Origin: Vulcanimicrobiota bacterium
Lineage (GTDB): Bacteria; Vulcanimicrobiota; Vulcanimicrobiia; Vulcanimicrobiales; Vulcanimicrobiaceae
Assembly: GCA_003135555.1 (NCBI GenBank)
Contig: PLCF01000085.1
Span: 1-64,000, forward strand
DNA length: 64,000 bases
Direction: 5' to 3'
Below are positions 1-64,000 of this stretch, one piece after another. Position numbers and translations under genes: made by a program. The notes beneath the pieces were generated by a model, which was given only the letters and a program-made list of their open reading frames with translations, was not told where the DNA came from and made no database searches. Every line of letters starts with the position of its first letter. The stretch's first letter is position 1.

Positions 1-982
1 TGCGCGGCGACCGCATCGAGTACGCCGCGAACGACGACTACTTCTTGGGCCGCCCGAAGCTGCGCAAGATCGTGGTCCATCTCGTCCCCGACGAGAACAC
101 CATCGCCAGCCAAGTCCGCGCGCGCGAGGTCGACTGGTTCTCGGCCGCGACCCCGCGCATGTATCCTCAGCTCACCTCCGTCGACGGCATCGACGTGCGG
201 CTCGTTCCGATGAATGCCAACGACGCGATCATCTTCAACACCGAGCACCCGCCGTTCGGGATCCCGGCGTGCGCCGAGCGATCGGGTTGGCGATCGACAA
301 GCCGCTGCTGGTGCGCGAGGCCACGTTCGGCACCACCGTTGCCGCGACCGAGGATCTCCCCTCGTTCATGTGGGCCTTCGATCCGCAAGCTGGTACGGCG
401 GCGCGCGATCTGCCGCAAGCCAACGCGTTGCTCGACAGGGCGGGCTGGAAGCGCGGTGCCGACGGCGTGCGAACCAAGAACGGAAAGCGCCTCACCATGG
501 GGCTCGCGTTTCGCAGCGATAGCTTCACCGACCGCAATCGCGGCGTCCTGATCGCATCGATGCTCAAAGACGCCGGCGTCGAGACCGAGCTCAAAGGCTA
601 CGCGACCTCGCTCTTGTACGGGCCGCCCCACGCGGGGATCCTGGCCGACGGTAAGTTCGACGCCGGATTGCAGACCTGGTACGCGGGCAGCGACCCCGAC
701 AATTCGACCCAGCTGACCTGCGATCAAGTCGCACCGAAGGGCTTCAACTGGTCGCGCTACTGCAATCCGGCGATGGACGCCGCGCAGCACGCAGCACTCT
801 CGCACTACGACCGGCCGACGCGCAAGCGGGCCTACGCCGTCATCGAAGAGCTGCTGGCGCACGACGCACCCTTCGTGTACCTGTGGTGGCCGCGCCAAAT
901 CGAAGCCGTCAACACCGACCTCAAGTCATTCCACCCCAACGGCATCATCGAAAACTGGAACGCCTGGCAATGGTCGATCTAA
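1..982 (+). pseudogene. Peptide/nickel ABC transporter substrate-binding protein (family 5), 5'-truncated by the window edge, with a 1-bp frameshift at ~258-260
   Basis: Frame 3 reads RGDRIEYAANDDYFLGRPKL...FNTEHPPFG and frame 2 continues DPGVRRAIGLAIDK...NWSRYCNPAMD...WNAWQWSI; both halves are SBP_bac_5-like. May be a sequencing error in a G run. Confidence 0.8.
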
Positions 983-987
983 GTGCC

Positions 988-1047
988 TTTTTGTCATGCT
1001 GAGTCGTCCTGAGCTCCGCCGAAGGACGAAGCATGGGCCACGATCGT
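988..1047. repeat. REP-like nested-hairpin repeat, copy 1
   Basis: TTTTTGTCATGCTGAGTCGTCCTGAGCTCCGCCGAAGGACGAAGCATGGGCCACGATCGT; 59/60 identical to 1533-1592; stems CATGCT/AGCATG and GTCCT/AGGAC. Confidence 0.9.
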
Positions 1048-1077
1048 TACGTGCGCAAGCGTGACACCGAGACGCTA

Positions 1078-1497
1078 ATGGACGAACAGGTACGTAGGGT
1101 TTTCGGTCAGGCGCTCATCGATGTGCTCACGAAGTACCGCTTCCGCCGTATCGGTGGCATCGACGAAGGCTGGTTCACGCGCGACTATGTGAATCGCGAC
1201 TTCGGCATCCACCTCGTCTACCATCTCAACGACAGGGAAGTCTCCATCATGTGTCTGGACCGACTGCTCACTACTCATTCTATCTCGAGTGTCGGCGCAT
1301 ATTTCAGCGGAGAGGAACCGAGTGTGCTCGAGCCGGCCGATCAAGCACGCTTCATCGATCAGCACTACAAGCGTATTGCGCGGATGCTCCGCAGGCGGGA
1401 CGGTGGCGCCGATCTGAGAGGTCTTCACGAATCGAATCGCAGCCGGATGCTGGCGAGATTTGGCATCCAACTGCCCGAGAACCCGCCCGATCTATGA
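1078..1497 (+). CDS. Hypothetical protein between two direct repeats
   Basis: ORF 1033-1497; the upstream ATG lies inside the repeat, so ATG 1078 is preferred; no family recognised. Confidence 0.55.
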   Translation: MDEQVRRVFGQALIDVLTKYRFRRIGGIDEGWFTRDYVNRDFGIHLVYHLNDREVSIMCLDRLLTTHSISSVGAYFSGEEPSVLEPADQARFIDQHYKRIARMLRRRDGGADLRGLHESNRSRMLARFGIQLPENPPDL

Positions 1498-1532
1498 ACG
1501 CTTGTAAGGTCCTCCTTAACCGCCCTGCCGTG

Positions 1533-1592
1533 TTTTTGTCATGCTGAGCCGTCCTGAGCTCCGCCGAAGGACGAAGCATGGGCCACGATCGT
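1533..1592. repeat. REP-like nested-hairpin repeat, copy 2
   Basis: Direct repeat of 988-1047 with one mismatch. Confidence 0.9.
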
Positions 1593-1600
1593 GCACGACG

Positions 1601-2176
1601 TCAGGGGCGTCGTAGCGGTTTGATCGGGCGAGCTTCGTGCGAGTCTTCGATCAGGGTGGTGAGGCGTCTGCGGCGTGTTTCTTCCTTTACGGCGTTGGTG
1701 ACCCAGGCGATCGCGGCGCGCCGGTACGACGGGATCTGCGCTTCGAAATAGGCCCAGGCCGTTGCATCGGCGCGAAACGCGCGCTCCGCCGCCTCGTCGA
1801 GTCGCGCCGCTTTGCTCAACTGCTCGTACGAGTATCCGCTGCGCTTGTCGTCGCGCCGCTCGTACGCGCGTCGCCCAGCCGCCCGCATCCTCCGCAGCCG
1901 GATGAGCTCCTTCGCACGCGCCAGATTGACGGCGCTCCACGTGCTGCGCGCGATGCGCGGCGTGAAGCGCTGCATGTACCGGTCGGCATCGACCGAACGG
2001 CGGACACCATCGATCCAGCCGAAACACAGAGCCTCGTCCACCGCCTCACGCCAGGTGATGCTCGGCTTGCCCGACGCCTTCTTGTGGAACCCGACCCACA
2101 GCTCGGTACTCGTCGCGCCGTGCTCCGCGAGCCACGCGCGGAATGCGGCCGGCGTCGCAAAGAACCGCGGCTTCAC
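1601..2176 (-). CDS. YdeI/OmpD-associated family protein
   Basis: FRAWLAEH...ELWVGFHKK...EAVDEALCFGWIDG...FTPR...WSAVN, C-terminal KEETRRRRL. Confidence 0.9.
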   Translation of the reverse strand: MKPRFFATPAAFRAWLAEHGATSTELWVGFHKKASGKPSITWREAVDEALCFGWIDGVRRSVDADRYMQRFTPRIARSTWSAVNLARAKELIRLRRMRAAGRRAYERRDDKRSGYSYEQLSKAARLDEAAERAFRADATAWAYFEAQIPSYRRAAIAWVTNAVKEETRRRRLTTLIEDSHEARPIKPLRRP

Positions 2177-2180
2177 GCGA

Positions 2181-2227
2181 TGTCACCCTGACGCATGTCA
2201 CGCTTCGCGTGAGCTTGTCGAAGGGTG
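2181..2227. repeat. Divergent third REP-like copy overlapping the 3' end of the DUF1028 gene
   Basis: TGTCACCCTGA-[21-nt insert with TCACGC/GCGTGA hairpin]-GCTTGTCGAAGGGTG; CACCCT/AGGGTG stem. Confidence 0.65.
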
Positions 2228-3076
2228 GTTGCGCAGGTAGTTCAGCGTTTGGCGGTCGACGGTGCCATCGCTGCGGACGCGGTTCTCGAGGTTCTCGACG
2301 TGCATGAACGCGACGAGTGCGGCGCGGGCCTCGTCGTCGAACGGGCCTTCGTCGTGGCGCGCGAGCGCGCGCACGCGGACCAGTTGCCCGACGATCTCGC
2401 GGCCCAGCGCGTCGTCGATCGTCAGCACGTCCTGCGGCGCGGCCGGGAAGTGGTAGAGCTTGTGCAGCTCCAGCAGGCGCGACAACTCGGCGATCGGCGT
2501 GGCGTGATCGTCGACGCGCAGGTCGACATAGCGGTCGTTGAAGCCGCCGTAGCCGCCGCCGGGCTTGCAGACGACCAGCGCGGCGCTTTGCTGTCCGCGC
2601 TTGTCGCCGCCTTCGCGCTGACCCGCGGCGAGCGCCGTCAGCAGCCGGTCGGCCAGCGTTCCCGACGCGCCGCGAAAGGCCGACGCCATCGCGTCGACCA
2701 CCCCGGGCCACGCCAGGCAGTTCCCTTGGACCGCGAAGCCGTCGCCGGCGATCCCGCCGGCCCACGCGATGCAGCGGGCGCCGGTGAACGTCGCCGCGCG
2801 GCCGTCCGGCGCGACGATGCCGAACTGCCGGTCGTCGGCGCCGTCGTCGCCGGCGATCAGCCGCTGCGCGACCTGCTCGGGCGGCTCTCCGAGCTCCAGC
2901 AACTCCAGCGCGCGCGGGCCGAACGAGGTGTTGGCCCAGGCCTGCGTCGCGATCGCCCCGGCGCGGCTCGCGACCCACGGCACCACCGCGCCGACGGCGA
3001 GAAACTTGGACTGCACCGCGATCCCGATCTCGCTCTGCGCGGGATCGGCGGCCACGACCGAAAACGTCGACAGCAC
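2198..3076 (-). CDS. DUF1028 family (Ntn-hydrolase-like) protein with putative C-terminal peptidoglycan-binding domain
   Basis: TFSVVAADP...GIAVQSKFLAVGAVVPW...ATQA...GGDKRGQQSAAL...DLRVDDH. Confidence 0.9.
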   Translation of the reverse strand: MLSTFSVVAADPAQSEIGIAVQSKFLAVGAVVPWVASRAGAIATQAWANTSFGPRALELLELGEPPEQVAQRLIAGDDGADDRQFGIVAPDGRAATFTGARCIAWAGGIAGDGFAVQGNCLAWPGVVDAMASAFRGASGTLADRLLTALAAGQREGGDKRGQQSAALVVCKPGGGYGGFNDRYVDLRVDDHATPIAELSRLLELHKLYHFPAAPQDVLTIDDALGREIVGQLVRVRALARHDEGPFDDEARAALVAFMHVENLENRVRSDGTVDRQTLNYLRNHPSTSSREA

Positions 3077-3077
3077 G

Positions 3078-4412
3078 TCAGGTCTCGCGCGGGCTGACCA
3101 CGGCGCGCATGCCGTCGCGCGGCACGGGTGGGACGAGCGCCCAGTTCGGCGCGAGGTCTTGCGGCGGCAACACCCAGCGGTAACCGCGCACGAGCCGCGC
3201 GGTGAACAGGGCCATGAAAACGGTCGTGAGGTCGAAGCCTGGACAGCGGTGTCCGTCCGGCGGGCCGGCGCCCTGCGGCGTGTAGGCGTAGGCGTGCGCG
3301 CGCTGCTCGGCGCGCGCGCCGAAACGGTCCGGATCGAATCGTTCGGGGTCGCTGAACGTCGCTGCTTCGCGGTCGTTCGACCACACCGCGGCCGCGACGC
3401 CCCACCCGGCGGGGATGGTGAAGCCGTCGACGACGAACGCGCTACGAGCTTTGCCGAACACGATCGGCACGATCGGCGTCAGCCGGCGAACCTCGTCGAC
3501 CACCTGCATCAGGTACGCGTTGCCGACCAGCTCGGCGGCCGTGGGCGTGTCGGAGAGCGTCGTCGCCGCGGCGGCGACACGGTCGCGCACGTCGGCGTGC
3601 TCGGTCAAGAAGACGATCGTCGCGGCAAGCTGCGCGAAGACGACGAAGCCGGCCAAGAACAGGTGGTTCAGCTCGCCCGGCGCGTCAGCGTCCGCGATCG
3701 TGGTGCCGTCGTCGGCGCGCGCGGCGAGGAGCCGTGCGAGACCGTCGTCGTACGAGCGTTCGCGATGCGTGAGCACCAGGCCGCGATAGAATTCCAACGC
3801 CTCGTTCTTGGCGCGAATGCCGTTCGTGTAGGGCGTGCCGGGTAACGGGATGGGCAGCGCGGTGAACGCGGCGGCGATGCGCTCGCAGCGTCCCACCAGC
3901 GCGACGAGGTCTGGGCCCGGCTCGATGCTCGCGAGAACCGCGCCCAGCGTCTCGATCGCGAGCCGCTTGAGCTCGTCGTTCCAACCGATCTCGCTCGCGC
4001 TTGTCCAGCGCGCGAACGCCGCATCGACGAAGCGCGTCATCGTCGGCACGTACGCCTCGATCGCCTCGCGCGAGAGCGTCGCGCTCACCGAGAGCCGGCG
4101 TTGCGCGTGCGCCGCGCCGTCGAGGTTGTTGATGACGCCGCTGCCGCCGAAGAGCGATTGCACGTGCGGCGGATTGGCGCCGTCGCGCACGATGTTCGCC
4201 GGATCGTAGAACGCCTCGAGCGGCTCGGGCCCGACGAGGACCGCGGTCTTGCGCCCCAGCAGGCTGGTGCGAAAGACGCGACCGTACCGCGCCCGCCGTT
4301 CCTGGACGAAAGCGAACGGGTCTTTAACGAACGCGAGCGTTTCGCCCAGAACGGGAAGGCCGGTACTACCAGGCGGGAGGGGAGCATTGGGCCGCGGGGC
4401 GAGGGTCGCCAT
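3078..4412 (-). CDS. Cytochrome P450 with atypical I-helix and extended heme loop
   Basis: LPPGSTGLPVLGET N-terminus, EVRR (ExxR), FDPDRF, PQGAGPPDGHRCPG heme Cys. Confidence 0.93.
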   Translation of the reverse strand: MATLAPRPNAPLPPGSTGLPVLGETLAFVKDPFAFVQERRARYGRVFRTSLLGRKTAVLVGPEPLEAFYDPANIVRDGANPPHVQSLFGGSGVINNLDGAAHAQRRLSVSATLSREAIEAYVPTMTRFVDAAFARWTSASEIGWNDELKRLAIETLGAVLASIEPGPDLVALVGRCERIAAAFTALPIPLPGTPYTNGIRAKNEALEFYRGLVLTHRERSYDDGLARLLAARADDGTTIADADAPGELNHLFLAGFVVFAQLAATIVFLTEHADVRDRVAAAATTLSDTPTAAELVGNAYLMQVVDEVRRLTPIVPIVFGKARSAFVVDGFTIPAGWGVAAAVWSNDREAATFSDPERFDPDRFGARAEQRAHAYAYTPQGAGPPDGHRCPGFDLTTVFMALFTARLVRGYRWVLPPQDLAPNWALVPPVPRDGMRAVVSPRET

Positions 4413-4566
4413 GGCGTCGGATTTTCCGCTCCCCCCGGTCTGCCCTCGACGGGGCGCAGGTCTCGCCGATTGTGCCGGGAAGCAAAGCTAGCGTGTCGCA
4501 CCTGAACCGGCTTCGCCCGCGGCCCGATGGCGAAGTGGTGGAACCCCGCCTCGGTAGGAGCGGTTC

Positions 4567-4809
4567 ATGGAGATGGGAAGCGAGGAAGCGATGGAACAGG
4601 ATCAGAGCGTAGTGACGCGGTCGGAAGACGCGGACCGCACGGCCGCCGCGTCGGACGAGGCCGTCTCGGACCTCCTTGCTTTCTCGGGCGAGTACATCAA
4701 GCGCCAGAAGGCTGCCAAGGTGCAGCTTTCGCCCGACCTGACCGAGTCGAGCCCCGGCGTCATCCTGTCACGGGCATTCGCCGGCGCCGCGAAGATACAG
4801 CGGCTCTGA
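4567..4809 (+). CDS. Small hypothetical protein
   Basis: 80-aa ORF with GGAG upstream and genome-like codon usage. Confidence 0.55.
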   Translation: MEMGSEEAMEQDQSVVTRSEDADRTAAASDEAVSDLLAFSGEYIKRQKAAKVQLSPDLTESSPGVILSRAFAGAAKIQRL

Positions 4810-4835
4810 ACCTTCGCCCGTCGGCGGCTCCGACC

Positions 4836-6365
4836 TCAGCGCGGTGCGACACCGGCCTCTCGCCAGACGAGCGCGATGAGCGCAGCTAGTGCTTGCGCGA
4901 TCTCTTCAGCGGTCGGAACGAACTCCGAGCGCTCTTGTTTGTCGATCGTGAGCAGGCCGAGCGGCCGTCCCCGTTCTTGAAGGTAGATGGGGACGCACAT
5001 GACGGCGCCGAACTTCGGCGCTCCGCCGATCTCGACGAAGCCCGGGACCGATCTCGCGTCGGCGATATTCCACAACCGTCCCTCGAGAAAGGCCTGCCCC
5101 GCGAGGCCCTCACCGGGGCGGAACGCCTTCGTCCTCGTCACCTCGTCCGTGATCTCGTTGGAATGGAAGAACCGAAGCAGGTTGGCCTTAGCGTCGAAGA
5201 GCCACACCGCCAGGCGGACATTCTCCGGAATGGGCTGGACGAGCTCCGCGTCCGTGGGTTTGACGACGGTCGCTCCCAGCCACAGGCGTGCTTCACCGAG
5301 ACGGTCGCGCACAAAGTTGTACACGAGCACCTTGCGAGCATCGGGGTCCGCCGCCGGCGCATAGAGGGCGTAGAAGATCGCCAGTCCCTGAGTCCAGTTC
5401 TGCATCAGATATGCCAGGTTCTCTGCGGTTTCCGTCAGCAGCGCCGTCGAGTTTTTCGTCTCGACACTGAGCTCGAGCTCGGCGTTGAAGATCTTCAGTT
5501 TGAGAATCCGCGGCAAGAAGAAGGCGACGATGAACAGTAGGAGCCAGGCTTGGGTCAGGCCGTCGGCGACCGGATACTGCTCGTCCTTCTTCAGCGCGAC
5601 GGGGAACGCTCGCAACGTTGCGCCCACGATGCCGAGCCACCCGAGCAGGATCTGAACCACGATCACGCGTTTGAGCCCGCGTCGCCACAAGTACCGGATC
5701 ACCCATCCGAAGGCGACGGCCTCTGCGACGAGCAGCGACAGTAAGAGGAGCCAACGCCGTGAAATTTGCCACCAAGCATTGGCGCCCGCGCAACACGGCG
5801 GCGGGGACGGTGAAGGCGATGCCACCGCTCGGTTCACGGTCACGTCGACGATCACGGTGCCGTTGATCTCGGTCCAACTCACGGTCGCACCGAGCTGTTC
5901 GGCGACGGCACGCAGCGGGACGACGACGTAGCCGCGGAACACTTCGGGCGGTACGCTGAGCGAGACTTTCTTGCCATCGAAGATCGCGCGGCGCTTGTCG
6001 ACGGTCAGCAAGAGCCGGTGTCCGCGTCCGGCGATCGTGATCGTGCGTGCATGAGGATCGTAACGAGCCGTCGCGGAGAGGTAGCTCAGCATGGTTCGCA
6101 TCGGCGACAGGACCTCGCCGCCGCGGACCAGGGGAGCCAAGACGCGGTAGCCCTTCACGTACACCGGCGAGCCCGGAACCTCCGAGCCCATGAAGACGAT
6201 GGTGACGCTGGGCGGGTTGCTCGGTGCTGCGACGGCGCCGGCCGGCGCAAGAAATGCCAGGAGCAGCCAAAGCGGCAGCGCCAGGAGCCGAGACCGACCC
6301 TCCACCTCACGCATCCTGACGCCGGGTCTTCGGTGGCTCGAGGAGCTTACCTTGGTGGGCGCCAC
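4836..6365 (-). CDS. Membrane protein: copper-amine-oxidase N-terminal (stalk) domain + TM helices + C-terminal GAF domain; start uncertain
   Basis: VVVPLRAVAEQLGATVSW stalk motif; hydrophobic stretches; GEGLAGQAF...VMCVPI...LGLLTID GAF motif. Confidence 0.8.
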   Translation of the reverse strand: MAPTKVSSSSHRRPGVRMREVEGRSRLLALPLWLLLAFLAPAGAVAAPSNPPSVTIVFMGSEVPGSPVYVKGYRVLAPLVRGGEVLSPMRTMLSYLSATARYDPHARTITIAGRGHRLLLTVDKRRAIFDGKKVSLSVPPEVFRGYVVVPLRAVAEQLGATVSWTEINGTVIVDVTVNRAVASPSPSPPPCCAGANAWWQISRRWLLLLSLLVAEAVAFGWVIRYLWRRGLKRVIVVQILLGWLGIVGATLRAFPVALKKDEQYPVADGLTQAWLLLFIVAFFLPRILKLKIFNAELELSVETKNSTALLTETAENLAYLMQNWTQGLAIFYALYAPAADPDARKVLVYNFVRDRLGEARLWLGATVVKPTDAELVQPIPENVRLAVWLFDAKANLLRFFHSNEITDEVTRTKAFRPGEGLAGQAFLEGRLWNIADARSVPGFVEIGGAPKFGAVMCVPIYLQERGRPLGLLTIDKQERSEFVPTAEEIAQALAALIALVWREAGVAPR

Positions 6366-6394
6366 AATCGTGCCGATACTTTGGAATCGAAATA

Positions 6395-6423
6395 TTGACG
6401 TGGCCCGCTTCGGACGCTATCGT
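6395..6423 (+). promoter_or_regulatory. Sigma70-type promoter of the catabolic operon
   Basis: TTGACG(6395-6400)-N17-TATCGT(6418-6423); AT-rich imperfect palindrome ATACTTTGGAATCGAAATAT (6376-6395) abuts the -35; RBS AAGGAGG at 6443-6449. Confidence 0.6.
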
Positions 6424-6454
6424 TGCCCTACCGCCGCAAGGCAAGGAGGGCAGC

Positions 6455-7876
6455 CTGGCCGCCACGCGGGTGCTCCCGTCGCTCCGCCCCGCTGATTTTC
6501 GTGGCTTTCGTCTCGACGTCGCCGCGCGCGGGATCGTGCGTGAGTACAACCGCGGCCTGAGGCCGCACGGGCTCAGCTACGTCCCCTACTTCGTACTCTT
6601 GCTGCTTGCTGCCGACGAAGGCGGGCTGCGGCCGTCGGACATCGCCGGTGATCTGCGGCTCGACGGCTCGTCGCTGTCCGGTCACCTCGACAAGCTCGAA
6701 GCGGCCGACCTCGTCGAGCGGCGCCCGGACGCCGACGACCGGCGCGTCATCCGGGTCCACGCCACCACTGCCGGCCGCCGGCTGACCGAAGAGCTCGAGC
6801 CGATCGGCCGCGCGTTGAGCGCCGTCGAGGCCGATCTCGCGCCCGAGGCGCTGGCCCGGGTCGAACGCGCCGTCCTGACGCCAGCCGCGTCGGTCGCGGC
6901 GCCGCGCACCGCGTCGCTGCGCCCCCGAGCGGGGCTGGTGACGACGCTGCGCGCCGCGACGCTGACCGTGGCGAACTCGGTCGTCGGACGGACGCTGCGG
7001 CGCTTCGCCGCGCTCGTCGACGAGCGCAGCAGCGGAGCGATCCGTGTCGAGGTCCACCTGCCGTCAGCAGCGCCGGGCGGCGAGCTGCAGACGCTGGTGG
7101 ACCTGCGCAGCGGCGACGTGGCGATCGCCTCGATTACCGCCTCGGTGGTGGGCAATCTCATTCCCGACGCGCAGCTCATCGAGCTACCGTACCTGCTCGA
7201 CTCGTTCGCCCACGCGCGCGCTTTCGACGACGGTGCTTTCGCGCAGAAAACGCTCGCCGACGGGCTCGCCTTCGGGCTCGCCAGTCTGGGCATCATCGAA
7301 AACGGCTTCCGGTCGCTCACCACGCGCGATACGGCGGTGCGCGATCCCGCACAGCTCGCCGGCGTGCGGCTGCGCGTGCAGCAATCGCCGATCAACGTGC
7401 ACCTCGCCGAAGCTTTCGGCGCTGTGGCAGTCCCGCTGCCGTTTCCGCGCTTGGCCGAAGCGTTGCGGGCCGGCGAGATCGACGCGCAGGAAAACTCGCT
7501 CGCCAACATTGCCGGTTTGGCGCTGTGGAGCTCGCAACGTTATCTCATCGAGACGCGGCACGCGCTCTCGGCGCACATGCTCTTCGCCAACTCGGAGATT
7601 CTGGCGGCGCTGGGCTCGGGCGCTGCGATCGTGCGTGATGCGATGCACGACGCGATCGCCGAGCAGCGCCGCGCCGCCGAGCGTCTCGAACATCGGCTGC
7701 GCGAGGAGCTCGCGCGCCACATGACCCTCATCACGCTCGACGACGCGGCCCGCGACCGCTTCGTCGCAGCGACGCGTCTGGTGCACGAGCGGGTGGCGCG
7801 TGCCCTCGGAGACGACGCGCTCGCGCGCGTCCTCGCCGCCGCGGTCGCGGCCAGCCCCGCAACACCATTCGAGTGA
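6455..7876 (+). CDS. MarR-family HTH fused to a TRAP DctP-type solute-binding domain
   Basis: N-terminal LRPSDIAGDLRLDGSSLSGHLDKLEAADLVERRPDADDRR; C-terminal LIELPYL...ENGFR...LAGVRLRVQQS...IDAQEN; start CTG 6455 or GTG 6470 after the RBS. Confidence 0.88.
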   Translation: MAATRVLPSLRPADFRGFRLDVAARGIVREYNRGLRPHGLSYVPYFVLLLLAADEGGLRPSDIAGDLRLDGSSLSGHLDKLEAADLVERRPDADDRRVIRVHATTAGRRLTEELEPIGRALSAVEADLAPEALARVERAVLTPAASVAAPRTASLRPRAGLVTTLRAATLTVANSVVGRTLRRFAALVDERSSGAIRVEVHLPSAAPGGELQTLVDLRSGDVAIASITASVVGNLIPDAQLIELPYLLDSFAHARAFDDGAFAQKTLADGLAFGLASLGIIENGFRSLTTRDTAVRDPAQLAGVRLRVQQSPINVHLAEAFGAVAVPLPFPRLAEALRAGEIDAQENSLANIAGLALWSSQRYLIETRHALSAHMLFANSEILAALGSGAAIVRDAMHDAIAEQRRAAERLEHRLREELARHMTLITLDDAARDRFVAATRLVHERVARALGDDALARVLAAAVAASPATPFE

Positions 7877-7887
7877 AGGAGATCCGC

Positions 7888-9159
7888 ATGCATGCCCGTC
7901 GACTCAGCGCGTTCCTTGTCGCCGCGTTCGCGCTTACCGCATTGGGTGGCGCGGGCACGACGCGCGCCGCCGATCCGCCCGAGATCGTGATCGGCTCGAT
8001 TTTGCCGCTCACCGGCCCGTTGGCGCAGACCGGTGCGGGCCTTCGAGCCGCGCAAGAGCTCGCGCGGGACCTCGTCAACGGTCACGTCAGCTATCCGCTG
8101 CCGATGGTTGGGAGGAGCGGCCTGCCGCATCTCGGGCACGCGCGGATCAAGCTGGTGTTCGCGGATTCCCAAGCCAAGCCCGATCAGGCCCGCGCCGCGG
8201 CCGAGCAGCTCATCACGCAAGACCACGTGGTCGCGCTGATCGGAACCTACGCGTCGTCGACGACCGCGACGGCCTCGCAGGTCGCCGAGCGCTACGGTAT
8301 CCCGTTCCTCAACCCCGACTCGACGGCGCCCGGTCTGACCGCGCGCGGCCTGAAGTGGTTCTTCCGCGCGACGCCCAACGACGCGACCTTCGCCGACAAC
8401 TTCTACCAGTTCTTTGCGGAGTTGAAGAAGACCAAGAAGATCGATGTCAAGCGCGTCGCGATCGTCGGTGAGGACGGCTTGTTCGGGTCCGGTGCCGGCG
8501 ACGCCGAGGAGCAGATCGGCAAGAAGCTGGGCTACGACATCGTGACGCGTGTTGCGTATTCGGCGACGACGACCGAGGTGAACGCCGAGGTGCAGAAGGT
8601 CAAAGCGGCCTCGCCGGACGTCATCATCATCGCATCGTACCTGCCCGATTCGCTGCTCTACATGCGCGGGTTCAAGGAGCAAGGCGTGGCGCCCAAGGCG
8701 ATCCTCGCTCAAGACGCGGGCTTCATCGATCCGGGCTTCGTCCGGACGCTGGGTGCCGACGCCGAGGGCGTATTTACGCGCGAGGTCTTCTCGCTGTCGA
8801 TCAAGCACCGCAATCAATCGGTGCCGCTCGTCGACCAGCTCTTCCGCCAGCGCTTCGGCGACAAGCCGCTCGACGGGAACACCGCGCGCAGCATCATGGG
8901 CGTGCTGATCCTCGCCGACGCCCTCGACCGCGCCGGCTCGACCAAACCCGACGCGATCCGCACGGCGCTTCAGAAGACCAACATCCCCGGCAAGCTCACC
9001 CTGATGCCGTGGAACCGCGTGCACTTCGACGCCACCGGCCAGAACGACGGCGGCGCCGGCATCATCGAACAGGTCCAGGACGGCAAGTACGAGACGGTCT
9101 GGCCGTCCGACGTGGCCGTGCGCGCGCCGATCTGGCCGATGCCGGCATGGAAACGCTAG
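7888..9159 (+). CDS. Branched-chain-amino-acid-type ABC transporter substrate-binding protein
   Basis: Signal peptide, IVIGSILPLTGPLA, LIGTYASS; RBS AAGGAG. Confidence 0.92.
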   Translation: MHARRLSAFLVAAFALTALGGAGTTRAADPPEIVIGSILPLTGPLAQTGAGLRAAQELARDLVNGHVSYPLPMVGRSGLPHLGHARIKLVFADSQAKPDQARAAAEQLITQDHVVALIGTYASSTTATASQVAERYGIPFLNPDSTAPGLTARGLKWFFRATPNDATFADNFYQFFAELKKTKKIDVKRVAIVGEDGLFGSGAGDAEEQIGKKLGYDIVTRVAYSATTTEVNAEVQKVKAASPDVIIIASYLPDSLLYMRGFKEQGVAPKAILAQDAGFIDPGFVRTLGADAEGVFTREVFSLSIKHRNQSVPLVDQLFRQRFGDKPLDGNTARSIMGVLILADALDRAGSTKPDAIRTALQKTNIPGKLTLMPWNRVHFDATGQNDGGAGIIEQVQDGKYETVWPSDVAVRAPIWPMPAWKR

Positions 9160-9169
9160 CCCGCGGCAC

Positions 9170-10036
9170 GTGGACGCCCTAGCCACACCGGCGCAGCTGC
9201 TCGTCGGCGGCCTGCTGACGGGACTGGTGTTCGCGCTGGTCGCGGTCGGCCTCACGCTGATCTACGGCGTGATGGACGTCGTGAACTTCGCGCACGGCGA
9301 GTACCTCATGCTCGCGATGTACGCGACCTTGGCGCTCGCGCTGTTGGGGATCGGCCCACTGGTGGGGCTGCCGCTCGTCGCGATCGCGCTGTTCCTGTTC
9401 GGGATCGTCGTGTACCGCGTTTTCATCCGGCGGCTTCTCGCGGGGCCGCCCGAAGCGACGGTGTTCGGAACCTTCGGGATGCTGGTACTGCTGCAGGGCC
9501 TGGCCCAGGCGACCCTCACGAGTGACTATCAGTCGATTCCGAATCCGCCGTTTCACGGTACGATCCGGGTGGGCGCGATCGCGGTCTCGCAGGCGACGCT
9601 GATCGAGGGGATCGGTGCGCTCGTGCTCACCGCCGCGCTGTTCGCCTTCGTCGAATTCACCGAAACCGGACGTGCGATGCGCGCCGTCGCCGAAGACCGC
9701 ATCGCCGCCACGCTGATGGGGATCGACGTCCAGCGCATCAACGGCCTGGCCTTCGGGATCGGCGCCGCCTGCGTCGGCGCGGCCGGCGCCCTCTTGATGT
9801 TGTCGTACCCGGTGTATCCGACGGTCGGCGCCGCCTTCGCGCTCACGGCGTTCGTCGTGGTCGCGCTAGGCGGCTTCGGCAGCATCCAAGGTGCGCTGGT
9901 GGGCGCGCTGCTGGTCGGGCTGCTCGAGGTGTTCGGCGGATTCTATCTCTCACCCGAGCTCAAACTGGTACCGGTGTATCTCGCCTACTTGATCGTCGTG
10001 TTGCTGCGGCCCCAAGGGCTGTTGGGGCGCCGGTGA
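9170..10036 (+). CDS. Liv-type ABC permease (LivH-like)
   Basis: GLTLIYGVMDVVNFAHGE; GRAMRAVAED. Confidence 0.93.
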   Translation: MDALATPAQLLVGGLLTGLVFALVAVGLTLIYGVMDVVNFAHGEYLMLAMYATLALALLGIGPLVGLPLVAIALFLFGIVVYRVFIRRLLAGPPEATVFGTFGMLVLLQGLAQATLTSDYQSIPNPPFHGTIRVGAIAVSQATLIEGIGALVLTAALFAFVEFTETGRAMRAVAEDRIAATLMGIDVQRINGLAFGIGAACVGAAGALLMLSYPVYPTVGAAFALTAFVVVALGGFGSIQGALVGALLVGLLEVFGGFYLSPELKLVPVYLAYLIVVLLRPQGLLGRR

Positions 10037-10995
10037 GGGCGCATCTCATCGCGCTGGGGGCAATCGTGGTCGTCGTCGCCGCCGCGGTATTCGGCCTGCG
10101 CAGCGCGGTCGCGCTCGATCTCCTCTTCACATTGCTGCTGTACGCCGTGCTCGGACAGTCGTGGAACTGGATCAGCGGCTACGGCGGCAACATCTCGTTC
10201 GGGCACGCGATCTTTTTCGGCTGCGGCGCGTATGCATCGGCGTTGTGCGTGACGCACGGCCTGTCACCCTGGCTTGCGATTCCGGCCGGCGCTTTGGTCG
10301 CCGCGCTGCTGGCGATCGTCACCGGCTTTCCGACCCTCGCGCTGCGCGGGCACTACTTCTCGATCGCTACGATCGCCGTCGCCGCACTCGTCGACGCGTT
10401 CGTGCGCACCACGCCCTGGCTGGGCAAGGCCACCGGCTTCGAGTTGCCCATTGCGCCCGGCTGGGCGACGATGCAGTTCCCCCAGAAGGGCACGTACGTC
10501 GCCCTGGCGCTCATCTTGTTCGCGGCGGTGCAGTTGGCGACGATGGCGCTCGAGCGGTCGCGCATGGGCTACTACCTGCGCGCGTTGCGAGCCAACCACG
10601 CCGCCGCGGCGGCGGTCGGGATCGACGAACGGCGGGTCAAGCTGGTCGCGTTCGCCTGGTCGGCGACCATGGCGGCAGTAGCGGGCGTGCTCTACGCGCA
10701 GTATACGCTCTTCGTCGATCCGCCCTCGACGATCGCCCTGGCGATCTCGATCGACATCGCGCTCATCGGCGTCGTCGGCGGGATCGGAACGCTGTGGGGG
10801 CCGGCGGTCGGCGCGCTCGTGTACGTGGTGTTGGCGAAGGCGGTCGCGCTGCAGCTCGGGGGCGCCGGCAAGGGCTACGACTTGGTGATCTACGGCGCCA
10901 TCATCTGCCTGATCGCGGCGCTGCGTCCGTACGGGATCGTCGGGACGATCGTCGACGCGCTGCGGCGCCGTCGCGGCGCTGAGGCCGCGGCGTGA
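10033..10995 (+). CDS. Liv-type ABC permease (LivM-like)
   Basis: WNWISGYGGNISFGHAIFFG; LRGHYFSIAT. Confidence 0.93.
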   Translation: MRAHLIALGAIVVVVAAAVFGLRSAVALDLLFTLLLYAVLGQSWNWISGYGGNISFGHAIFFGCGAYASALCVTHGLSPWLAIPAGALVAALLAIVTGFPTLALRGHYFSIATIAVAALVDAFVRTTPWLGKATGFELPIAPGWATMQFPQKGTYVALALILFAAVQLATMALERSRMGYYLRALRANHAAAAAVGIDERRVKLVAFAWSATMAAVAGVLYAQYTLFVDPPSTIALAISIDIALIGVVGGIGTLWGPAVGALVYVVLAKAVALQLGGAGKGYDLVIYGAIICLIAALRPYGIVGTIVDALRRRRGAEAAA

Positions 10996-11741
10996 GCCCG
11001 CTCTTGGAAGTGCGCGGGCTGGTCAAGCAATTCGGCTCGCTGCGCGCGCTCGACGGCGTCGACCTCGACGTCGCCGCGGGTTCGCTCACCGCGTTGATCG
11101 GCCCCAACGGTGCGGGCAAGTCGACGGCGTTCGCGTGCATCGCCGGCGCCGCCAAGCCGACGGCGGGCAGCGTGCGCTTTCGCGGTACCGAGATCGCCGG
11201 CATGGCCTACCACCGCGTCGCGGCGCTGGGGATCGGGCGCACCTACCAGATCGTGCAAACGTTCGCCGACATGACCGCGCTCGAAGCGACGACGACCGGC
11301 GCGCTGCTGCGCCGGCCGCACCTGCGTGACGCGGTCGCATACGCCGAAGAGATCCTCGCTTTCGTAGGGTTGGCGGACAAGCGCTACCGCCTCGGGCGAG
11401 CGCTGACCATCGCCGACAAGAAGCGGCTCGAGGTCGCGCGCGCGCTGGCGACCGAGCCGCAGTTGCTGCTCCTCGACGAGGTGATGGCTGGCTTGACCCC
11501 GGCCGAATGCGGCGCTGCCGTCGAGTTGCTGCGGCGCATCCTCGCGCGCGGCGTCACGGTGCTGATGGTCGAGCACGTGATGGAAGTGCTCATGCCGATC
11601 GCGCAGCACGTCGTGGTGATCGCGGCCGGCAAGACGATCTTCAGCGGCACCGCCGCCGGTGCGGTGCGCGACGTGGACGTGATCGACGCATATTTGGGCT
11701 CGCCGCTCGAGCACGGTGCGATCGCGACGGGCACGCCGTGA
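10992..11741 (+). CDS. Liv-type ABC ATPase (LivG-like)
   Basis: GPNGAGKST Walker A; LLLLDEVMAGL. Confidence 0.93.
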   Translation: MSPLLEVRGLVKQFGSLRALDGVDLDVAAGSLTALIGPNGAGKSTAFACIAGAAKPTAGSVRFRGTEIAGMAYHRVAALGIGRTYQIVQTFADMTALEATTTGALLRRPHLRDAVAYAEEILAFVGLADKRYRLGRALTIADKKRLEVARALATEPQLLLLDEVMAGLTPAECGAAVELLRRILARGVTVLMVEHVMEVLMPIAQHVVVIAAGKTIFSGTAAGAVRDVDVIDAYLGSPLEHGAIATGTP

Positions 11742-12460
11742 CCGCCCTGCTCGACGTCGAGGGCCTGGACGTCGCGTACGACGGAATGCGCGCTCTGCAG
11801 GACGTCTCGCTCGTGGCCGAGGCCGGCACGATCGTGGCGTTGGTCGGCGCGAACGGGGCCGGCAAGACCTCGCTGCTGCGCGCGATCAGCGGCCTCGTCC
11901 GTGCCGAGCGCGGAACGATCCGCTTCGACGGCGACGACATCACGCGCGTTCCGGCACATCGCATCGTGCGGCGCGGCATCGCGCACGTCCCGGAAGGCCG
12001 GCGGGTCTTCGCCTCGGCTACGGTGCGCGACAACCTGCTGCTGGGCGCGTACGTCGACCGCGACGCGGCGCATCGCGCGGCGCGGCTGGAGGCGGCCTTC
12101 GCCGCGTTCCCGATCCTGCGCGAGCGCCTCGAGCAACGCGCCTCGACGCTCTCGGGCGGCGAGCAGCAGATGCTCGCCATCGCGCGCGGCACGATGAGCG
12201 GCCCGCGGGTGCTCATGCTCGACGAACCGTCGCTGGGCCTCGCGCCCAAGCTGATCCCGCAAATCTACGCCGGTGTGCGCGCCATCGCCGAGGCCGGAAC
12301 GACGGTCCTGCTGGTCGAGCAGAACGTGCGCGAAGCGTTGCGCGCCGCCGACACCGCGTACGTGCTGCAAACCGGCCGCGTCGTGCTCCACGGCAACGCC
12401 CGCGACCTGATCGGCGACCCCCTGGTACAACAAGCTTTTCTGGGAATCGGTGCGGCGTGA
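11738..12460 (+). CDS. Liv-type ABC ATPase (LivF-like)
   Basis: GANGAGKT; LSGGEQQMLAIAR; LDEPSLGLAP; GTG start overlapping the previous stop. Confidence 0.93.
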   Translation: MTALLDVEGLDVAYDGMRALQDVSLVAEAGTIVALVGANGAGKTSLLRAISGLVRAERGTIRFDGDDITRVPAHRIVRRGIAHVPEGRRVFASATVRDNLLLGAYVDRDAAHRAARLEAAFAAFPILRERLEQRASTLSGGEQQMLAIARGTMSGPRVLMLDEPSLGLAPKLIPQIYAGVRAIAEAGTTVLLVEQNVREALRAADTAYVLQTGRVVLHGNARDLIGDPLVQQAFLGIGAA

Positions 12461-14523
12461 GCTGGCGCGTCGGGGTCGACATCGGCGGCACGTTCACGGA
12501 CTTGGTCGCGCTGGCCGACGATGGGCGGTTGATCCGGCACAAGGTTTCGTCGACGCCGCGCGCCCCCGAAGACGGGCTGCTCGATGCGCTGCGCGCGCTC
12601 CTCGACGAGGTCGGCGCCGCCGAGATCGCGCTGGTCGCCCACGCCAGCACCATCGCCACCAACGCGCTGCTCGGGCAAGTGCACCTGGACCTGCCGCGCG
12701 TCGCGTTCATCACCACCGAAGGCTTTCGCGACGTGCTCGAGATCGGGCGCCAGAACCGCAGCGCGATCTACGACCTCAACGTCACGCGGCCCAAGCCGCT
12801 GGCGCGGCGCGAGGACCGCCTCGTCGTGCGCGAGCGGCGCACCCACGACGGCGGCGTGATCGTCCCGCTCGACGCCGGCACCGTCGCGACTGCGGTCGAG
12901 ACGGTTCGCGAGCGCGGGATCACCGCGGTCGCCGTCGGCCTGTTGCACGCCGACGTCGACGGCGCGCACGAACAAACCGTCGCGCACGCGCTGCGCGAGG
13001 CGATCCCCGGGGTCGAGGTCTCGCTGTCGTCGGAGATCGACCCGCAGTATCGCGAGTACGAGCGCTTCTCGACGACGGTCCTCAACGCCGCGCTCACGCC
13101 GATCGTGCAGGCCTACCTCGAACGCGTGGCGCGCGGCGTGCGCGCCGCCGGCGTGCAAGCGCCGATCTTCGTCATGCGCTCCGACGGCGGGATGGCGGCG
13201 CTGGGGTCGGCCTCGCGCCGGCCCGCGACGCTCATCGAGAGCGGGCCGGCCAGCGGCGTGATCGGCGCCGCGTACGTCGGCCGTGCGCTGGGGATCGCGA
13301 ACGTGCTTTCGTTCGACATGGGCGGGACGACCGCGAAAGCCGGGACGATCTTCGGCGGCATCCCCGAGATCAGCGCGTCGTTCGAAGCGGCGGGTTCGAC
13401 GCACAGCGGACGCTCGGTCAAGGGCAGCGGCTACCCGGTGCGCTTTCCGTTCGTCGATCTCGCCGAAGTCAGCGCGGGCGGCGGAACGATCGCTTGGGTC
13501 GACGCGGCCAAAACGCTGCGCGTCGGGCCGGTCTCGGCCGGTGCCGATCCGGGGCCCGCGTGCTACGGACGCGGCGATGCGCCCACGGTCACCGACGCCA
13601 ACGTCCTGCTGCGGCGGTTGAATCCGCGCGCGCTGCTCGACGGCGCGTTTCCGATCGACGCGGAGCGTTCGCGCGCCGCCGTCGCCTCGGTCGCTGCGGC
13701 AGTGGGCGGGGACGCCGAACGCGCCGCCGCGGGGATCGTCGCGCTCGCCGATGCCGAGATGGCGAAGGTGCTGCGCATCGTCTCGGTCGAGCGCGGCCAC
13801 GACCCGCGCGATTTCACGCTGCTGGCGTTCGGTGGCGGCGGCCCGCTGCATGTCTGCGCCGTCGCCGCGGACATCGGCGTCGCGCGCATCGTGGTCCCGC
13901 CGTCCCCCGGCGTCTTCTCGGCCTACGGATTGCTGGCCGCCGACGTGCGCGTGACTGCGGTCCGGTCGCTGGTCGCGCCGGCCGACGAGGGCACCTGGGC
14001 GCGCGGCCGCAAACTCTTCGACGTGCTGACGCGCGAGGGCGACTCGGGTTTGGCCGAACAGGGCGTCGCCAAAGCCGATCGCAGCTTCGTGCGCGAGCTC
14101 GACCTGCGCTACGTCGGGCAGTCGACCGAGCTCGTCGTCACCGCGCCGCGCTCGCTCGGCGAAGCGGTCGAGGCGTTCCACCTGCGGCACGAACAGCGGT
14201 ACGGTTTTGCCGCGCGCCAGGATCCGGTCGAGATCGTCACGGTCCGCGTCGTGGGGATCGGCACGACGCCCAAGCCGCGCCTGGTCGAGGTCGCCGCTCC
14301 GGCGCGGCGCGCGCCCGAGCCGCGTGCGCTGCGCGAGCACCGCGACGTCTACGACGGTGCGGCATTCGTCGCGACGCCGGTGTACGGACGCGCGTTGCTG
14401 CGCCCGGGCGATGCCTTCGACGGCCCTGCGGTGATCGAACAGTACGACGCCACCACGTACCTCGCGTGTGGCTGGAGCGCACGCGTAGACGGCTACGGCA
14501 ACCTCGTCATGGGGTCGACCTGA
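12457..14523 (+). CDS. Hydantoinase/5-oxoprolinase subunit A
   Basis: VGVDIGGTFTD; TIATNALL; ESGPASG; DMGGTTAK; SAGADPGPACYG. Confidence 0.93.
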   Translation: MSWRVGVDIGGTFTDLVALADDGRLIRHKVSSTPRAPEDGLLDALRALLDEVGAAEIALVAHASTIATNALLGQVHLDLPRVAFITTEGFRDVLEIGRQNRSAIYDLNVTRPKPLARREDRLVVRERRTHDGGVIVPLDAGTVATAVETVRERGITAVAVGLLHADVDGAHEQTVAHALREAIPGVEVSLSSEIDPQYREYERFSTTVLNAALTPIVQAYLERVARGVRAAGVQAPIFVMRSDGGMAALGSASRRPATLIESGPASGVIGAAYVGRALGIANVLSFDMGGTTAKAGTIFGGIPEISASFEAAGSTHSGRSVKGSGYPVRFPFVDLAEVSAGGGTIAWVDAAKTLRVGPVSAGADPGPACYGRGDAPTVTDANVLLRRLNPRALLDGAFPIDAERSRAAVASVAAAVGGDAERAAAGIVALADAEMAKVLRIVSVERGHDPRDFTLLAFGGGGPLHVCAVAADIGVARIVVPPSPGVFSAYGLLAADVRVTAVRSLVAPADEGTWARGRKLFDVLTREGDSGLAEQGVAKADRSFVRELDLRYVGQSTELVVTAPRSLGEAVEAFHLRHEQRYGFAARQDPVEIVTVRVVGIGTTPKPRLVEVAAPARRAPEPRALREHRDVYDGAAFVATPVYGRALLRPGDAFDGPAVIEQYDATTYLACGWSARVDGYGNLVMGST

Positions 14524-16163
14524 TGAGCGGTCTCGATCCGATCACCGCCGAGCTCGTCTCGTCGGCGCTCATCTATGCCAGCGAGGAGATGGGGATCGCA
14601 GTCCGCGACGCGGCCTACTCGCCCAACATCAAGGAGCGCCTCGACCACTCCTGCGCGCTCTTCGACGCGCGCGCGCGGCTGGTCGCGCAAGCCGAACACA
14701 TCCCGGTGCACCTCGGCTCGCTCCCGTGGGGCCTACGGCGCAGCCTCGCTTGGCTCGTCGAGCACGGTCGCGAGCTGCGGCCGGGCGAGATGATCGTCGT
14801 CAACGATCCCTATCTGTCCGGCACGCACCTCAACGACGTCACGGTGATTCGCGCCATCTATCACGCCGGCCGGCTCGTCGGCTACGCCGCCAACAAAGCG
14901 CACCACACCGACGTCGGCGGCGCGGTCCCCGGTTCGATGCCGCCCGACGCGCGCGATCTCTTCGCCGAGGGCGCGGTGTTCGTCCCGACCGTGCTGGTGC
15001 GCAACGACCGCGTGGTCGACGAGACGGTCGATCTCTTGCGCGCCAATTCCCGCACCCCCGAGGCGCGGGCCGGAGACCTGCGCGCGCAAATCGCCGGAAA
15101 CAACGTCGGCGAGCGCCGCTTCCTCGAGCTGATCGAGCGCTACGGCATCGCGACCGTCGAAGCCGCGCTCGACAAGGCGCTCGCCGACGGCGAACGCCGC
15201 ACGCGCGCGGCGCTGCGCGCGTTGCCCGACGGCGTGGTCACCCACGAAGACGTGATGGAAGACGAGCGCGGCGAACCGTCGATCGTCTTGCGCGTGCGGC
15301 TCGAAAAGCACGGCGACGCGCTCGCACTCGACTACACCGGCACCGCACCCCAGCGCGCCATGCCGCTCAACTCGGTCTACGGCGTGACGCTTTCGGGGGT
15401 GTACTACGCGGTGCGCGCGGTGACCGACCCGCGCATCCCGATGAACGACGGGTCGTTTGCGCCCATCTCGGTGCAGGTCCCCGAAGGCAGTCTGCTCAAC
15501 CCGCGCCGCCCGGCGCCGGTGAGCGCGGGCAACGTCGAGACCTCGATGCGCAACGCCGATCTGGTGCTGGGCGCGCTGGCCAAGCTCGCACCCGGCCGCG
15601 TCCCCGCGCAGAGCGGCGGCTCGATGAACAACGTGATGATCGGCGGCCTCGACGGTGCGGGCAAGTCGTGGGCGTTCTACGAGACCAACGGCTGCGGGAT
15701 GGGCGCGCGACCCCATGTGGATGGGATCGACGGCATCCACGCGCACATGACCAACACGCTCAACACCCCGATCGAGGCGATCGAACGGTCGATGCCGATG
15801 CTCATCACCGCCTACGAGTTCGCCGAGACCAGCGCCGGCGACGGCGAGTTCCGGGGTGGTTCGGGGTTGGTGCGCGCCTTCGCGCTGCGCGACGGCTCGG
15901 CGACCGCGTCGCTGCTGGCCGAGCGCCATGCGGTGCGCCCGCGTGGTGCGGACGGCGGCCGCGACGGTGCGACCGGCGCGCACGTGCTGGTCAAGCGCGG
16001 CGGTGCGACCAGCGATCTCCCGGCCAAGACCTCGGTCGCGATGGAGCCGGGCGACGCGATCATCGTGCGCACGGCCGGCGGCGGCGGCTACGGCGATCCG
16101 GCGCGCCGCGCGGCGTCCGCCCGCGAGCGCGATCGCGCCGACGGGATCGGGATCGCAGAGTGA
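14523..16163 (+). CDS. Hydantoinase/5-oxoprolinase subunit B
   Basis: AYSPNIKERLDHSCALFD; HIPVHLGS; NDPYLSGTHLND; HMTNTLNTPIE; GGGGYGDP. Confidence 0.93.
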   Translation: MSGLDPITAELVSSALIYASEEMGIAVRDAAYSPNIKERLDHSCALFDARARLVAQAEHIPVHLGSLPWGLRRSLAWLVEHGRELRPGEMIVVNDPYLSGTHLNDVTVIRAIYHAGRLVGYAANKAHHTDVGGAVPGSMPPDARDLFAEGAVFVPTVLVRNDRVVDETVDLLRANSRTPEARAGDLRAQIAGNNVGERRFLELIERYGIATVEAALDKALADGERRTRAALRALPDGVVTHEDVMEDERGEPSIVLRVRLEKHGDALALDYTGTAPQRAMPLNSVYGVTLSGVYYAVRAVTDPRIPMNDGSFAPISVQVPEGSLLNPRRPAPVSAGNVETSMRNADLVLGALAKLAPGRVPAQSGGSMNNVMIGGLDGAGKSWAFYETNGCGMGARPHVDGIDGIHAHMTNTLNTPIEAIERSMPMLITAYEFAETSAGDGEFRGGSGLVRAFALRDGSATASLLAERHAVRPRGADGGRDGATGAHVLVKRGGATSDLPAKTSVAMEPGDAIIVRTAGGGGYGDPARRAASARERDRADGIGIAE

Positions 16164-16930
16164 CCGCCGGGGACGCGCGCGCCGCCATCCGCGCCGGGAC
16201 GATCGCCGCTCCGACCGAACGGCTCGCGCCCGAGCACGTGCAGGCGAATCTCGTCGTCGTCGCGCGCGAGTACGCCGCCGAGCTCGCCGACCTGTGCGCG
16301 CGCAATCCCGTTCCCTGTCCGGTTGTCGAGCAGCTGGCGCCGGGAGCATTCGAACCGCGCTGCGCCGCCGGGGCCGATCTGCGCACCGATCTTGGACGCT
16401 ATCGGGTCTGGCGCGACGGCGTGCTCGCCGAGCAACCGCGCGACGTGCGCGCGCTCTGGTCGCAGGATCTGGTCGCCTTTCTCATCGGGTGCTCGTTCAC
16501 GTTCGATCACGCGCTGGCCGCGGCCGGTTTGGTCCCACGCCACTACGCGCTGGGGCGCAACGTGCCGATGTATCGCACCCGCGTTCCGCTCGCGCCCGCG
16601 GGACGCTTGCGCGGACCGATGGTGGTCAGCATGCGCCCCTACCAGCTGCGTGACATCGAGCGCGTCCGCGCGGTGACGCGGCCCTATCGCGTCGGCCACG
16701 GCGAACCGGTCGCCTGGGGCGACCCCGAAGCGCTGGGCATCGACGACCTGCTGCGGCCCGACTACGGCGACCCGCCGGTGCTCGAGTCCGGCGACGTCCC
16801 GGTGTTTTGGGGCTGCGGCGTGACCCCCCAAAGCGTCATCGTGGCGAGCAACGTTCCGTTCGCGATCACCCACGAGCCCGGCCACATGTTCGTGACGGAT
16901 TTGATCCATCGCGACCTCGGCGCGGGCTGA
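16160..16930 (+). CDS. DUF1445/YcsI-like putative hydro-lyase (D-glutamate-cyclase-like)
   Basis: VQANLVV...RNPVPCP...DLRTD...FLIGCSFTF...NVPMYRT...VPVFWGCGVTPQ...AITHEPGHMFVTD. Confidence 0.88.
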   Translation: MTAGDARAAIRAGTIAAPTERLAPEHVQANLVVVAREYAAELADLCARNPVPCPVVEQLAPGAFEPRCAAGADLRTDLGRYRVWRDGVLAEQPRDVRALWSQDLVAFLIGCSFTFDHALAAAGLVPRHYALGRNVPMYRTRVPLAPAGRLRGPMVVSMRPYQLRDIERVRAVTRPYRVGHGEPVAWGDPEALGIDDLLRPDYGDPPVLESGDVPVFWGCGVTPQSVIVASNVPFAITHEPGHMFVTDLIHRDLGAG

Positions 16931-16937
16931 GCCGGCC

Positions 16938-18332
16938 GTGCATTCGCGCGAGGCCGACGTGGCCGTCTGCGGGGGCGGCAATGCGGCGCTGTGCGCGGCG
17001 ATCGTCGCCCGGCGCACGGGCGCAAGCGTCGTGCTGCTCGAGCGCGCGCCGCTCCACATGCGCGGCGGCAACACTCGCCACACCCGGGACATCCGCATCG
17101 CGCACGACGCGCCCAATGCCGCTGCGGCCGAGGCGTACACCGAAGAGGAGCTGTTCGCCGATCTGCTGCGCGTCACGGGCGGCGAGACCGACGAGCCGTT
17201 GGCGCGGCTCACCGTGCGGGAGTCGACCACGCTGGCGGACTGGATGGCCGAGCAGGGCGTTCGCTGGCAAAAACCGCTCAACGGGACCCTGCACTTGTCG
17301 CGCACGAACGGGTTCTTTCTCGGCGGCGGAAAGCACCTCGTCAACACCTACTATGAGACGGCGCTGCGGCTCGGCGTTCGCGTCGTGTATGGGGCCACGG
17401 TGCGCGAGCTGTCGCACGACGGCGCACGGGTCACCGCGGTGGTCTATGAGGACGGAGCCTGCGACCGGCGCCTGGCGTGCGGCGCGGTCGTCGTCGCCGC
17501 CGGCGGTTTCGAAGCGGACGTCGAGTGGCTGCGCGAATATTGGGGCGATGCGGCGTCGCGCTTCGCGATCCGCGGGACGCCGTACAACACCGGCATCGCG
17601 CTCAAAGCGATGTACACCGCGGGCGCGCGCCGCGCCGGCGATCCGCGCGGCCTGCACTGCGTCGCCGTCGATGCCCGCGCCCCGCGTTTCGACGGCGGAA
17701 TCGTGACGCGCATCGACGCGATCCCGTTCGGCATCGTCGTCAATGCTGCGGGCGAGCGCTTCTACGACGAGGGCGAAGACCTGTGGCCCAAGCGCTACGC
17801 GATCTGGGGCAAGCTGATCGCCGATCAAGCCGGTCAAGCCGCGTACGCGATCTTCGATGCCAAGACGGCCCGCAGTTTCATTCCGTCGGCGTTCCGCCCC
17901 GAGCGCGCCGAGTCGCTCGAAGCGCTGGCCGCCGTGCTCGGTCTCGACGCGGCGTCGCTCGTGAAGACCGTGGCCGCGTTCAACGCGGCGATTCGCCCGG
18001 AATGCGGCGTGCAATTGGGAGCGCTCGACGGCTGCGCGACCGCCGGCCTGACGCCGCCGAAGTCCAATTGGGCGCAGCGCATCGACACGCCGCCATTCTA
18101 CGGATACCCGCTACGGCCGGGCGTCACGTTCACCTACCTCGGGGTCGGCGTCGACACCGAGGCGCACGTGCTGCGCGCCGACGGCACGCGTTTCGAGAAC
18201 CTGTTCGCCGCCGGCGAGTGCATGGCCGGGAACATCCTGTCGCGCGGCTATCTGGCCGGATTCGGTCTGACCATCGGTTCGGTGTTCGGCCGCATCGCCG
18301 GCGCGCAGGCGGCGCAGTATGCTCGAGCTTGA
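16938..18332 (+). CDS. tcuA: FAD-dependent tricarballylate dehydrogenase TcuA family
   Basis: GGGNAALCAA; RGGNTRHTR; LHLSRTNGFFLGGGK; DEGEDLWPKRYAIWG; MAGNILSRGYLAGFG. Confidence 0.92.
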   Translation: MHSREADVAVCGGGNAALCAAIVARRTGASVVLLERAPLHMRGGNTRHTRDIRIAHDAPNAAAAEAYTEEELFADLLRVTGGETDEPLARLTVRESTTLADWMAEQGVRWQKPLNGTLHLSRTNGFFLGGGKHLVNTYYETALRLGVRVVYGATVRELSHDGARVTAVVYEDGACDRRLACGAVVVAAGGFEADVEWLREYWGDAASRFAIRGTPYNTGIALKAMYTAGARRAGDPRGLHCVAVDARAPRFDGGIVTRIDAIPFGIVVNAAGERFYDEGEDLWPKRYAIWGKLIADQAGQAAYAIFDAKTARSFIPSAFRPERAESLEALAAVLGLDAASLVKTVAAFNAAIRPECGVQLGALDGCATAGLTPPKSNWAQRIDTPPFYGYPLRPGVTFTYLGVGVDTEAHVLRADGTRFENLFAAGECMAGNILSRGYLAGFGLTIGSVFGRIAGAQAAQYARA

Positions 18333-19410
18333 CCTCACGGCGGAGCTCGACCGGCAGCTGTCGGTTTGCAATGCCTGCCGCTACTGCGAAGGCTTCTGCG
18401 CCGTCTTCGGCGCGGCGCAACTGCGCACGGCGATCGGATCGGGCGACGTCGCCTACCTCGCGAACCTCTGTCACGACTGCCGGATGTGCTACGACGCGTG
18501 CATGTTCACGCCGCCGCACGAGTTCGCGATCAACATCCCCGCCGCGATGACCGAAGCGCGCGTGCAGACGTACGAACGCTACGGGACGCCGCCCGTCCTC
18601 GCGCGGATGATTCGCGCTCCCCGGCGTGGCGCGCTCGTCGCGGTACTTGCCGGCGTCACGATCGTAGCGCTGGCGGTCACGTTCTCGGCCGGCGCGGCGG
18701 CCCTGTGGACCCCCCAACTCGGCCCGGGCGCATTCTATCGCGTGCTGCCGTATGCGGCGATGGTCGTGTCGGCGCTCGCGCTCGCGCTCTTCGGGCTGGT
18801 TTGCATCGCGCTCGGCGCGCGCCGGTACGCGCGCGACATCGGCGCCGGCGAACGCTTCGCGACGCCCGCGGCGCTGCGTACCGCGCTGCGCGATGCGCTG
18901 AGCCTGCGGTACCTCAAGGGCGGCGGTGCGGGCTGCTACGACCAGAGCCGTGGCTCGGGGCGCCGGCGCTTCTTCCACGCGCTCGTCTTCTGGGGCGTGC
19001 TGGCCGACTTCGCAGCAACGACGAGCGCGGCCGTGCTTCAAGAGTTCCTGCACGCGTTGCCGCCCTATCCGTACTGGAGCGTGCCGGTCGTGCTCGGGAC
19101 CGGCGGCGGCGTCGCGATCGTCGTTGGAGCGGCCGGCCTCATCGCCGTCAAGGTGCGCAGCGATCCGCGCCCCGCATCGACGCGCATGATCGCCTTGGAC
19201 TACGCGTTCCTCGGCCTGCTCGAACTCGTGGCCAGCACCGGGCTGGCGCTGCTGGCCTTGCGCTCGACGAGCGTGATGGGTGCCCTGCTGGTGCTGCATT
19301 TGGGCGCGGTGGCCGGGCTCTTCGCGACCGCGCCGTACGGGAAGTTCGTCCACGCCGTCTACCGGGTCGTCGCTCTGGTCAAGAACGCCCACGAGCAAGC
19401 CGGCCCTTGA
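18319..19410 (+). CDS. tcuB: Tricarballylate utilization 4Fe-4S membrane protein TcuB family
   Basis: CNACRYCEGFCAVF; LANLCHDCRMCYDACMFTPPHEF; PYGKFVH. Confidence 0.92.
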   Translation: MLELDLTAELDRQLSVCNACRYCEGFCAVFGAAQLRTAIGSGDVAYLANLCHDCRMCYDACMFTPPHEFAINIPAAMTEARVQTYERYGTPPVLARMIRAPRRGALVAVLAGVTIVALAVTFSAGAAALWTPQLGPGAFYRVLPYAAMVVSALALALFGLVCIALGARRYARDIGAGERFATPAALRTALRDALSLRYLKGGGAGCYDQSRGSGRRRFFHALVFWGVLADFAATTSAAVLQEFLHALPPYPYWSVPVVLGTGGGVAIVVGAAGLIAVKVRSDPRPASTRMIALDYAFLGLLELVASTGLALLALRSTSVMGALLVLHLGAVAGLFATAPYGKFVHAVYRVVALVKNAHEQAGP

Positions 19411-19485
19411 CGACCTCCTAAAACCGTAGTAGAGTGGCCGCGGGTCAAGTCTTAAGTTTATAAGTGTTCGCGCCCGGAGGCGGTT

Positions 19486-21621
19486 TTGCAGACAACGAAA
19501 GGGTGGACGGCCGTGCGCGTCGTCGGCTTGAGCCTGGCCACGTGCGCCGCAGCGCTCGCGCCGCTAGCGGCGCAGGCGGCGACGAACGCGATCCCGCTCG
19601 CGATCCCGACCCTGCAGTCACCGCCGCCGCTCGAGCCGTCGGCCGACCCGGCGCGCTGGAAGGATGCGGCCGTTGCCTCACTGCCCTGGGACGTGCAGCA
19701 TCAGAAGGCCGCGTCCGAACCCACGACGGCGCGCCTGGCCACCGACGGGACGCACATCTACGTGCGCTTCGACGTCACGCAGCACGAGGCGCTGATGGCG
19801 CAACAGCACACCAACGACGTCGGGGACGGAACCGACGACGAAGTCTGGATCGACCTGTGGCCCAACGGCAACAGCGGGTTCTACTACCAGTTCGCGGCGA
19901 CGTCCAACGGGACGCACTACCAGTACTCGTCGGAGAACACCGCCTATGCACCGACGTGGGTCTCGTTCGGCGCCGCCTACGCCGGCGGCTTCACCGTGAC
20001 GATGAAGATCCCGATCGCGGTCATGCGCGGCAGCGGCGCCGGCGGCGCGTGGAAGCTGCAGCTGGTGCGCATCGTGCGTTCGACCGGGGAGCGCCAGGTC
20101 TGGAGCTACGGCAACGCACAGACCAACGGCGACGATGTGAACTACGCGGGCGTGCTCAACGGCATGGCGCCCGCCGTCGCGTCGCGGGCCAAGCCGCGCA
20201 TCGCGCTCTACGGGTTGGGCGGACTGGGCTCGAGCAGCTCGGGTTTGACGACTTCGCGGATGGGCGGCGACTTCTCCGTACCGATCACGGCGACGTCGTC
20301 GGTATACGGTACGCTTCACCCCGACTTCTCGAACGTCGAGGTCGACCAGCAAACGATCTCGCCGACCGCGTACCAGCGTTCGTTCAACGAGGTGCGGCCG
20401 TTCTTCACCCAGGGCGCGAACTACTACGAACGGTTCAGCTGCTCGGCGTGCCCGTTCATCGCGCAGCTCTACACGCCGTCGATCCCGACCCCGCGTGACG
20501 GGTACGCGTTCGAGGGCAAGCAAGGCCAGTTCTCGTTCGCCGGATTCGACGCGGTCGGCGCGAGCCGCAACGACGGCGCGGCGGCGCTGGGCTATCATAC
20601 GCCGGACAACCACTGGTCGCTCACGGCGCAGACGGTCGCCGCGAACGCCCCCGGCCTCACCGACCACGTCGACACCGGCGGGATCTCGTACAACGACAGC
20701 AAGCACGTCAGCGCGTACTTCGACTACGGCTACGATCACGGGACGAACGTCGCCGACCCGTCCCAGGCACAGCGCTACGACCTGGGTACCTACCTCTACT
20801 CGAACACGTTCGGGTTCGCCGCGTCGCTGCGCAAGGTCGGCCGGTACTACGAGCCCGTCGACGGTTTCGTCCAGCACGCCGACATCGCCGGATACGCGGT
20901 CTACGCGAACAAGATCTGGCTCTTCGACAAGAAGTCGTGGCTGAACAGCATCCAGTTCGCCACCTTCGAGGATCGCTACCACGGGCACACCGGCGGGCTG
21001 AACCAAACCGACAGCAGCCTGTCTCTCGACATCCTCACGCAGAGCCGGATCGACGTCAACGCCAGCGTCGGGTCGAGCTACCTGTTGCTCGACAGCGGGG
21101 TCTTCACCCCGATCTCGCAGAACGGGATCGGCGTCACCTGGCACAGCGGCACGGCCAACGACCCGGGCAGCAACGGCTTCCACGGCTCGTCGTCCACTCC
21201 GACGTCGGTCGTCTACAACACCGGGCGGTTCGGCCCGGGCCGGGTCGACTCGTGGGTGCGCAGTTCGACGATGCGGGCCGGACCGCGCGGCACGCTCTCG
21301 CTGGAAGCGGACGACACGCGCGCCTATGAGGACAACGCGACGACCAACGTACAGTGGCTCGAGCGGCTTGGCTACAGCTACGCGACGGGCACGAACTCGT
21401 CGCTGGCGATCGGGATGCGGCGCATCATCGGGACGCCGCCGCTCCTCGACCTCGCCAACCAGCCCGGGTTTACGCGGGCGTGGAACCTCTCGTTCGCGTA
21501 TCACCGCCGCACGCCGCACGACGAGCTGTACTTCGCCTACGGTGACGCCAGCCAGCTCTCGACGCTCCCGCAGCTCATCGTGAAGTTCATCCACTACTTC
21601 GGCGCCGAAAAAGGCACCTAG
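19486..21621 (+). CDS. Secreted/outer-membrane protein, CBM9-like N-terminal domain + DUF5916-like region
   Basis: Signal peptide; FTVTMKIP; TLHPDFSNVEVDQQ...EVRPFFTQG; beta-strand-rich C-terminus. Confidence 0.7.
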   Translation: MQTTKGWTAVRVVGLSLATCAAALAPLAAQAATNAIPLAIPTLQSPPPLEPSADPARWKDAAVASLPWDVQHQKAASEPTTARLATDGTHIYVRFDVTQHEALMAQQHTNDVGDGTDDEVWIDLWPNGNSGFYYQFAATSNGTHYQYSSENTAYAPTWVSFGAAYAGGFTVTMKIPIAVMRGSGAGGAWKLQLVRIVRSTGERQVWSYGNAQTNGDDVNYAGVLNGMAPAVASRAKPRIALYGLGGLGSSSSGLTTSRMGGDFSVPITATSSVYGTLHPDFSNVEVDQQTISPTAYQRSFNEVRPFFTQGANYYERFSCSACPFIAQLYTPSIPTPRDGYAFEGKQGQFSFAGFDAVGASRNDGAAALGYHTPDNHWSLTAQTVAANAPGLTDHVDTGGISYNDSKHVSAYFDYGYDHGTNVADPSQAQRYDLGTYLYSNTFGFAASLRKVGRYYEPVDGFVQHADIAGYAVYANKIWLFDKKSWLNSIQFATFEDRYHGHTGGLNQTDSSLSLDILTQSRIDVNASVGSSYLLLDSGVFTPISQNGIGVTWHSGTANDPGSNGFHGSSSTPTSVVYNTGRFGPGRVDSWVRSSTMRAGPRGTLSLEADDTRAYEDNATTNVQWLERLGYSYATGTNSSLAIGMRRIIGTPPLLDLANQPGFTRAWNLSFAYHRRTPHDELYFAYGDASQLSTLPQLIVKFIHYFGAEKGT

Positions 21622-21639
21622 CCCGGCGCGCGACCGCGA

Positions 21640-22023
21640 CTAGTGCGTTGGAGTCGTCGTCGCTTGGGGCGTGATCCGGTAGGCGCCGATCTTCCAGTTC
21701 GGGTCCACGCGCAGCTGGACGGTCAGCGTCCCCTTGTCGAACGCCGCTTCGAATTCGTAGCGTCCTTTGTCCGGATCGGTCGCCGTTTGCTTGACGCCGC
21801 GATAGGTGCCCAGCGCGTGCATTTTATCGGAGAGCTGGCCGACCGAGGCACGCGTCACCTGGGCCTTGAGGGTATCGTCGAAGTTCGCGACGGTGCGGTC
21901 GTAGTCGCCGTCGTAGACCGCGCGCGTCGTCTGATCGGCGAGCGCTTGGGGGTCGGCGTGCTGCGCGCACGCGGACGCCGCGATCGACAGCGCGATCGCG
22001 GCGCAGACGCCGCTGAACCGCAC
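21640..22023 (-). CDS. Small lipoprotein (DUF3887-like)
   Basis: Lipobox-like ASAC; FDDTLKAQVT...LGTY. Confidence 0.65.
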   Translation of the reverse strand: MRFSGVCAAIALSIAASACAQHADPQALADQTTRAVYDGDYDRTVANFDDTLKAQVTRASVGQLSDKMHALGTYRGVKQTATDPDKGRYEFEAAFDKGTLTVQLRVDPNWKIGAYRITPQATTTPTH

Positions 22024-22026
22024 CGG

Positions 22027-22530
22027 TTAGAGCGCGCCCCAGCCGTACGAGACGTTCGCGACGCGCGTCGGGCCGCGGTCGGAGCCGGATTGCCGGGCGC
22101 CCGCGACGAGCGGGTGGAACGAGGTCTGCGTGAGACCCGTCGCGACGCGTTGCGTGCCGCCGGGGCCGCTCTGCGAGAGCGCGAGCTGGTGCCGCAGGCG
22201 CAACACTTCTTGATGCTGCACGGCGACCTCGTGCTGGTATCCGGCGACGAGCGCCGCTTCGTGCGTGTAGGCGCTGCGCTCGGAGGCGTAGGCGGCTTCG
22301 GCGTTGCTCGCCTCGGCTTGCGTCTGCGCCTGTTGACGATCGTATTCCGCGTACTTCTGATGGACTTTGCGGTTGTGGTTGATGATCAGCAGCGTTGCGG
22401 CAGCCGCGGCTCCGCCTAAAATGATGTTGCGCGTGCTGGCGGCGCCGTCCGCGAGCGCCGGCGCGGCCGGAAGCGTGGTGAGGGCGAGCGTCGCGGCGAG
22501 CGACAGGGAAGCAAGGCGGCGTTTGGTCAT
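22027..22530 (-). CDS. Secreted hypothetical protein with coiled-coil
   Basis: MTKRRLASLSL...PALA signal peptide; GGAGAGGA RBS upstream. Confidence 0.7.
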   Translation of the reverse strand: MTKRRLASLSLAATLALTTLPAAPALADGAASTRNIILGGAAAAATLLIINHNRKVHQKYAEYDRQQAQTQAEASNAEAAYASERSAYTHEAALVAGYQHEVAVQHQEVLRLRHQLALSQSGPGGTQRVATGLTQTSFHPLVAGARQSGSDRGPTRVANVSYGWGAL

Positions 22531-22652
22531 TGTATGAGTCCTCTCCGGGGCTGTTGTACCCAACGTGGCGGCCAAACCGATCGGTTCCGGTCGTTGCTGA
22601 CGTGCGCTCGCTCACAAGATGATTGCGCCGCCTGCGCGGCGGAGATCGCGCC

Positions 22653-23732
22653 ATGCGCCAAACAGTGGTTTCCGGGGTCTGGTCCTGGTCGCGTTGGCAG
22701 CCCGATCGCGGGCTGGACTTCAACGCCTTTTTCATCGAGACGAGCGAGGGAAATCTCGTCGTCGATCCGCTCGAGCCCGACGACGAAACGTTGGCCGAGC
22801 TGATCTCGCGCGGCGTCGCCGCGGTGGTGGTGACGAACCGCGATCACGAGCGCGCGACCGCGAGCGTTGCGCAAGCGACCGGTGCGCAGGTGATCGCGAG
22901 CAGCCTCGACGCCCCGCTGCTCGCCCACGCCGTCGGCCGCACCGTGGAACCGGGCGACGTCGTGCACGGCTGGAGGGTGCTGGGCTTCGACGGGCTCAAG
23001 ACCGCGGGCGAGATCGCCCTGGTCGACCGCGCGCGCAAGGCGGCCATCGTCGGGGACTCGTTGTGGGGAAAGCCCGCCGGTGCGCTCACGATCATGCCCA
23101 AGGTCGCCGATCCCGATCGGGCCGCCCTGTCGCTGCGCGCGCTGCGCGCCGCCCACGTCGAGCACCTGCTCGTCGGCGACGGCGCCTGCATCTTCGGCAA
23201 CGCATACGAGGTGATCGGCGCGGCGCTGGGCGCGCGTGACGGGGTGCTGGCCGGCCGCGTCAACCTCGACGAGGTGGCCTACATGCAATTTGCCGCCGAC
23301 CCGCCGCCCTACGGCGGCGCGATGGCGGAGCTGGGATGGCTGCTCGGCGCGCGCCGGCTCTCGTACGCGGCCGGACGCCTGCGGCGCGGGGAACACTACT
23401 GCCCTTACCACTGGCACACCGCCGAAGAAGAGCTGTTCGTCGTCGTCTCCGGCACGCCGATGCTGCGCACGCCGGCGGGGACGTTTGCGCTGCGCCCCGG
23501 CGACGTCGTCGCCTTCGGGACCGACGCGCGCGGGGCGCACCGCCTGTGGAACGAGGCCGCCGAAGACGCCGTCGTGCTGATGGTCGCGAACGCCGATCCC
23601 GCCGACGTGTGCTTCTATCCCGATTCGGAGAAGCTCATGGTCGAAGCGACCGGCACGATCGTCCACGATCGCCCCGGGCTCGACTACTTCGACGGCGAGA
23701 CGGGCACGCGCCGGGAAGCGCCCGCCCGCTGA
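22653..23732 (+). CDS. MBL-fold-like domain fused to a cupin domain
   Basis: VVVTNRDHER; LLVGDG; C-terminal CPYHWHTAEEELFVVVSG...GAHRLWN. Confidence 0.8.
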   Translation: MRQTVVSGVWSWSRWQPDRGLDFNAFFIETSEGNLVVDPLEPDDETLAELISRGVAAVVVTNRDHERATASVAQATGAQVIASSLDAPLLAHAVGRTVEPGDVVHGWRVLGFDGLKTAGEIALVDRARKAAIVGDSLWGKPAGALTIMPKVADPDRAALSLRALRAAHVEHLLVGDGACIFGNAYEVIGAALGARDGVLAGRVNLDEVAYMQFAADPPPYGGAMAELGWLLGARRLSYAAGRLRRGEHYCPYHWHTAEEELFVVVSGTPMLRTPAGTFALRPGDVVAFGTDARGAHRLWNEAAEDAVVLMVANADPADVCFYPDSEKLMVEATGTIVHDRPGLDYFDGETGTRREAPAR

Positions 23733-23771
23733 GAGGGTGCGAGCCCGCTTGCGCGCGTACGTTGGAGTCTG

Positions 23772-24173
23772 ATGCTGCCGTTCGTCCTGGCCGCCATGCT
23801 CGCGTCGGCCTCACCCTCGCCCTGCCCGTCCGACTTGCTCGTCGCGAACCCGCGGCTCAAGATCGTGCGCGCGCGCGACAAGGCATTCGACAACTACATC
23901 GTCACCGTTGACGTCAAGAACCGCGGCAGCGCGGCGCAACCGGACGGGACGCTGCAACACCTCGCGCTGCTCCAGCGCGGCGCCGTTGTGGGCACGCAGC
24001 CGATCCCGGTGCTCGGGGCCGATGAGGAGTACCCCGCTGCGTTTCGCATCCGGCTGCCGCATCAGAGCAAGCGCCCACCGTTCCCGGTCGAGTTCCGCTA
24101 CGTCCTCGACTCCAAGAACGGCTCGCGCGCGAACTGCACGAGCGCGAACGACCGGCTGTCCGCGACGCTCTGA
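23772..24173 (+). CDS. Secreted hypothetical protein (Ig/CARDB-like)
   Basis: Signal peptide; DLLV...VTVDVKNRGS; two Cys. Confidence 0.6.
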   Translation: MLPFVLAAMLASASPSPCPSDLLVANPRLKIVRARDKAFDNYIVTVDVKNRGSAAQPDGTLQHLALLQRGAVVGTQPIPVLGADEEYPAAFRIRLPHQSKRPPFPVEFRYVLDSKNGSRANCTSANDRLSATL

Positions 24174-26617
24174 TGCGCGTCCGCCTCGACCGGCGCGGCG
24201 CGGACGAGGCGACCGTGACCCTGGGCGCGCGCGCGACGTTTCCGGACGGACCGCTGCGGCTGCGCTACCCGACGCGAACCGGCGCATTGCTGCGGATCGA
24301 CGGGGCCGTGCGCGGTGCCTTCGACGGCATGCACGCGGCCATCGACTTGCCGGCGCTTCCCGGCGAACACGAGATCCTGCTCGACGTCGAACGGCGCTCG
24401 CTGCCCGTCGCCGGGCTGCCCGCCGGTGACGGTCTGCGCTGGAGGGTCATGCTAGCGCGCGCGGCGCAGCGCCCCGCCCGGCAACTCGAGGTCGAGGTCC
24501 GCGACGAGGCCGCGCCGGGGGTATCGATCGACGTCCCGCTCGTCGGACACGCGCACCTCGACGTCGCCTGGCTGTGGACGTACGAGGCCGCGCACCGCAA
24601 GGCGCTGCGCACGTTCGCCACGGCCGTGCGGCAGATCGAGAACGACGCGCGCTACGTCTTCGCGCAAAGCCAGCCGCAGCTCTATGCCTGGGTATTCGGC
24701 GCCGACGCCGAGCTCGGCGGGCGGATTCGCGCGCACGCGCAGGGGCATTGGGACGCCAGCGTGGCGCCGCTGTGGGTCGAGTGCGACCTCCACGCGCCCA
24801 GCGGCGAGTCGGTGCTGCGGCAGTTCGCGCACGGGATCCGCTGGATGCGCGATCACGTCGGCGTCGAGCCCGACGTCGCCTGGCTGCCCGATACGTTCGG
24901 CTTCCCCGCCACCTTTCCAACCCTCGCCGCGCACGCCGGCGTACCGTACTTCGCCACCACCAAGCTGCAATGGAACGACACGACGCGCTGGCCGTATCCG
25001 CGTTTTCGCTGGGTGGCGGACGACGGTTCCGCGCTCATCGCCGCGATGCTCGACACGTACGACGGCCCGCTGGGCGACGACCGCGTCGCGACGGCGCGCG
25101 AACGCGACGAGCTGCTCGTCGTCGGCTACGGCGACGGCGGCGGCGGTGCGACCGACGCCGACTTGGCCCGCGTCGGTGCGGGCTCGCGCGGCTGGACGAG
25201 CGTGCACGACTGGTTCGTGCGCGAAGTCGCGCCCGACGTGCTGCCCGAACACCGCGGCGAGCTCTACCTCGAGACGCACCGCGGGACGTACACGACCCAT
25301 CACGACGTCAAGGCCGGCAACGCCGAGCTCGAACGCGAGCTCGCCTACGCCGAAGAGCTCGCGGCCTGGTGCGTGGCAGTGCGAGCGCCCGAGCCGGTGC
25401 GCCGTTCGCTCGCCGAAGATCTGCACAATGCCTGGCGGATCGTGCTGCGCGCGCAGTTTCACGATGTGATCACCGGCACCGCGATCGGTGCGGTCTACAC
25501 CGACGTCCACGCCGAGCAGCACCGCGCGCTGGCGATCGCGGCGCGTGTGGCCGACGCGGCAGCCGCGGTACTGCCGCGCAGCGACGTGCGGCTGCTTCCG
25601 CCCGCGGCGCTCGAACCGCGCCGTGACGGTGACGCGTGGCTGTTCGAAAACGCGTACCTGCGAGCGCGCGTGCGCGACGACGGAACCGTGACCGAGCTCG
25701 GCGGTCGCGACGCGCCCAACCTCGTCGCCCTGGCCAACGGCATCACCGCGTACGCCGACCGCCCGCAGCGCTACGACGCGTGGAACGTCGATCGCAGCTA
25801 CGTTCGCAAGCAGGTGCGCGTGCGGCCCGACGGCGCGCTGGCCGAAGACGGCGCGCTGATGGTGCAGCTCGCGGTCGGCGCGCGCTCGCGCGTGACGATG
25901 CGCATCGCGCTGTTGGAGGACGAGCCGTGGCTGCGCGTCGACCTCGCCGCGGCCTGGCAGGAGAACCATGTGTTGTTGCGCGCGGAGCACCGCATCGCGC
26001 TGCACGCGCGTGAGGTGCGCTTCGGACAGCAGCACGGGACGCTGGTGCGTAGCGCGTATCCCGAGACCGATGGCGAGCGCGCCAAGTTCGAGGCTCCCGG
26101 CCAGCGTTGGGCTCACGTGAGCGATGCCGAGCACGGATTGGCGGTCTTCAGCCCGGATCTCTACGGCTGGAGCGCGGTCGGCCTCGACGGCGGCGGCGTG
26201 CGGCTCGGAACCTCGCTGCTGCGTTCGCCGCGTTGGCCCGACCCGCTCGCCGATCGCGGCGAACAGCGGCTGTCGTACGCGTTCGTGCCGACCTCCGGCG
26301 CGACGATCTCGGCGCTCGAGCACGCCTGGGTGTCCTATGCGGCGCGCGAATGCGTGCGGCTTTTCACCTGCGAGAACCCGGCGGTGCTGATCGTCGCCAC
26401 CTACCCTGCCGACGACGGTAGCGGCGTGGTCGTGCGCGTCCGCGAATGCGACGGAGCGCGGCATCGGGTGGCGCTGCGCTGCGGCGGCCGCATGCGGGTG
26501 GCGATCCCGATCGATGCCGTCGAACGCACCGTCGGCGGCGACGCCGCGGTCGTCGACGAGAACCTCGTCTTCGAGCTGACCCCCTTCGCGCTGCGTTCGT
26601 TCCTGGTGCGCTTCTGA
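24173..26617 (+). CDS. Alpha-mannosidase, glycoside hydrolase family 38
   Basis: GHAHLDVAWLW; WLPDTFG; GELYLETHRGTYT; QFHDVITGT. Confidence 0.93.
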   Translation: MRVRLDRRGADEATVTLGARATFPDGPLRLRYPTRTGALLRIDGAVRGAFDGMHAAIDLPALPGEHEILLDVERRSLPVAGLPAGDGLRWRVMLARAAQRPARQLEVEVRDEAAPGVSIDVPLVGHAHLDVAWLWTYEAAHRKALRTFATAVRQIENDARYVFAQSQPQLYAWVFGADAELGGRIRAHAQGHWDASVAPLWVECDLHAPSGESVLRQFAHGIRWMRDHVGVEPDVAWLPDTFGFPATFPTLAAHAGVPYFATTKLQWNDTTRWPYPRFRWVADDGSALIAAMLDTYDGPLGDDRVATARERDELLVVGYGDGGGGATDADLARVGAGSRGWTSVHDWFVREVAPDVLPEHRGELYLETHRGTYTTHHDVKAGNAELERELAYAEELAAWCVAVRAPEPVRRSLAEDLHNAWRIVLRAQFHDVITGTAIGAVYTDVHAEQHRALAIAARVADAAAAVLPRSDVRLLPPAALEPRRDGDAWLFENAYLRARVRDDGTVTELGGRDAPNLVALANGITAYADRPQRYDAWNVDRSYVRKQVRVRPDGALAEDGALMVQLAVGARSRVTMRIALLEDEPWLRVDLAAAWQENHVLLRAEHRIALHAREVRFGQQHGTLVRSAYPETDGERAKFEAPGQRWAHVSDAEHGLAVFSPDLYGWSAVGLDGGGVRLGTSLLRSPRWPDPLADRGEQRLSYAFVPTSGATISALEHAWVSYAARECVRLFTCENPAVLIVATYPADDGSGVVVRVRECDGARHRVALRCGGRMRVAIPIDAVERTVGGDAAVVDENLVFELTPFALRSFLVRF

Positions 26618-27348
26618 TGCGCGAGATCGATACCGTCTTGTTCGACCTCGACGATACGCTGCACGACGACACCACCGCCTACCTCGCCGCGGCGCGCACG
26701 GTCGCCGAGACGATCGGCGCCGAGCGCGGGATCGACCCCGGCACCCTCGTCGACGCCTACGAGCGTGCGGCGATGCGTTTCTGGTCATCGCTCACCGCCG
26801 AGCACTTGACGCACACGATCGCCGGCCAGCGCGAGCGCATGTGGTACGAAGCGTTGCTGGAGGTGGGATTCGACGATCGCGCGCTCGCGCAGCGCGCGGC
26901 GGCGCGCTACGGCGTGGCGCGTGCCGGCACCATCCTCGAACTCGCGCCCGGGGCGGTCGACGTGCTGGCCGCGCTGCGCGCGCACGGCTGCAAGCTCGGC
27001 CTGGTCACCAATGGGTTCGCCGCCACGCACCACGAGAAGATCGAACGGCTCGGGCTGCGCCGGCTGATGGACGCATTCTTCCTGGCCGACGAGGTCGGGA
27101 TGGTGAAGCCGGACCCCGAGCTGTTTCGTCACGCCTGCCGGGTGCTGGGCAGCGATCCCGCGCGGACCGCGATGGTGGGCGACCGGTATGCGCGCGACGT
27201 CGTCGGAGCGCTCGAAGCGGGGCTGTTCGCGGTGCTGCTGGACGTCCACGCTACCCCGATCCCACCCGGCGCGCCGCAACCCGACGCCGTCGTGACCTCG
27301 ATCGGCGCCGTGCTCGACGTCATCCCGGTCGCTCGGTTGTCCCGCTAG
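26617..27348 (+). CDS. HAD-family hydrolase
   Basis: FDLDDTL; LVTNG; KPDP; MVGD. Confidence 0.92.
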   Translation: MREIDTVLFDLDDTLHDDTTAYLAAARTVAETIGAERGIDPGTLVDAYERAAMRFWSSLTAEHLTHTIAGQRERMWYEALLEVGFDDRALAQRAAARYGVARAGTILELAPGAVDVLAALRAHGCKLGLVTNGFAATHHEKIERLGLRRLMDAFFLADEVGMVKPDPELFRHACRVLGSDPARTAMVGDRYARDVVGALEAGLFAVLLDVHATPIPPGAPQPDAVVTSIGAVLDVIPVARLSR

Positions 27349-27424
27349 GAAGGGTATGCGCCCGGGGGTCATTCCGCTCGCCTGCTCAAGGGGTCCGGAG
27401 AGGAGGGGGTGAACCGCTAGCTTG

Positions 27425-28186
27425 ATGACTTCACAACCGCAACCGGTCGAGAGCGTCTTCTCCCGCGCGTGGGAGCTCCTGACGCGCAACTGGATCATTA
27501 TCGTCCCCGGCATCGTCATCGGCGCCATCGTCGGGATCATCTCGGGCCTGCTGACGCCGCACGTCTACTCGTCGACGGACTACGCGAACAACCCCGGCCT
27601 CGCGATGGCGAGCATGGGCAACGTGTTTCTGAACGCCGCCATCTTGGCGTGCATCGGAGTCGTGGCGTACATCGCGACCATGACCTTTACGGTCGGGATG
27701 GCCGGCGCCGCATGGGCCCGCGGAACGACGACCCTGGCCGACGGCTCGGCGGCATTTCAGGCAGGCGCGGGCAACGTCATAATCACCGCTATCGGCTTGA
27801 TCTTGTTAGGCATCGTGGCGGCGATTCTGGCGATCCCGACCCTGGGGCTGGTGCTGCTGGCGTACTGGATCTTCACGTTGTACGCGATGCCTGCGGCGAT
27901 CATCGGGCAGCGCGCGGGCTTCTCGGCGATCAGCGAGTCGTTTCAGATCGCCACCAAGCGCTTCGTGCCGACCTTGATCATCGCGATCCTCATCTTCGTG
28001 ATCTCGTTCGTGCTCGGGCTGCTGACGCTGCCGCTCCATTTCATCCCGTTCCTAGGCCCGATCATCAGTAGCGTCATCACGCAGGTCGTCATCGCCTTCG
28101 CGATGCTCGTCATCGTCGGCGAGTACCTCAACCTGCGCGCGTCCGGCGCCCTCGCCCCAGCCGCGCCGCCGACCACTCCCGCCTAG
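27425..28186 (+). CDS. Integral membrane protein
   Basis: Multiple long hydrophobic segments. Confidence 0.8.
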   Translation: MTSQPQPVESVFSRAWELLTRNWIIIVPGIVIGAIVGIISGLLTPHVYSSTDYANNPGLAMASMGNVFLNAAILACIGVVAYIATMTFTVGMAGAAWARGTTTLADGSAAFQAGAGNVIITAIGLILLGIVAAILAIPTLGLVLLAYWIFTLYAMPAAIIGQRAGFSAISESFQIATKRFVPTLIIAILIFVISFVLGLLTLPLHFIPFLGPIISSVITQVVIAFAMLVIVGEYLNLRASGALAPAAPPTTPA

Positions 28187-28203
28187 GCCTGGTCGAATCG
28201 AAT

Positions 28204-28239
28204 CCCGCACCGGGGCGGAACGCCCCGGTGCGGGCTTTT
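28204..28239 (+). terminator. Rho-independent terminator
   Basis: CCCGCACCGGGGCG-GAA-CGCCCCGGTGCGGG followed by CTTTT. Confidence 0.85.
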
Positions 28240-28353
28240 CATGTCCCTAGGTCGTATAATCCGTCGGCCGTCGTATATCGACCGGCGGATGTGGCGCACG
28301 CACACTAGAGGGCGCCCGGTTTCTTGTCGGTCCGCTCGAAAGGACGTCTGCGC

Positions 28354-30561
28354 GTGCGCAAGTTTCTGGCTGCTTCGGTGACGGCGTTTGCATTGTTGGC
28401 CGGATGCGGCGGCGGCGCCGGCGTCAGGCTCGCCCCGCAGACGCAGTCCTCGCCTCCCTCGAGCACGACACCCGAGTCGGTGCAGGTGACGGTGCTCGTC
28501 GGCGGCCGCTCGGGCCCGGTCACCAGCAGCGTGCGGCGGCCGAAGTTCATCTCGCCGTCGACCAACGGGATCGACCTCAAAGTGTACGCGCACGGCGGCA
28601 ACACGATCATCGGCGAGTCGAAGACCGACATCTCGTCCGGTTCGGCTGCGTGCGGCGGACAAACGGGCCTGCCGCGCACCTGCACGGTGCCGGTCCCCTC
28701 CCCACCCGGCACCGACGACTTCGTCGGGACGACGTACGATGCGGCGCCGGTGAGCAACTCGTTTTCTGGCGCACACGTGCTCGGCATCGGGGTGCTGACC
28801 GCCACGATCACGCAGGGGGCGAGCAATGCGCTCACCCTCTACATCAGCGGCGTGATCAACTCGCTGGGCTTTCTCGCGCCCAATGCGTCGCTGCCCGGCG
28901 ATGGCGTGAGCCACGACCTCGGCTTCGTGCTCAACCCCGCGGACTTCGGCAACAACCCGATCACCGCCGGCTCCAACGATCCCTATCAGAATCCGATCAG
29001 CGTCCAACTCTCGGAGTCGGGCGGCAGCGGCCACGTGCAAATCGTCAAGAACGGCACGCCGACGGGCGGGACCAGCACGTCGCTGACCCACTCCACCGAC
29101 ACCGTCGCCGTCCGGTACGACGGCGGCGCCGCGCCGGGTTACGACGTCACGGTCACCGTCGGTGCAAACAACGTCACGCCCGAGACGCTGACGATCTCGC
29201 CGATGTACCTTTCTTCGGCGAGCCCGTACTACTCCAATAAGACGCTGTCGTTCACCGGGCCGGGTCAGACGGCGCAAGTCACCCTGAACGAAACCGGCGC
29301 GTCGAATTCCTTGACCTACACGGCGACGCCGAGCGCGAGCTGCGCGGGAATCGCGACGGCGTCGGCGCCGTCCGGGCCGCCGAACGCAGCCTCGACCACC
29401 GTCACCGCCGGTTCGACCGGCGGATCGTGCACGATCGCGTTCTCGGACGGTTCGAGCACGCAGACCTGGAACGTCGTCGTGACAGTTTCGAGCGGCTCGG
29501 TCAACATCCCGAGCGGCGCTCTCGGCCCGATCGTCTTCAACAACTACTCGAGCTCGGCGATTCAGGGCCAGACCGATCCCGCTTCCGGCAAACCCTGGCT
29601 CTCGGACTCCTGCAGCAACAACGACTACGACGCGAAGGTCGTGAACACCACCTCGTACCCGAGCGCGAATTGGAGCGGCTTCGTGCAGCCCACCAAGGCG
29701 CTGCAATTCTCCAACGCGGTGTATCAGGCGTCGTGCTTCGCCGGGCTCGCCACCCCGGAAGGCCCGAAGACGTCCGGGTACCCGAACTCGCTCACCAATA
29801 CCACGGGCCCCGTCCAGTGCGGTCCGACCTGCAATCCGTACTTTTCGTACGAGTTCGTGGTGACGTCGTCGACCGGCGCCTTCCAGCCCGACCTCGAGAT
29901 GGACTTTTCGCCCGTGTACGCCGACAACGGCGCGCGGATGGCGTGGGTCGGACTGTGGCACACGACCAACCCGCACAGCAGCAACGCGCAAAGCCTGTTG
30001 ATCTTCACCACCGACGTCGAGGGCCACACCGGGACGGCGCCGTGCTTGGCGTGTTCGAACTTCGTCGCGCACGAAGTGAAGTACGTCGATCCGGCCCTGG
30101 CGCACAAGATCGGTCTCGCGATCAACTTCGTGCAGCCGGACAACGACACGGTGACGATCTACGTCGACGGCGTGCAACAGCCGCCGGCGACGACGGTCCG
30201 CTCGTGGGAGGACTACTACCTCTTCGACACGGCGCCGGATCCGGGCTACGCGAATCCGTACTCGCGTGCGGTCGACGATGTGCTGTTCCACACGTCCAAT
30301 GTCGACACGTGCGTGGACTTCAACGACTACAGCGGCGGCCCGTGCAACTCCGCGTCGCCGCGGACGGGGCACCCGGGTCACACCGCCAACGCGAACAACG
30401 GGTTCCTGATCACCAACATCGAGACGTGCTCCGGCACGGCGGCGAGTTGCGCGGGGGCGATCCAGACGTCGAGCTCCGCTCGGAGCGTGCAGTCCAAGTC
30501 GTCGTCGAGCTTCGCCCGCCCGTCGACGACCACGTTCCGCAACATGAGCAAGGTCAGATAG
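28354..30561 (+). CDS. Large Ser/Thr-rich surface lipoprotein
   Basis: RBS GAAAGGA; MRKFL...FALLAGC lipobox; Ig-like beta-rich segments with paired Cys. Confidence 0.8.
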   Translation: MRKFLAASVTAFALLAGCGGGAGVRLAPQTQSSPPSSTTPESVQVTVLVGGRSGPVTSSVRRPKFISPSTNGIDLKVYAHGGNTIIGESKTDISSGSAACGGQTGLPRTCTVPVPSPPGTDDFVGTTYDAAPVSNSFSGAHVLGIGVLTATITQGASNALTLYISGVINSLGFLAPNASLPGDGVSHDLGFVLNPADFGNNPITAGSNDPYQNPISVQLSESGGSGHVQIVKNGTPTGGTSTSLTHSTDTVAVRYDGGAAPGYDVTVTVGANNVTPETLTISPMYLSSASPYYSNKTLSFTGPGQTAQVTLNETGASNSLTYTATPSASCAGIATASAPSGPPNAASTTVTAGSTGGSCTIAFSDGSSTQTWNVVVTVSSGSVNIPSGALGPIVFNNYSSSAIQGQTDPASGKPWLSDSCSNNDYDAKVVNTTSYPSANWSGFVQPTKALQFSNAVYQASCFAGLATPEGPKTSGYPNSLTNTTGPVQCGPTCNPYFSYEFVVTSSTGAFQPDLEMDFSPVYADNGARMAWVGLWHTTNPHSSNAQSLLIFTTDVEGHTGTAPCLACSNFVAHEVKYVDPALAHKIGLAINFVQPDNDTVTIYVDGVQQPPATTVRSWEDYYLFDTAPDPGYANPYSRAVDDVLFHTSNVDTCVDFNDYSGGPCNSASPRTGHPGHTANANNGFLITNIETCSGTAASCAGAIQTSSSARSVQSKSSSSFARPSTTTFRNMSKVR

Positions 30562-30592
30562 CGCGCTTGCGCTGACCCGCTCCAGGTCGGAG

Positions 30593-30626
30593 GCCGGCCT
30601 CCTTCGGGGGGCCGGCTTTCCTTTTT
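30593..30626 (+). terminator. Rho-independent terminator
   Basis: GCCGGCCTCC-TTCG-GGGGGCCGGC followed by TTTCCTTTTT. Confidence 0.8.
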
Positions 30627-30670
30627 CCGGCCGCAACGGAGCCGGGTGGGGCGGGGTCTAAGATCGAGTC

Positions 30671-33673
<3,003 letters not shown>

Positions 33674-33701
33674 CTCAGTGGCACCATGGGCCGGTGCCGA
33701 A

Positions 33702-33929
33702 TTAGAGGAGGCGTCGCAAGTCTTCGACGTCCAGGCCTGCGCGCGCGAGGATCGCGCGTAGGGTCCCGATCGGGACGTCACGTTTGCCGTGCACGGGGAT
33801 CGATGCGAAGCGGCCATCGTCGTGCTCGAGGATGACGTGCGAACCGCTTTGACGCGCGACGGCGAAACCGGCGCGCTGCAAGGCGCGGACGAGAGCCGGC
33901 CCGCTGGCGGCGGGCATCTTAAGGCTCAC
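33702..33929 (-). CDS. hicA: HicA-family mRNA interferase toxin
   Basis: ALQRAGF...RQSGSHVIL...IPVHG...GTLRAIL. Confidence 0.88.
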   Translation of the reverse strand: MSLKMPAASGPALVRALQRAGFAVARQSGSHVILEHDDGRFASIPVHGKRDVPIGTLRAILARAGLDVEDLRRLL

Positions 33930-33940
33930 GTTGCGGCGTG

Positions 33941-34174
33941 CTATGCGGCGACGCTGACGATTTCGAGCCTGGCGCCATCGGCGTCAGGCTCGGGGACCTC
34001 GAGGCCTCGCTCGCGGCGGTACTCCACCGAAAGCCGGATGGCGTCTTCGGCCATGCGAAGCGCATCGTCCCGGTCTGTCCCGTAGGTTTGAATCTCGGGG
34101 AACGCCGGCACGACGACGCGGACGAGATCATCGTCGGGTTCAAGGAGCACGGCGTACCGAAGCAGGTCAGCCAT
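33941..34174 (-). CDS. hicB: HicB-family antitoxin (short, no DNA-binding domain)
   Basis: YAVLLEPDD...VVVPAFPEIQTYGTDRDDALRMAEDAI...EVPEP. Confidence 0.88.
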   Translation of the reverse strand: MADLLRYAVLLEPDDDLVRVVVPAFPEIQTYGTDRDDALRMAEDAIRLSVEYRRERGLEVPEPDADGARLEIVSVAA

Positions 34175-34265
34175 GAGACCTGGATTCGACGGCAATGCTG
34201 CCATCCCCGGTCCGTTCGCAGCGAGGGCGCGGGGTTGCTGGGGCCGGGTCGAACGACGACGCACC

Positions 34266-34415
34266 ATGATTACACCCGACCAAGAGATCCAGCTCAAGCA
34301 GATCGCCGCGCAACTCGTCGGCTCGATGCTCGACAACCACAACGGCGACTGGGACGACAAGGAGACGGCGAAAGCGTTCTTGACGATCTACCAAGCCGTC
34401 AAGAACGCAATGTAA
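34266..34415 (+). CDS. Small hypothetical protein (49 aa)
   Basis: MITPDQEIQLKQIAAQ...; strongly biased codon usage. Confidence 0.55.
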   Translation: MITPDQEIQLKQIAAQLVGSMLDNHNGDWDDKETAKAFLTIYQAVKNAM

Positions 34416-34429
34416 CAGCCTTCGGCCCG

Positions 34430-35266
34430 TTACCCCCGGCGCTCGAGCAGCGCGTTGGCGTCGGCGTACGAGACGCTGGGCTCACGGGTGAAGGAGAACG
34501 TGCCGCTGTCGCGCAGTTCGTGCGCGATCTCGCGCAGCACCCCCAGCGTGCGGCGCATCACCGACGAACCGACGCTGACGCGCCGTACGCCGAGGCGCTG
34601 CAGCGCGGCTGCGTCAGGGATGGTCGGCCCGGCCAGGACGTTGAGCGGCAGCGCTACCGAAGCAGCGATCCGGCGAATCGTCTCGGCATCGGCGATGCCC
34701 GGCACGAAGACGCCGTCGGCGCCCGCTTTGGCGTATGCGCGCAGGCGTTCCACCGTTGCCTCGAAGCGCTTCGCTGGCGATCCGATGTGCGCGAGATAGA
34801 TGTCGGTTCGCGCGTTGAGGAACACGTCTGGCGCGGCTTCCTTCGCCGCCGCGACGCGCTCCGCCGCCTGCTCGATCGGAAAGACCTCGCTCTCGTACAG
34901 CCCGTCCTCGAGGTTGTAGCCGGCGACGCCGGTCTGTGCGAGCCGCCGCACGAACTGCCCCAGCGACGCGGTGTCGGGAGCGTAGCCGCTTTCGATGTCG
35001 GCTGAGAGTGGCACGTCGAGCGCGTGCACGATGCGCTCGAGCGTCGCGAGGTGCAACTCGATGTCGAGGACGTTTCCGTCTGCGTACCCCAGCGAGTTCG
35101 CCAGCCCCGCGCTCGACGTCGCGACCGCGGGAAAGCCGGCGTCTTCGTAGACGCGGGCCGAGATGACGTCCCAGGCGTTGGGCAGGACGAGAATCGCCGG
35201 CCCCTCGTGCAAGGCCCGAAAGGCGCGCCGCCGCTCGGCCGTCGTCGTCTGATCGAACCCAACCAT
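34430..35266 (-). CDS. Isocitrate lyase/PEP mutase family protein
   Basis: LVLPNAWD; ATSSAG; ADIESGY; NLEDG; NARTD; AGADGVFVPG. Confidence 0.92.
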   Translation of the reverse strand: MVGFDQTTTAERRRAFRALHEGPAILVLPNAWDVISARVYEDAGFPAVATSSAGLANSLGYADGNVLDIELHLATLERIVHALDVPLSADIESGYAPDTASLGQFVRRLAQTGVAGYNLEDGLYESEVFPIEQAAERVAAAKEAAPDVFLNARTDIYLAHIGSPAKRFEATVERLRAYAKAGADGVFVPGIADAETIRRIAASVALPLNVLAGPTIPDAAALQRLGVRRVSVGSSVMRRTLGVLREIAHELRDSGTFSFTREPSVSYADANALLERRG

Positions 35267-35267
35267 C

Positions 35268-40113
<4,846 letters not shown>

Positions 40114-40114
<1 letters not shown>

Positions 40115-40476
40115 CAGCCTTCGAGCACCACGACGGCCGCCGCCGTCGTCGCCGTATGGGTGATCGTGAGATGGATGGCGCGCACGCCGCGCTGCTCGAG
40201 CAGCTTTTCGTAGCCGCCGTAGAGGCGAATCACCGGGCGTCCGCTGCGCTCGTGCGAGACGCCGACCGACTTCCATGGGATCGCGTGACCGAAGGCCTTG
40301 CGCGTCGCCTCCTTCGCGGCGAAGAAGCCTGCCAGCCGCTCCGCCCAGTGGCGTTTGCGCATCGCGTACGCCATCTCTTCGTCGGTGTAGACCTTGCGGG
40401 CGAAGCGCGCGCGCGTCGTCTCGTCGAACGCGTAGCGTTCCACCTCGGCGAGGTCGAGGCCGATCCCGACGATCAT
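40114..40476 (-). CDS. acpS: Holo-[acyl-carrier-protein] synthase
   Basis: MIVGIGLDLAE; FAAKEA; SGRP; LTITH. Confidence 0.95.
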
Positions 40477-40542
40477 GCTGCGGCCTTCGACCGACGCAGC
40501 GCCAGGACCGCGCGACGCGCGGACCGAAGCCGTGGTACCGGC

Positions 40543-41079
40543 GTGCGCGAGATCAGCATCGTTCCGATCAATGCGATCGACGCAGGATTGCTCACCCGGC
40601 TTGCTTTGTGCCTGGAGGAGCGGTTCCTCGCGACGGCGGCCGTGCGTGCCTCGCTTGCCGTCCCCAAAGGCGCCCTCAATAGCACGCGCGGCCAACTGTT
40701 CTTCGGCTCGCTGGTCGGGCGCCTGACCTCCGCCTACGAAACGCGCGAGGAACTCGTGCTCGGCGTGACCGAGTTCGACCTCTACAAGACGTCGCATCAG
40801 TTCGTCTTTGGATCCTCCAGCGAGACGCAACGCTGCGCGGCGGTGTCGTTGCACCGGCTGCGCTCGGAGTTTTACGGCGACCCGCCCGACGAGAACGCGC
40901 TGTTTCAGCGGCTCTTGAAGGAAAGCGTCCACGAGATCGGCCACGCCCTGGGCCTGCGCCATTGCTACAACGCGCGCTGCGCGATGTACTATTCGGACTC
41001 GGTCTTCGACACCGACAACAAGTACTCGCACTTCTGCGAGACCTGCGAGCGACGCAGCCGAGCGAACCGCCCCGCCTAA
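40543..41079 (+). CDS. Archaemetzincin-family Zn metalloprotease
   Basis: HEIGHALGLRHC...CAMYYS...FCETC. Confidence 0.9.
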   Translation: MREISIVPINAIDAGLLTRLALCLEERFLATAAVRASLAVPKGALNSTRGQLFFGSLVGRLTSAYETREELVLGVTEFDLYKTSHQFVFGSSSETQRCAAVSLHRLRSEFYGDPPDENALFQRLLKESVHEIGHALGLRHCYNARCAMYYSDSVFDTDNKYSHFCETCERRSRANRPA

Positions 41080-41136
41080 GCGCCTCCTTGGCCTCAAGGG
41101 CGGTCCGCCGTCGTCCGATGCCTGAAAGGACGGAGC

Positions 41137-42708
41137 GTGCGGTGGGCACGTCTCCGATCTCATCCGCTCGTCAGCGAGGGCTCGTTGAGACCGATCCTGG
41201 ACCGTCTGCTCGCCTTGCGCCGCCGCGCCCCGGCCGGAGTGCGCGCCGCCATGGCCGCCGTGGTGCTGGCGGGGCTGGGTGGACTGGCAGCGCTCCTGGA
41301 GCGTGGTGCGGGCGGGACCCCAGGCTCGCTGGCCGCCGGGCTGGGCTTAGCCGCGTGCGGCTTCGTGCTGGTGGTCTGGCTCTGCGACGCCCCGGCCGGC
41401 GGTCCGGCCGCTGATCCTCGGGCGGTCGTGCCGGCCGCCGAAGGCGGGGCCCTCGCGCTGCTCGGCGCCGAGCTGCGGGAGGTCGCGGCCGGAGATCTGA
41501 CCCGGGAATGCACGGTCTCCGAAGGCCCGGTGGCCCAACTCGCGGCCGGACTCAACACGTTCGTCGGCGGGGTCCACGGTTTCGTCGCCGGGATGCGCCA
41601 CGAGGCCGAGCGGCTCGGGGCCGCCGGCTCCGACTTGCACGGTACCGCCGAGTCGTCGCTGGCCGTGATCGAGGGCGGCGCGATCGCCCAAAAACAGCTC
41701 GAGGACGGCATCGTCGAGCAGTCGCGGATCGTCGAAGGCGCGCTGTTCAAGGTGCGCGCGATGACCGACGCGATCACCGAGCTCGCCGGGTCGGCCCAGC
41801 AGCAGACCCGCTCGCTCGACGAGACGGCGATCGACGTCTCGGCGATGTCGGCATCGATCGAAGAAGTCTCGGCTCAGGTCGAGTCGCTGCTCGCCATCTC
41901 GTCGCAGACCACGCAGACCGCCGATCGCGGCGGCGCCGCGATCCACACCATCGTCGACGCGATGGCGACGATCCGCTCGACGATCGAGGACCTGGGCGGC
42001 GACATCCGCCGCCTGGGCGCAAACTCCGACCAGATCGGCGACATCGTCAAAGTCATCGACCGCATCGCCGAGCAGACGAATTTGCTGGCGCTCAACGCCG
42101 CAATCGAAGCCGCCCGCGCGGGCGAGCACGGCCGCGGTTTCGCGGTGGTAGCGTCGGAGATCCGCAAACTCGCCGACGGCAGCGTCCAGGCGACCAAAGA
42201 GATCGCCGGACACATCGGGTCCACGCAGTCGGTCATCGCCCAGGTCACCGAGGCGATGTCGCGGCTCACCGATCGCCTCGAGGCCAGCGTTTCGTCCACC
42301 GACAGCGCGTCGGACGCGCTGCGCGAGATCGTCGCCGCGGTCAAGGACGCGAACCAGCAGATCGGGCAGATCAGCGCCGTCACCCGCTCGATGTCCGAGA
42401 ACACGTTCCGCGTGATCCGCTCGATCGAGGAGATCGCACGGTCGGTCAATGCGAACCTCGCGGCGACCAAACAGATGGCGTCGCACTCCGGCGAGGTGTC
42501 GAGCGCCTTCGATTCCATCACGGCGATTTCGTCACAGAACGCGTCGTCGGTCGAAGTTCTCACCTACGTCAACGCCGAGGTCACGTCGGCCGCGCAGCGC
42601 ATTCTGGGTTCCGTCGATGAGATGAACCAGCACGCATCCGCGATCGACGGCCGGCTCGGCCGCTACACCACCATCGACGACAAGATCACCCAGGAGATCG
42701 TGGTATGA
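41137..42708 (+). CDS. Methyl-accepting chemotaxis protein without a periplasmic sensor
   Basis: [37 protein letters not shown]; two closely spaced TM segments; start uncertain. Confidence 0.92.
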
Positions 42709-44057
42709 AGCTCGGGTTGCGCACGAAACTCATCGGTACCCTCGTCGGGGCCATCGTCATCTCGTCGGCGATCGGCGCGATCGCCGCGCGCCAGACGATG
42801 GCGACCGACCTCAACGGGCTCGCGACCCAGCAGGTCGGTAGCGGTGCTACCGGTTACGCCGGCTATTGGGACGCCAAGCGCGACCTGGTGAAGCTCCTCG
42901 TCGGCCAAGCCGCGATCAATGAGACGATCCGACGCGGCACCGCCGCGCACGCGCGCAACCTCGACGGTACGCTGACCGAGATCGCGCACCAGGGCGGGCT
43001 CTCGTTCCTCACCATCGTCGACGCGCGCGGCTACGTCGTCGCTCGCGCGACCGGCGGGAAGCCGGGGATGAAGCATCCCTCGCCGCTCGTGAAGCGCGCG
43101 CTGCTGGGCGAGACCGTCCGGACCGCCGCGCGAATCCCGCACGACGAGCTGTTGCCCGAGTTCCTCGAACCGCAGATCGAGTCCACCACCCCGGGCCGCG
43201 AAGGTCTCGTCGAAGGATTGGGGATCGTCTCGGCGGTTCCGATCTCCGACGCCAACGGCCGCACGATCGGCGCGGCCTACGGCGGGATCGTCATAGACCA
43301 CTACTACGACGTCGTCGACCAAGCCGCGCAGGCACTGGGCGGCAAAGCCGCGGTGATCTTCCAAGGCGAGCTCATCTCCAGCTCGCTGACACGGCGCGAC
43401 GGGACCCGGCTCGTGGACGATTCGGCCAGCGACCGCGTCAAGGACCTCACCACGCCCTTCTACGGCACCGACCTCGAAGGCGGCGTCGAGTACCTGGTGC
43501 GCGTCGAGCCGATCTTAGACGATCAGATGCACGTCGTCGCGTCGCGCTGGTTCGGCGTCCCGCTCGCGACCTTTACGCGTATCCAAGAGCACACGCTCGT
43601 TTCGATGCTCGGCTGGAGCATCGTCGGAATCCTGATCGGTCTCGCGATCGCGCTGCCGGTCGTCGGAAGGATCGCCCGCGATCTCGTCGCGCGCAGCCGC
43701 CAGGTGCGTACCTCGGCCCGCGAGCTTTCCGTGGTCATCGTCGGCAGCGAGGTGTCGGGCGATCACGTCGCGCAGACGCGCGCCGCCGTCGAGCGCCAGG
43801 GCGAGCTGCTCATGCAGGCGGCGACCGAAACACATCCTGAAGAGTCTGCACACCGCGTCGCCACGGCGACCGTCCGCGGCGTTTCGGAGAAGATCCTCGC
43901 GGCCTCGGCGCTCAACGCGGAGATCCTGGGCGACGTCGTCGTGATCGACACGTTGGCATCGGAGATGGCCGAGCGGACGCAGCAAGCGGTCGCGCGCGTG
44001 AACGAGCTCAACGACGTGGCGGTCGGTCTCGACGAATTGGTGAACGGCGCGAAGTGA
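42705..44057 (+). CDS. Cache-domain membrane sensor with a short coiled-coil tail
   Basis: TM1; [27 protein letters not shown]...[13 protein letters not shown]2; no MCP hairpin motif. Confidence 0.78.
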
Positions 44058-44063
44058 GACGCG

Positions 44064-44279
44064 ATGGCTGACGTCCTGTTGTACTTCGCGTCCAACGCCG
44101 AGACCATGATCGCGACCAAAGCGCTCAAAGACGGCGGCGTCGCCGCGAAGATGATTCCGAAGCCGGCGCACGTTATCGCCTCGGCGAACCTCGCCCTGAG
44201 CGTCGATCCGTCGTTCGAGGCGACCGCGATCGCCGTGCTCGGCAAAGCGAACGTCGCCCTGGGCGGCGTGGTCAAGTAG
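44064..44279 (+). CDS. DUF3343-like small protein
   Basis: LLYFAS...ALKDGGV...MIPKP...LAL pattern. Confidence 0.65.
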   Translation: MADVLLYFASNAETMIATKALKDGGVAAKMIPKPAHVIASANLALSVDPSFEATAIAVLGKANVALGGVVK

Positions 44280-44290
44280 CGGGCAGCGCC

Positions 44291-45127
44291 TCAGCGCACG
44301 ACGCGGGCGTCGGCGAGGTGAACGACCCGTTCGCGCCCCGCGACGTCGACGACGAGGCCGCCGTCGCGGTCCAATCGCAGCGCCGAGCCTTCGAGCACCG
44401 AGCCGTCGGCATCGAGCTGCAAGCGGTAGGGCGTACCGCGCAGCGCGGCGCGCTCTTCCCAGGCGCGCCCAACGTCGTTGGGACGATCGAGCACGTCGGC
44501 CAGCGCGTCCATCGCCGCGAGGATCCCCGCGAGTATCGCTTCACGCTCGGCGTGTAGCGCCGCGTCGGAGAGAAACGCCGGCGGCGGATCGATTTCGGCC
44601 AGCGTGCGTGCCTGCTCCGAGCCGGTTGCGGGCCGGCGCACGTTGAGCCCGATGCCGCAGCCGACGTGCGCGGTCGCGCCGAGCACGCGCGACGTGCACA
44701 AGATTCCCGCGGCCTTGCGAGAGGCGAGATCGAGGTCGTTGGGCCAGCGCAGATCCAGCCGCACGCCGCATCCTTCCTCGACGCCGTCGGCGACGGCCAA
44801 CGCGGTCCAAAACGGGACGCACCACAGCGCGTCGGTCGCCACCGCCGCCGGCAAGATGGTCGTGAACGTCAGCGCGCACCCGGCCGGCGCGTGCCAGCGC
44901 CGCCCGGACTTGCGGCCGCGCCCCGCCGTCTGAAACTCGGCGACCAACGTCGCACCGGCCGCCGACGGATCGCCCAGCAGCGCCGCCGCGTCGTCGTTGG
45001 TGCTGCCGGTCGTGCGTACGTAGCGGACCTCGGCGAGACGCGTGCCGCCGAGCGCAGCGCGCACGCGCGCGGCGTCCAGGAACCCCGACCCATCGCGTCC
45101 GCACGGAGGTGCGTCATCGTCCGGCAC
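44291..45127 (-). CDS. birA: Biotin--[acetyl-CoA-carboxylase] ligase (type I, no HTH); start uncertain
   Basis: TGSTND; AEFQTAGRGR; RWPNDL; KAAGIL; GIGLNV. Confidence 0.9.
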   Translation of the reverse strand: MPDDDAPPCGRDGSGFLDAARVRAALGGTRLAEVRYVRTTGSTNDDAAALLGDPSAAGATLVAEFQTAGRGRKSGRRWHAPAGCALTFTTILPAAVATDALWCVPFWTALAVADGVEEGCGVRLDLRWPNDLDLASRKAAGILCTSRVLGATAHVGCGIGLNVRRPATGSEQARTLAEIDPPPAFLSDAALHAEREAILAGILAAMDALADVLDRPNDVGRAWEERAALRGTPYRLQLDADGSVLEGSALRLDRDGGLVVDVAGRERVVHLADARVVR

Positions 45128-45143
45128 GTATAGCCCCTCCGCT

Positions 45144-45599
45144 ATGGCAGTCGAACGGACCTTGATTCTCGCCAAAGGAGACGCGCTCGTGCGCGGCCTC
45201 GTCGGCGAGATCCTCGCGCGCTACGAGCGGCGCGGCTACACGATCCTGGGACTCAAGCTCATGCAGGTCAGCCGGGATCAGGCGCAGCGCCACTACGCCG
45301 AGCACGAGGGGAAGCCGTTCTTCGCGGGCTTGGTCGACTACATCACCGCGACGCCGGTCGTCGCGCTGGTGGTCGAGGGCCACGACGCTATCGAAGGCTG
45401 CCGCGCAACCAACGGCGCGACGAATCCGATCAAGGCCACGCCGGGGACCGTTCGCGGCGACTTCGGGCAGACCGTCGGGCGCAATCTCGTCCACGCCTCG
45501 GACTCCCCCGCCGCAGCCGAGCGTGAGGTCGCGATCTTCTTTCACGACGCCGAGCTGTTCACGCGCGCGCACGCGCTCGCGGCCTGGCTCGCCGAGTAG
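45144..45599 (+). CDS. ndk: Nucleoside diphosphate kinase
   Basis: ERTL; HYAEHEGKPFF; GATNP; PGTVRGDF; RNLVHASDS. Confidence 0.97.
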   Translation: MAVERTLILAKGDALVRGLVGEILARYERRGYTILGLKLMQVSRDQAQRHYAEHEGKPFFAGLVDYITATPVVALVVEGHDAIEGCRATNGATNPIKATPGTVRGDFGQTVGRNLVHASDSPAAAEREVAIFFHDAELFTRAHALAAWLAE

Positions 45600-46937
<1,338 letters not shown>

Positions 46938-46944
46938 GGGCTAC

Positions 46945-47016
46945 GGGCCCGTAGCTCAGCGGTAGAGCAGCCGGCTCATAACTGGTCGCGCGCTGGTTCG
47001 AATCCAGCCGGGCCCA
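46945..47016 (+). tRNA. tRNA with CAU anticodon, probably tRNA-Ile2 (lysidine) rather than Met; CCA not encoded
   Basis: GGGCCCG/CGGGCCC acceptor stem; CT-CAT-AA loop; GGTTCGAATCC T arm; paired G1-C72, so not initiator. Confidence 0.9.
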
Positions 47017-47033
47017 CGAGCATCGCCTGTCGG

Positions 47034-47108
47034 GGCGCCATAGTCTATCGGTTAGGACGCCGCCCTTTCAAGGCGGAGAGACGGGTTCAATTCCCGTTGG
47101 CGCTACCA
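47034..47108 (+). tRNA. tRNA-Glu (UUC)
   Basis: GGCGCCA/TGGCGCT acceptor stem; CCGCC-CT-TTC-AA-GGCGG; encoded CCA. Confidence 0.95.
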
Positions 47109-47112
47109 AACG

Positions 47113-47141
47113 AAGACCCCGTCGCAAGACGGGGTCTTTTC
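47113..47141 (+). terminator. Rho-independent terminator after the tRNA pair
   Basis: AAGACCCCGTC-GCAA-GACGGGGTCTT followed by T tract. Confidence 0.9.
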
Positions 47142-47206
47142 TCGGGTCGCGGGCGGGCCGGGTTAGGCAGCCGTGGCAGCGAAATCGCCGCTATGGAACG
47201 GTTCGT

Positions 47207-48202
47207 GTGAGCCCGACCGGATTCGGCGCGAGCAATCCGCGAGCGTCAGTCGTCATGTGCGTTTACAAGGATCTGCGCTTTCTGGGTGAAGCGGTCGGCA
47301 GCATCCTGCAGCAGCATTTCAGCGACTTCGAGTTCATCATCGTCGATGACGGAACGGGCGACGAGACGGTCCAAAGACTCGCGATGCGAGACCCGCGCAT
47401 CAAGGTCGTGGTCAACGAGCGGAACGTAGGCGCAGCCGCTGCGAGCAATCGAGGGATCGCGGAAGCGCAATCCGACATCATCGTTCGCCTGGACGCCGAC
47501 GACGTGGCGGAGCCGACGCATATCGGACGGCTGGTAGCGGACCTGGAGCGAGATCCCGACCTCGGCTTAGTCGGAAGTTCCGTCCGATTCATCGATGAGG
47601 AAGGGCGCCTCCTGGGCGCACAGGGCATGCCCGAAACCGATGTCGACGTGCGGTGGACAATTCTGTTTCACAATCCGTTCTACCACTCGTCGGTCGCCTT
47701 TCGCCGAAGCTGTTTCGAAGCAGCAGGCCCATACAAGGAAAGCGAACTGATCTCCCACGATCATTTCCTCTGGTTTAGTATGCTGGATGTTTGTCGGGCG
47801 CACAACATTGCGGAGCCTCTCTTGCGGTACCGAATAAACCCGCGCGGGCTTACGGGGCAACCTTCGAAGAACCCGCGGGGAAGGACCCATGCCATCCGTG
47901 AAAAGCTGTGGGCGCGTCTGGGGTTGAACTACGATCTGTACGACAATGTCCTCGCCGCGGATATTAGTGGGGTTTTGCGGGGCAACGACATCGAGCCGCT
48001 GCGGCGCGGTCCCGCATACGATCGTATGCTGACGGTGTTACTGCGGTTTGCGGCGATGATGCAACCGCTAGCGCGCGACGAGGACCGCGCCTCGCTGCGT
48101 CGGCTGACTCGGGGTTTGGCCTCACGCGTGCTCGACAGCCCTCCTGCCTTGCCTCACGAGCTGGATCGAGTCATGCGTCTGTGCTCCGCATTGGAGTTGT
48201 AG
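47207..48202 (+). CDS. Glycosyltransferase family 2
   Basis: SVVMCVY; FEFIIVDDG; RLDADD. Confidence 0.9.
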   Translation: MSPTGFGASNPRASVVMCVYKDLRFLGEAVGSILQQHFSDFEFIIVDDGTGDETVQRLAMRDPRIKVVVNERNVGAAAASNRGIAEAQSDIIVRLDADDVAEPTHIGRLVADLERDPDLGLVGSSVRFIDEEGRLLGAQGMPETDVDVRWTILFHNPFYHSSVAFRRSCFEAAGPYKESELISHDHFLWFSMLDVCRAHNIAEPLLRYRINPRGLTGQPSKNPRGRTHAIREKLWARLGLNYDLYDNVLAADISGVLRGNDIEPLRRGPAYDRMLTVLLRFAAMMQPLARDEDRASLRRLTRGLASRVLDSPPALPHELDRVMRLCSALEL

Positions 48203-49145
48203 CGGTGCTGCTCAGCCAAGCGATCACGTCGTCGCCGATTCCGAGCACGCGCATGCGGTTCAGCAGCTCGTCACGGTATGCGGCGCCGAGCAGCCAGTGA
48301 TAGTGAAGCAGGACGATGTCGAGCTTCGGCCAACGGAGCTCCCCGTCGCTATCCGTGATCAGGTTCAGCGGCACGTTGTAACGCTCGTCGTACACCAGAA
48401 CGTCGCGGGTGCTCGCATGGATCGCCACGCTCATCGCGGCTTGGCTGGAACCCCACCATTCGCTCGCGTCGAGGCCGACATGACCCGTCGATGCAAAAAC
48501 GGAGACTCCGCTATCGCGTAGCGGCCGCAGGTCGTGCAAGCGGGACTCCTCGAACACGCGACGCACTTCGCGGAAGATACCGAGCGAGCGCCGCGCGATG
48601 CAAAACCCGCCGTTGTAGCTGGCGCGGAGCCGGGTGCCTTCGATGGATGCCGTCACGTACGGCAGCGCGTCCGGCGAGATGCCGGCGATCTCGCTCATCG
48701 AGGACCAGTAGGGGTCGAGCGGGTCCCCGATCCCGGTTGACGCCGAGCCCTTCATGTCGACGGGGCGGACGCCCACGTCCGCGCGGCGGAACGACGGCGC
48801 GCGGACGAAGAGCATGTCGGAATCGAGCAGGACGATGTATGCAGTGTCGAGGTGCGACTCCGCCCAGCTGCCCGTCACGATGCGGTTGATCGTCAGATAG
48901 GGGCTGCCGGTCTCGTTGAGCGGCTCACAGACGTAGCGGCAGCCAAGGTCTGCCAGCCGACGCTCGCTGTGTGCCGAGATGGGATGGATCGGACGCGGAT
49001 TGACCGCGACGATCGGGGAGGTCGCGTAGACGCCTCCGAAACGCCGGATGCTCGCGCACAACACCAAAGCCTGCGCCTCGATCGCGGTACCTTCGATGCA
49101 GCAGACGAACGTGATCTCGTGCGGCTCGATCTCGTCTGACGGCAT
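48171..49145 (-). CDS. Putative GT-A-fold (GT8-like) glycosyltransferase; ORF is open upstream to 49397
   Basis: QALVLCASIRRFGG; LLDSDMLF (DxD); YNGGF; RYNVP; LLHYH. Confidence 0.6.
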   Translation of the reverse strand: MPSDEIEPHEITFVCCIEGTAIEAQALVLCASIRRFGGVYATSPIVAVNPRPIHPISAHSERRLADLGCRYVCEPLNETGSPYLTINRIVTGSWAESHLDTAYIVLLDSDMLFVRAPSFRRADVGVRPVDMKGSASTGIGDPLDPYWSSMSEIAGISPDALPYVTASIEGTRLRASYNGGFCIARRSLGIFREVRRVFEESRLHDLRPLRDSGVSVFASTGHVGLDASEWWGSSQAAMSVAIHASTRDVLVYDERYNVPLNLITDSDGELRWPKLDIVLLHYHWLLGAAYRDELLNRMRVLGIGDDVIAWLSSTATTPMRSTDA

Positions 49146-49397
49146 CAGCTTCACAGCCGGGTCGCAGAGCACGGACCGCGCGTCGCTGCCGAGGCCGCGC
49201 AAGACGGGCTCCCGGGCGTACACGCTGACGAGCAGATCGAGGTCCCAGCCGCGGCGCCGGGATTCATCGACGAGCCCCAGGCCCTCGTAGTACCGGTGCC
49301 CCCCGAAGGTGCTGAGGCGGTGATGCAGCGCGCCGAGTCTCACGGTTGGCGGATTCGGCGCTCCGGATAGTGAAGTCCGTTCAATGGCTAGTAGCAA

Positions 49398-49997
49398 ATG
49401 AACCGGGCGCTGATCGTCGTGGGCGGCCTCGTCATCATCGTATTGATCGTGGTGATGGCGCTGGCCGGTACCTATAACCGATTGGTCACGCTCGACCAGG
49501 CGGTCCAGTCACAGTGGGCGCAAGTCGAGAGCGTCTATCAGCGACGCGCCGATCTGATCCCAAATCTCGTCGCGACGGTCAAGGGCGCCGCGAACTTCGA
49601 GAAGAGCACGTACGTCGCCGTCGCGGAGGCGCGCTCGAAGGTAGGTCAGCTCAACCTTGGGAGCGGGGTGCCGAACGACCCCGCCGCGTTCGCGAAGTTC
49701 ACCGCCGCGCAGGACGGCCTCTCGTCGGCCTTGTCGCACCTGCTGGCGGTCGTCGAGAACTATCCCGACCTCAAAGCGACCCAGAACTTTGCGGATCTTC
49801 AAGCGCAGCTCGAAGGGACGGAAAACCGGATCGCCGTCGAGCGAATGCGCTTCAACCAGGCCGCTCAGGCGTTCAATACCACGCGCGACACGTTCCCAAC
49901 CGTGCTCGTCGCGGGCTTGTTCGGGTCGCGCTTCAACGAGAAGGCGTATTTCAAATCGCAGCCGGGTTCCGAGACCGCTCCACAGGTGAAGCTCTAG
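49398..49997 (+). CDS. lemA: LemA family protein
   Basis: YNRLV; YQRRADLIPNLV; ENYPDLKA; LEGTENRIAVER. Confidence 0.95.
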   Translation: MNRALIVVGGLVIIVLIVVMALAGTYNRLVTLDQAVQSQWAQVESVYQRRADLIPNLVATVKGAANFEKSTYVAVAEARSKVGQLNLGSGVPNDPAAFAKFTAAQDGLSSALSHLLAVVENYPDLKATQNFADLQAQLEGTENRIAVERMRFNQAAQAFNTTRDTFPTVLVAGLFGSRFNEKAYFKSQPGSETAPQVKL

Positions 49998-50001
49998 CCG
50001 G

Positions 50002-50793
50002 ATGCGCGCCATCCGTTGGCCCCTGGCGCTGGTGATGCTCGTCGGGCTTATGAGTGCGGCGAACGGCGCCGAGGTCTCCATCCCGCCCTCGCCGGCGCAA
50101 TGGGCTACCGACACGGCCGGCTTTCTGAAGCCGCAAACAATTGCGACCCTCGACGCTCGCCTGCGCGCGTATCAAACCAGTACCGGACATCAGGTTCTGG
50201 TCTACGTTGCGCCGACGACCGGTACGACGCCGACCGAGGACTGGACGGTGCGCGCGTTTGCACGCTGGAAGGTTGGGCGCAAGGGGCTCGATGACGGTCT
50301 GATCCTGTTCGTCTTCCCGAACGATCACAAGGTGCGCATCGAGGTCGGCTACGGGCTCGAGCAAACCGTCCCCGATGCGACCGCGGCACGCATCATCCGC
50401 GACGCGATCACGCCCAAGCTTCGCGCCGGACAATCCGACGACGCCGTGTTCGCGGGCGTTGACGCGATTCTCGGCACGATCGGCGGCGAAGCGCGCGGCA
50501 AGGGCGACGTTGCGTCGGTTCCGCGCGCAACGCCGGTGCCGGAGTATTCCGACACCGGTACGGACCCGGTCGGGGTCGCACTCGGCGTCCTGCTGGGCCT
50601 GCTGATCGTGATCGGCGTTGTCGTTACGGTCGCGCGCATGCCTCGCGGACCGTATATCAGTAGCCGCAGCACCGGGTTCGGGCTCTGGAGTCTGCTCTCG
50701 GTGGGCGCCGGCTTCGTGGGCGGCGGCGGCGGCGGCGGATTTTCGGGAGGCGGCGGTTTCTCGGGCGGGGGAGGAGCGACCGGGTCATGGTGA
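50002..50793 (+). CDS. TPM-domain protein (YgcG-like) with Gly-rich tail
   Basis: WKVGRKGLDDG; RIEVGYGLE; FSGGGGFSGGGGATGSW. Confidence 0.92.
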   Translation: MRAIRWPLALVMLVGLMSAANGAEVSIPPSPAQWATDTAGFLKPQTIATLDARLRAYQTSTGHQVLVYVAPTTGTTPTEDWTVRAFARWKVGRKGLDDGLILFVFPNDHKVRIEVGYGLEQTVPDATAARIIRDAITPKLRAGQSDDAVFAGVDAILGTIGGEARGKGDVASVPRATPVPEYSDTGTDPVGVALGVLLGLLIVIGVVVTVARMPRGPYISSRSTGFGLWSLLSVGAGFVGGGGGGGFSGGGGFSGGGGATGSW

Positions 50794-51194
50794 ACGCGGG
50801 GCTGCACCGGTTCGTCGACAAGAAGCGCGTTCGGGAGGCGATCGTTCGGGCCGAAGAAGCGACGGCTGCACCGATCGCGGTTTCGATCGTCCCGCACGTC
50901 CCGGGCGACGTTCATGCTGCGGCGCTGCGTGCTCTCCATCGACGTGGTCTGTCCCGCGCGCCCGATCGCAATGCCGTGCATTTCTTCGTCGTCCCGTCGC
51001 GGCGCGAATTTGCGGTCGTCGGCGACGCGGGGGCCCACGAACGGCTCGGGCAAGACGTGTGGAATAGCGTGGCCGCGACGGTCGAGAAGCATTTTCGCCT
51101 GGGCGATCCGACCGCCGGCTTAGTTGCAGGGATCGAAGAAGTGGGCCGCCATTTGGCACGGCACTTCCCGCGCCAGCCGCCCTCCTCGCGCTAG
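50787..51194 (+). CDS. TPM-domain protein
   Basis: AIVRAEEAT; RNAVHFFV; FAVVGDAG; LARHFP; typical lemA operon partner. Confidence 0.85.
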   Translation: MVNAGLHRFVDKKRVREAIVRAEEATAAPIAVSIVPHVPGDVHAAALRALHRRGLSRAPDRNAVHFFVVPSRREFAVVGDAGAHERLGQDVWNSVAATVEKHFRLGDPTAGLVAGIEEVGRHLARHFPRQPPSSR

Positions 51195-51230
51195 AAGTAC
51201 ACGATCAGCGGCTAGCGCCTTCGGCGAAGC

Positions 51231-51659
51231 TTAGGCCGGCTGGGCCGCGGGCGGCTTGAGCGCGGTGCGGTAGCCCGCATAGACGGCGATCGCATAGAAC
51301 AGCACGTCCATGATGTTGAAGTCGGCGCGCAGCGCGTCTACGGCGAATGCGGGCCGGCGTGCTAACGCGAGCAGCACGACGGCGATCGGATAGTGCTCGT
51401 GCTGCGCGATCGTGACGCCCACGGCGCCCAGATTGCCGAGCACGCAACCCAAGAACGCGACAACGCCGGCGATGACGCCGTCGGCGCGTTCGCGCCCGCC
51501 GCTGAGCGTGCGCATCCCGAGGCCGGCCAAAAAGCCGACGCCCAGCGCCATGTAACCGATCTGATAGCTGGTCGCCGCGGTGATGGCGGCCCAGGCGATC
51601 GCGCCGACGATCGCGCCGGCGATTGCGGCGAGCGTGCCGGCCAGGAGTTTGGGGCTCAT
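51231..51659 (-). CDS. Small integral membrane protein
   Basis: Hydrophobic; YQIGYMALGVG; DVLFYAIAVYAGYR. Confidence 0.75.
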   Translation of the reverse strand: MSPKLLAGTLAAIAGAIVGAIAWAAITAATSYQIGYMALGVGFLAGLGMRTLSGGRERADGVIAGVVAFLGCVLGNLGAVGVTIAQHEHYPIAVVLLALARRPAFAVDALRADFNIMDVLFYAIAVYAGYRTALKPPAAQPA

Positions 51660-51719
51660 GAGGGTCTTTTCGAACGGTTGCTCTGCCGGCCCTTCCCAGC
51701 GTGCGGGTGACCTGAGCGG

Positions 51720-53120
51720 CTACGTCGTTGCCGGAACGGGCGCGTTGTCCTCGAGCAGCGCCGTGAGCTTCTTGCGACGCCAAAAACCGTAGTAGTAGAT
51801 CGTCTGGAAGATCAAGCCGCAGCAGAACGCGACGGGATAGGCCACCCACACGCCGCGCAAGCCGTATTTCGGCGCGAGCGCGTAGGCGACCGGGACCTCG
51901 ATCGCCCAGATGGCGATGATCGAGAGCAGCGTCGGCCACACCACGGTGCCGCTCGAGCGCATCAAGCCCGAGAGCACGCTGGTGGTTCCGAAGACCGCGT
52001 AGCTCCACAGCGTGATCGCGAGCAAGTCGTGCGCCGTCGCGATGACCTTGGCGTCGGTGACGAACAGGGTGAGGATCGCGTCGTTGAAGACGTAGACGAG
52101 CCCGATGAGGGCGCCGCAGATCACCCAGTTCAAGCTGATCCCGGCCCGGGCGATGCGCCGCAAGCGGTCGAAGCGCTTGGCCCCGATCGACTGCGCGCCG
52201 AAAATCGAGGATGCGATCCCGATCGAGATCGCCGGGAACTGCACGTACGACACGATCTGGTTCACCGCACCGTACGCCGCGGTCGCCGACGAGCCGAAGC
52301 GGTTGACCAGCGAGATGACGGCGATCTCGGCCAGCGATACCATGACCATTTGCAGGCCGGCGGGGATCCCGATGCGCACCAGCGCCGCCAACAGCTTTGG
52401 TTCGATGTTCATGTGGCGTACGATCGACATGTCCAGCGCGAGCGGGTTCTTCTCGGCCGCCAAGGCGATGAGCAGGTAGGCGAGACCGAAGACATTGGCC
52501 ACGATGTTGCCGACCGCCGCGCTCACGATCCCGAGCTGTGGCAGCCCGAACCAGCCGCGAATGAGCGCCGGCGTCAGGACGAGGATCAGTGCGGTGCTGA
52601 CGATGAGCGACAGGAACGGCGTCCGCGAGTCGCCGGTGCCGCGGACGAACGTCGTGTAGGCGAGGTAGACGAAGAGCAGCGGCAGCGCCAAGAACGTGAC
52701 GTGCGCGTAGGCGAGCGCATCGTCGAAGACGTCCAAGGGCGTGCCGATCAGGTGCAGCAGCGGCGTCAGAAAGAACCAGCTCGCCGCGCCGATCACCGCG
52801 CCCGCGACGAGCGCGACGGCGAGCGTCGTGCCGGCGACCGCCTTGAGCCGCTCCTCGTTGTGGGCGCCATAGGCTTGCCCGATCAGCACCGTGCTGCCGC
52901 TCGCGATCCCGATGAAGAACGCGATCATGAAGAAGAGGATCGGGAAAAGCGACGACGCGGCCGCGAGCGCGCCGACCCCGATGAGCCGCCCCAGGTAGAT
53001 GCTGTTGAGCGTCGCCGACGCCGACTGCAAAATGTTACTGAGCATCAGCGGGACGAGGAAGACCAGCATCGCCTGCCAGATCGGCCGGGAGTCGTCGAGG
53101 GCGAGGCGGCGCTGCTGCAT
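51720..53120 (-). CDS. MATE family efflux transporter
   Basis: PLMLSNILQ; RGTGDSRTP; RIGIPAGLQ; many TM segments. Confidence 0.93.
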   Translation of the reverse strand: MQQRRLALDDSRPIWQAMLVFLVPLMLSNILQSASATLNSIYLGRLIGVGALAAASSLFPILFFMIAFFIGIASGSTVLIGQAYGAHNEERLKAVAGTTLAVALVAGAVIGAASWFFLTPLLHLIGTPLDVFDDALAYAHVTFLALPLLFVYLAYTTFVRGTGDSRTPFLSLIVSTALILVLTPALIRGWFGLPQLGIVSAAVGNIVANVFGLAYLLIALAAEKNPLALDMSIVRHMNIEPKLLAALVRIGIPAGLQMVMVSLAEIAVISLVNRFGSSATAAYGAVNQIVSYVQFPAISIGIASSIFGAQSIGAKRFDRLRRIARAGISLNWVICGALIGLVYVFNDAILTLFVTDAKVIATAHDLLAITLWSYAVFGTTSVLSGLMRSSGTVVWPTLLSIIAIWAIEVPVAYALAPKYGLRGVWVAYPVAFCCGLIFQTIYYYGFWRRKKLTALLEDNAPVPATT

Positions 53121-53182
53121 CCGGGACAGTGTGCCCCATCCGGGGACACCTCTCCCGCGCGGCGAAACCACGTCCGCGCGGC

Positions 53183-53254
53183 GGGCGATTAGCTCAGCGG
53201 GAGAGCAGCTCCTTTACACGGAGAAGGTCGGCGGTTCGAATCCGTCATCGCCCA
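53183..53254 (+). tRNA. tRNA-Val (UAC); CCA not fully encoded
   Basis: GGGCGAT/ATCGCCC acceptor stem; CTCC-TT-TAC-AC-GGAG; GGTTCGAATCC. Confidence 0.95.
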
Positions 53255-53387
53255 CATCCGGCATCCGTCCTTGTCACATTGCGACACCCATACATCCGAA
53301 CATCCGAGTCGCAGACATGCGGCCATGCCGATAGGCGTGACATGCGGATATGCGGGCATGCGCACGTCGCGACATTGCGACATGAGT
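53254..53387. repeat. Degenerate 8-bp-period tandem repeat (consensus ~ACATSCGR) abutting the tRNA-Val 3' end
   Basis: acattgcg acacccat acatccga acatccga ... acatgcgg ccatgccg ... acatgcgg atatgcgg gcatgcgc acgtcgcg acattgcg acatgagt. Confidence 0.8.
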
Positions 53388-53446
53388 TTCATCTTGACGG
53401 CGTAACGGGCGCACATGCGCACCGATGTAAATGGCGCTGGCCTTTT

Positions 53447-54121
53447 CTATTTGCTCACTAGGACTCTCGTGAGGTCGAAGAAGCTGTCAGATGGAGCGCC
53501 GCCCGGATACGTCTGTCGCTCCTCGCCTTTTAAGCGCATCTCGGTGATGATGCCGTTCTGGATGGTAACCGCACCGTGTGAACGTCGTCTGATGGTTCCG
53601 CTCACCATCTGCGTTTCGACCTGCCCCATTTGCGACCACGATCCGGCGAACGACACGTCCAGGACGCACCGACGACTCTTCTCGTCGACGCTCGTCACAA
53701 CGACCTGGACTGTTCCCCGATCCCCGAACGTGCTCTGCACCACCGCACCAGACCACTTCGCACCCACCGAAAGGACCGCTGGCGGAGTGCCGAACATTTG
53801 CGCAGTGTAGCCTAACGGAGCGATGCCTTCCGTAACCGGGCCGTCGCCGGAAAGCAGCGTGAGCGTGTCGGTATTCTCGCGGAACTCCCGCGTAGTCTTG
53901 TGCCCTTCCGTGACTGCGTCGACCGAAAAGCGCAAGTTCGGTTGACTGTCGATTGGCTGCGGGAGAATTCTAACCGTCGTGTTGCTTACAATTGTGTGAT
54001 CGAACGGACCCGTGATCCGGCGCCTCGTTTGGAACTGCAGCACTTGGTTAGGTGCGACCTGCGGTACCAGCATCGTCGACGGTGTCGCAAGAGCGAAGAC
54101 GACTGCAGCAAGTCCGAGCAT
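53447..54121 (-). CDS. Secreted beta-strand-rich hypothetical protein
   Basis: N-terminal hydrophobic signal; GGAGAG RBS; LSVGAKWS motif. Confidence 0.65.
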   Translation of the reverse strand: MLGLAAVVFALATPSTMLVPQVAPNQVLQFQTRRRITGPFDHTIVSNTTVRILPQPIDSQPNLRFSVDAVTEGHKTTREFRENTDTLTLLSGDGPVTEGIAPLGYTAQMFGTPPAVLSVGAKWSGAVVQSTFGDRGTVQVVVTSVDEKSRRCVLDVSFAGSWSQMGQVETQMVSGTIRRRSHGAVTIQNGIITEMRLKGEERQTYPGGAPSDSFFDLTRVLVSK

Positions 54122-54182
54122 GCTAAGACAACTCTCCGTGAGACGGCAATGGGACTTGTGTCAAGTACGGACGCCACGAGAC

Positions 54183-54211
54183 GGGACCTCGGCGTTCGGA
54201 GCCGAGGTCCC
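54183..54211. terminator. 11-bp GC hairpin just downstream of the peptide gene (mRNA stabiliser or attenuator)
   Basis: GGGACCTCGGC-GTTCGGA-GCCGAGGTCCC; no T tract. Confidence 0.65.
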
Positions 54212-54217
54212 CGAGCC

Positions 54218-54445
54218 TCAGTTGCAACCGGGTGTGCAGTTGATGGTGTACGAGCAGTCCGCATACATCGTTTGCCTGCACGTCCAGCATTGGCCCGCAT
54301 CGTCCGTGTAGGTGTAGTTGTGAACGAACGGCCTCGTCTTGCAGCCGGTGCCACCGTCACACTGGGCCGACGCGGGTTGCGATAAGGCGAAGGCGCCAAA
54401 AGCAATCCCAAGGGCCAGGAACGATTTCAGAAAGTAGGACTTCAT
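54218..54445 (-). CDS. Secreted Cys-rich peptide (75 aa; 48-aa mature part with 7 Cys)
   Basis: RBS AAGGGTGA; MKSYFLKSFLALGIAFGAFALSQPASA|QCDGGTGCKTRPFVHNYTYTDDAGQCWTCRQTMYADCSYTINCTPGCN. Confidence 0.78.
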   Translation of the reverse strand: MKSYFLKSFLALGIAFGAFALSQPASAQCDGGTGCKTRPFVHNYTYTDDAGQCWTCRQTMYADCSYTINCTPGCN

Positions 54446-54668
54446 ACACTCACCCTTAATAGAGGCGCCTAGGAGGCGCTCGCAAGCTTGCGTCGTAGCC
54501 AATAGTCGCCGCGACGATGGCCAGATTGTGCCTTAATGAGCCAGTCCCTGCTTGCTTTCCCATAGGGAAAAACCGCGCGATGAGCTAACGGCGGGCTAAA
54601 ATTGTTCGAAACTGGCTCCAAGGAGTCGATTTCCGAAACGGTTACCCAAAAACGCTTAGGGTGAGGCG

Positions 54669-57062
54669 ATGAGGCCGATGTTCGCGAGCGCATGCGTCGA
54701 TTGGCTGATGTGTCGGCGGTGGCGCGCAGGCTTGGCACTCCTGCTCGCGGCGGTGTTTTGCGCGTCCGCGCTCGAAGTTGCGCGTGCTGCGCGAGGTTTG
54801 GTTGACGTACGTGTCCTCGTACGAGATGGTGCGACCGGTAAGCCGATTGCCGGTGCACTGATTCGCTTCGAGGCCAAGACCCGGAAGCTGCTCGGGCGCG
54901 CGGACCTCGACGGCGAGGCCCGATTTGTCAGCGTGCCGGCCGGCGACTACGATCTCCACGTCACCGCGCAGGACTTTCAAGATGCGCTCGTCGTCGCCCG
55001 CGTTGACGGCGAAGCGGACTTGACGTTGACGGTCGCGCTGAGAGCCGGATTGCCGCAGATCGGTTCGGTTTCCGCTCGTCGCGACACCGCCGTAGTCACG
55101 GTGTCGCGAGATGCTGCCTCCGCACGCCTGTTTCCGGATTTTGCCGATGTGCTCAACCGACTGGCCGACGCCTCGATTTCGGTTGACCAGTACGGGCGAC
55201 TTGGCGCCGTTTCGTTCGCAGGCAAGGACGCGTCGCTCTCCACGGTCACATTTGACGGCGTCGATCTCTCCGACCCAGTAGCCCGACACGCGATCGACCC
55301 CGATCTGATACAATCTGCCAGGGAAAGCGCGGCGTCGGCGACTCTGGACCTGTTCACGCTTGGGCCGACCCCATGGACCCAGTACGTCGCGGACGATGTA
55401 CTCAGCGGATATCACGGCGCGCGCACGAAGTCAACAGTCCAAACCACCGTCGGGAATGTCGGCGTCGTTGGCGAGTACGCATCGAGCTCGCAGCGAAGCG
55501 CGTTGTACGGCGCGCGCTATTTGGATTCCAGCGGGCTCGACTATGTTCACCGAGGTCGTTTCGCGAGCGATTCGGTGTTGCTGAAGGTGACTGCGCCTCT
55601 CGCGCAACGCGTCACGGCGGAGACGGAGTTTCTGTCCACGTCGTCACGGCAGCAGCCGTCCAGTCCGTATTTTTCTGGAGCGCTTCCAGCGGGAAGCGGC
55701 CCCGGGACCTTCAGTGATTCTTCCTCCACGATCGCGAGGGTCGGAATAACGGCAAATCCGGGCCACTTCTTGGTTCAATCGGGGCTTTCCGTGGTCAACA
55801 CGAACAATGTCACGAACGAACTGGCGCGATACAGCGCAGGGCAGCCCGACCCTCTGTACGCGCAAGTCCGTGGAAGACAAGTGCAGGCGAGCCTCGGCGT
55901 CGTCGACCTCGTGTCCGCTCGCGAAACGCTGAATCTGAATCTCTCCAGCATTGCGAACGACAACCACTTCACTACCGTTGTCCCGCGGTTTCAGCTAGCA
56001 TCACTCGATACTCGTGACTACACGCGCACGACGCGGCTTTCGATCCGTGACGCGCGCAGCTTCTCGTCAGCGCAGCGCCTCCTCTTCGGATTCGACGAGA
56101 GCTTCGACAATCACGGTAACGCGGGTCTGACCGCGACGGCTTCGTTCGACGTCCGAGTCGGCTCGGACGACTTCCGCCTTGGAGTCTCGCACGGAAGGGA
56201 CCTCGCAAGCCGGAGTTCGGCCTCAGCTTTCAGTGATCCACAATCCGCGTCGTACGATTGCGAGAGCGGAACGATCATTGTGGCCGGGCCCAATCAGCAG
56301 CCAACCGCTCCACGGGCCTCGGATCTGCGCCTTGATTGGGTTCACAAAGGTCGTCGTTCAGAGCTCAATGTCGAGGTTGCGCAAACGCTCTACAGCGACG
56401 TCTCCCTGTCGAGCGCCTACGTTCCGATCTCGTCCATTCCGGTCTCGATAGTACCTGCGGGATATGTCGCATCCCTGCTTGGCGCCTTCACCCAGATCGG
56501 CGGTTGCCCAAGCAGCCTTGCGGCACCAAGTCTGTACGTCACCGAGAACATCAGCGGCGCGCAGACGCGTTATGTCACGGCTCGAGTTATCGCTACCACA
56601 CACGTAGGCAGCCGCCTACAGGTGCAGTGGGCGGCGGAAGTGCAACGCGCGACTCTGGTCAGCGCGCCAGCGGTCTTGCTTGGAATCGGGTCGCCATACG
56701 TGCCAGGGGGCCAACTACCAGGTGTGCCGCTGTTTCACGCGACCGCGACGGCCGATCTGCCTTGGCAGAATCGTCGCACGGAGAGCATTCTGAGCTTAGG
56801 CTTTGTTAGCGGCAACAACGAACGCCATCTACCGGCTTATGTACAACTCACTGCCGGGGTCGCACACCGTTTGAGCGAGAACGTAGATGCGTTCCTCATT
56901 TTCGCGAACGCCGGGCACGCCTACGTGGGCCTATTCAACTCCCCGTTGTATGCCCAAGGGGTCCCGACAATCGGCGGCGGAACCCTACGGACCTTCGCCG
57001 CACCCCTCGTGCAGCCGAACGTGCACTTGAACGTCCGAGTAAAGGTCCGCCACGGCGACTGA
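54669..57062 (+). CDS. TonB-dependent-receptor-like outer-membrane protein with carboxypeptidase-regulatory-like N-terminal domain
   Basis: VRDGATGKPIAGA...VPAGDYDLHVTA; plug-like DVLNRL...TVTFDGV; beta-barrel-like C-terminus (NNERHLPAY). Confidence 0.72.
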   Translation: MRPMFASACVDWLMCRRWRAGLALLLAAVFCASALEVARAARGLVDVRVLVRDGATGKPIAGALIRFEAKTRKLLGRADLDGEARFVSVPAGDYDLHVTAQDFQDALVVARVDGEADLTLTVALRAGLPQIGSVSARRDTAVVTVSRDAASARLFPDFADVLNRLADASISVDQYGRLGAVSFAGKDASLSTVTFDGVDLSDPVARHAIDPDLIQSARESAASATLDLFTLGPTPWTQYVADDVLSGYHGARTKSTVQTTVGNVGVVGEYASSSQRSALYGARYLDSSGLDYVHRGRFASDSVLLKVTAPLAQRVTAETEFLSTSSRQQPSSPYFSGALPAGSGPGTFSDSSSTIARVGITANPGHFLVQSGLSVVNTNNVTNELARYSAGQPDPLYAQVRGRQVQASLGVVDLVSARETLNLNLSSIANDNHFTTVVPRFQLASLDTRDYTRTTRLSIRDARSFSSAQRLLFGFDESFDNHGNAGLTATASFDVRVGSDDFRLGVSHGRDLASRSSASAFSDPQSASYDCESGTIIVAGPNQQPTAPRASDLRLDWVHKGRRSELNVEVAQTLYSDVSLSSAYVPISSIPVSIVPAGYVASLLGAFTQIGGCPSSLAAPSLYVTENISGAQTRYVTARVIATTHVGSRLQVQWAAEVQRATLVSAPAVLLGIGSPYVPGGQLPGVPLFHATATADLPWQNRRTESILSLGFVSGNNERHLPAYVQLTAGVAHRLSENVDAFLIFANAGHAYVGLFNSPLYAQGVPTIGGGTLRTFAAPLVQPNVHLNVRVKVRHGD

Positions 57063-57175
57063 TTGCAGCAAACTCAGAGCATCTTCTTCCGGGGCTTGCG
57101 CAGGTCCGGTTGCCTGGTCGTCCCAGTTCGTCGCTTGGCGGCGAATAGCTGAGCCTGAAACGTTAAGTCCCAGCG

Positions 57176-57243
57176 GGTTACCGCGATTTCGCTGTCGACT
57201 CGGCGGGTTAGGATGATTTGACGGTTATTGTGATAGACCAACA
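57176..57243. repeat. Junction/end motif copy 1
   Basis: GGTTACCGCGATTTCG-N14-GGTTAGGATGATTTGACGGTTATTGTGATAGACCAACA. Confidence 0.88.
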
Positions 57244-57495
57244 TCCGGCACATGTTGCTATTGCGGCATGTGAGACCGGAGACGATGGGACGGGACTGAC
57301 CACGAACGTCCCTCCATTGCTGCATCCGACGCCGGCATACGTGGCGGAATAGCCGCCATGGGACTTGCTCTGCGCGCTAACGTGGTGCAGACATCCGTGA
57401 GAGTTTCCAAATAGAAATGAAGCCGAATCCAGGAGGGCCAGGCCGCGCCAAGGCGGATTCGAGGGAAGGCCTCGCCCGTTTTTGAATCACACGCC

Positions 57496-58410
57496 ATGCG
57501 CCGATGCTTTGTTCATGTTGGCACGCATAAGACCGGAACGACGTCCGTACAGGCCTTCCTGGCGATGAATCACAGAGCGTTGCTTTCGGCCGGGATTCTC
57601 GCGCCGTTGACCGGGCGCCCGAGTCACTTACCCGACTACCCAAACTTCGGTCATCACAACATTGCATGGGAATTGAACGAGGACCCTCGTTTCCGGCCCG
57701 AGTCGGGAACGTTGAACGAGCTCGTATCGGAGATAGCGCGTGTCGCGTCGCACACAGTAGTTTTGAGTTCGGAGGATTTTGAATACCTTCATGCAAAGCC
57801 GGCGGCCTTGCATGAGCTGGCTCGCGCGTTGTGCGATATTGGTTACGGAATTGAATTCATCGCGTACCTGCGTCCACAAGGTGAATACGCGCAATCGCTA
57901 TATCTTACGTTACTCCTGTTCGGCCTTAACCTGAGTTTTTCGGACTTTCTCGATATAGTACTTCAGCGTGGCGCCTTTACGTTTTCCGAACGTTGGATCT
58001 TCCAATTCGACTACACAAAACTGCTCGATGCTCTTGCTGATGTGGCCGGGCCTTCCGGCATGTCCGTGCGGCGCTATCGCCAGGACGCTGAAGCTAGTCT
58101 CCTACTCGCCGAGTTCGCTTCAATTGTGCAGACCCCAAGCGGAAAGGCGGCGTTCGACCAATTTAACCTGCCCGACCGAATGAATCGTAGAATATCGCTG
58201 GAAACCGCTTGCGAACTCTTAGTAGATAACCAAGATCCGTCGCACCATCGCGAAATACGGGAGGCGGCATCGCCGGGTTCATTTTGGAAAGCTGAGGACG
58301 GAGCCCGACTTCTCGCGCGATTTAGCGCGGAAAATGATGATCTCGCCAAAAAATATGCACTCCACCTTCCAGTCCTTGGTTCTGCCTTTAGCAATGAGCG
58401 TGCGCCTTAG
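57496..58410 (+). CDS. Sulfotransferase-like P-loop protein
   Basis: HVGTHKTGTTSVQ; VLSSEDF; YLRPQ...SLY; N-terminal pattern typical of sulfotransferase-fold proteins. Confidence 0.72.
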   Translation: MRRCFVHVGTHKTGTTSVQAFLAMNHRALLSAGILAPLTGRPSHLPDYPNFGHHNIAWELNEDPRFRPESGTLNELVSEIARVASHTVVLSSEDFEYLHAKPAALHELARALCDIGYGIEFIAYLRPQGEYAQSLYLTLLLFGLNLSFSDFLDIVLQRGAFTFSERWIFQFDYTKLLDALADVAGPSGMSVRRYRQDAEASLLLAEFASIVQTPSGKAAFDQFNLPDRMNRRISLETACELLVDNQDPSHHREIREAASPGSFWKAEDGARLLARFSAENDDLAKKYALHLPVLGSAFSNERAP

Positions 58411-59147
58411 CGAGGTTCTTTCCTCCAGTATACGGCGGTCCAATCAACGGTCTCTAGCGGCTCGCGAATCGCGTTTCTGTCCCGATAGTCCTCGACCGCT
58501 TTCGCGCACGAAGGAATCGCGCCGTAATCGTCGACGATACAATACCCTCCGGCACTCACTTTAGGGTACAGTGATTCGAGCGCAATCATCGTTGACTCAT
58601 ACATGTCTCCGTCTAGCCGCAGAAGCGCAAGTTGGCCCATTGGCGCGTCTGGAAGGGTGTCGCGAAACCAGCCTTCGAGAAACCGAACCCGCTCGTCGAG
58701 CAGGCCGTACCGATCAAAAGCCCGTTGCACCTCACCTAGCGGCACAGCAAGTGCTTCAAAGGTCTGCAGCGAATCGCCGGCATCCTCGGGATAACGAATC
58801 GCGTCGGGCGCCGGCAGTCCTGCAAAGGAATCTGCGACCCAAACATACCGGTCGGAAATGCCGTACGCTTGTAAAATGCCGCGCATGAGAATTGCCGCCC
58901 CACCTCGCCAAACGCCGGTCTCGATAAAGTCACCAGGGACTCCCCGACGCAGAGTATCTCGAGCGCAGAATTCCAAGTTATCGAGGCGTTTTGGGCCAAT
59001 CATGGTGTGAGCGCGAACGGGCCAGTGCGGGCCCCTAGGCGTACCGGTTACTAAGACTTCATGGGCGTCATAAATGATATCGAGCAACGATCGTTTCAGG
59101 AGATCGATGTAGAGGGTTACGAGTCGTTCATCGTCGGTGTAGCCCAT
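58407..59147 (-). CDS. TylF/MycF/NovP-family O-methyltransferase
   Basis: AHTMIG; VPGDFIETGVWRGG; VADSFAGLP; GWFRDTLP; LRLDGDMYEST; IVDDY. Confidence 0.93.
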   Translation of the reverse strand: MGYTDDERLVTLYIDLLKRSLLDIIYDAHEVLVTGTPRGPHWPVRAHTMIGPKRLDNLEFCARDTLRRGVPGDFIETGVWRGGAAILMRGILQAYGISDRYVWVADSFAGLPAPDAIRYPEDAGDSLQTFEALAVPLGEVQRAFDRYGLLDERVRFLEGWFRDTLPDAPMGQLALLRLDGDMYESTMIALESLYPKVSAGGYCIVDDYGAIPSCAKAVEDYRDRNAIREPLETVDWTAVYWRKEPR

Positions 59148-59269
59148 GGAGTCCCCGCGTATCGGTTCGCGTGAAATAGTGGATCACAATTCTGCGTTGG
59201 CCCCGAAGAGGGGTGCTGCCATCCGCCCTGCAGAGGTCAGCCTCATTGATTGTGGCCCACGATCGGGCA

Positions 59270-59337
59270 GGTTAGCGCGATTTCGCCAACGAGCATCTCG
59301 GTTAGGGTGATTTGCGGATTATTGTGATAGACCAACA
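59270..59337. repeat. Junction/end motif copy 2
   Basis: GGTTAGCGCGATTTCG-N14-GGTTAGGGTGATTTGCGGATTATTGTGATAGACCAACA. Confidence 0.88.
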
Positions 59338-59820
59338 TTACGTATCCGAGCATGCACATGCTTTATCCGGCGCGACGCAAACCTGGAAACCATCCGTCGC
59401 GGCGTCGAACTACGAACAGCCTCGTCCCTGAACGCTTTACCGTCGGCGAAATGCGGCTGACGGCGCGCTAGGGGCGACCACCGCAAGGCCGTAATTCGTT
59501 CTATCCAGAAAACTTTTTCGATGCTGCTCCAGTTCGTAATGGGCACGCTAGCCCGTTGAGGCAACGCGCACTTCAGGGTGCAACTATCAGGTCTTCGAAA
59601 ACAGCAGACGTGCGCGCTGCTTTATCACGATAACCCTCGTCGCGGTGACTTCGGGCGCTCATGTCGTGCGCCCGCGAAGTCGAACGCTCCTTAGCCGAAG
59701 GCCATTCGATGCACTTTCTGCATGAGGGCCGCATTGTCGAGCTACCGGCTTGCGCCGCGGGTCACCCGGCGGGCTGAGCTAAAGGCTCGACGAGCCGTCG
59801 GGCCGGTTTGGACACCGTTG

Positions 59821-59889
59821 GGTTCGGGCGATTTCGAGCTCGGCCCGCAGGGTTCGGGGGATTTGACCCCTTATCGTGATAGACCAACA
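59821..59889. repeat. Junction/end motif copy 3
   Basis: GGTTCGGGCGATTTCG-N14-GGTTCGGGGGATTTGACCCCTTATCGTGATAGACCAACA. Confidence 0.88.
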
Positions 59890-59932
59890 TCCGAGTTGCG
59901 CAGTGCGATCTTAGAGGGGTGTAGATACGCTT

Positions 59933-61417
59933 ATGGGGTACGCCGGGCCGATCACCAACATCATCGTCGTGATGCTCGAGAACCGCTCGTACGACAACGT
60001 TCTGGGGATGCTGTACGCGCCCGGGAACCCCGCACCGTACGACAGCGCGCCGGCCGGCCAGCTGACGCTGGACGGCCTCCCACCGGACGCGTCCAACGTG
60101 GACCCCGTCACGGGTCTCGCCCTTAACGCTTGGGGTGGTCCCGGCGACTCGCCGACGATCCCCGAGACCGACCCTGGCGAACCGTTCTACGACATGGCGC
60201 AACAGATCCAGGGCGCCGCATTCAAAGAGGACGACAACCCATATTCGTCGAGTGCGACCGCGCCCATGGGCGGCTTCGTGGCGAACTACCGCGCGCAGTT
60301 CGCGGGCGGGCAGACGGCTAGCTCCGCCGGGATCGGGAACGTGCAGAACGCCGTACGCGACGTCATGCATGTCTACACGCCCTGGCTCATGCCGGTAACG
60401 GCATACCTCGCGCGCAACTTCATGGTCTGCGATGCGTGGTTTGCTTCGGCGCCGACGCAGACGTTCGCGAACCGGATGTTCGCGCACTGCGCCACTCCCG
60501 GCGGGTCGAGTACCGAAAGCTTTCTCGACGACTCGCAGTATCTGTTGACCTGGGCGGCAGGCGGGTTTGGGGCGAACAACGTGTTCGCCCAACTCGACGC
60601 CGTGCTCGGCGTGGGTGCTAAGCCGAACTGGAAGGTCTACTTTCACGACTACTCGATCAGCATGGGCCTAGTAAAGTACGTCAACGCGGCCGCCACGAGT
60701 GCGAGCAACATCAATGTTGCCAGCTACGATCAGTCGGACTATCCCGATACGTCGTCCCTGTGGCCCGTCGGCGCGTGGCCCAACACGTTTCTGGCCGACC
60801 TCGCGAACGGGACGTCACCGCCGTACTCGTTCGTCGAGCCGCGCTACAGCAACAGCTATCAGGATCTGCTCGATTCGTCGAAGCACGCCGTTCCCGGCCT
60901 GGCACCGAATTCGAATCATCCGGGGCTGGCGAACTTCACGACGAACGCGCTCCCGAACAACCCGCCGATCAGCGTCGTCAACGGTGAGCTGTTTCTGCTC
61001 GGCCTGTACTCCGCACTGCTCGCGAGTCCGCTGTGGAAAAGCTCGCTGCTCGTCATCCTCTACGACGAGCACGGCGGATTGTACGACCACGTGTATCCGC
61101 CGAGCGTCGCGGCGGCGGCGAGCAGCGCGATCCCGCCCGCGTCGTCTTCCTATGGAAACTTCGCCTTCAACATCTACGGTGGGCGCGTGCCCGCGATCAT
61201 CGTCTCGCCGTTCGTGACGGCCGGGAGCAGGCTGGTCTCGTCGGGTGCCCCGTTCGACCACACGTCGATCATCCGAACCGTCTGGGACTGCTTCAATCTG
61301 GACCAAGGCACGCACGGCGCCGCTTCCATCAACGCGTGGGATCTAAACGCGCCATCGATTCTGACCAAGTGCTCCACGACGATCGTCAACAACCCGCCAA
61401 AACCGCCATCGCTCTGA
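59933..61417 (+). CDS. Phosphoesterase/phospholipase C family (alkaline phosphatase superfamily)
   Basis: IIVVMLENRSYDNVLG; CDAWFAS...TFANR; YDEHGGLYDHV; GGRVPAIIVSPF; FDHTSII. Confidence 0.92.
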   Translation: MGYAGPITNIIVVMLENRSYDNVLGMLYAPGNPAPYDSAPAGQLTLDGLPPDASNVDPVTGLALNAWGGPGDSPTIPETDPGEPFYDMAQQIQGAAFKEDDNPYSSSATAPMGGFVANYRAQFAGGQTASSAGIGNVQNAVRDVMHVYTPWLMPVTAYLARNFMVCDAWFASAPTQTFANRMFAHCATPGGSSTESFLDDSQYLLTWAAGGFGANNVFAQLDAVLGVGAKPNWKVYFHDYSISMGLVKYVNAAATSASNINVASYDQSDYPDTSSLWPVGAWPNTFLADLANGTSPPYSFVEPRYSNSYQDLLDSSKHAVPGLAPNSNHPGLANFTTNALPNNPPISVVNGELFLLGLYSALLASPLWKSSLLVILYDEHGGLYDHVYPPSVAAAASSAIPPASSSYGNFAFNIYGGRVPAIIVSPFVTAGSRLVSSGAPFDHTSIIRTVWDCFNLDQGTHGAASINAWDLNAPSILTKCSTTIVNNPPKPPSL

Positions 61418-61479
61418 CGCCGCACCGGAGGCTCCACCGGTTTCGATCATCGCAACGATTTGCGGGGGCCGCAGCTCGA

Positions 61480-62031
61480 CTACGTTTTCTTGCGCGTATA
61501 TTTGATCTCCACGCCCTTCCACTCCGGGACCGTGCCGAAGCTCAAGTAGCTCGACGCAATCATCGCGTTGGCCGAGATGGGTCCGATGACGGTGCGCTGG
61601 TGCCACGTGTCGGCGCCGATCGGGTAGTCCGCCTTCAGCTCGAACTGCTTCGTCGTCGCGTCGTAGCTGCCGGTCTCGGCGATGCGACTGGTGTTGGTGG
61701 TCGCGATGCGCGTAGCTTCGTACTGGTGCGTAGACGTATTGAAGCCGGTCCACGCGAGGGTCGTGAACGGCGTGCCGTTCAGCACGCCTTCGATCTTCTC
61801 TTCGACGAAGAGCCCGTCGAACAGCGGCCGGATCGTCGACGTGCCCTTGGTCAAAAGACCCGGGCCGCCGGGCCGAAACCAGAACGTCATTTCGACGTCC
61901 CAGGTGCCGACCATCGCGGCGAGGCGCGCATGCTCGGGGTCGGCCGGTGGGGCGGCGTTGGCGGTCGTCGCCGTCGCGATCGCGGTCGCGGCGACGAGTG
62001 CGGCAATCAACCAGACACGTGGACGGTTCAT
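61480..62031 (-). CDS. DUF1579-like secreted protein
   Basis: Signal peptide; PEHARLAAMVGTWDV; GLFVEE; EIKYTR. Confidence 0.78.
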   Translation of the reverse strand: MNRPRVWLIAALVAATAIATATTANAAPPADPEHARLAAMVGTWDVEMTFWFRPGGPGLLTKGTSTIRPLFDGLFVEEKIEGVLNGTPFTTLAWTGFNTSTHQYEATRIATTNTSRIAETGSYDATTKQFELKADYPIGADTWHQRTVIGPISANAMIASSYLSFGTVPEWKGVEIKYTRKKT

Positions 62032-62157
62032 CGGACAGCAACTCCTCAGGCCACACGAGCATGGGCGTCGACAAAGCTCTCGACGTACGCGTTTTCAACC
62101 GGCGTGCCCTGGCGCAGGGGCAAGGGAACCAGCGGCGTCCTCGATTAAGAGCCTGCC

Positions 62158-63933
62158 ATGAGGCGCGTTGCCTGGCGTCCGGTGCTGCTGGCGATTTGCG
62201 CGCTCGTGGCGCTCGTCCAAGTAGCATCCGTGCTCGACGTGATCGGGATGGGCGGCGCGCCGCCGTGGTGGGGCCGGCTGGGAGCTAGGATCGATGGCGC
62301 CGCGGGACCGGCGCATGTCGTGGTTCGCTCCGTCGAACCCGGGGGCCCGGCTGACCGTGCGGGCCTTCGTCGAGGCGATCTCATCGACATGCGCGCAAAC
62401 TCAGTTGTCGACCGTTTGGCGACGTTGAGTTTAGAGGCGCCGCTCAATGGGCGGCCGCTCGTCCTCGCGGTGCACCGGGGCTCGCTGCAAAAAGAGATTT
62501 CGCTCGTACCGGAGCCGGTTCCGGCTCAGCGATATTGGGACTTCTTGCTCGGTTCGCTGGGGAGCCTCTGGCTGCTGCTCTTTGCAGCTCTGATCGCGTG
62601 GCGCCGCGCCGACGTTCCCCAGATGCGACTGCTCTCGACGTGGTTAACCGTTTTTGTTCTCGTCGGCGCGACGACCGGTTTTGCGGCACCCTGGTCGTGG
62701 CCGTATGTCCTCTTCGGCGTCTTGAGCAGCCTAGCTTTGGCGTTGGTGCTCGCGCTGTGGGCGGCGTTCGCGAGCTGCTTCGCCCAGCCGCTCTCGCGGC
62801 CCCGTCGCATCGCGCAATGGCTGTGTTACGTGTTCGTCGCGATCTCGATCGCGAACTCGGGATTTTGGATTGCCGAAACGATCGACCCGCAGTTCCATCC
62901 GCTCCCGCCGACCCATGGGTTTGGGTGGCTCATTGCGTTTTTGGGCGCACTTGTGATGGCAGTGGTCTGCGGGGTGCTCGCAATTGCCGCATCCCGCGGA
63001 GTGGAGCGCCAGCGAGCGGTGTGGACGATCCTACCGCTAGCGGCCATCTATTGCTACTACACGGTGTTTGCGATTGCAACCTCGTCGTCGTCGTCATCCG
63101 CCGATTCCGATTTCTGGAGCATCGCGGCCAACCTGGTGATCCTCGTCGCTCCGCTCGCGCTGACGTACGCTGCACTCAGCCGCCGGCTGATCGACGTCGG
63201 TTTCTTCCTGAACCGCGCCGCCGTCTTCACCGTCGTTTCGACGATCGTGATCGGGACATTCGTGCTGGTCGAATGGGCTGCGAGCGAGTGGTTCGCACGT
63301 ACCGGTCGCACCGCCGGTACCGTCATCAGCATGGGCGTGGCGCTGGGCCTTGGATTCTCGATGCGCTACATCCACCGCTACGCCGATCGCTTCGTCGACC
63401 GCGTCTTCTTTCGAAAGCGGCATGAGGACGAAGCCGCGCTACGCCGCTTCGCGCACGAATCTTCCTATATCACCGACCGCTCCGTCTTGCTGCAGCGGGC
63501 GGTTCGTGAGGTCAAGGCACACACCGACGCCGCCGATGCGACGATCCTGGTCCAAAATGGAGAAGCGGTGTTTACGTCGGTCGCACAAACCGGCGCTGCT
63601 CTCACGAGCGCTAACGAGAACGACCCCGGCATCCTAGCCCTGCGCGCTTGGCACAAGCCGGTCGACCTGGGGTCGCTCGAGGATTCAGTGCTGCGCGGCG
63701 AGTTCGCTTTTCCGATGGTTTCGCGCGGCACGCTCGTGGGGGTCCTCATCTGTGAGGCAAAGCGCAACGGCGAAAGCTACGCACCCGATGAATCGGCGGC
63801 ACTGCTTGCGCTCGCACACGGCGTAGGCACGGCACTCGACGTCCTTTCCGCTCAACAAGACCGCCCCAACGAAGTCGTGCTCCGCGAGCTAGCCGAATTG
63901 CGTGAGGACGTGAAACGGATGATGCACAAGTGA
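62158..63933 (+). CDS. Membrane sensor-like protein: PDZ + multiple TM + GAF, no output domain
   Basis: VEPGGPADRAGLRRGD (PDZ); RRLIDVGFFLNRA; FPMVSRGTLVGVL...GESYAPDE. Confidence 0.8.
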   Translation: MRRVAWRPVLLAICALVALVQVASVLDVIGMGGAPPWWGRLGARIDGAAGPAHVVVRSVEPGGPADRAGLRRGDLIDMRANSVVDRLATLSLEAPLNGRPLVLAVHRGSLQKEISLVPEPVPAQRYWDFLLGSLGSLWLLLFAALIAWRRADVPQMRLLSTWLTVFVLVGATTGFAAPWSWPYVLFGVLSSLALALVLALWAAFASCFAQPLSRPRRIAQWLCYVFVAISIANSGFWIAETIDPQFHPLPPTHGFGWLIAFLGALVMAVVCGVLAIAASRGVERQRAVWTILPLAAIYCYYTVFAIATSSSSSSADSDFWSIAANLVILVAPLALTYAALSRRLIDVGFFLNRAAVFTVVSTIVIGTFVLVEWAASEWFARTGRTAGTVISMGVALGLGFSMRYIHRYADRFVDRVFFRKRHEDEAALRRFAHESSYITDRSVLLQRAVREVKAHTDAADATILVQNGEAVFTSVAQTGAALTSANENDPGILALRAWHKPVDLGSLEDSVLRGEFAFPMVSRGTLVGVLICEAKRNGESYAPDESAALLALAHGVGTALDVLSAQQDRPNEVVLRELAELREDVKRMMHK

Positions 63934-64000
63934 GGCGAAGCCGCATCCGCGGGATGACCGCTCATACCGCGGTCGTCCAAGCTGAGGGATTCTCGACGAG

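Follow-up and report, generated by a model that had tools for sequence, protein, structure and literature searches.

In integron arrays, cargo units that encode no enzyme of their own are lined up beside a fixed entry point, new units joining at the proximal end; intI lies by attI, the attC sites are imperfect palindromes folding as single strands, and most units are single promoterless ORFs in the same orientation. For ICESt1/ICESt3 of Streptococcus thermophilus, integrase-less units that have attachment sites as borders and form a tandem stack at one site are thought to be moved by the enzyme of a related element, and they share their att core with an integrase-bearing ICE of the same species. 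Tn7 encodes tns genes, generates a 5-bp duplication and carries sites that are inverted between its two ends.

In Dehalococcoides, tandem islands lie downstream of one small-RNA gene, ssrA; in its accessible part, the report on them invokes cis-mobilisable elements and accretion, gives the repeat as 20 bp of the ssrA 3′ end and describes 16 islands with a CcrB-like serine integrase beside attL (McMurdie et al. 2011, PMC3146451). The tycheposons of Prochlorococcus, according to the excerpted text of their description, use tyrosine recombinases and have partial copies of the tRNA on their flanks; in their islands successive integrations push older elements inward, degenerate remnants persist, and cultures are mixed with respect to excised forms and tandem junctions (Hackl et al., 10.1101/2020.12.28.424599).

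Here we describe several small mobile units with accessory genes, stacked behind the tRNA-Val of an uncultured peat bacterium of the Vulcanimicrobiota. The window, i.e. the whole stretch of DNA analysed, comprises 64,000 nt (GCA_003135555.1, PLCF01000085.1:1-64000). These cassettes lack a movement enzyme of their own, which makes it of interest what inserts them, and how.

Layout of the array

The features of the locus are as follows.

53183-53254/5, + strand: tRNA-Val(TAC), the anchor (ARAGORN; Rfam RF00005, 65.4 bits)
53254-53263, + strand: target repeat copy 1, ACATCCGGCA, the 9 bp plus the last A of the tRNA (sequence)
53264-53385, + strand: putative left end of module 1, earlier called an octamer array (sequence, D16 repeat)
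53447-57062, both strands: module 1 cargo (gene calls, Pfam)
within module 1, - strand: 224-aa protein (gene call)
54218-54445, - strand: 75-aa Cys-rich peptide, module 1
54669-57062, + strand: 797-aa CarboxypepD_reg/weak-Plug outer-membrane-type protein, module 1
57173-57240, + strand: right end 1 (R1), two sub-repeats and the terminus ...TTATTGTGATAGACCA (right-end model, 66.8 bits, E 1.1e-19)
57241-57250, + strand: target repeat copy 2, ACATCCGGCA, bounding with 53254-53263 a 3987-bp unit absent in run X4
57496-59147, both strands: module 2 cargo (Pfam; predicted fold)
within module 2, + strand: 304-aa protein with a sulfotransferase-like predicted fold
58407-59147, - strand: TylF-family O-methyltransferase, module 2 (Pfam)
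59265-59334, + strand: right end 2 (R2) (right-end model, 64.2 bits)
59610-59664, + strand: canonical left end (TGCTTTATCACGATAACCC..GGTGACTT), preceded by GTGCGCGC (left-end model, 30.1 bits, E 2.9e-8)
59818-59886, + strand: right end 3 (R3) (right-end model, 58.8 bits)
59887-59896, + strand: flank after R3, ACATCCGAGT (sequence)
59933-64000, both strands: 'module 4' genes, a phosphoesterase (+), DUF1579 (-) and a PDZ-GAF membrane protein (+), in a variable lower-GC stretch (Pfam)

Upstream of tRNA-Val lie MatE, TPM, LemA, GT2 and other genes, and the MatE/tRNA-Val pair is kept in 44/44 genomes of the genus. The tRNA end runs directly into the array (...CCCA followed by CATCCGGCA), which the original prediction had noticed together with the return of ACATCCGGCA after the first junction, and the order seen is tRNA, 9 bp, cassette, 9 bp, cassette. 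The last 11 nt of the tRNA (GTCATCGCCCA) and the right terminus of the elements (GTGATAGACCA) are alike at 8/11 positions. The array is not an assembly artefact, since two other peat metagenomes each contain an 8628-nt contig that covers 53229-61843 (62 letters differ between these contigs and that span of the window).

As in integrons, an array of enzyme-less cargo units sits beside a fixed entry point, and the term 'integron-like' used earlier stands as an analogy. It goes no further: the contig carries no intI, the boxes show no attC-like folding, the units are multi-gene with both strands used, and they are flanked by repeats. Tandem integrase-less units at one site also recall the accretion known with ICESt1/ICESt3, yet here no integrase-bearing relative turned up in any collection searched. 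With the Dehalococcoides ssrA islands, within what the accessible text of that report covers, the array shares variable cargo and units each bounded by a repeat and a conserved motif ending in CCA, and some Dehalococcoides units likewise have no integration module; it differs in its 9-bp host-specific repeat outside the tRNA, the lack of a recombinase, and inverted termini with sub-terminal repeats. Tycheposons, as the excerpted account presents them, resemble it in tRNA anchoring, successive insertions and remnants, whereas the present locus has neither a tyrosine recombinase nor partial tRNA flanks.

Ends, flanking repeats and distribution of the family

The boxed right arm that had been reported at three junctions is indeed present as three ~70-bp copies, with no others in the 3.57-Mb genome. 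Each box consists of two sub-repeats 30 bp apart and a 20-mer. The latter, TTATYGTGATAGACCAACAT, occurs three times in the window, always on the + strand (ending at 57244, 59338 and 59890), with 0 occurrences in 100 shuffles, and all three copies of its 15-nt core in the whole genome are at the array. Before each 20-mer copy stand two GGTTN5GATTT[CG] sub-repeats (repeat families D1 and D2), a motif with seven matches genome-wide, six of them at the junctions. Aligned over ten places, right ends display a mean column identity of 77%, R2 being nearest to the G002-type ends (57/69 identical). The three right ends of this genome, 67-90% alike, cluster with foreign types that differ from one to the next, and therefore are not recent duplicates. 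A family of mobile elements has these boxes as its right ends.

Left ends, aligned over eight places (mean column identity 72%), form a structure of ~95-170 bp that relatives have and that the window shows once; the 'ACATCCG-type left arm' of the original prediction is instead the 9-10-bp target repeated at each junction. The sole canonical left end in the window, 59610-59664 (E 1.1e-6 in the genome search), constitutes with R3 a ~280-bp unit without cargo, so that module 3, earlier listed as having no credible gene, is not empty. Searches with the left-end model found no canonical left end for modules 1 and 2. The candidate left end of module 1, 53264-53385, which the end models do not match, would be a divergent one with a CTTGTCAC-type terminus and one TAGGCGTGACATG sub-repeat, swollen by short tandem duplications. 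It holds both genomic copies of ACATTGCGACA, found in this genome alone among 80 relatives, and in runs X2 and X3 this region differs by one GACATGCG unit. The 11-mer AACATCCGAGT, correctly spotted earlier as common to this region and the third junction, has exactly two genomic copies, at 53299-53309 and at 59886, where it is the A before the flank plus the flank ACATCCGAGT. The left (TGCTTTATCAC...) and right (...GTGATAGACCA) termini are imperfect inverted copies of the TG...CA type, symmetric at 12/16 positions as counted by eye on the left- and right-end consensus. Sub-terminal repeats of the GGTTAGGGTGATTTG type, resembling the terminal site, lie within both ends; each end has two direct sub-repeats, 30 bp apart, and their direction is the same in left and right ends.

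The 9 bp following the tRNA are found again on both sides of each element. They match at 9/9 positions for module 1 and for the G009 element, 8/8 in G002, 8/9 in G023 and G015, 6/9 in G017, and 7/8 with one indel in contig L091; their length is 8-10 bp, most consistently 9. Comparison of the flanks indicates that these repeats are host-derived and not part of the element. The right ends of G002, L085 and L097 are 96-99% identical while the adjoining 9-mers agree at 1-3/9 positions, and left ends 93% identical also adjoin unrelated 9-mers. In L097 the spacer is identical to the native flank in G034, a relative whose site is empty; in G023 and G015 the right flank leads directly into an Fpg-type gene, the one found next after the tRNA in relatives with an empty site. 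L091, L097 and G002 contain tandem junctions at which a right end and a left end are separated by 8-9 bp, and short extra target copies at junctions differ between samples. The repeats are somewhat more likely to be target-site duplications than a shared recombination core.

A contig of run X4, from another peat sample, joins 53253 to 57241, module 1 (3987 bp) being absent exactly between the repeats. This joint falls at the 10-nt repeat, ten letters fitting both sides; its shorter side comprises only 25 letters, and the runs consist of contigs, not reads. The joint contig has a depth of 36.7 vs 7-11 for contigs with module 1. The single-copy repeat in the form devoid of module 1 fits either a transposition or an integrase mechanism. 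Breakpoints thus coincide with the motif, elements in relatives share the same ends, and relatives do not carry the region as one invariant block.

The family is found in 8/44 genomes of this genus (G000, G002, G008, G009, G015, G017, G023 and G033) and in three further metagenome contigs, in no place other than immediately behind tRNA-Val(TAC). Nor does the motif recur across the genome, and none of the refuting outcomes set out in the original prediction was observed: the box core matches the array only, and the models of both ends match only the tRNA-Val locus, in those eight genomes; the 77 other relatives searched gave no match better than E 0.005, and 150 other genomes of the phylum gave 0 matches. 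In G002, G009, G015, G017, G023, G033 and L091 there are 8-9 bp between tRNA-Val and the left end. Site and orientation are the same in 7/8 genomes, the exception, G008, having an inverted right end and a spacer that holds the palindrome GCGCGC. The tRNA-Val flank is a breakpoint in all genus genomes examined, end-less ones included, and the ends diverge about as host genes do (76-93% vs 75-85%). The G009 element is a deletion derivative of a G017-type element, as shown by a remnant of the Ymh gene, truncated but 95% identical over 231 nt.

Cargo and the search for an enzyme

Modules 1 and 2 carry three and two genes, respectively, on both strands, with a GC content of 0.605 and 0.559 (modules overall 0.56-0.64; genome 0.679). 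Pfam agrees with the earlier naming of the TylF, phosphoesterase, DUF1579 and PDZ-GAF genes. Two other names held in part: the 'TBDR-like' 797-aa protein has CarboxypepD_reg above the Pfam cut-off and a Plug match only below it, and the 304-aa protein of module 2 may be sulfotransferase-like, a lead at the level of the predicted fold, with no Pfam or PDB sequence match. In the earlier scheme each module ends with the boxed right arm; for module 4, which belongs to a variable, lower-GC stretch reaching ~68.0-68.5 kb of the contig, beyond the window, no right end occurs within the next 24 kb. In the family, cargo is different in each element and includes defence genes, an RHS toxin, regulators and enzymes. 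An all-against-all comparison of cargo ORFs found one gene whole in two elements, a LuxR-TPR regulator, whose family has copies in 42/44 genomes; other matches between elements are fragments (the truncated Ymh gene, short ORF pieces).

Pfam and PHROG scans detected no recombinase or transposase in the cargo of elements from the eight genomes and three metagenome contigs. Any enzyme would therefore act in trans, as the original prediction had proposed. An autonomous copy with these ends is absent from the 44 genus genomes, the three extra metagenome contigs, IMG/VR, PLSDB and a phage collection. This genome and G017 (84% and 72% complete) have no rve (PF00665), IS256-type, IS4-type or Cas1 match; no element has an rve (PF00665) match, and Cas1 (PF01867) matches were found in 0/5 element-bearing genomes. 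In this genome, PF00589 matches occur on contigs C9, C55 and C69 only, none on the 285-kb contig C58, and the C69 integrase has no close homologue in G002, G008, G015, G017 or G023. The only two tyrosine recombinases of G017 are both Xer-like; with such genes present, a host enzyme may be used.

Three known types of element were compared with the array. Casposons employ a Cas1 integrase and produce a 14-15-bp duplication at the tRNA 3′ end, against a 9-bp repeat and no Cas1 match here. Xer-dependent elements (IMEX, pdif modules) rely on a dif-like core, ATAA, 6 bp and TTAT between 11-bp arms, whereas here each half-site of the core carries TTAT at its outer side; no dif-like site for comparison was found in this genome. 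An island created by a tRNA integrase that copies the tRNA 3′ end does not fit an exact repeat that begins no earlier than the tRNA's final base, only 8/11 positions of the tRNA end being matched.

How the array may have been built

The proposal that repeated site-specific insertion beside tRNA-Val builds the array is borne out by the ends, the junctions and the absence of module 1 in X4. We are highly confident that discrete units, inserted one after another in a site-specific manner by whatever enzyme, built it up; the direct evidence comprises the ends, the site restriction, the host-specific 9-bp repeats, the tandem junctions, the presence/absence of module 1 and the lack of a shared gene. 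Our preferred reading, to which we give a probability of roughly 0.55, is that a trans-acting enzyme inserted non-autonomous cassettes one after another, specific for site and orientation and with a 9-bp target duplication. This enzyme, encoded by no cassette, would insert a cassette at the first 9 bp past the tRNA, nearly always in one orientation, and a transposase-type staggered cut would leave these 9 bp on each side as a target-site duplication. A new cassette would enter beside the tRNA, or beside a resident right end that the tRNA 3′ end resembles, so the tRNA end could act as a pseudo-end guiding insertion; older cassettes would be pushed outward and decay. Features of DDE-type elements with terminal inverted repeats are present, namely the TG...CA termini, their 12/16 symmetry and the host-derived 9-bp repeats. 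Against transposition, no transposase of any kind was found, nor any autonomous copy; the collections searched hold no DDE-type copy combining the same ends with a transposase. That modules 1 and 2 have no canonical left end also counts against it.

Conservative site-specific recombination is possible, at a probability well short of even: a tyrosine-type integrase from elsewhere (helper element, phage or host) would join to tRNA-Val an attP whose core (C, 8-9-bp overlap, C′) stands between its right and left arms, and the units would be cis-mobilisable elements that lost their integrase and accreted as in Streptococcus thermophilus or at Dehalococcoides ssrA. The inverted 16-bp termini around 8-9 bp fit the geometry of a core, and the arm-like sites repeated on both sides, direct and in one orientation, give an attP-like span of ~250 bp; their common direction suits the arms of integrase attachment sites more than it does a symmetric transposon. 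A single site behind a tRNA, one orientation (7/8 genomes, the inverted case G008 having its spacer palindrome) and a right end, here the right core half-site, mimicking the tRNA 3′ end at 8/11 positions are the classic signature of an integrase. The derivation of the G009 element by deletion also favours this, and tandem arrays with integrase-less members are documented in the accessible part of the Dehalococcoides report (PMC3146451). However, the tRNA does not include the exact repeat, which is different in every host, and near-identical ends with unrelated 9-mers are unexpected for an overlap within attP. Heterology-tolerant integrases, as in Tn916-type elements, would leave unlike flanks, whereas repeats are seen here; in heterobivalent integrases arm sites differ from core sites, whereas the sub-repeats here resemble the terminal site (GGTTAnnGTGAT). 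No family member carries an integrase, G017 has only its two Xer-like enzymes, and the C69 integrase is not shared with the five genomes compared.

Other explanations account for less. The ends could be ancient borders, passed on vertically, of a hypervariable locus with no dedicated mobility, cargo being swapped by homologous recombination or transformation with the ends as homology arms, and the three right ends arising by segmental duplication; the breakpoint at the tRNA-Val flank even in genomes without ends and the host-like divergence of the ends agree with this. We hold it unlikely, given ends in only 8/44 genomes, right ends 67-90% alike but of different foreign types, matching 9-bp repeats at each element, the absence of module 1 exactly at the repeat, and right end/9 bp/left end junctions. 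The alternative offered earlier, by which eroded Tn7-like elements would have accreted at a site like attTn7, is still less probable. As with Tn7 at attTn7, a fixed, orientation-specific place behind a conserved gene is occupied, the termini are TG...CA, each end has several related sites, and elements may stack in tandem; accretion of transposon-like elements at one site comes nearer to our preferred mechanism than the integron analogy. Membership in Tn7 itself is contradicted by a duplication of 9 bp instead of 5 and by the lack of an rve-type transposase match in this genome; moreover, rve-type (TnsB-like) genes, the tns family searched, are missing from G017 and from every element, and the sub-repeats are direct, not inverted between ends. 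A role of the boxes as a structured RNA, or as operators or promoters through which genes are co-regulated, could be suggested by R1 and R3 lying 252 and 43 bp upstream of + strand genes. It is already refuted by their distribution, the boxes being confined to one locus and bounding insertions in relatives. R2 has no gene after it, no promoter-like or terminator-like site was seen at the boxes, Rfam gave no match, and the boxes fold no better than shuffles (z -0.63, +0.20 and +0.50; one reverse strand -0.33).

Tentatively, then, this could be a bacterial mobile element of a kind so far undescribed, in which enzyme-less cargo cassettes with multi-site ends are inserted in trans at the tRNA-Val 3′ boundary with a 9-bp duplication, by an enzyme that perhaps reads the tRNA 3′ end as a mimic of the right end. 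If true, these bacteria would owe to it an array of defence and accessory genes that is anchored at a tRNA and varies between strains, a result like that of integrons but obtained through transposition-type chemistry.

The array behind tRNA-Val and its variation between strains

The array lies on a 285-kb contig (C58, whose first 64 kb are the window) of a 3.57-Mb MAG of 84% completeness, the close relatives of which are Vulcanimicrobiota (WPS-2/Eremiobacterota) from peat and palsa samples. It is anchored at a tRNA-Val gene and contains three copies of a box of about 70 bp, all in the same orientation:

53183-53254, tRNA-Val(TAC), anchor of the array
57173-57240, box copy 1 (right end 1)
59265-59334, box copy 2 (right end 2)
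59610-59664, the sole left end matched in the window by our left-end model
59818-59886, box copy 3 (right end 3)

Each box is built of two sub-repeats, GGTTN5GATTT[CG], spaced 30 bp and followed after 4-5 bp by TTATYGTGATAGACCA. Its 20-mer matches three times in the window against none in 100 shuffles, the 15-nt core of this 20-mer has no copy in the genome beyond these boxes, and clusters of box and sub-repeats occur in the genome only at these three places. The motif is therefore confined to junctions, as the original prediction required, and this distribution excludes a regulatory or RNA function of the boxes, which also display no promoter-like or terminator-like sites, no Rfam match and unremarkable folding.

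In all 44 genus genomes tRNA-Val sits next to the MatE gene, and in every one divergence begins right after the last base of the tRNA. We fetched the downstream DNA of 20 relatives, none of which matches our 53.3-68.4 kb, so that about 15 kb behind the tRNA are strain-specific here; the GC content of this stretch is 0.56-0.64, against 0.68 for the genome. In 13 relatives a match to our 68.5, 71.35, 76.26 or 79.1 kb onward resumes 0.3-14 kb behind the tRNA, and the other seven show no match past the tRNA within the DNA fetched. In keeping with a cassette array, the locus is thus not one invariant block. Further differences were seen nearby. Upstream of the tRNA, a 1-3 kb insert separates it from the MatE gene in G015, G012, G005, G035, G006, G039, G001 and G018, the one of G015 (L114:10676-13649) holding a 582-aa CarboxypepD_reg+Plug receptor-like gene. 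Outside the window, the C58 blocks 71.35-76.2 and 76.27-77.9 kb are in reversed order in G027, G029 and G014 and in our order in G017, making this swap (about 71350-77920) a second rearrangement point near the island.

Starting from the tRNA, the order is target copy, module 1, right end 1, target copy, module 2, right end 2, decayed sequence (about 270 bp), the canonical left end, right end 3, ACATCCGAGT and ‘module 4’. What the original prediction had read from the letters was correct throughout, including the 10-nt ACATCCGGCA directly after the tRNA and again after box 1, and the 11-mer AACATCCGAGT at 53299 and 59886, the only two copies in the genome. Several interpretations change, however. 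‘Module 3’, in which no credible gene had been seen, holds the canonical left end 59610-59664, which forms with right end 3 a unit of about 280 bp without cargo. The ‘octamer array’ exists, found in this genome alone among 80 relatives compared, and is read here as the divergent, repeat-swollen left end of module 1. Over the window, the left-end model finds canonical left ends in neither module 1 nor module 2, and the latter has no recognisable left end at all. ‘Module 4’ is variable DNA extending to about 68 kb, and no right end closes it.

Logan contigs from four other peat metagenomes were aligned to 51500-64000. In each of two runs (X2 and X3), one contig of 8628 nt spans 53229-61843 with 62 differing letters, so the array is real and present in other samples. 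In a third run, X4, a contig joins 53253 to 57241, skipping 3987 bp, with 10 letters fitting both sides; the shorter side of this joint has 25 letters, and the evidence comes from contigs, not reads. This contig has a depth of 36.7, whereas module-1 contigs reach 7-11 and the stretch from module 2 on about 30-43. Joint and depth together indicate a closely related, more abundant strain with tRNA, ACATCCGGCA and module 2. Module 1 is thus present or absent between strains exactly at the ACATCCGGCA repeat, where a breakpoint had been expected, and behaves as one unit despite its non-canonical left end. A loose end in X3 places a left end directly past tRNA-Val in other strains of these samples, X2 and X3 contain a further right-end variant, and indels in the same peat contigs sit exactly at the junction repeats. 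X2 and X3 carry one additional GACATGCG unit in the same array at 53313 and, right at the junction that follows right end 1 (57240-57241), six additional letters; these short repeats thus vary by sample. Other joints (52825 to 61967, 59212 to 61966 and others) have a shorter side of 20-26 letters with no letters fitting both sides, and they were taken as artefacts of repeats or foreign organisms.

A family of elements with two conserved ends

The boxes are the right ends of one family of mobile elements. In the relative G009, a 2.0-kb insertion behind tRNA-Val is terminated by the same box, and a second conserved structure, the left end, opens each insertion in G009, G002, G015, G017 and G023. 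Its terminus, TGCTTTATCACGGTAAG, lies 8-9 bp past the tRNA and is followed by two sub-repeats, also spaced 30 bp, that agree with those of the right end in type and orientation, and by an inverted copy of the motif about 150-165 bp in. Left and right termini are imperfect inverted copies (12 of 16 positions, by eye), so that the element reads TG...CA. The ACAT of the ‘ACATCCG-type left arm’ proposed earlier belongs to the host flank; for this reason, a 15-mer including ACAT was too specific as a probe, and in 80 relatives gave only one-mismatch matches without boxes, no commoner than those of a reversed control.

Sequence-only covariance models of the right end (model R1) and the left end (model R2) both match at the tRNA-Val locus only, in 8 of the 44 genus genomes (G000, which is our own, G002, G008, G009, G015, G017, G023 and G033). 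There was no match better than E 0.005 in 77 other relatives and none in 150 further genomes of the phylum from 71 genera. Scanning GTDB species genomes and JGI metagenomes for the right-end pattern brought in three contigs from metagenomes (L091, L097 and L085). A scan of IMG/VR found neither a right end nor a right end joined to a left end, save for one chance match, and PLSDB and a phage collection gave no match to the element ends.

Members of the family, with insertion size, score of the flank repeat and predicted cargo
Module 1 of the window; flank repeat 9/9
G009; 2.0 kb; 9/9; truncated Ymh gene
G002; 1.7 kb; 8/8; Imm11-like protein
G015; 6.7 kb; 8/9; RHS toxin
G017; 9.1 kb; 6/9; PD-Lambda-3_B/Ymh protein
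G023; 21.4 kb; 8/9; ApeA/HEPN-like protein, Shedu/effector-like nuclease domain, SocA, HNH
G033; NRPS
L091; tRNA-Val, a 1.9-kb element and, after it, the left end of another; 7/8 plus one indel
L097; right end, 9 bp, left end
L085; right end and 10 kb or more of cargo; nSTAND3/PDC-S73 NTPase

Cargo and the search for an enzyme

ORFs were scanned with Pfam for our own modules and the next 13 kb, G017, G023, G015, G033 (partial), L085 (partial), L091 and L097, together with the main ORFs of G002 and G009, and the cargo of G017 and G023 was also scanned with PHROGs. No integrase, serine recombinase or transposase was found in this cargo, in agreement with the original view that the units carry no recombinase. 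In an all-against-all BLASTP comparison of the cargo ORFs, a single gene is complete in two elements and encodes a TPR-LuxR regulator of about 540 aa (P0001, P0002); other matches are fragments (the truncated Ymh gene of G009 and G017, a 176-aa ORF of G023 and L085, and short pieces), and the cargo is otherwise unlike in every element. The truncated Ymh gene of G009 and the Ymh gene of G017 share 95% identity over 231 nt, so small elements derive from larger ones by deletion. Judged by eye, the G009 element (L045, reverse strand) also contains an apparent 3′ half of another tRNA gene on the opposite strand, near 1766-1815 of the oriented locus; it may have been left over from a former site.

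Our MAG encodes a pair of Xer-like tyrosine recombinases, a small serine recombinase and, on contig C69, two integrases, and there is no rve, IS256-type, IS4-type or Cas1 match; G017 has two Xer-like tyrosine recombinases only, with no match to these four types or to serine recombinases. The C69 integrases, of 448 and 428 aa and of phage type, were rejected as a shared helper enzyme: C69 has no end-model match, and they have no close homologue in G002, G008, G015, G017 or G023. They belong to an unrelated island running from the contig edge (C69:1-11300, L068), which also has an excisionase-like gene (HTH_17) and a SocA/Panacea antitoxin; in this island, two genes resemble G023 cargo. The resolvase-type serine recombinase (C64:660-1310) is split by a frameshift and was also rejected. 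The TPR-LuxR protein belongs to a family strongly expanded throughout the genus: 42 of the 44 genomes hold copies (our own at C58:109931-111478 and C90:7615-9150), and one genome can give as many as 14 matches. It was rejected as enzyme or specific partner. Unknown proteins beside the ends have no PDB sequence match, and the G023 protein beside the left end is ApeA/HEPN-like by Atlas and was counted as cargo. A 408-aa ORF upstream of the tRNA has no family match and is not recombinase-like; a 542-aa ORF (45114-46742, minus strand), also without family match, is rich in R, D, A and V and looks like an antisense frame of a high-GC gene. A 33-bp palindrome (C66:102462-102494, L143), considered as a related core, is a chance likeness: it is single-copy in 19 of the 44 genus genomes with at most three changes, sits 35-70 bp upstream of a putative sufB (read from its N-terminal sequence), and is probably the operator of an Fe-S cluster regulator. 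An enzyme-bearing member of the family was found in none of the collections searched; the genomes concerned are all MAGs, where absence is not proof. For enzyme-less units behind tRNA genes, the mover is usually inferred from an integrase-bearing relative.

Mode of insertion and relation to known systems

We regard it as established, with a probability of about 0.9, that discrete units were inserted one after another at a single point. This keeps the repeated site-specific insertion of the integron-like array first proposed, while membership of integrons fails on intI, attC and cassette form. The Tn7-like alternative fails on the 5-bp duplication and on genes, a casposon on Cas1 and repeat length, and the elements contain no dif-like core.

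As to the reaction itself, we lean towards a transposition-type insertion duplicating its target. Between tRNA and left terminus lie 8-10 bp (most consistently 9), which are found again behind that element's right terminus. Over 71 nt, G002, L085 and L097 have right ends of 96-99% identity, but the 9-mers flanking them share 1-3 of 9 positions; left ends of L091 and L097 are 93% identical and their spacers agree at 3 of 8. Judging from sequence, the flanking 9-mers look like native host DNA: the L097 spacer is the flank of the empty relative G034, and the right flanks of G023 and G015 continue into an Fpg-type glycosylase gene which adjoins the tRNA in empty relatives. Repeats differing with the host in this way point to target duplication, and the TG...CA termini, the resemblance of sub-repeats to the terminal site (GGTTAnnGTGAT) and the sample-variable extra target copies at junctions fit transposon ends. 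Since the last 11 nt of the tRNA and the right terminus are alike at 8 of 11 positions, the enzyme may treat as its own end either that of the tRNA or a right end already in place, and would then set the left end 9 bp from it.

Integrase-type recombination is a possible but rather doubtful builder of the array. It would account for the single site and single orientation behind a tRNA and for the co-oriented sub-repeats of both ends, and a joined right-left junction would resemble an attP of about 250 bp, in which direct arm sites accompany inverted core sites that enclose 8-9 bp. In G008, the sole inverted case, the spacer contains the palindrome GCGCGC. Tandem stacks with enzyme-less members are also documented for integrase systems, namely Dehalococcoides ssrA islands (PMC3146451) and tycheposons (preprint 10.1101/2020.12.28.424599). 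However, the overlap shared with attP would need to change with each host, which is unlikely at such identity of the ends. The remaining probability goes to other explanations.

The stacking of enzyme-less units downstream of tRNA or tmRNA genes is known in outline. Compared with the literature on tycheposons and cis-mobilisable elements, the present family differs in that its exact repeat is host sequence outside the tRNA and not a copy of the tRNA 3′ end, that its ends combine inverted termini with sub-terminal repeats, and that no enzyme-bearing member was found wherever searched, the genomes concerned being MAGs throughout.

To our knowledge, Vulcanimicrobiota have almost no genetics. If target-duplicating insertion is true, a site- and orientation-specific insertion system would be active in this phylum. 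Through it, metabolic genes, an RHS toxin and predicted defence systems (ApeA-like, PD-Lambda-3-like, STAND NTPase and Shedu-like nuclease) would reach a single chromosomal position behind tRNA-Val. The cargo-free unit of about 280 bp and the presence or absence of module 1 would provide concrete test substrates and primers, and the tRNA-Val site could serve as a natural landing pad.

Follow-up and report, generated by a model that had tools for sequence, protein, structure and literature searches.

The window analysed here, a stretch of 64,000 nucleotides from an uncultured peat bacterium of the Eremiobacterota (WPS-2), contains three same-facing copies of a repeat of about 68 bp, and the question raised by this locus is what kind of DNA boundary, if any, such repeats mark. 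Probably each of them forms the element-side arm of an attR-type junction, left by site-specific integrative islands that lie one behind another on the downstream side of tRNA-Val(TAC). The three copies are:

57176-57243, minus strand: copy C, the arm of unit 1, comprising box 3, box 2 and box 1/core half-site (model R1, E 6.2e-21)
59270-59337, minus strand: copy B, the arm of unit 2 (model R1, E 1.9e-20)
59821-59889, minus strand: copy A, the outermost arm (model R1, E 1.1e-19)

Only these copies were present in the assembly (3.57 Mb searched, in 98 contigs, 84% complete). The 19-mer TTATYGTGATAGACCAACA occurs three times in the window (57225-57243, 59319-59337 and 59871-59889), compared with none in 100 shuffles, and AAATCNNNNKAACC, for which shuffles gave a mean of 0.07, occurs six times, each time within one of the copies. 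The coordinates place box 3 exactly 30 bp from box 2 in every copy; the spacing of box 1 and box 2 varies by one base, and the spacer between boxes 2 and 3 is equal in length and unrelated in sequence. The description of conserved boxes with fixed spacing in three direct repeats, given by an earlier sequence-only reading, was thus confirmed. The same reading took them for putative recombination ends, bound by protein, of elements that are independent and have diverged, with no recent duplication, and this agrees with the spacers, flanks and cargo, which all differ. The alignments showed that box 1, which is near-palindromic, is a third iteration of the box 2/box 3 motif, ATCAC-NN-TAAC(C). The boxes are putative recombinase-binding sites.

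The surroundings of the repeats contain the following features:

53183-53255, plus strand: tRNA-Val(TAC), the integration target (ARAGORN)
53254-53263, plus strand: core copy 1, with the sequence ACATCCGGCA, at the junction with tRNA-Val (sequence; joint in metagenome run X4)
53254-57240, unstranded: unit 1, an island of 3987 bp (X4 joint; presence/absence among peat strains)
53264-53400, plus strand: left end of unit 1, with the short iterated words ACATCCG, GACATGCG and ACATTGCGACA (sequence)
53447-54121, minus strand: unit 1 cargo, 224-aa ORF
54218-54502, minus strand: unit 1 cargo, small ORF
54669-57062, plus strand: unit 1 cargo, 797-aa CarboxypepD_reg protein
57244-59337, unstranded: unit 2, ending with copy B (Pfam, NCBIfam, GC)
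57496-58410, plus strand: unit 2 cargo, 304-aa ORF with no family match
58407-59147, minus strand: unit 2 cargo, TylF-family O-methyltransferase (Pfam, NCBIfam)
59611-59663, plus strand: decayed partner arm of the tRNA-proximal type, with the GCTTTATCACGATAAC half-site and one reversed box (model R2, E 4.3e-6)
59933-61417, plus strand: phosphoesterase-family gene beyond copy A

The final two bases of tRNA-Val are the start of the 10-bp crossover core. The second copy of ACATCCGGCA was found at 57241-57250, overlapping the outer edge of copy C, so that a 10-bp direct repeat bounds unit 1. The last 11 bases of tRNA-Val match the box-1 half-site at 8 of 11 positions by reading. The GC content falls from ~0.68 to 0.55-0.63 past tRNA-Val, reaches the minimum of the region in unit 2 (0.53-0.57) and returns to 0.65-0.68 beyond copy A. 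The tRNA-side ends of units 1 and 2 lack a canonical partner arm, only the distal arm being kept, and in unit 1 its place is taken by the iterated words. The statement that no intact partner end is visible was only partly right, a decayed partner arm being present at 59611-59663. This fragment, which was not among the seeds of model R2 and is also included in alignment A3, contains a fourth box 1 (59623-59633), reversed relative to the three copies. A remnant unit of ~280 bp is delimited by this fragment on one side and by copy A on the other.

The comparison with the genus showed to what extent this arrangement is shared. BLAST gave a match to at least part of the query in 42 of 43 relatives, and in most of them the homology that covers tRNA-Val and its conserved neighbour MatE ends at ~53254-53260, at the tRNA 3' end. 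The R1 matches with E <= 0.015 occurred in only 7 of 44 genomes, and all 11 lay on the contig of tRNA-Val, at most 22 kb downstream of it. Five relatives (G002, G009, G015, G017 and G023) contain a bounded island of 1.7-21 kb with both a distal and a partner arm, the latter beginning ~12 bp past tRNA-Val. A partner arm was found at tRNA-Val in 6 of the 27 genomes read, and unrelated sequence in 19. One genome (G033) has the proximal arm with no distal arm over 13.6 kb to the contig end. In each of the five relatives a genome-specific direct repeat is present at both junctions: 20/20 bp in G009, ~13-20 bp with mismatches in G002 and G015, 8 bp in G023 and 6-7 bp in G017. Empty sites were observed in three relatives, where the gene immediately after tRNA-Val is the one found next to the distal arm in island-bearing genomes (G013 compared with G015/G023, G007 with G009, and G366 with G017). 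The island cargo is varied and island-typical, including RHS toxin, Imm11, nSTAND3, Hypoth_Ymh and TylF.

In the bounded elements the proximal-arm boxes have the same absolute direction as the distal-arm boxes, and positions 26-79 of model R2 match the distal copies on the tRNA strand. Among 11 aligned distal copies from nine sources the conservation begins at GGTCTATCAC, outside of which the bases vary by genome (TGTTGG, TGTGG, TCTTGG, CATAG, ACGAG, TCTCG, ATATGG and GTCTGG); the proximal ends begin with (C/T)TGC. Compared with the tyrosine recombinase geometry of inverted core half-sites around an overlap of 6-8 bp, sites of the G009 type allow ~12-bp half-sites to be placed by eye on either side of ~7 variable bp, and in unit 1 of the window's genome (G000) the spacing is off by 3 bp.

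Metagenomic contigs provided additional information on the junctions. In contigs L066 and L068 the distal arm abuts a full partner arm, consisting of the half-site and reversed boxes, which represents an attP-like junction, as tandem elements would be expected to form between them. In a contig from a peat metagenome (run X4), position 53253 is joined to 57241 with 10 shared letters, and the 3987 bp skipped include copy C; the shorter side of this joint has 25 letters, and joints below 30 can stem from other organisms. The depth of the joint contig was 36.7, and that of the skipped segment in the same run was 7-11. A natural variant lacking unit 1 at the core is thus present. Runs X2 and X3, from other studies, contained the full array at ~99% identity, with an 8-bp insertion of GACATGCG after 53313, which shows that the number of GACATGCG units differs between strains. 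No circular (go-back) joint was found among the metagenome contigs compared, in which rare forms are dropped. The scans of viral contigs with the arm pattern and with the core pattern gave no match each, and a scan of genome contigs gave eight loci. Two of these correspond to G009 and G002, and the remaining six, from unrelated and mostly gut or AT-rich MAGs, are presumed to be chance matches. In locus L007 a fragment resembling the 3' half of a tRNA was noted, with no ARAGORN call. Both the genome scan and the metagenome scan, the latter a single scan with a strict pattern, yielded only integrase-less copies and no autonomous relative with these sites.

These data bear directly on the assignment of the repeats to transposon ends of the Tn7/Tn5053/Mu type, made in the sequence-only reading. 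Tn7-like elements insert in a fixed orientation downstream of a conserved gene, which is also the arrangement seen here, and the three copies of the window do start with TGT and contain iterated subterminal sites. The TGT is variable in the 11 copies, so neither the 5'-TGT terminus nor the 8-bp end could be retained as a family feature. Partner arms do exist in the relatives, with subterminal boxes direct instead of inverted; the junction repeats are of 6-20 bp and genome-specific in place of a fixed 5-bp duplication; six-frame searches revealed no rve-type (PF00665) transposase inside five islands; and junctions of the attP type are present. Transposon ends of this type, already largely refuted, are therefore very improbable. 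The side remark in the same reading that integrase arm sites are also iterated was the better one. The search for a tyrosine integrase beside the repeats found none in or next to the islands examined.

It might also be considered that the repeat is a promoter or operator module, or a small RNA, placed repeatedly ahead of island genes. The TylF gene follows copy B on the same strand, 123 bp downstream, and the near-palindrome of box 1 is operator-like. The orientation of the other two copies argues against such a module: copy C points at the 3' end of a gene convergent with it, and copy A and the phosphoesterase gene diverge. Regulation would also leave the junction repeats, the empty sites and the deletion joint unexplained. 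Rfam gave only noise far below the gathering scores for the region and two related loci, and RNAalifold found no consensus pair in the 11 copies folded on the minus strand, in which the repeat is read; transcription as a conserved noncoding RNA, named beforehand as an outcome contrary to recombination ends, thus found no support. No tRNA or tmRNA was called in the repeat by ARAGORN. A regulatory or RNA module is accordingly highly implausible.

The junction anatomy, the link to tRNA-Val, the bounded islands, the empty sites, the tandem junctions and the variant lacking unit 1 exactly at the core, all described above, are those expected of attachment sites. In the proposed arm, two arm boxes 30 bp apart would be followed, from the inside out, by the third box (ATCAC-NN-TAAC) doubling as core-proximal half-site, and the arm would stop 4-8 bp short of the crossover core that is common to the tRNA-Val 3' end sequence. 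An island would enter by conservative site-specific recombination between its own site and the tRNA-proximal site, displacing the older islands outward, and same-facing arms would accumulate as a consequence. Three units would then be stacked in the window: one of ~4.0 kb, a second of ~2.1 kb and the remnant, ~0.28 kb long. Against the repeats being arms of integrative islands stand the single motif shared by core and arm boxes, the units 1 and 2 devoid of a canonical partner arm, and the lack of any recombinase of the searched families in or beside any island. Further points on this side are the short flank of the X4 joint and the absence of a circular joint from the metagenome contigs.

The search for the enzyme was extended over several levels. 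Six-frame searches with PF00589, PF00239 and PF00665 in G000, G002, G015, G017 and G023 gave matches only outside the islands, and no recombinase was found among the island ORFs compared with Pfam (38 + 15), PHROGs (35) and NCBIfam (10), those of unit 1 included. No integrase was detected in eight bounded units (0.28-21 kb) or in 10 kb of the interior of the L065 island, contig C58 had no PF00589 match, and neither IntI nor attI was seen beside the array. Conversely, 18 integrase-gene loci searched with model R1 showed no att-like site nearby. There was no specialised integrase common to the element-bearing genomes; the integrase G000:C69, considered as a trans enzyme, was rejected, having no close orthologue in the others. 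Of the 44 genomes, 13 have an orthologue of G000:C55, an accessory recombinase of the Xer-like type: five of the eight element-bearing ones and eight of the other 36. The link of this gene to element presence is weak, the related genomes being non-independent, and it appears to have its own site. Since no island encodes a recombinase, the enzyme would be supplied in trans, and it would probably be a tyrosine integrase bearing an arm-binding domain; the islands would then be non-autonomous elements resembling cis-mobilizable elements (CIMEs).

One host enzyme deserves attention. Only one tyrosine recombinase, encoded by the housekeeping Xer-like gene (G000:C9 type), is common to G000, G002, G009 and G023, and neither the complete genome G020 nor G007 yielded another. 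This would suit elements exploiting an Xer-type recombinase at a pseudo-dif site in the tRNA-Val 3' end, as IMEX do. The position of the site is not that of a terminus-type dif, no dif-like 11-6-11 palindrome was seen at the core, and Xer is present in all genomes of the genus versus sites in 7 of 44; Xer substrates are not known to carry arm boxes in iteration. This mode of integration is regarded as quite unlikely.

The missing enzyme would also be expected from an integron-like cassette platform, in which every unit would bear a single complex site, placed distally, with tRNA-Val serving as attI and the host recombinase encoded elsewhere. The three same-facing distal sites, one per unit, the polymorphic and presumably newest unit nearest tRNA-Val, the absence of the partner arm from units 1 and 2 and of a recombinase from every unit are in line with such a platform. 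The single strands of the three copies fold no better than shuffles on either strand (z -1.04 to +0.74), and the sites have no consensus pairs. Moreover, the site is two-armed in most relatives with elements, the gene fixed beside tRNA-Val is MatE and not a recombinase, and the sites are restricted to 7 of the 44 genomes. An integron-like platform is thus unlikely.

For the islands with attachment-site arms, it is tempting to speculate that an active, cassette-like accretion takes place at tRNA-Val, in which enzyme-less units (0.3-21 kb) with defence, toxin, immunity and modification genes would be shuttled in and out of the tRNA-proximal site by a trans recombinase from a rare helper element or from the host. 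This is a doubtful extension and, if true, the system would be a functional analogue of the integron with double-stranded, lambda-like sites in the Eremiobacterota. The data already define a family of attachment sites, characterised by ATCAC-NN-TAAC boxes and by a core that lies at the 3' end of tRNA-Val, in a phylum without genetic tools and with few described mobile elements. They mark a hotspot at which peat Eremiobacterota exchange defence, toxin/immunity and modification genes, and provide a direct natural case of one 4-kb unit gained or lost. The integrase is missing from every unit seen, yet the arms are well conserved, which raises the question of which trans enzyme moves the units; the enzyme with its sites, if found, could become an integration tool for this lineage.

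The comparison with known systems showed likenesses of different extent. The repeats share with Tn7-like ends the iterated subterminal, here putative, protein-binding sites and the oriented insertion downstream of a conserved gene, and differ in having no conserved TGT, inverted sites, 5-bp duplication or TnsB/rve gene. Like integron cassette arrays, the stack has one distal site per unit, a single orientation and the newest unit beside the entry site; unlike attC, the sites show no attC-like hairpin and no R''/R' GTTRRRY core sites were seen. A lambda-type attP is likewise a composite site of ~250-300 bp, in which both flanks of a short crossover core carry short boxes iterated at helical-repeat spacings (20-21 and 30 bp) and the core partly matches the bacterial target. 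In lambda-type sites core and arm box motifs differ, whereas here the core-proximal half-sites share the arm-box motif, and the overlap sequence varies by genome. The closest known kind are the CIMEs with tandem accretion at tRNA genes, which, in the account of the ICESt1/ICESt3 lineage, keep attL and attR, have no integration or transfer genes and accrete in tandem at tRNA 3' ends (PMC5704250, section 2.3). A CIME is by definition a decayed ICE or IME whose mobilisation in cis depends on an incoming element of that kind. The present islands differ from CIMEs in that the collections searched yielded no autonomous parent of any type (ICE, IME or prophage) bearing these sites, in the absence of integrase from all eight bounded units and the L065 interior, in the two window units that retain the distal arm only, and in their host, an uncultured genus of Eremiobacterota. 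They resemble them in keeping attL and attR without genes for integration or transfer (the G002, G009, G015, G017 and G023 islands and the remnant at 59611-59889), in the stacking of several islands at one tRNA gene with attP-like junctions between members, as in CIME/ICE tandems, and in the decay to small remnants (PMC5704250). The locus is probably a mobile-DNA scar of a familiar type in an unfamiliar phylum, and it parallels the tandem genomic islands described at ssrA of Dehalococcoides, which are also site-specific, inserted at a single-copy small RNA gene and varied in cargo (PMC3146451).

Three direct repeats of about 68 bp were found on the minus strand of the window:

57176-57243, minus strand, copy C, about 68 bp
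59270-59337, minus strand, copy B, about 68 bp
59821-59889, minus strand, copy A, about 68 bp

The repetition described by the sequence-only reading was confirmed and stands well above shuffled expectation: the terminal 19-mer occurs three times in the window versus none in 100 shuffles, and the box word AAATCNNNNKAACC six times, always within the copies (shuffle mean 0.07). Boxes 2 and 3 are separated by exactly 30 bp in all three copies, and the 16-bp spacer between them shows no relation among the copies. The alignments revealed the motif ATCAC-NN-TAAC(C) in box 1 as well as in boxes 2 and 3, so that each copy consists of three iterations of one site, spaced 20-21 bp and 30 bp apart. At 59623-59633 there is a fourth box 1, in reversed orientation. 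The rest of the assembly (3.57 Mb in total, 98 contigs, 84% complete), in which the window makes up the initial 64 kb of a 285-kb contig, yielded no further copy, and no RNA consensus structure, Rfam family or single-strand hairpin was associated with the repeats; identification as integron attC sites was rejected, since neither a hairpin nor IntI/attI was found.

The copies lie behind a tRNA gene, in the following setting:

53183-53255, tRNA-Val(TAC)
tRNA to copy A, 224-aa ORF and small ORF, neither with a family match
tRNA to copy A, 797-aa CarboxypepD_reg protein
tRNA to copy A, 304-aa ORF, no family match
tRNA to copy A, TylF-type methyltransferase
after copy A, a phosphoesterase-family gene

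The gene content from the tRNA to copy A is cargo-like. The GC content changes from about 0.68 before the tRNA to 0.53-0.63 after it, and rises again at about 59.8 kb. BLAST of 51000-64000 against the 44 genus genomes, in which 42 of 43 relatives matched some part of the query, showed that MatE and tRNA-Val form the widely conserved part and that homology ends at the tRNA 3' end. The unpublished genome G032 counts as one row in the genus-wide figures, and no claim depends on it.

The exact arm pattern was present in three of 348 family genomes, all three belonging to this genus. R1, a sequence-only model of the distal arm built from five copies, gave 11 matches at E <= 0.015 in 7 of the 44 genus genomes, every one on the tRNA-Val contig and at most 22 kb downstream of that tRNA. 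The bases directly behind the tRNA, set on the plus strand, were read in 27 genomes; unrelated sequence occurred in 19, and a conserved partner arm in six (G002, G009, G015, G017, G023 and G033). Its components are a variable stretch of about 12 bases, the half-site GCTTTATCAC-NN-TAA and a pair of reverse-orientation boxes, followed in three of the six by a forward box about 90 bp beyond. The source genome, G000, has neither a partner arm nor an inverted distal-type arm at its tRNA. R2, a model of the partner arm seeded with five sequences from genus genomes and three from metagenome loci, recovered its five genus-genome seeds and two non-seeds, namely G009 and window positions 59611-59663 (E 4.3e-6). 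In each of the five relatives that have a distal arm the partner arm is present too, and the two arms together thus delimit islands of 1.7, 2, 6.6, 9 and 21 kb.

Two arms of other form were noted. In G008, directly behind tRNA-Val, a distal-type arm (C106:806-883, locus L034) points the other way from those of every other genome; its identity to the distal arm of G017 is about 75% as estimated by eye, and its spacer carries a GCGCGC palindrome. Reverse-orientation integration or an inversion could account for this arm, the contig ending too soon for the other end to appear. The distal arms of G002 (L035 from 3746) and of loci L065 (from 10033, minus) and L068 (from 512, minus) share 120-175 bp inward of box 3, non-coding and 86-95% identical, beyond which the cargo diverges; these represent a longer arm variant.

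The bases immediately outside the distal arm repeat, in each genome, its spacer between tRNA and partner half-site.

Junction repeats of the islands
G009: 20 of 20 bp
G002 and G015: about 13-20 bp, few mismatches
G023: 8 bp
G017: 6-7 bp

The repeat takes in the last tRNA bases, and its sequence is genome-specific while the half-sites on either side are conserved. As judged from these sequences, it would correspond to the overlap region of a conservative site-specific recombination, not to a fixed target duplication. The copies had been proposed to be Tn7/Mu-type transposon ends with a TGT terminus. That model failed its defining tests, as conserved TGT, inverted site arrays, a 5-bp duplication and, in the five islands searched, an rve transposase were all lacking; in the window copies the TGT falls within this variable junction stretch and is not conserved in the family. 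The broader proposal, that the copies are recombination ends of diverged, independent elements, was correct.

Empty sites were recognized in three genomes. In G013 an Fpg/Nei gene directly follows tRNA-Val, and the same gene (80% protein identity) flanks the distal arm of G015; this flank was also found in G023. G007 carries an orthologue (85%) of the G009 flank gene, and G366 one of the G017 flank gene (88% over 35 residues at the locus edge). On metagenome contigs L066 and L068 a full partner arm immediately follows the distal arm, an attP-like junction as expected between two elements in tandem; L066 also contains the tRNA, its partner arm and a 1.8-kb first unit.

Logan contigs of four peat metagenomes were mapped on 52900-60600. 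Runs X2 and X3, which belong to other studies, each contain an 8.6-kb contig that spans the whole array at about 99% identity, with one additional 8-bp GACATGCG unit behind 53313 and small indels at the very outer edge of copy C; the latter comprise 1 + 5 extra bases (C; TCCGC) at 57240-57241, within the crossover core. Run X4 contains a contig (depth 36.7) in which 53253 is followed immediately by 57241, so that 3987 bp are skipped; ten letters at the joint (ACATCCGGCA) fit either side, and the shorter side of the joint measures 25 letters, under the advised 30. The skipped part is covered at depth 7-11 by window-identical contigs and the remainder at depth 29-48 by a 93-98% identical strain. 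Joint and depths together point to a close strain devoid of unit 1, exactly from the core at the tRNA end to the core outside copy C. The contigs of the four metagenomes showed no circular joint. The loose contig ends that these runs show at the 3' end of the tRNA include a canonical partner arm and an empty site of the G034 type, an indication that several locus states coexist in these peats.

The array in the window is ordered as follows:

tRNA-Val
core
unit 1, 3987 bp, copy C at its end
core
unit 2, about 2.1 kb, copy B at its end
about 270 bp with a degenerate half-site
remnant unit, about 280 bp, made up of the decayed partner arm (59611-59663) and copy A
chromosome

The polymorphic unit, unit 1, is the one adjoining the tRNA and presumably the newest, a position that would be predicted were incoming islands inserted at the site next to that gene. 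Units 1 and 2 lack a canonical partner arm at their left ends, that of unit 1 being formed by short iterated words of another kind; such ends may be modular or decayed. The iterated words right behind tRNA-Val, at 53264-53400 (ACATCCG three times, GACATGCG and ACATTGCGACA twice each), may have been left by repeated events or may be bound by another protein.

In six-frame searches, neither a recombinase of the tyrosine or serine type nor an rve transposase was detected in the islands of G000, G002, G015, G017 and G023, and Pfam, PHROGs and NCBIfam assigned no recombinase or phage-like function to island ORFs, whose families include RHS toxin, Imm11, Hypoth_Ymh, nSTAND3, HNH_5 and a LuxR-HTH protein. 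The islands are therefore non-autonomous, and we infer that the recombinase is supplied in trans. The only tyrosine recombinase common to G000, G002, G009 and G023 is of the housekeeping Xer-like type, a single Xer-like gene being present in the complete genome G020 and likewise in G007. Two candidates for the trans enzyme were considered: an accessory Xer-like protein on G000:C55, with orthologues in 13 of the 44 genomes, seems to have a separate site, located elsewhere, and the integrase on G000:C69 has no close orthologue in other element-bearing genomes. No att-like site was found near the integrase genes at 18 integrase-bearing loci, and viral contigs contained neither the arm nor the core pattern. 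Completeness of the MAGs was 65-99%, and binning often loses mobile elements.

Further features were recorded in the same genomes. The LuxR-HTH protein (536-550 aa; L032:4360-5970 in G017 and L030:8205-9857 in G023), about 50% identical between otherwise different islands, has a C-terminal LuxR/GerE helix-turn-helix and 460 N-terminal residues without family match. The accessory Xer-like gene (G000:C55:1-933, L069/L076; 301 aa, with orthologues in the 13 genomes and relatives at L072-L077) is followed 20-30 bp past the stop by a conserved dif-like palindrome (GATAAC-TGAGA-ATTATC/G). Right behind it the contig ends in G000, G002, G012 and G034, and the downstream DNA differs among G015, G027 and G033; the same 20 bases occur at a contig end behind an unrelated gene (G000:C77:4-23). 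Gene and palindrome have the appearance of an integrase with its att core, belonging to another mobile element or to an insertion hotspot. Inside the G009 island, L007:1900-1960 (G009:C221, about 5080-5140) resembles the T-arm and the 3' acceptor half of a tRNA, with a terminal CCA; tRNA-Val is not its source, neither ARAGORN nor Rfam called a gene there, and it may be a tRNA end displaced by another integration event. Six tRNA genes crowd into about 470 bp near a contig end (G000:C83:49754-50222), and one of them has the anticodon CTA and was called tRNA-Pyl by ARAGORN; they may form a tRNA array of a mobile element, or a suppressor tRNA may be present.

The copies are thus probably att-site arms of integrase-less islands accreted at tRNA-Val, on which a tyrosine integrase would act. 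A trans-acting, cassette-like arrangement, if true, would raise the interest of these islands. A literature search centred on CIMEs and accretion gave no description of this att family or its islands, a weak negative. Lambda-type sites, which also have arm boxes, are alike in working; in lambda the core-proximal and arm boxes do not share one motif, whereas here a single motif serves both. The known kind whose anatomy matches these islands is that of integrative islands at tRNA genes, specifically CIMEs with tandem accretion, which, as described in section 2.3 of PMC5704250, retain attL and attR, have lost integration and transfer genes, and are joined by more elements at the same site.
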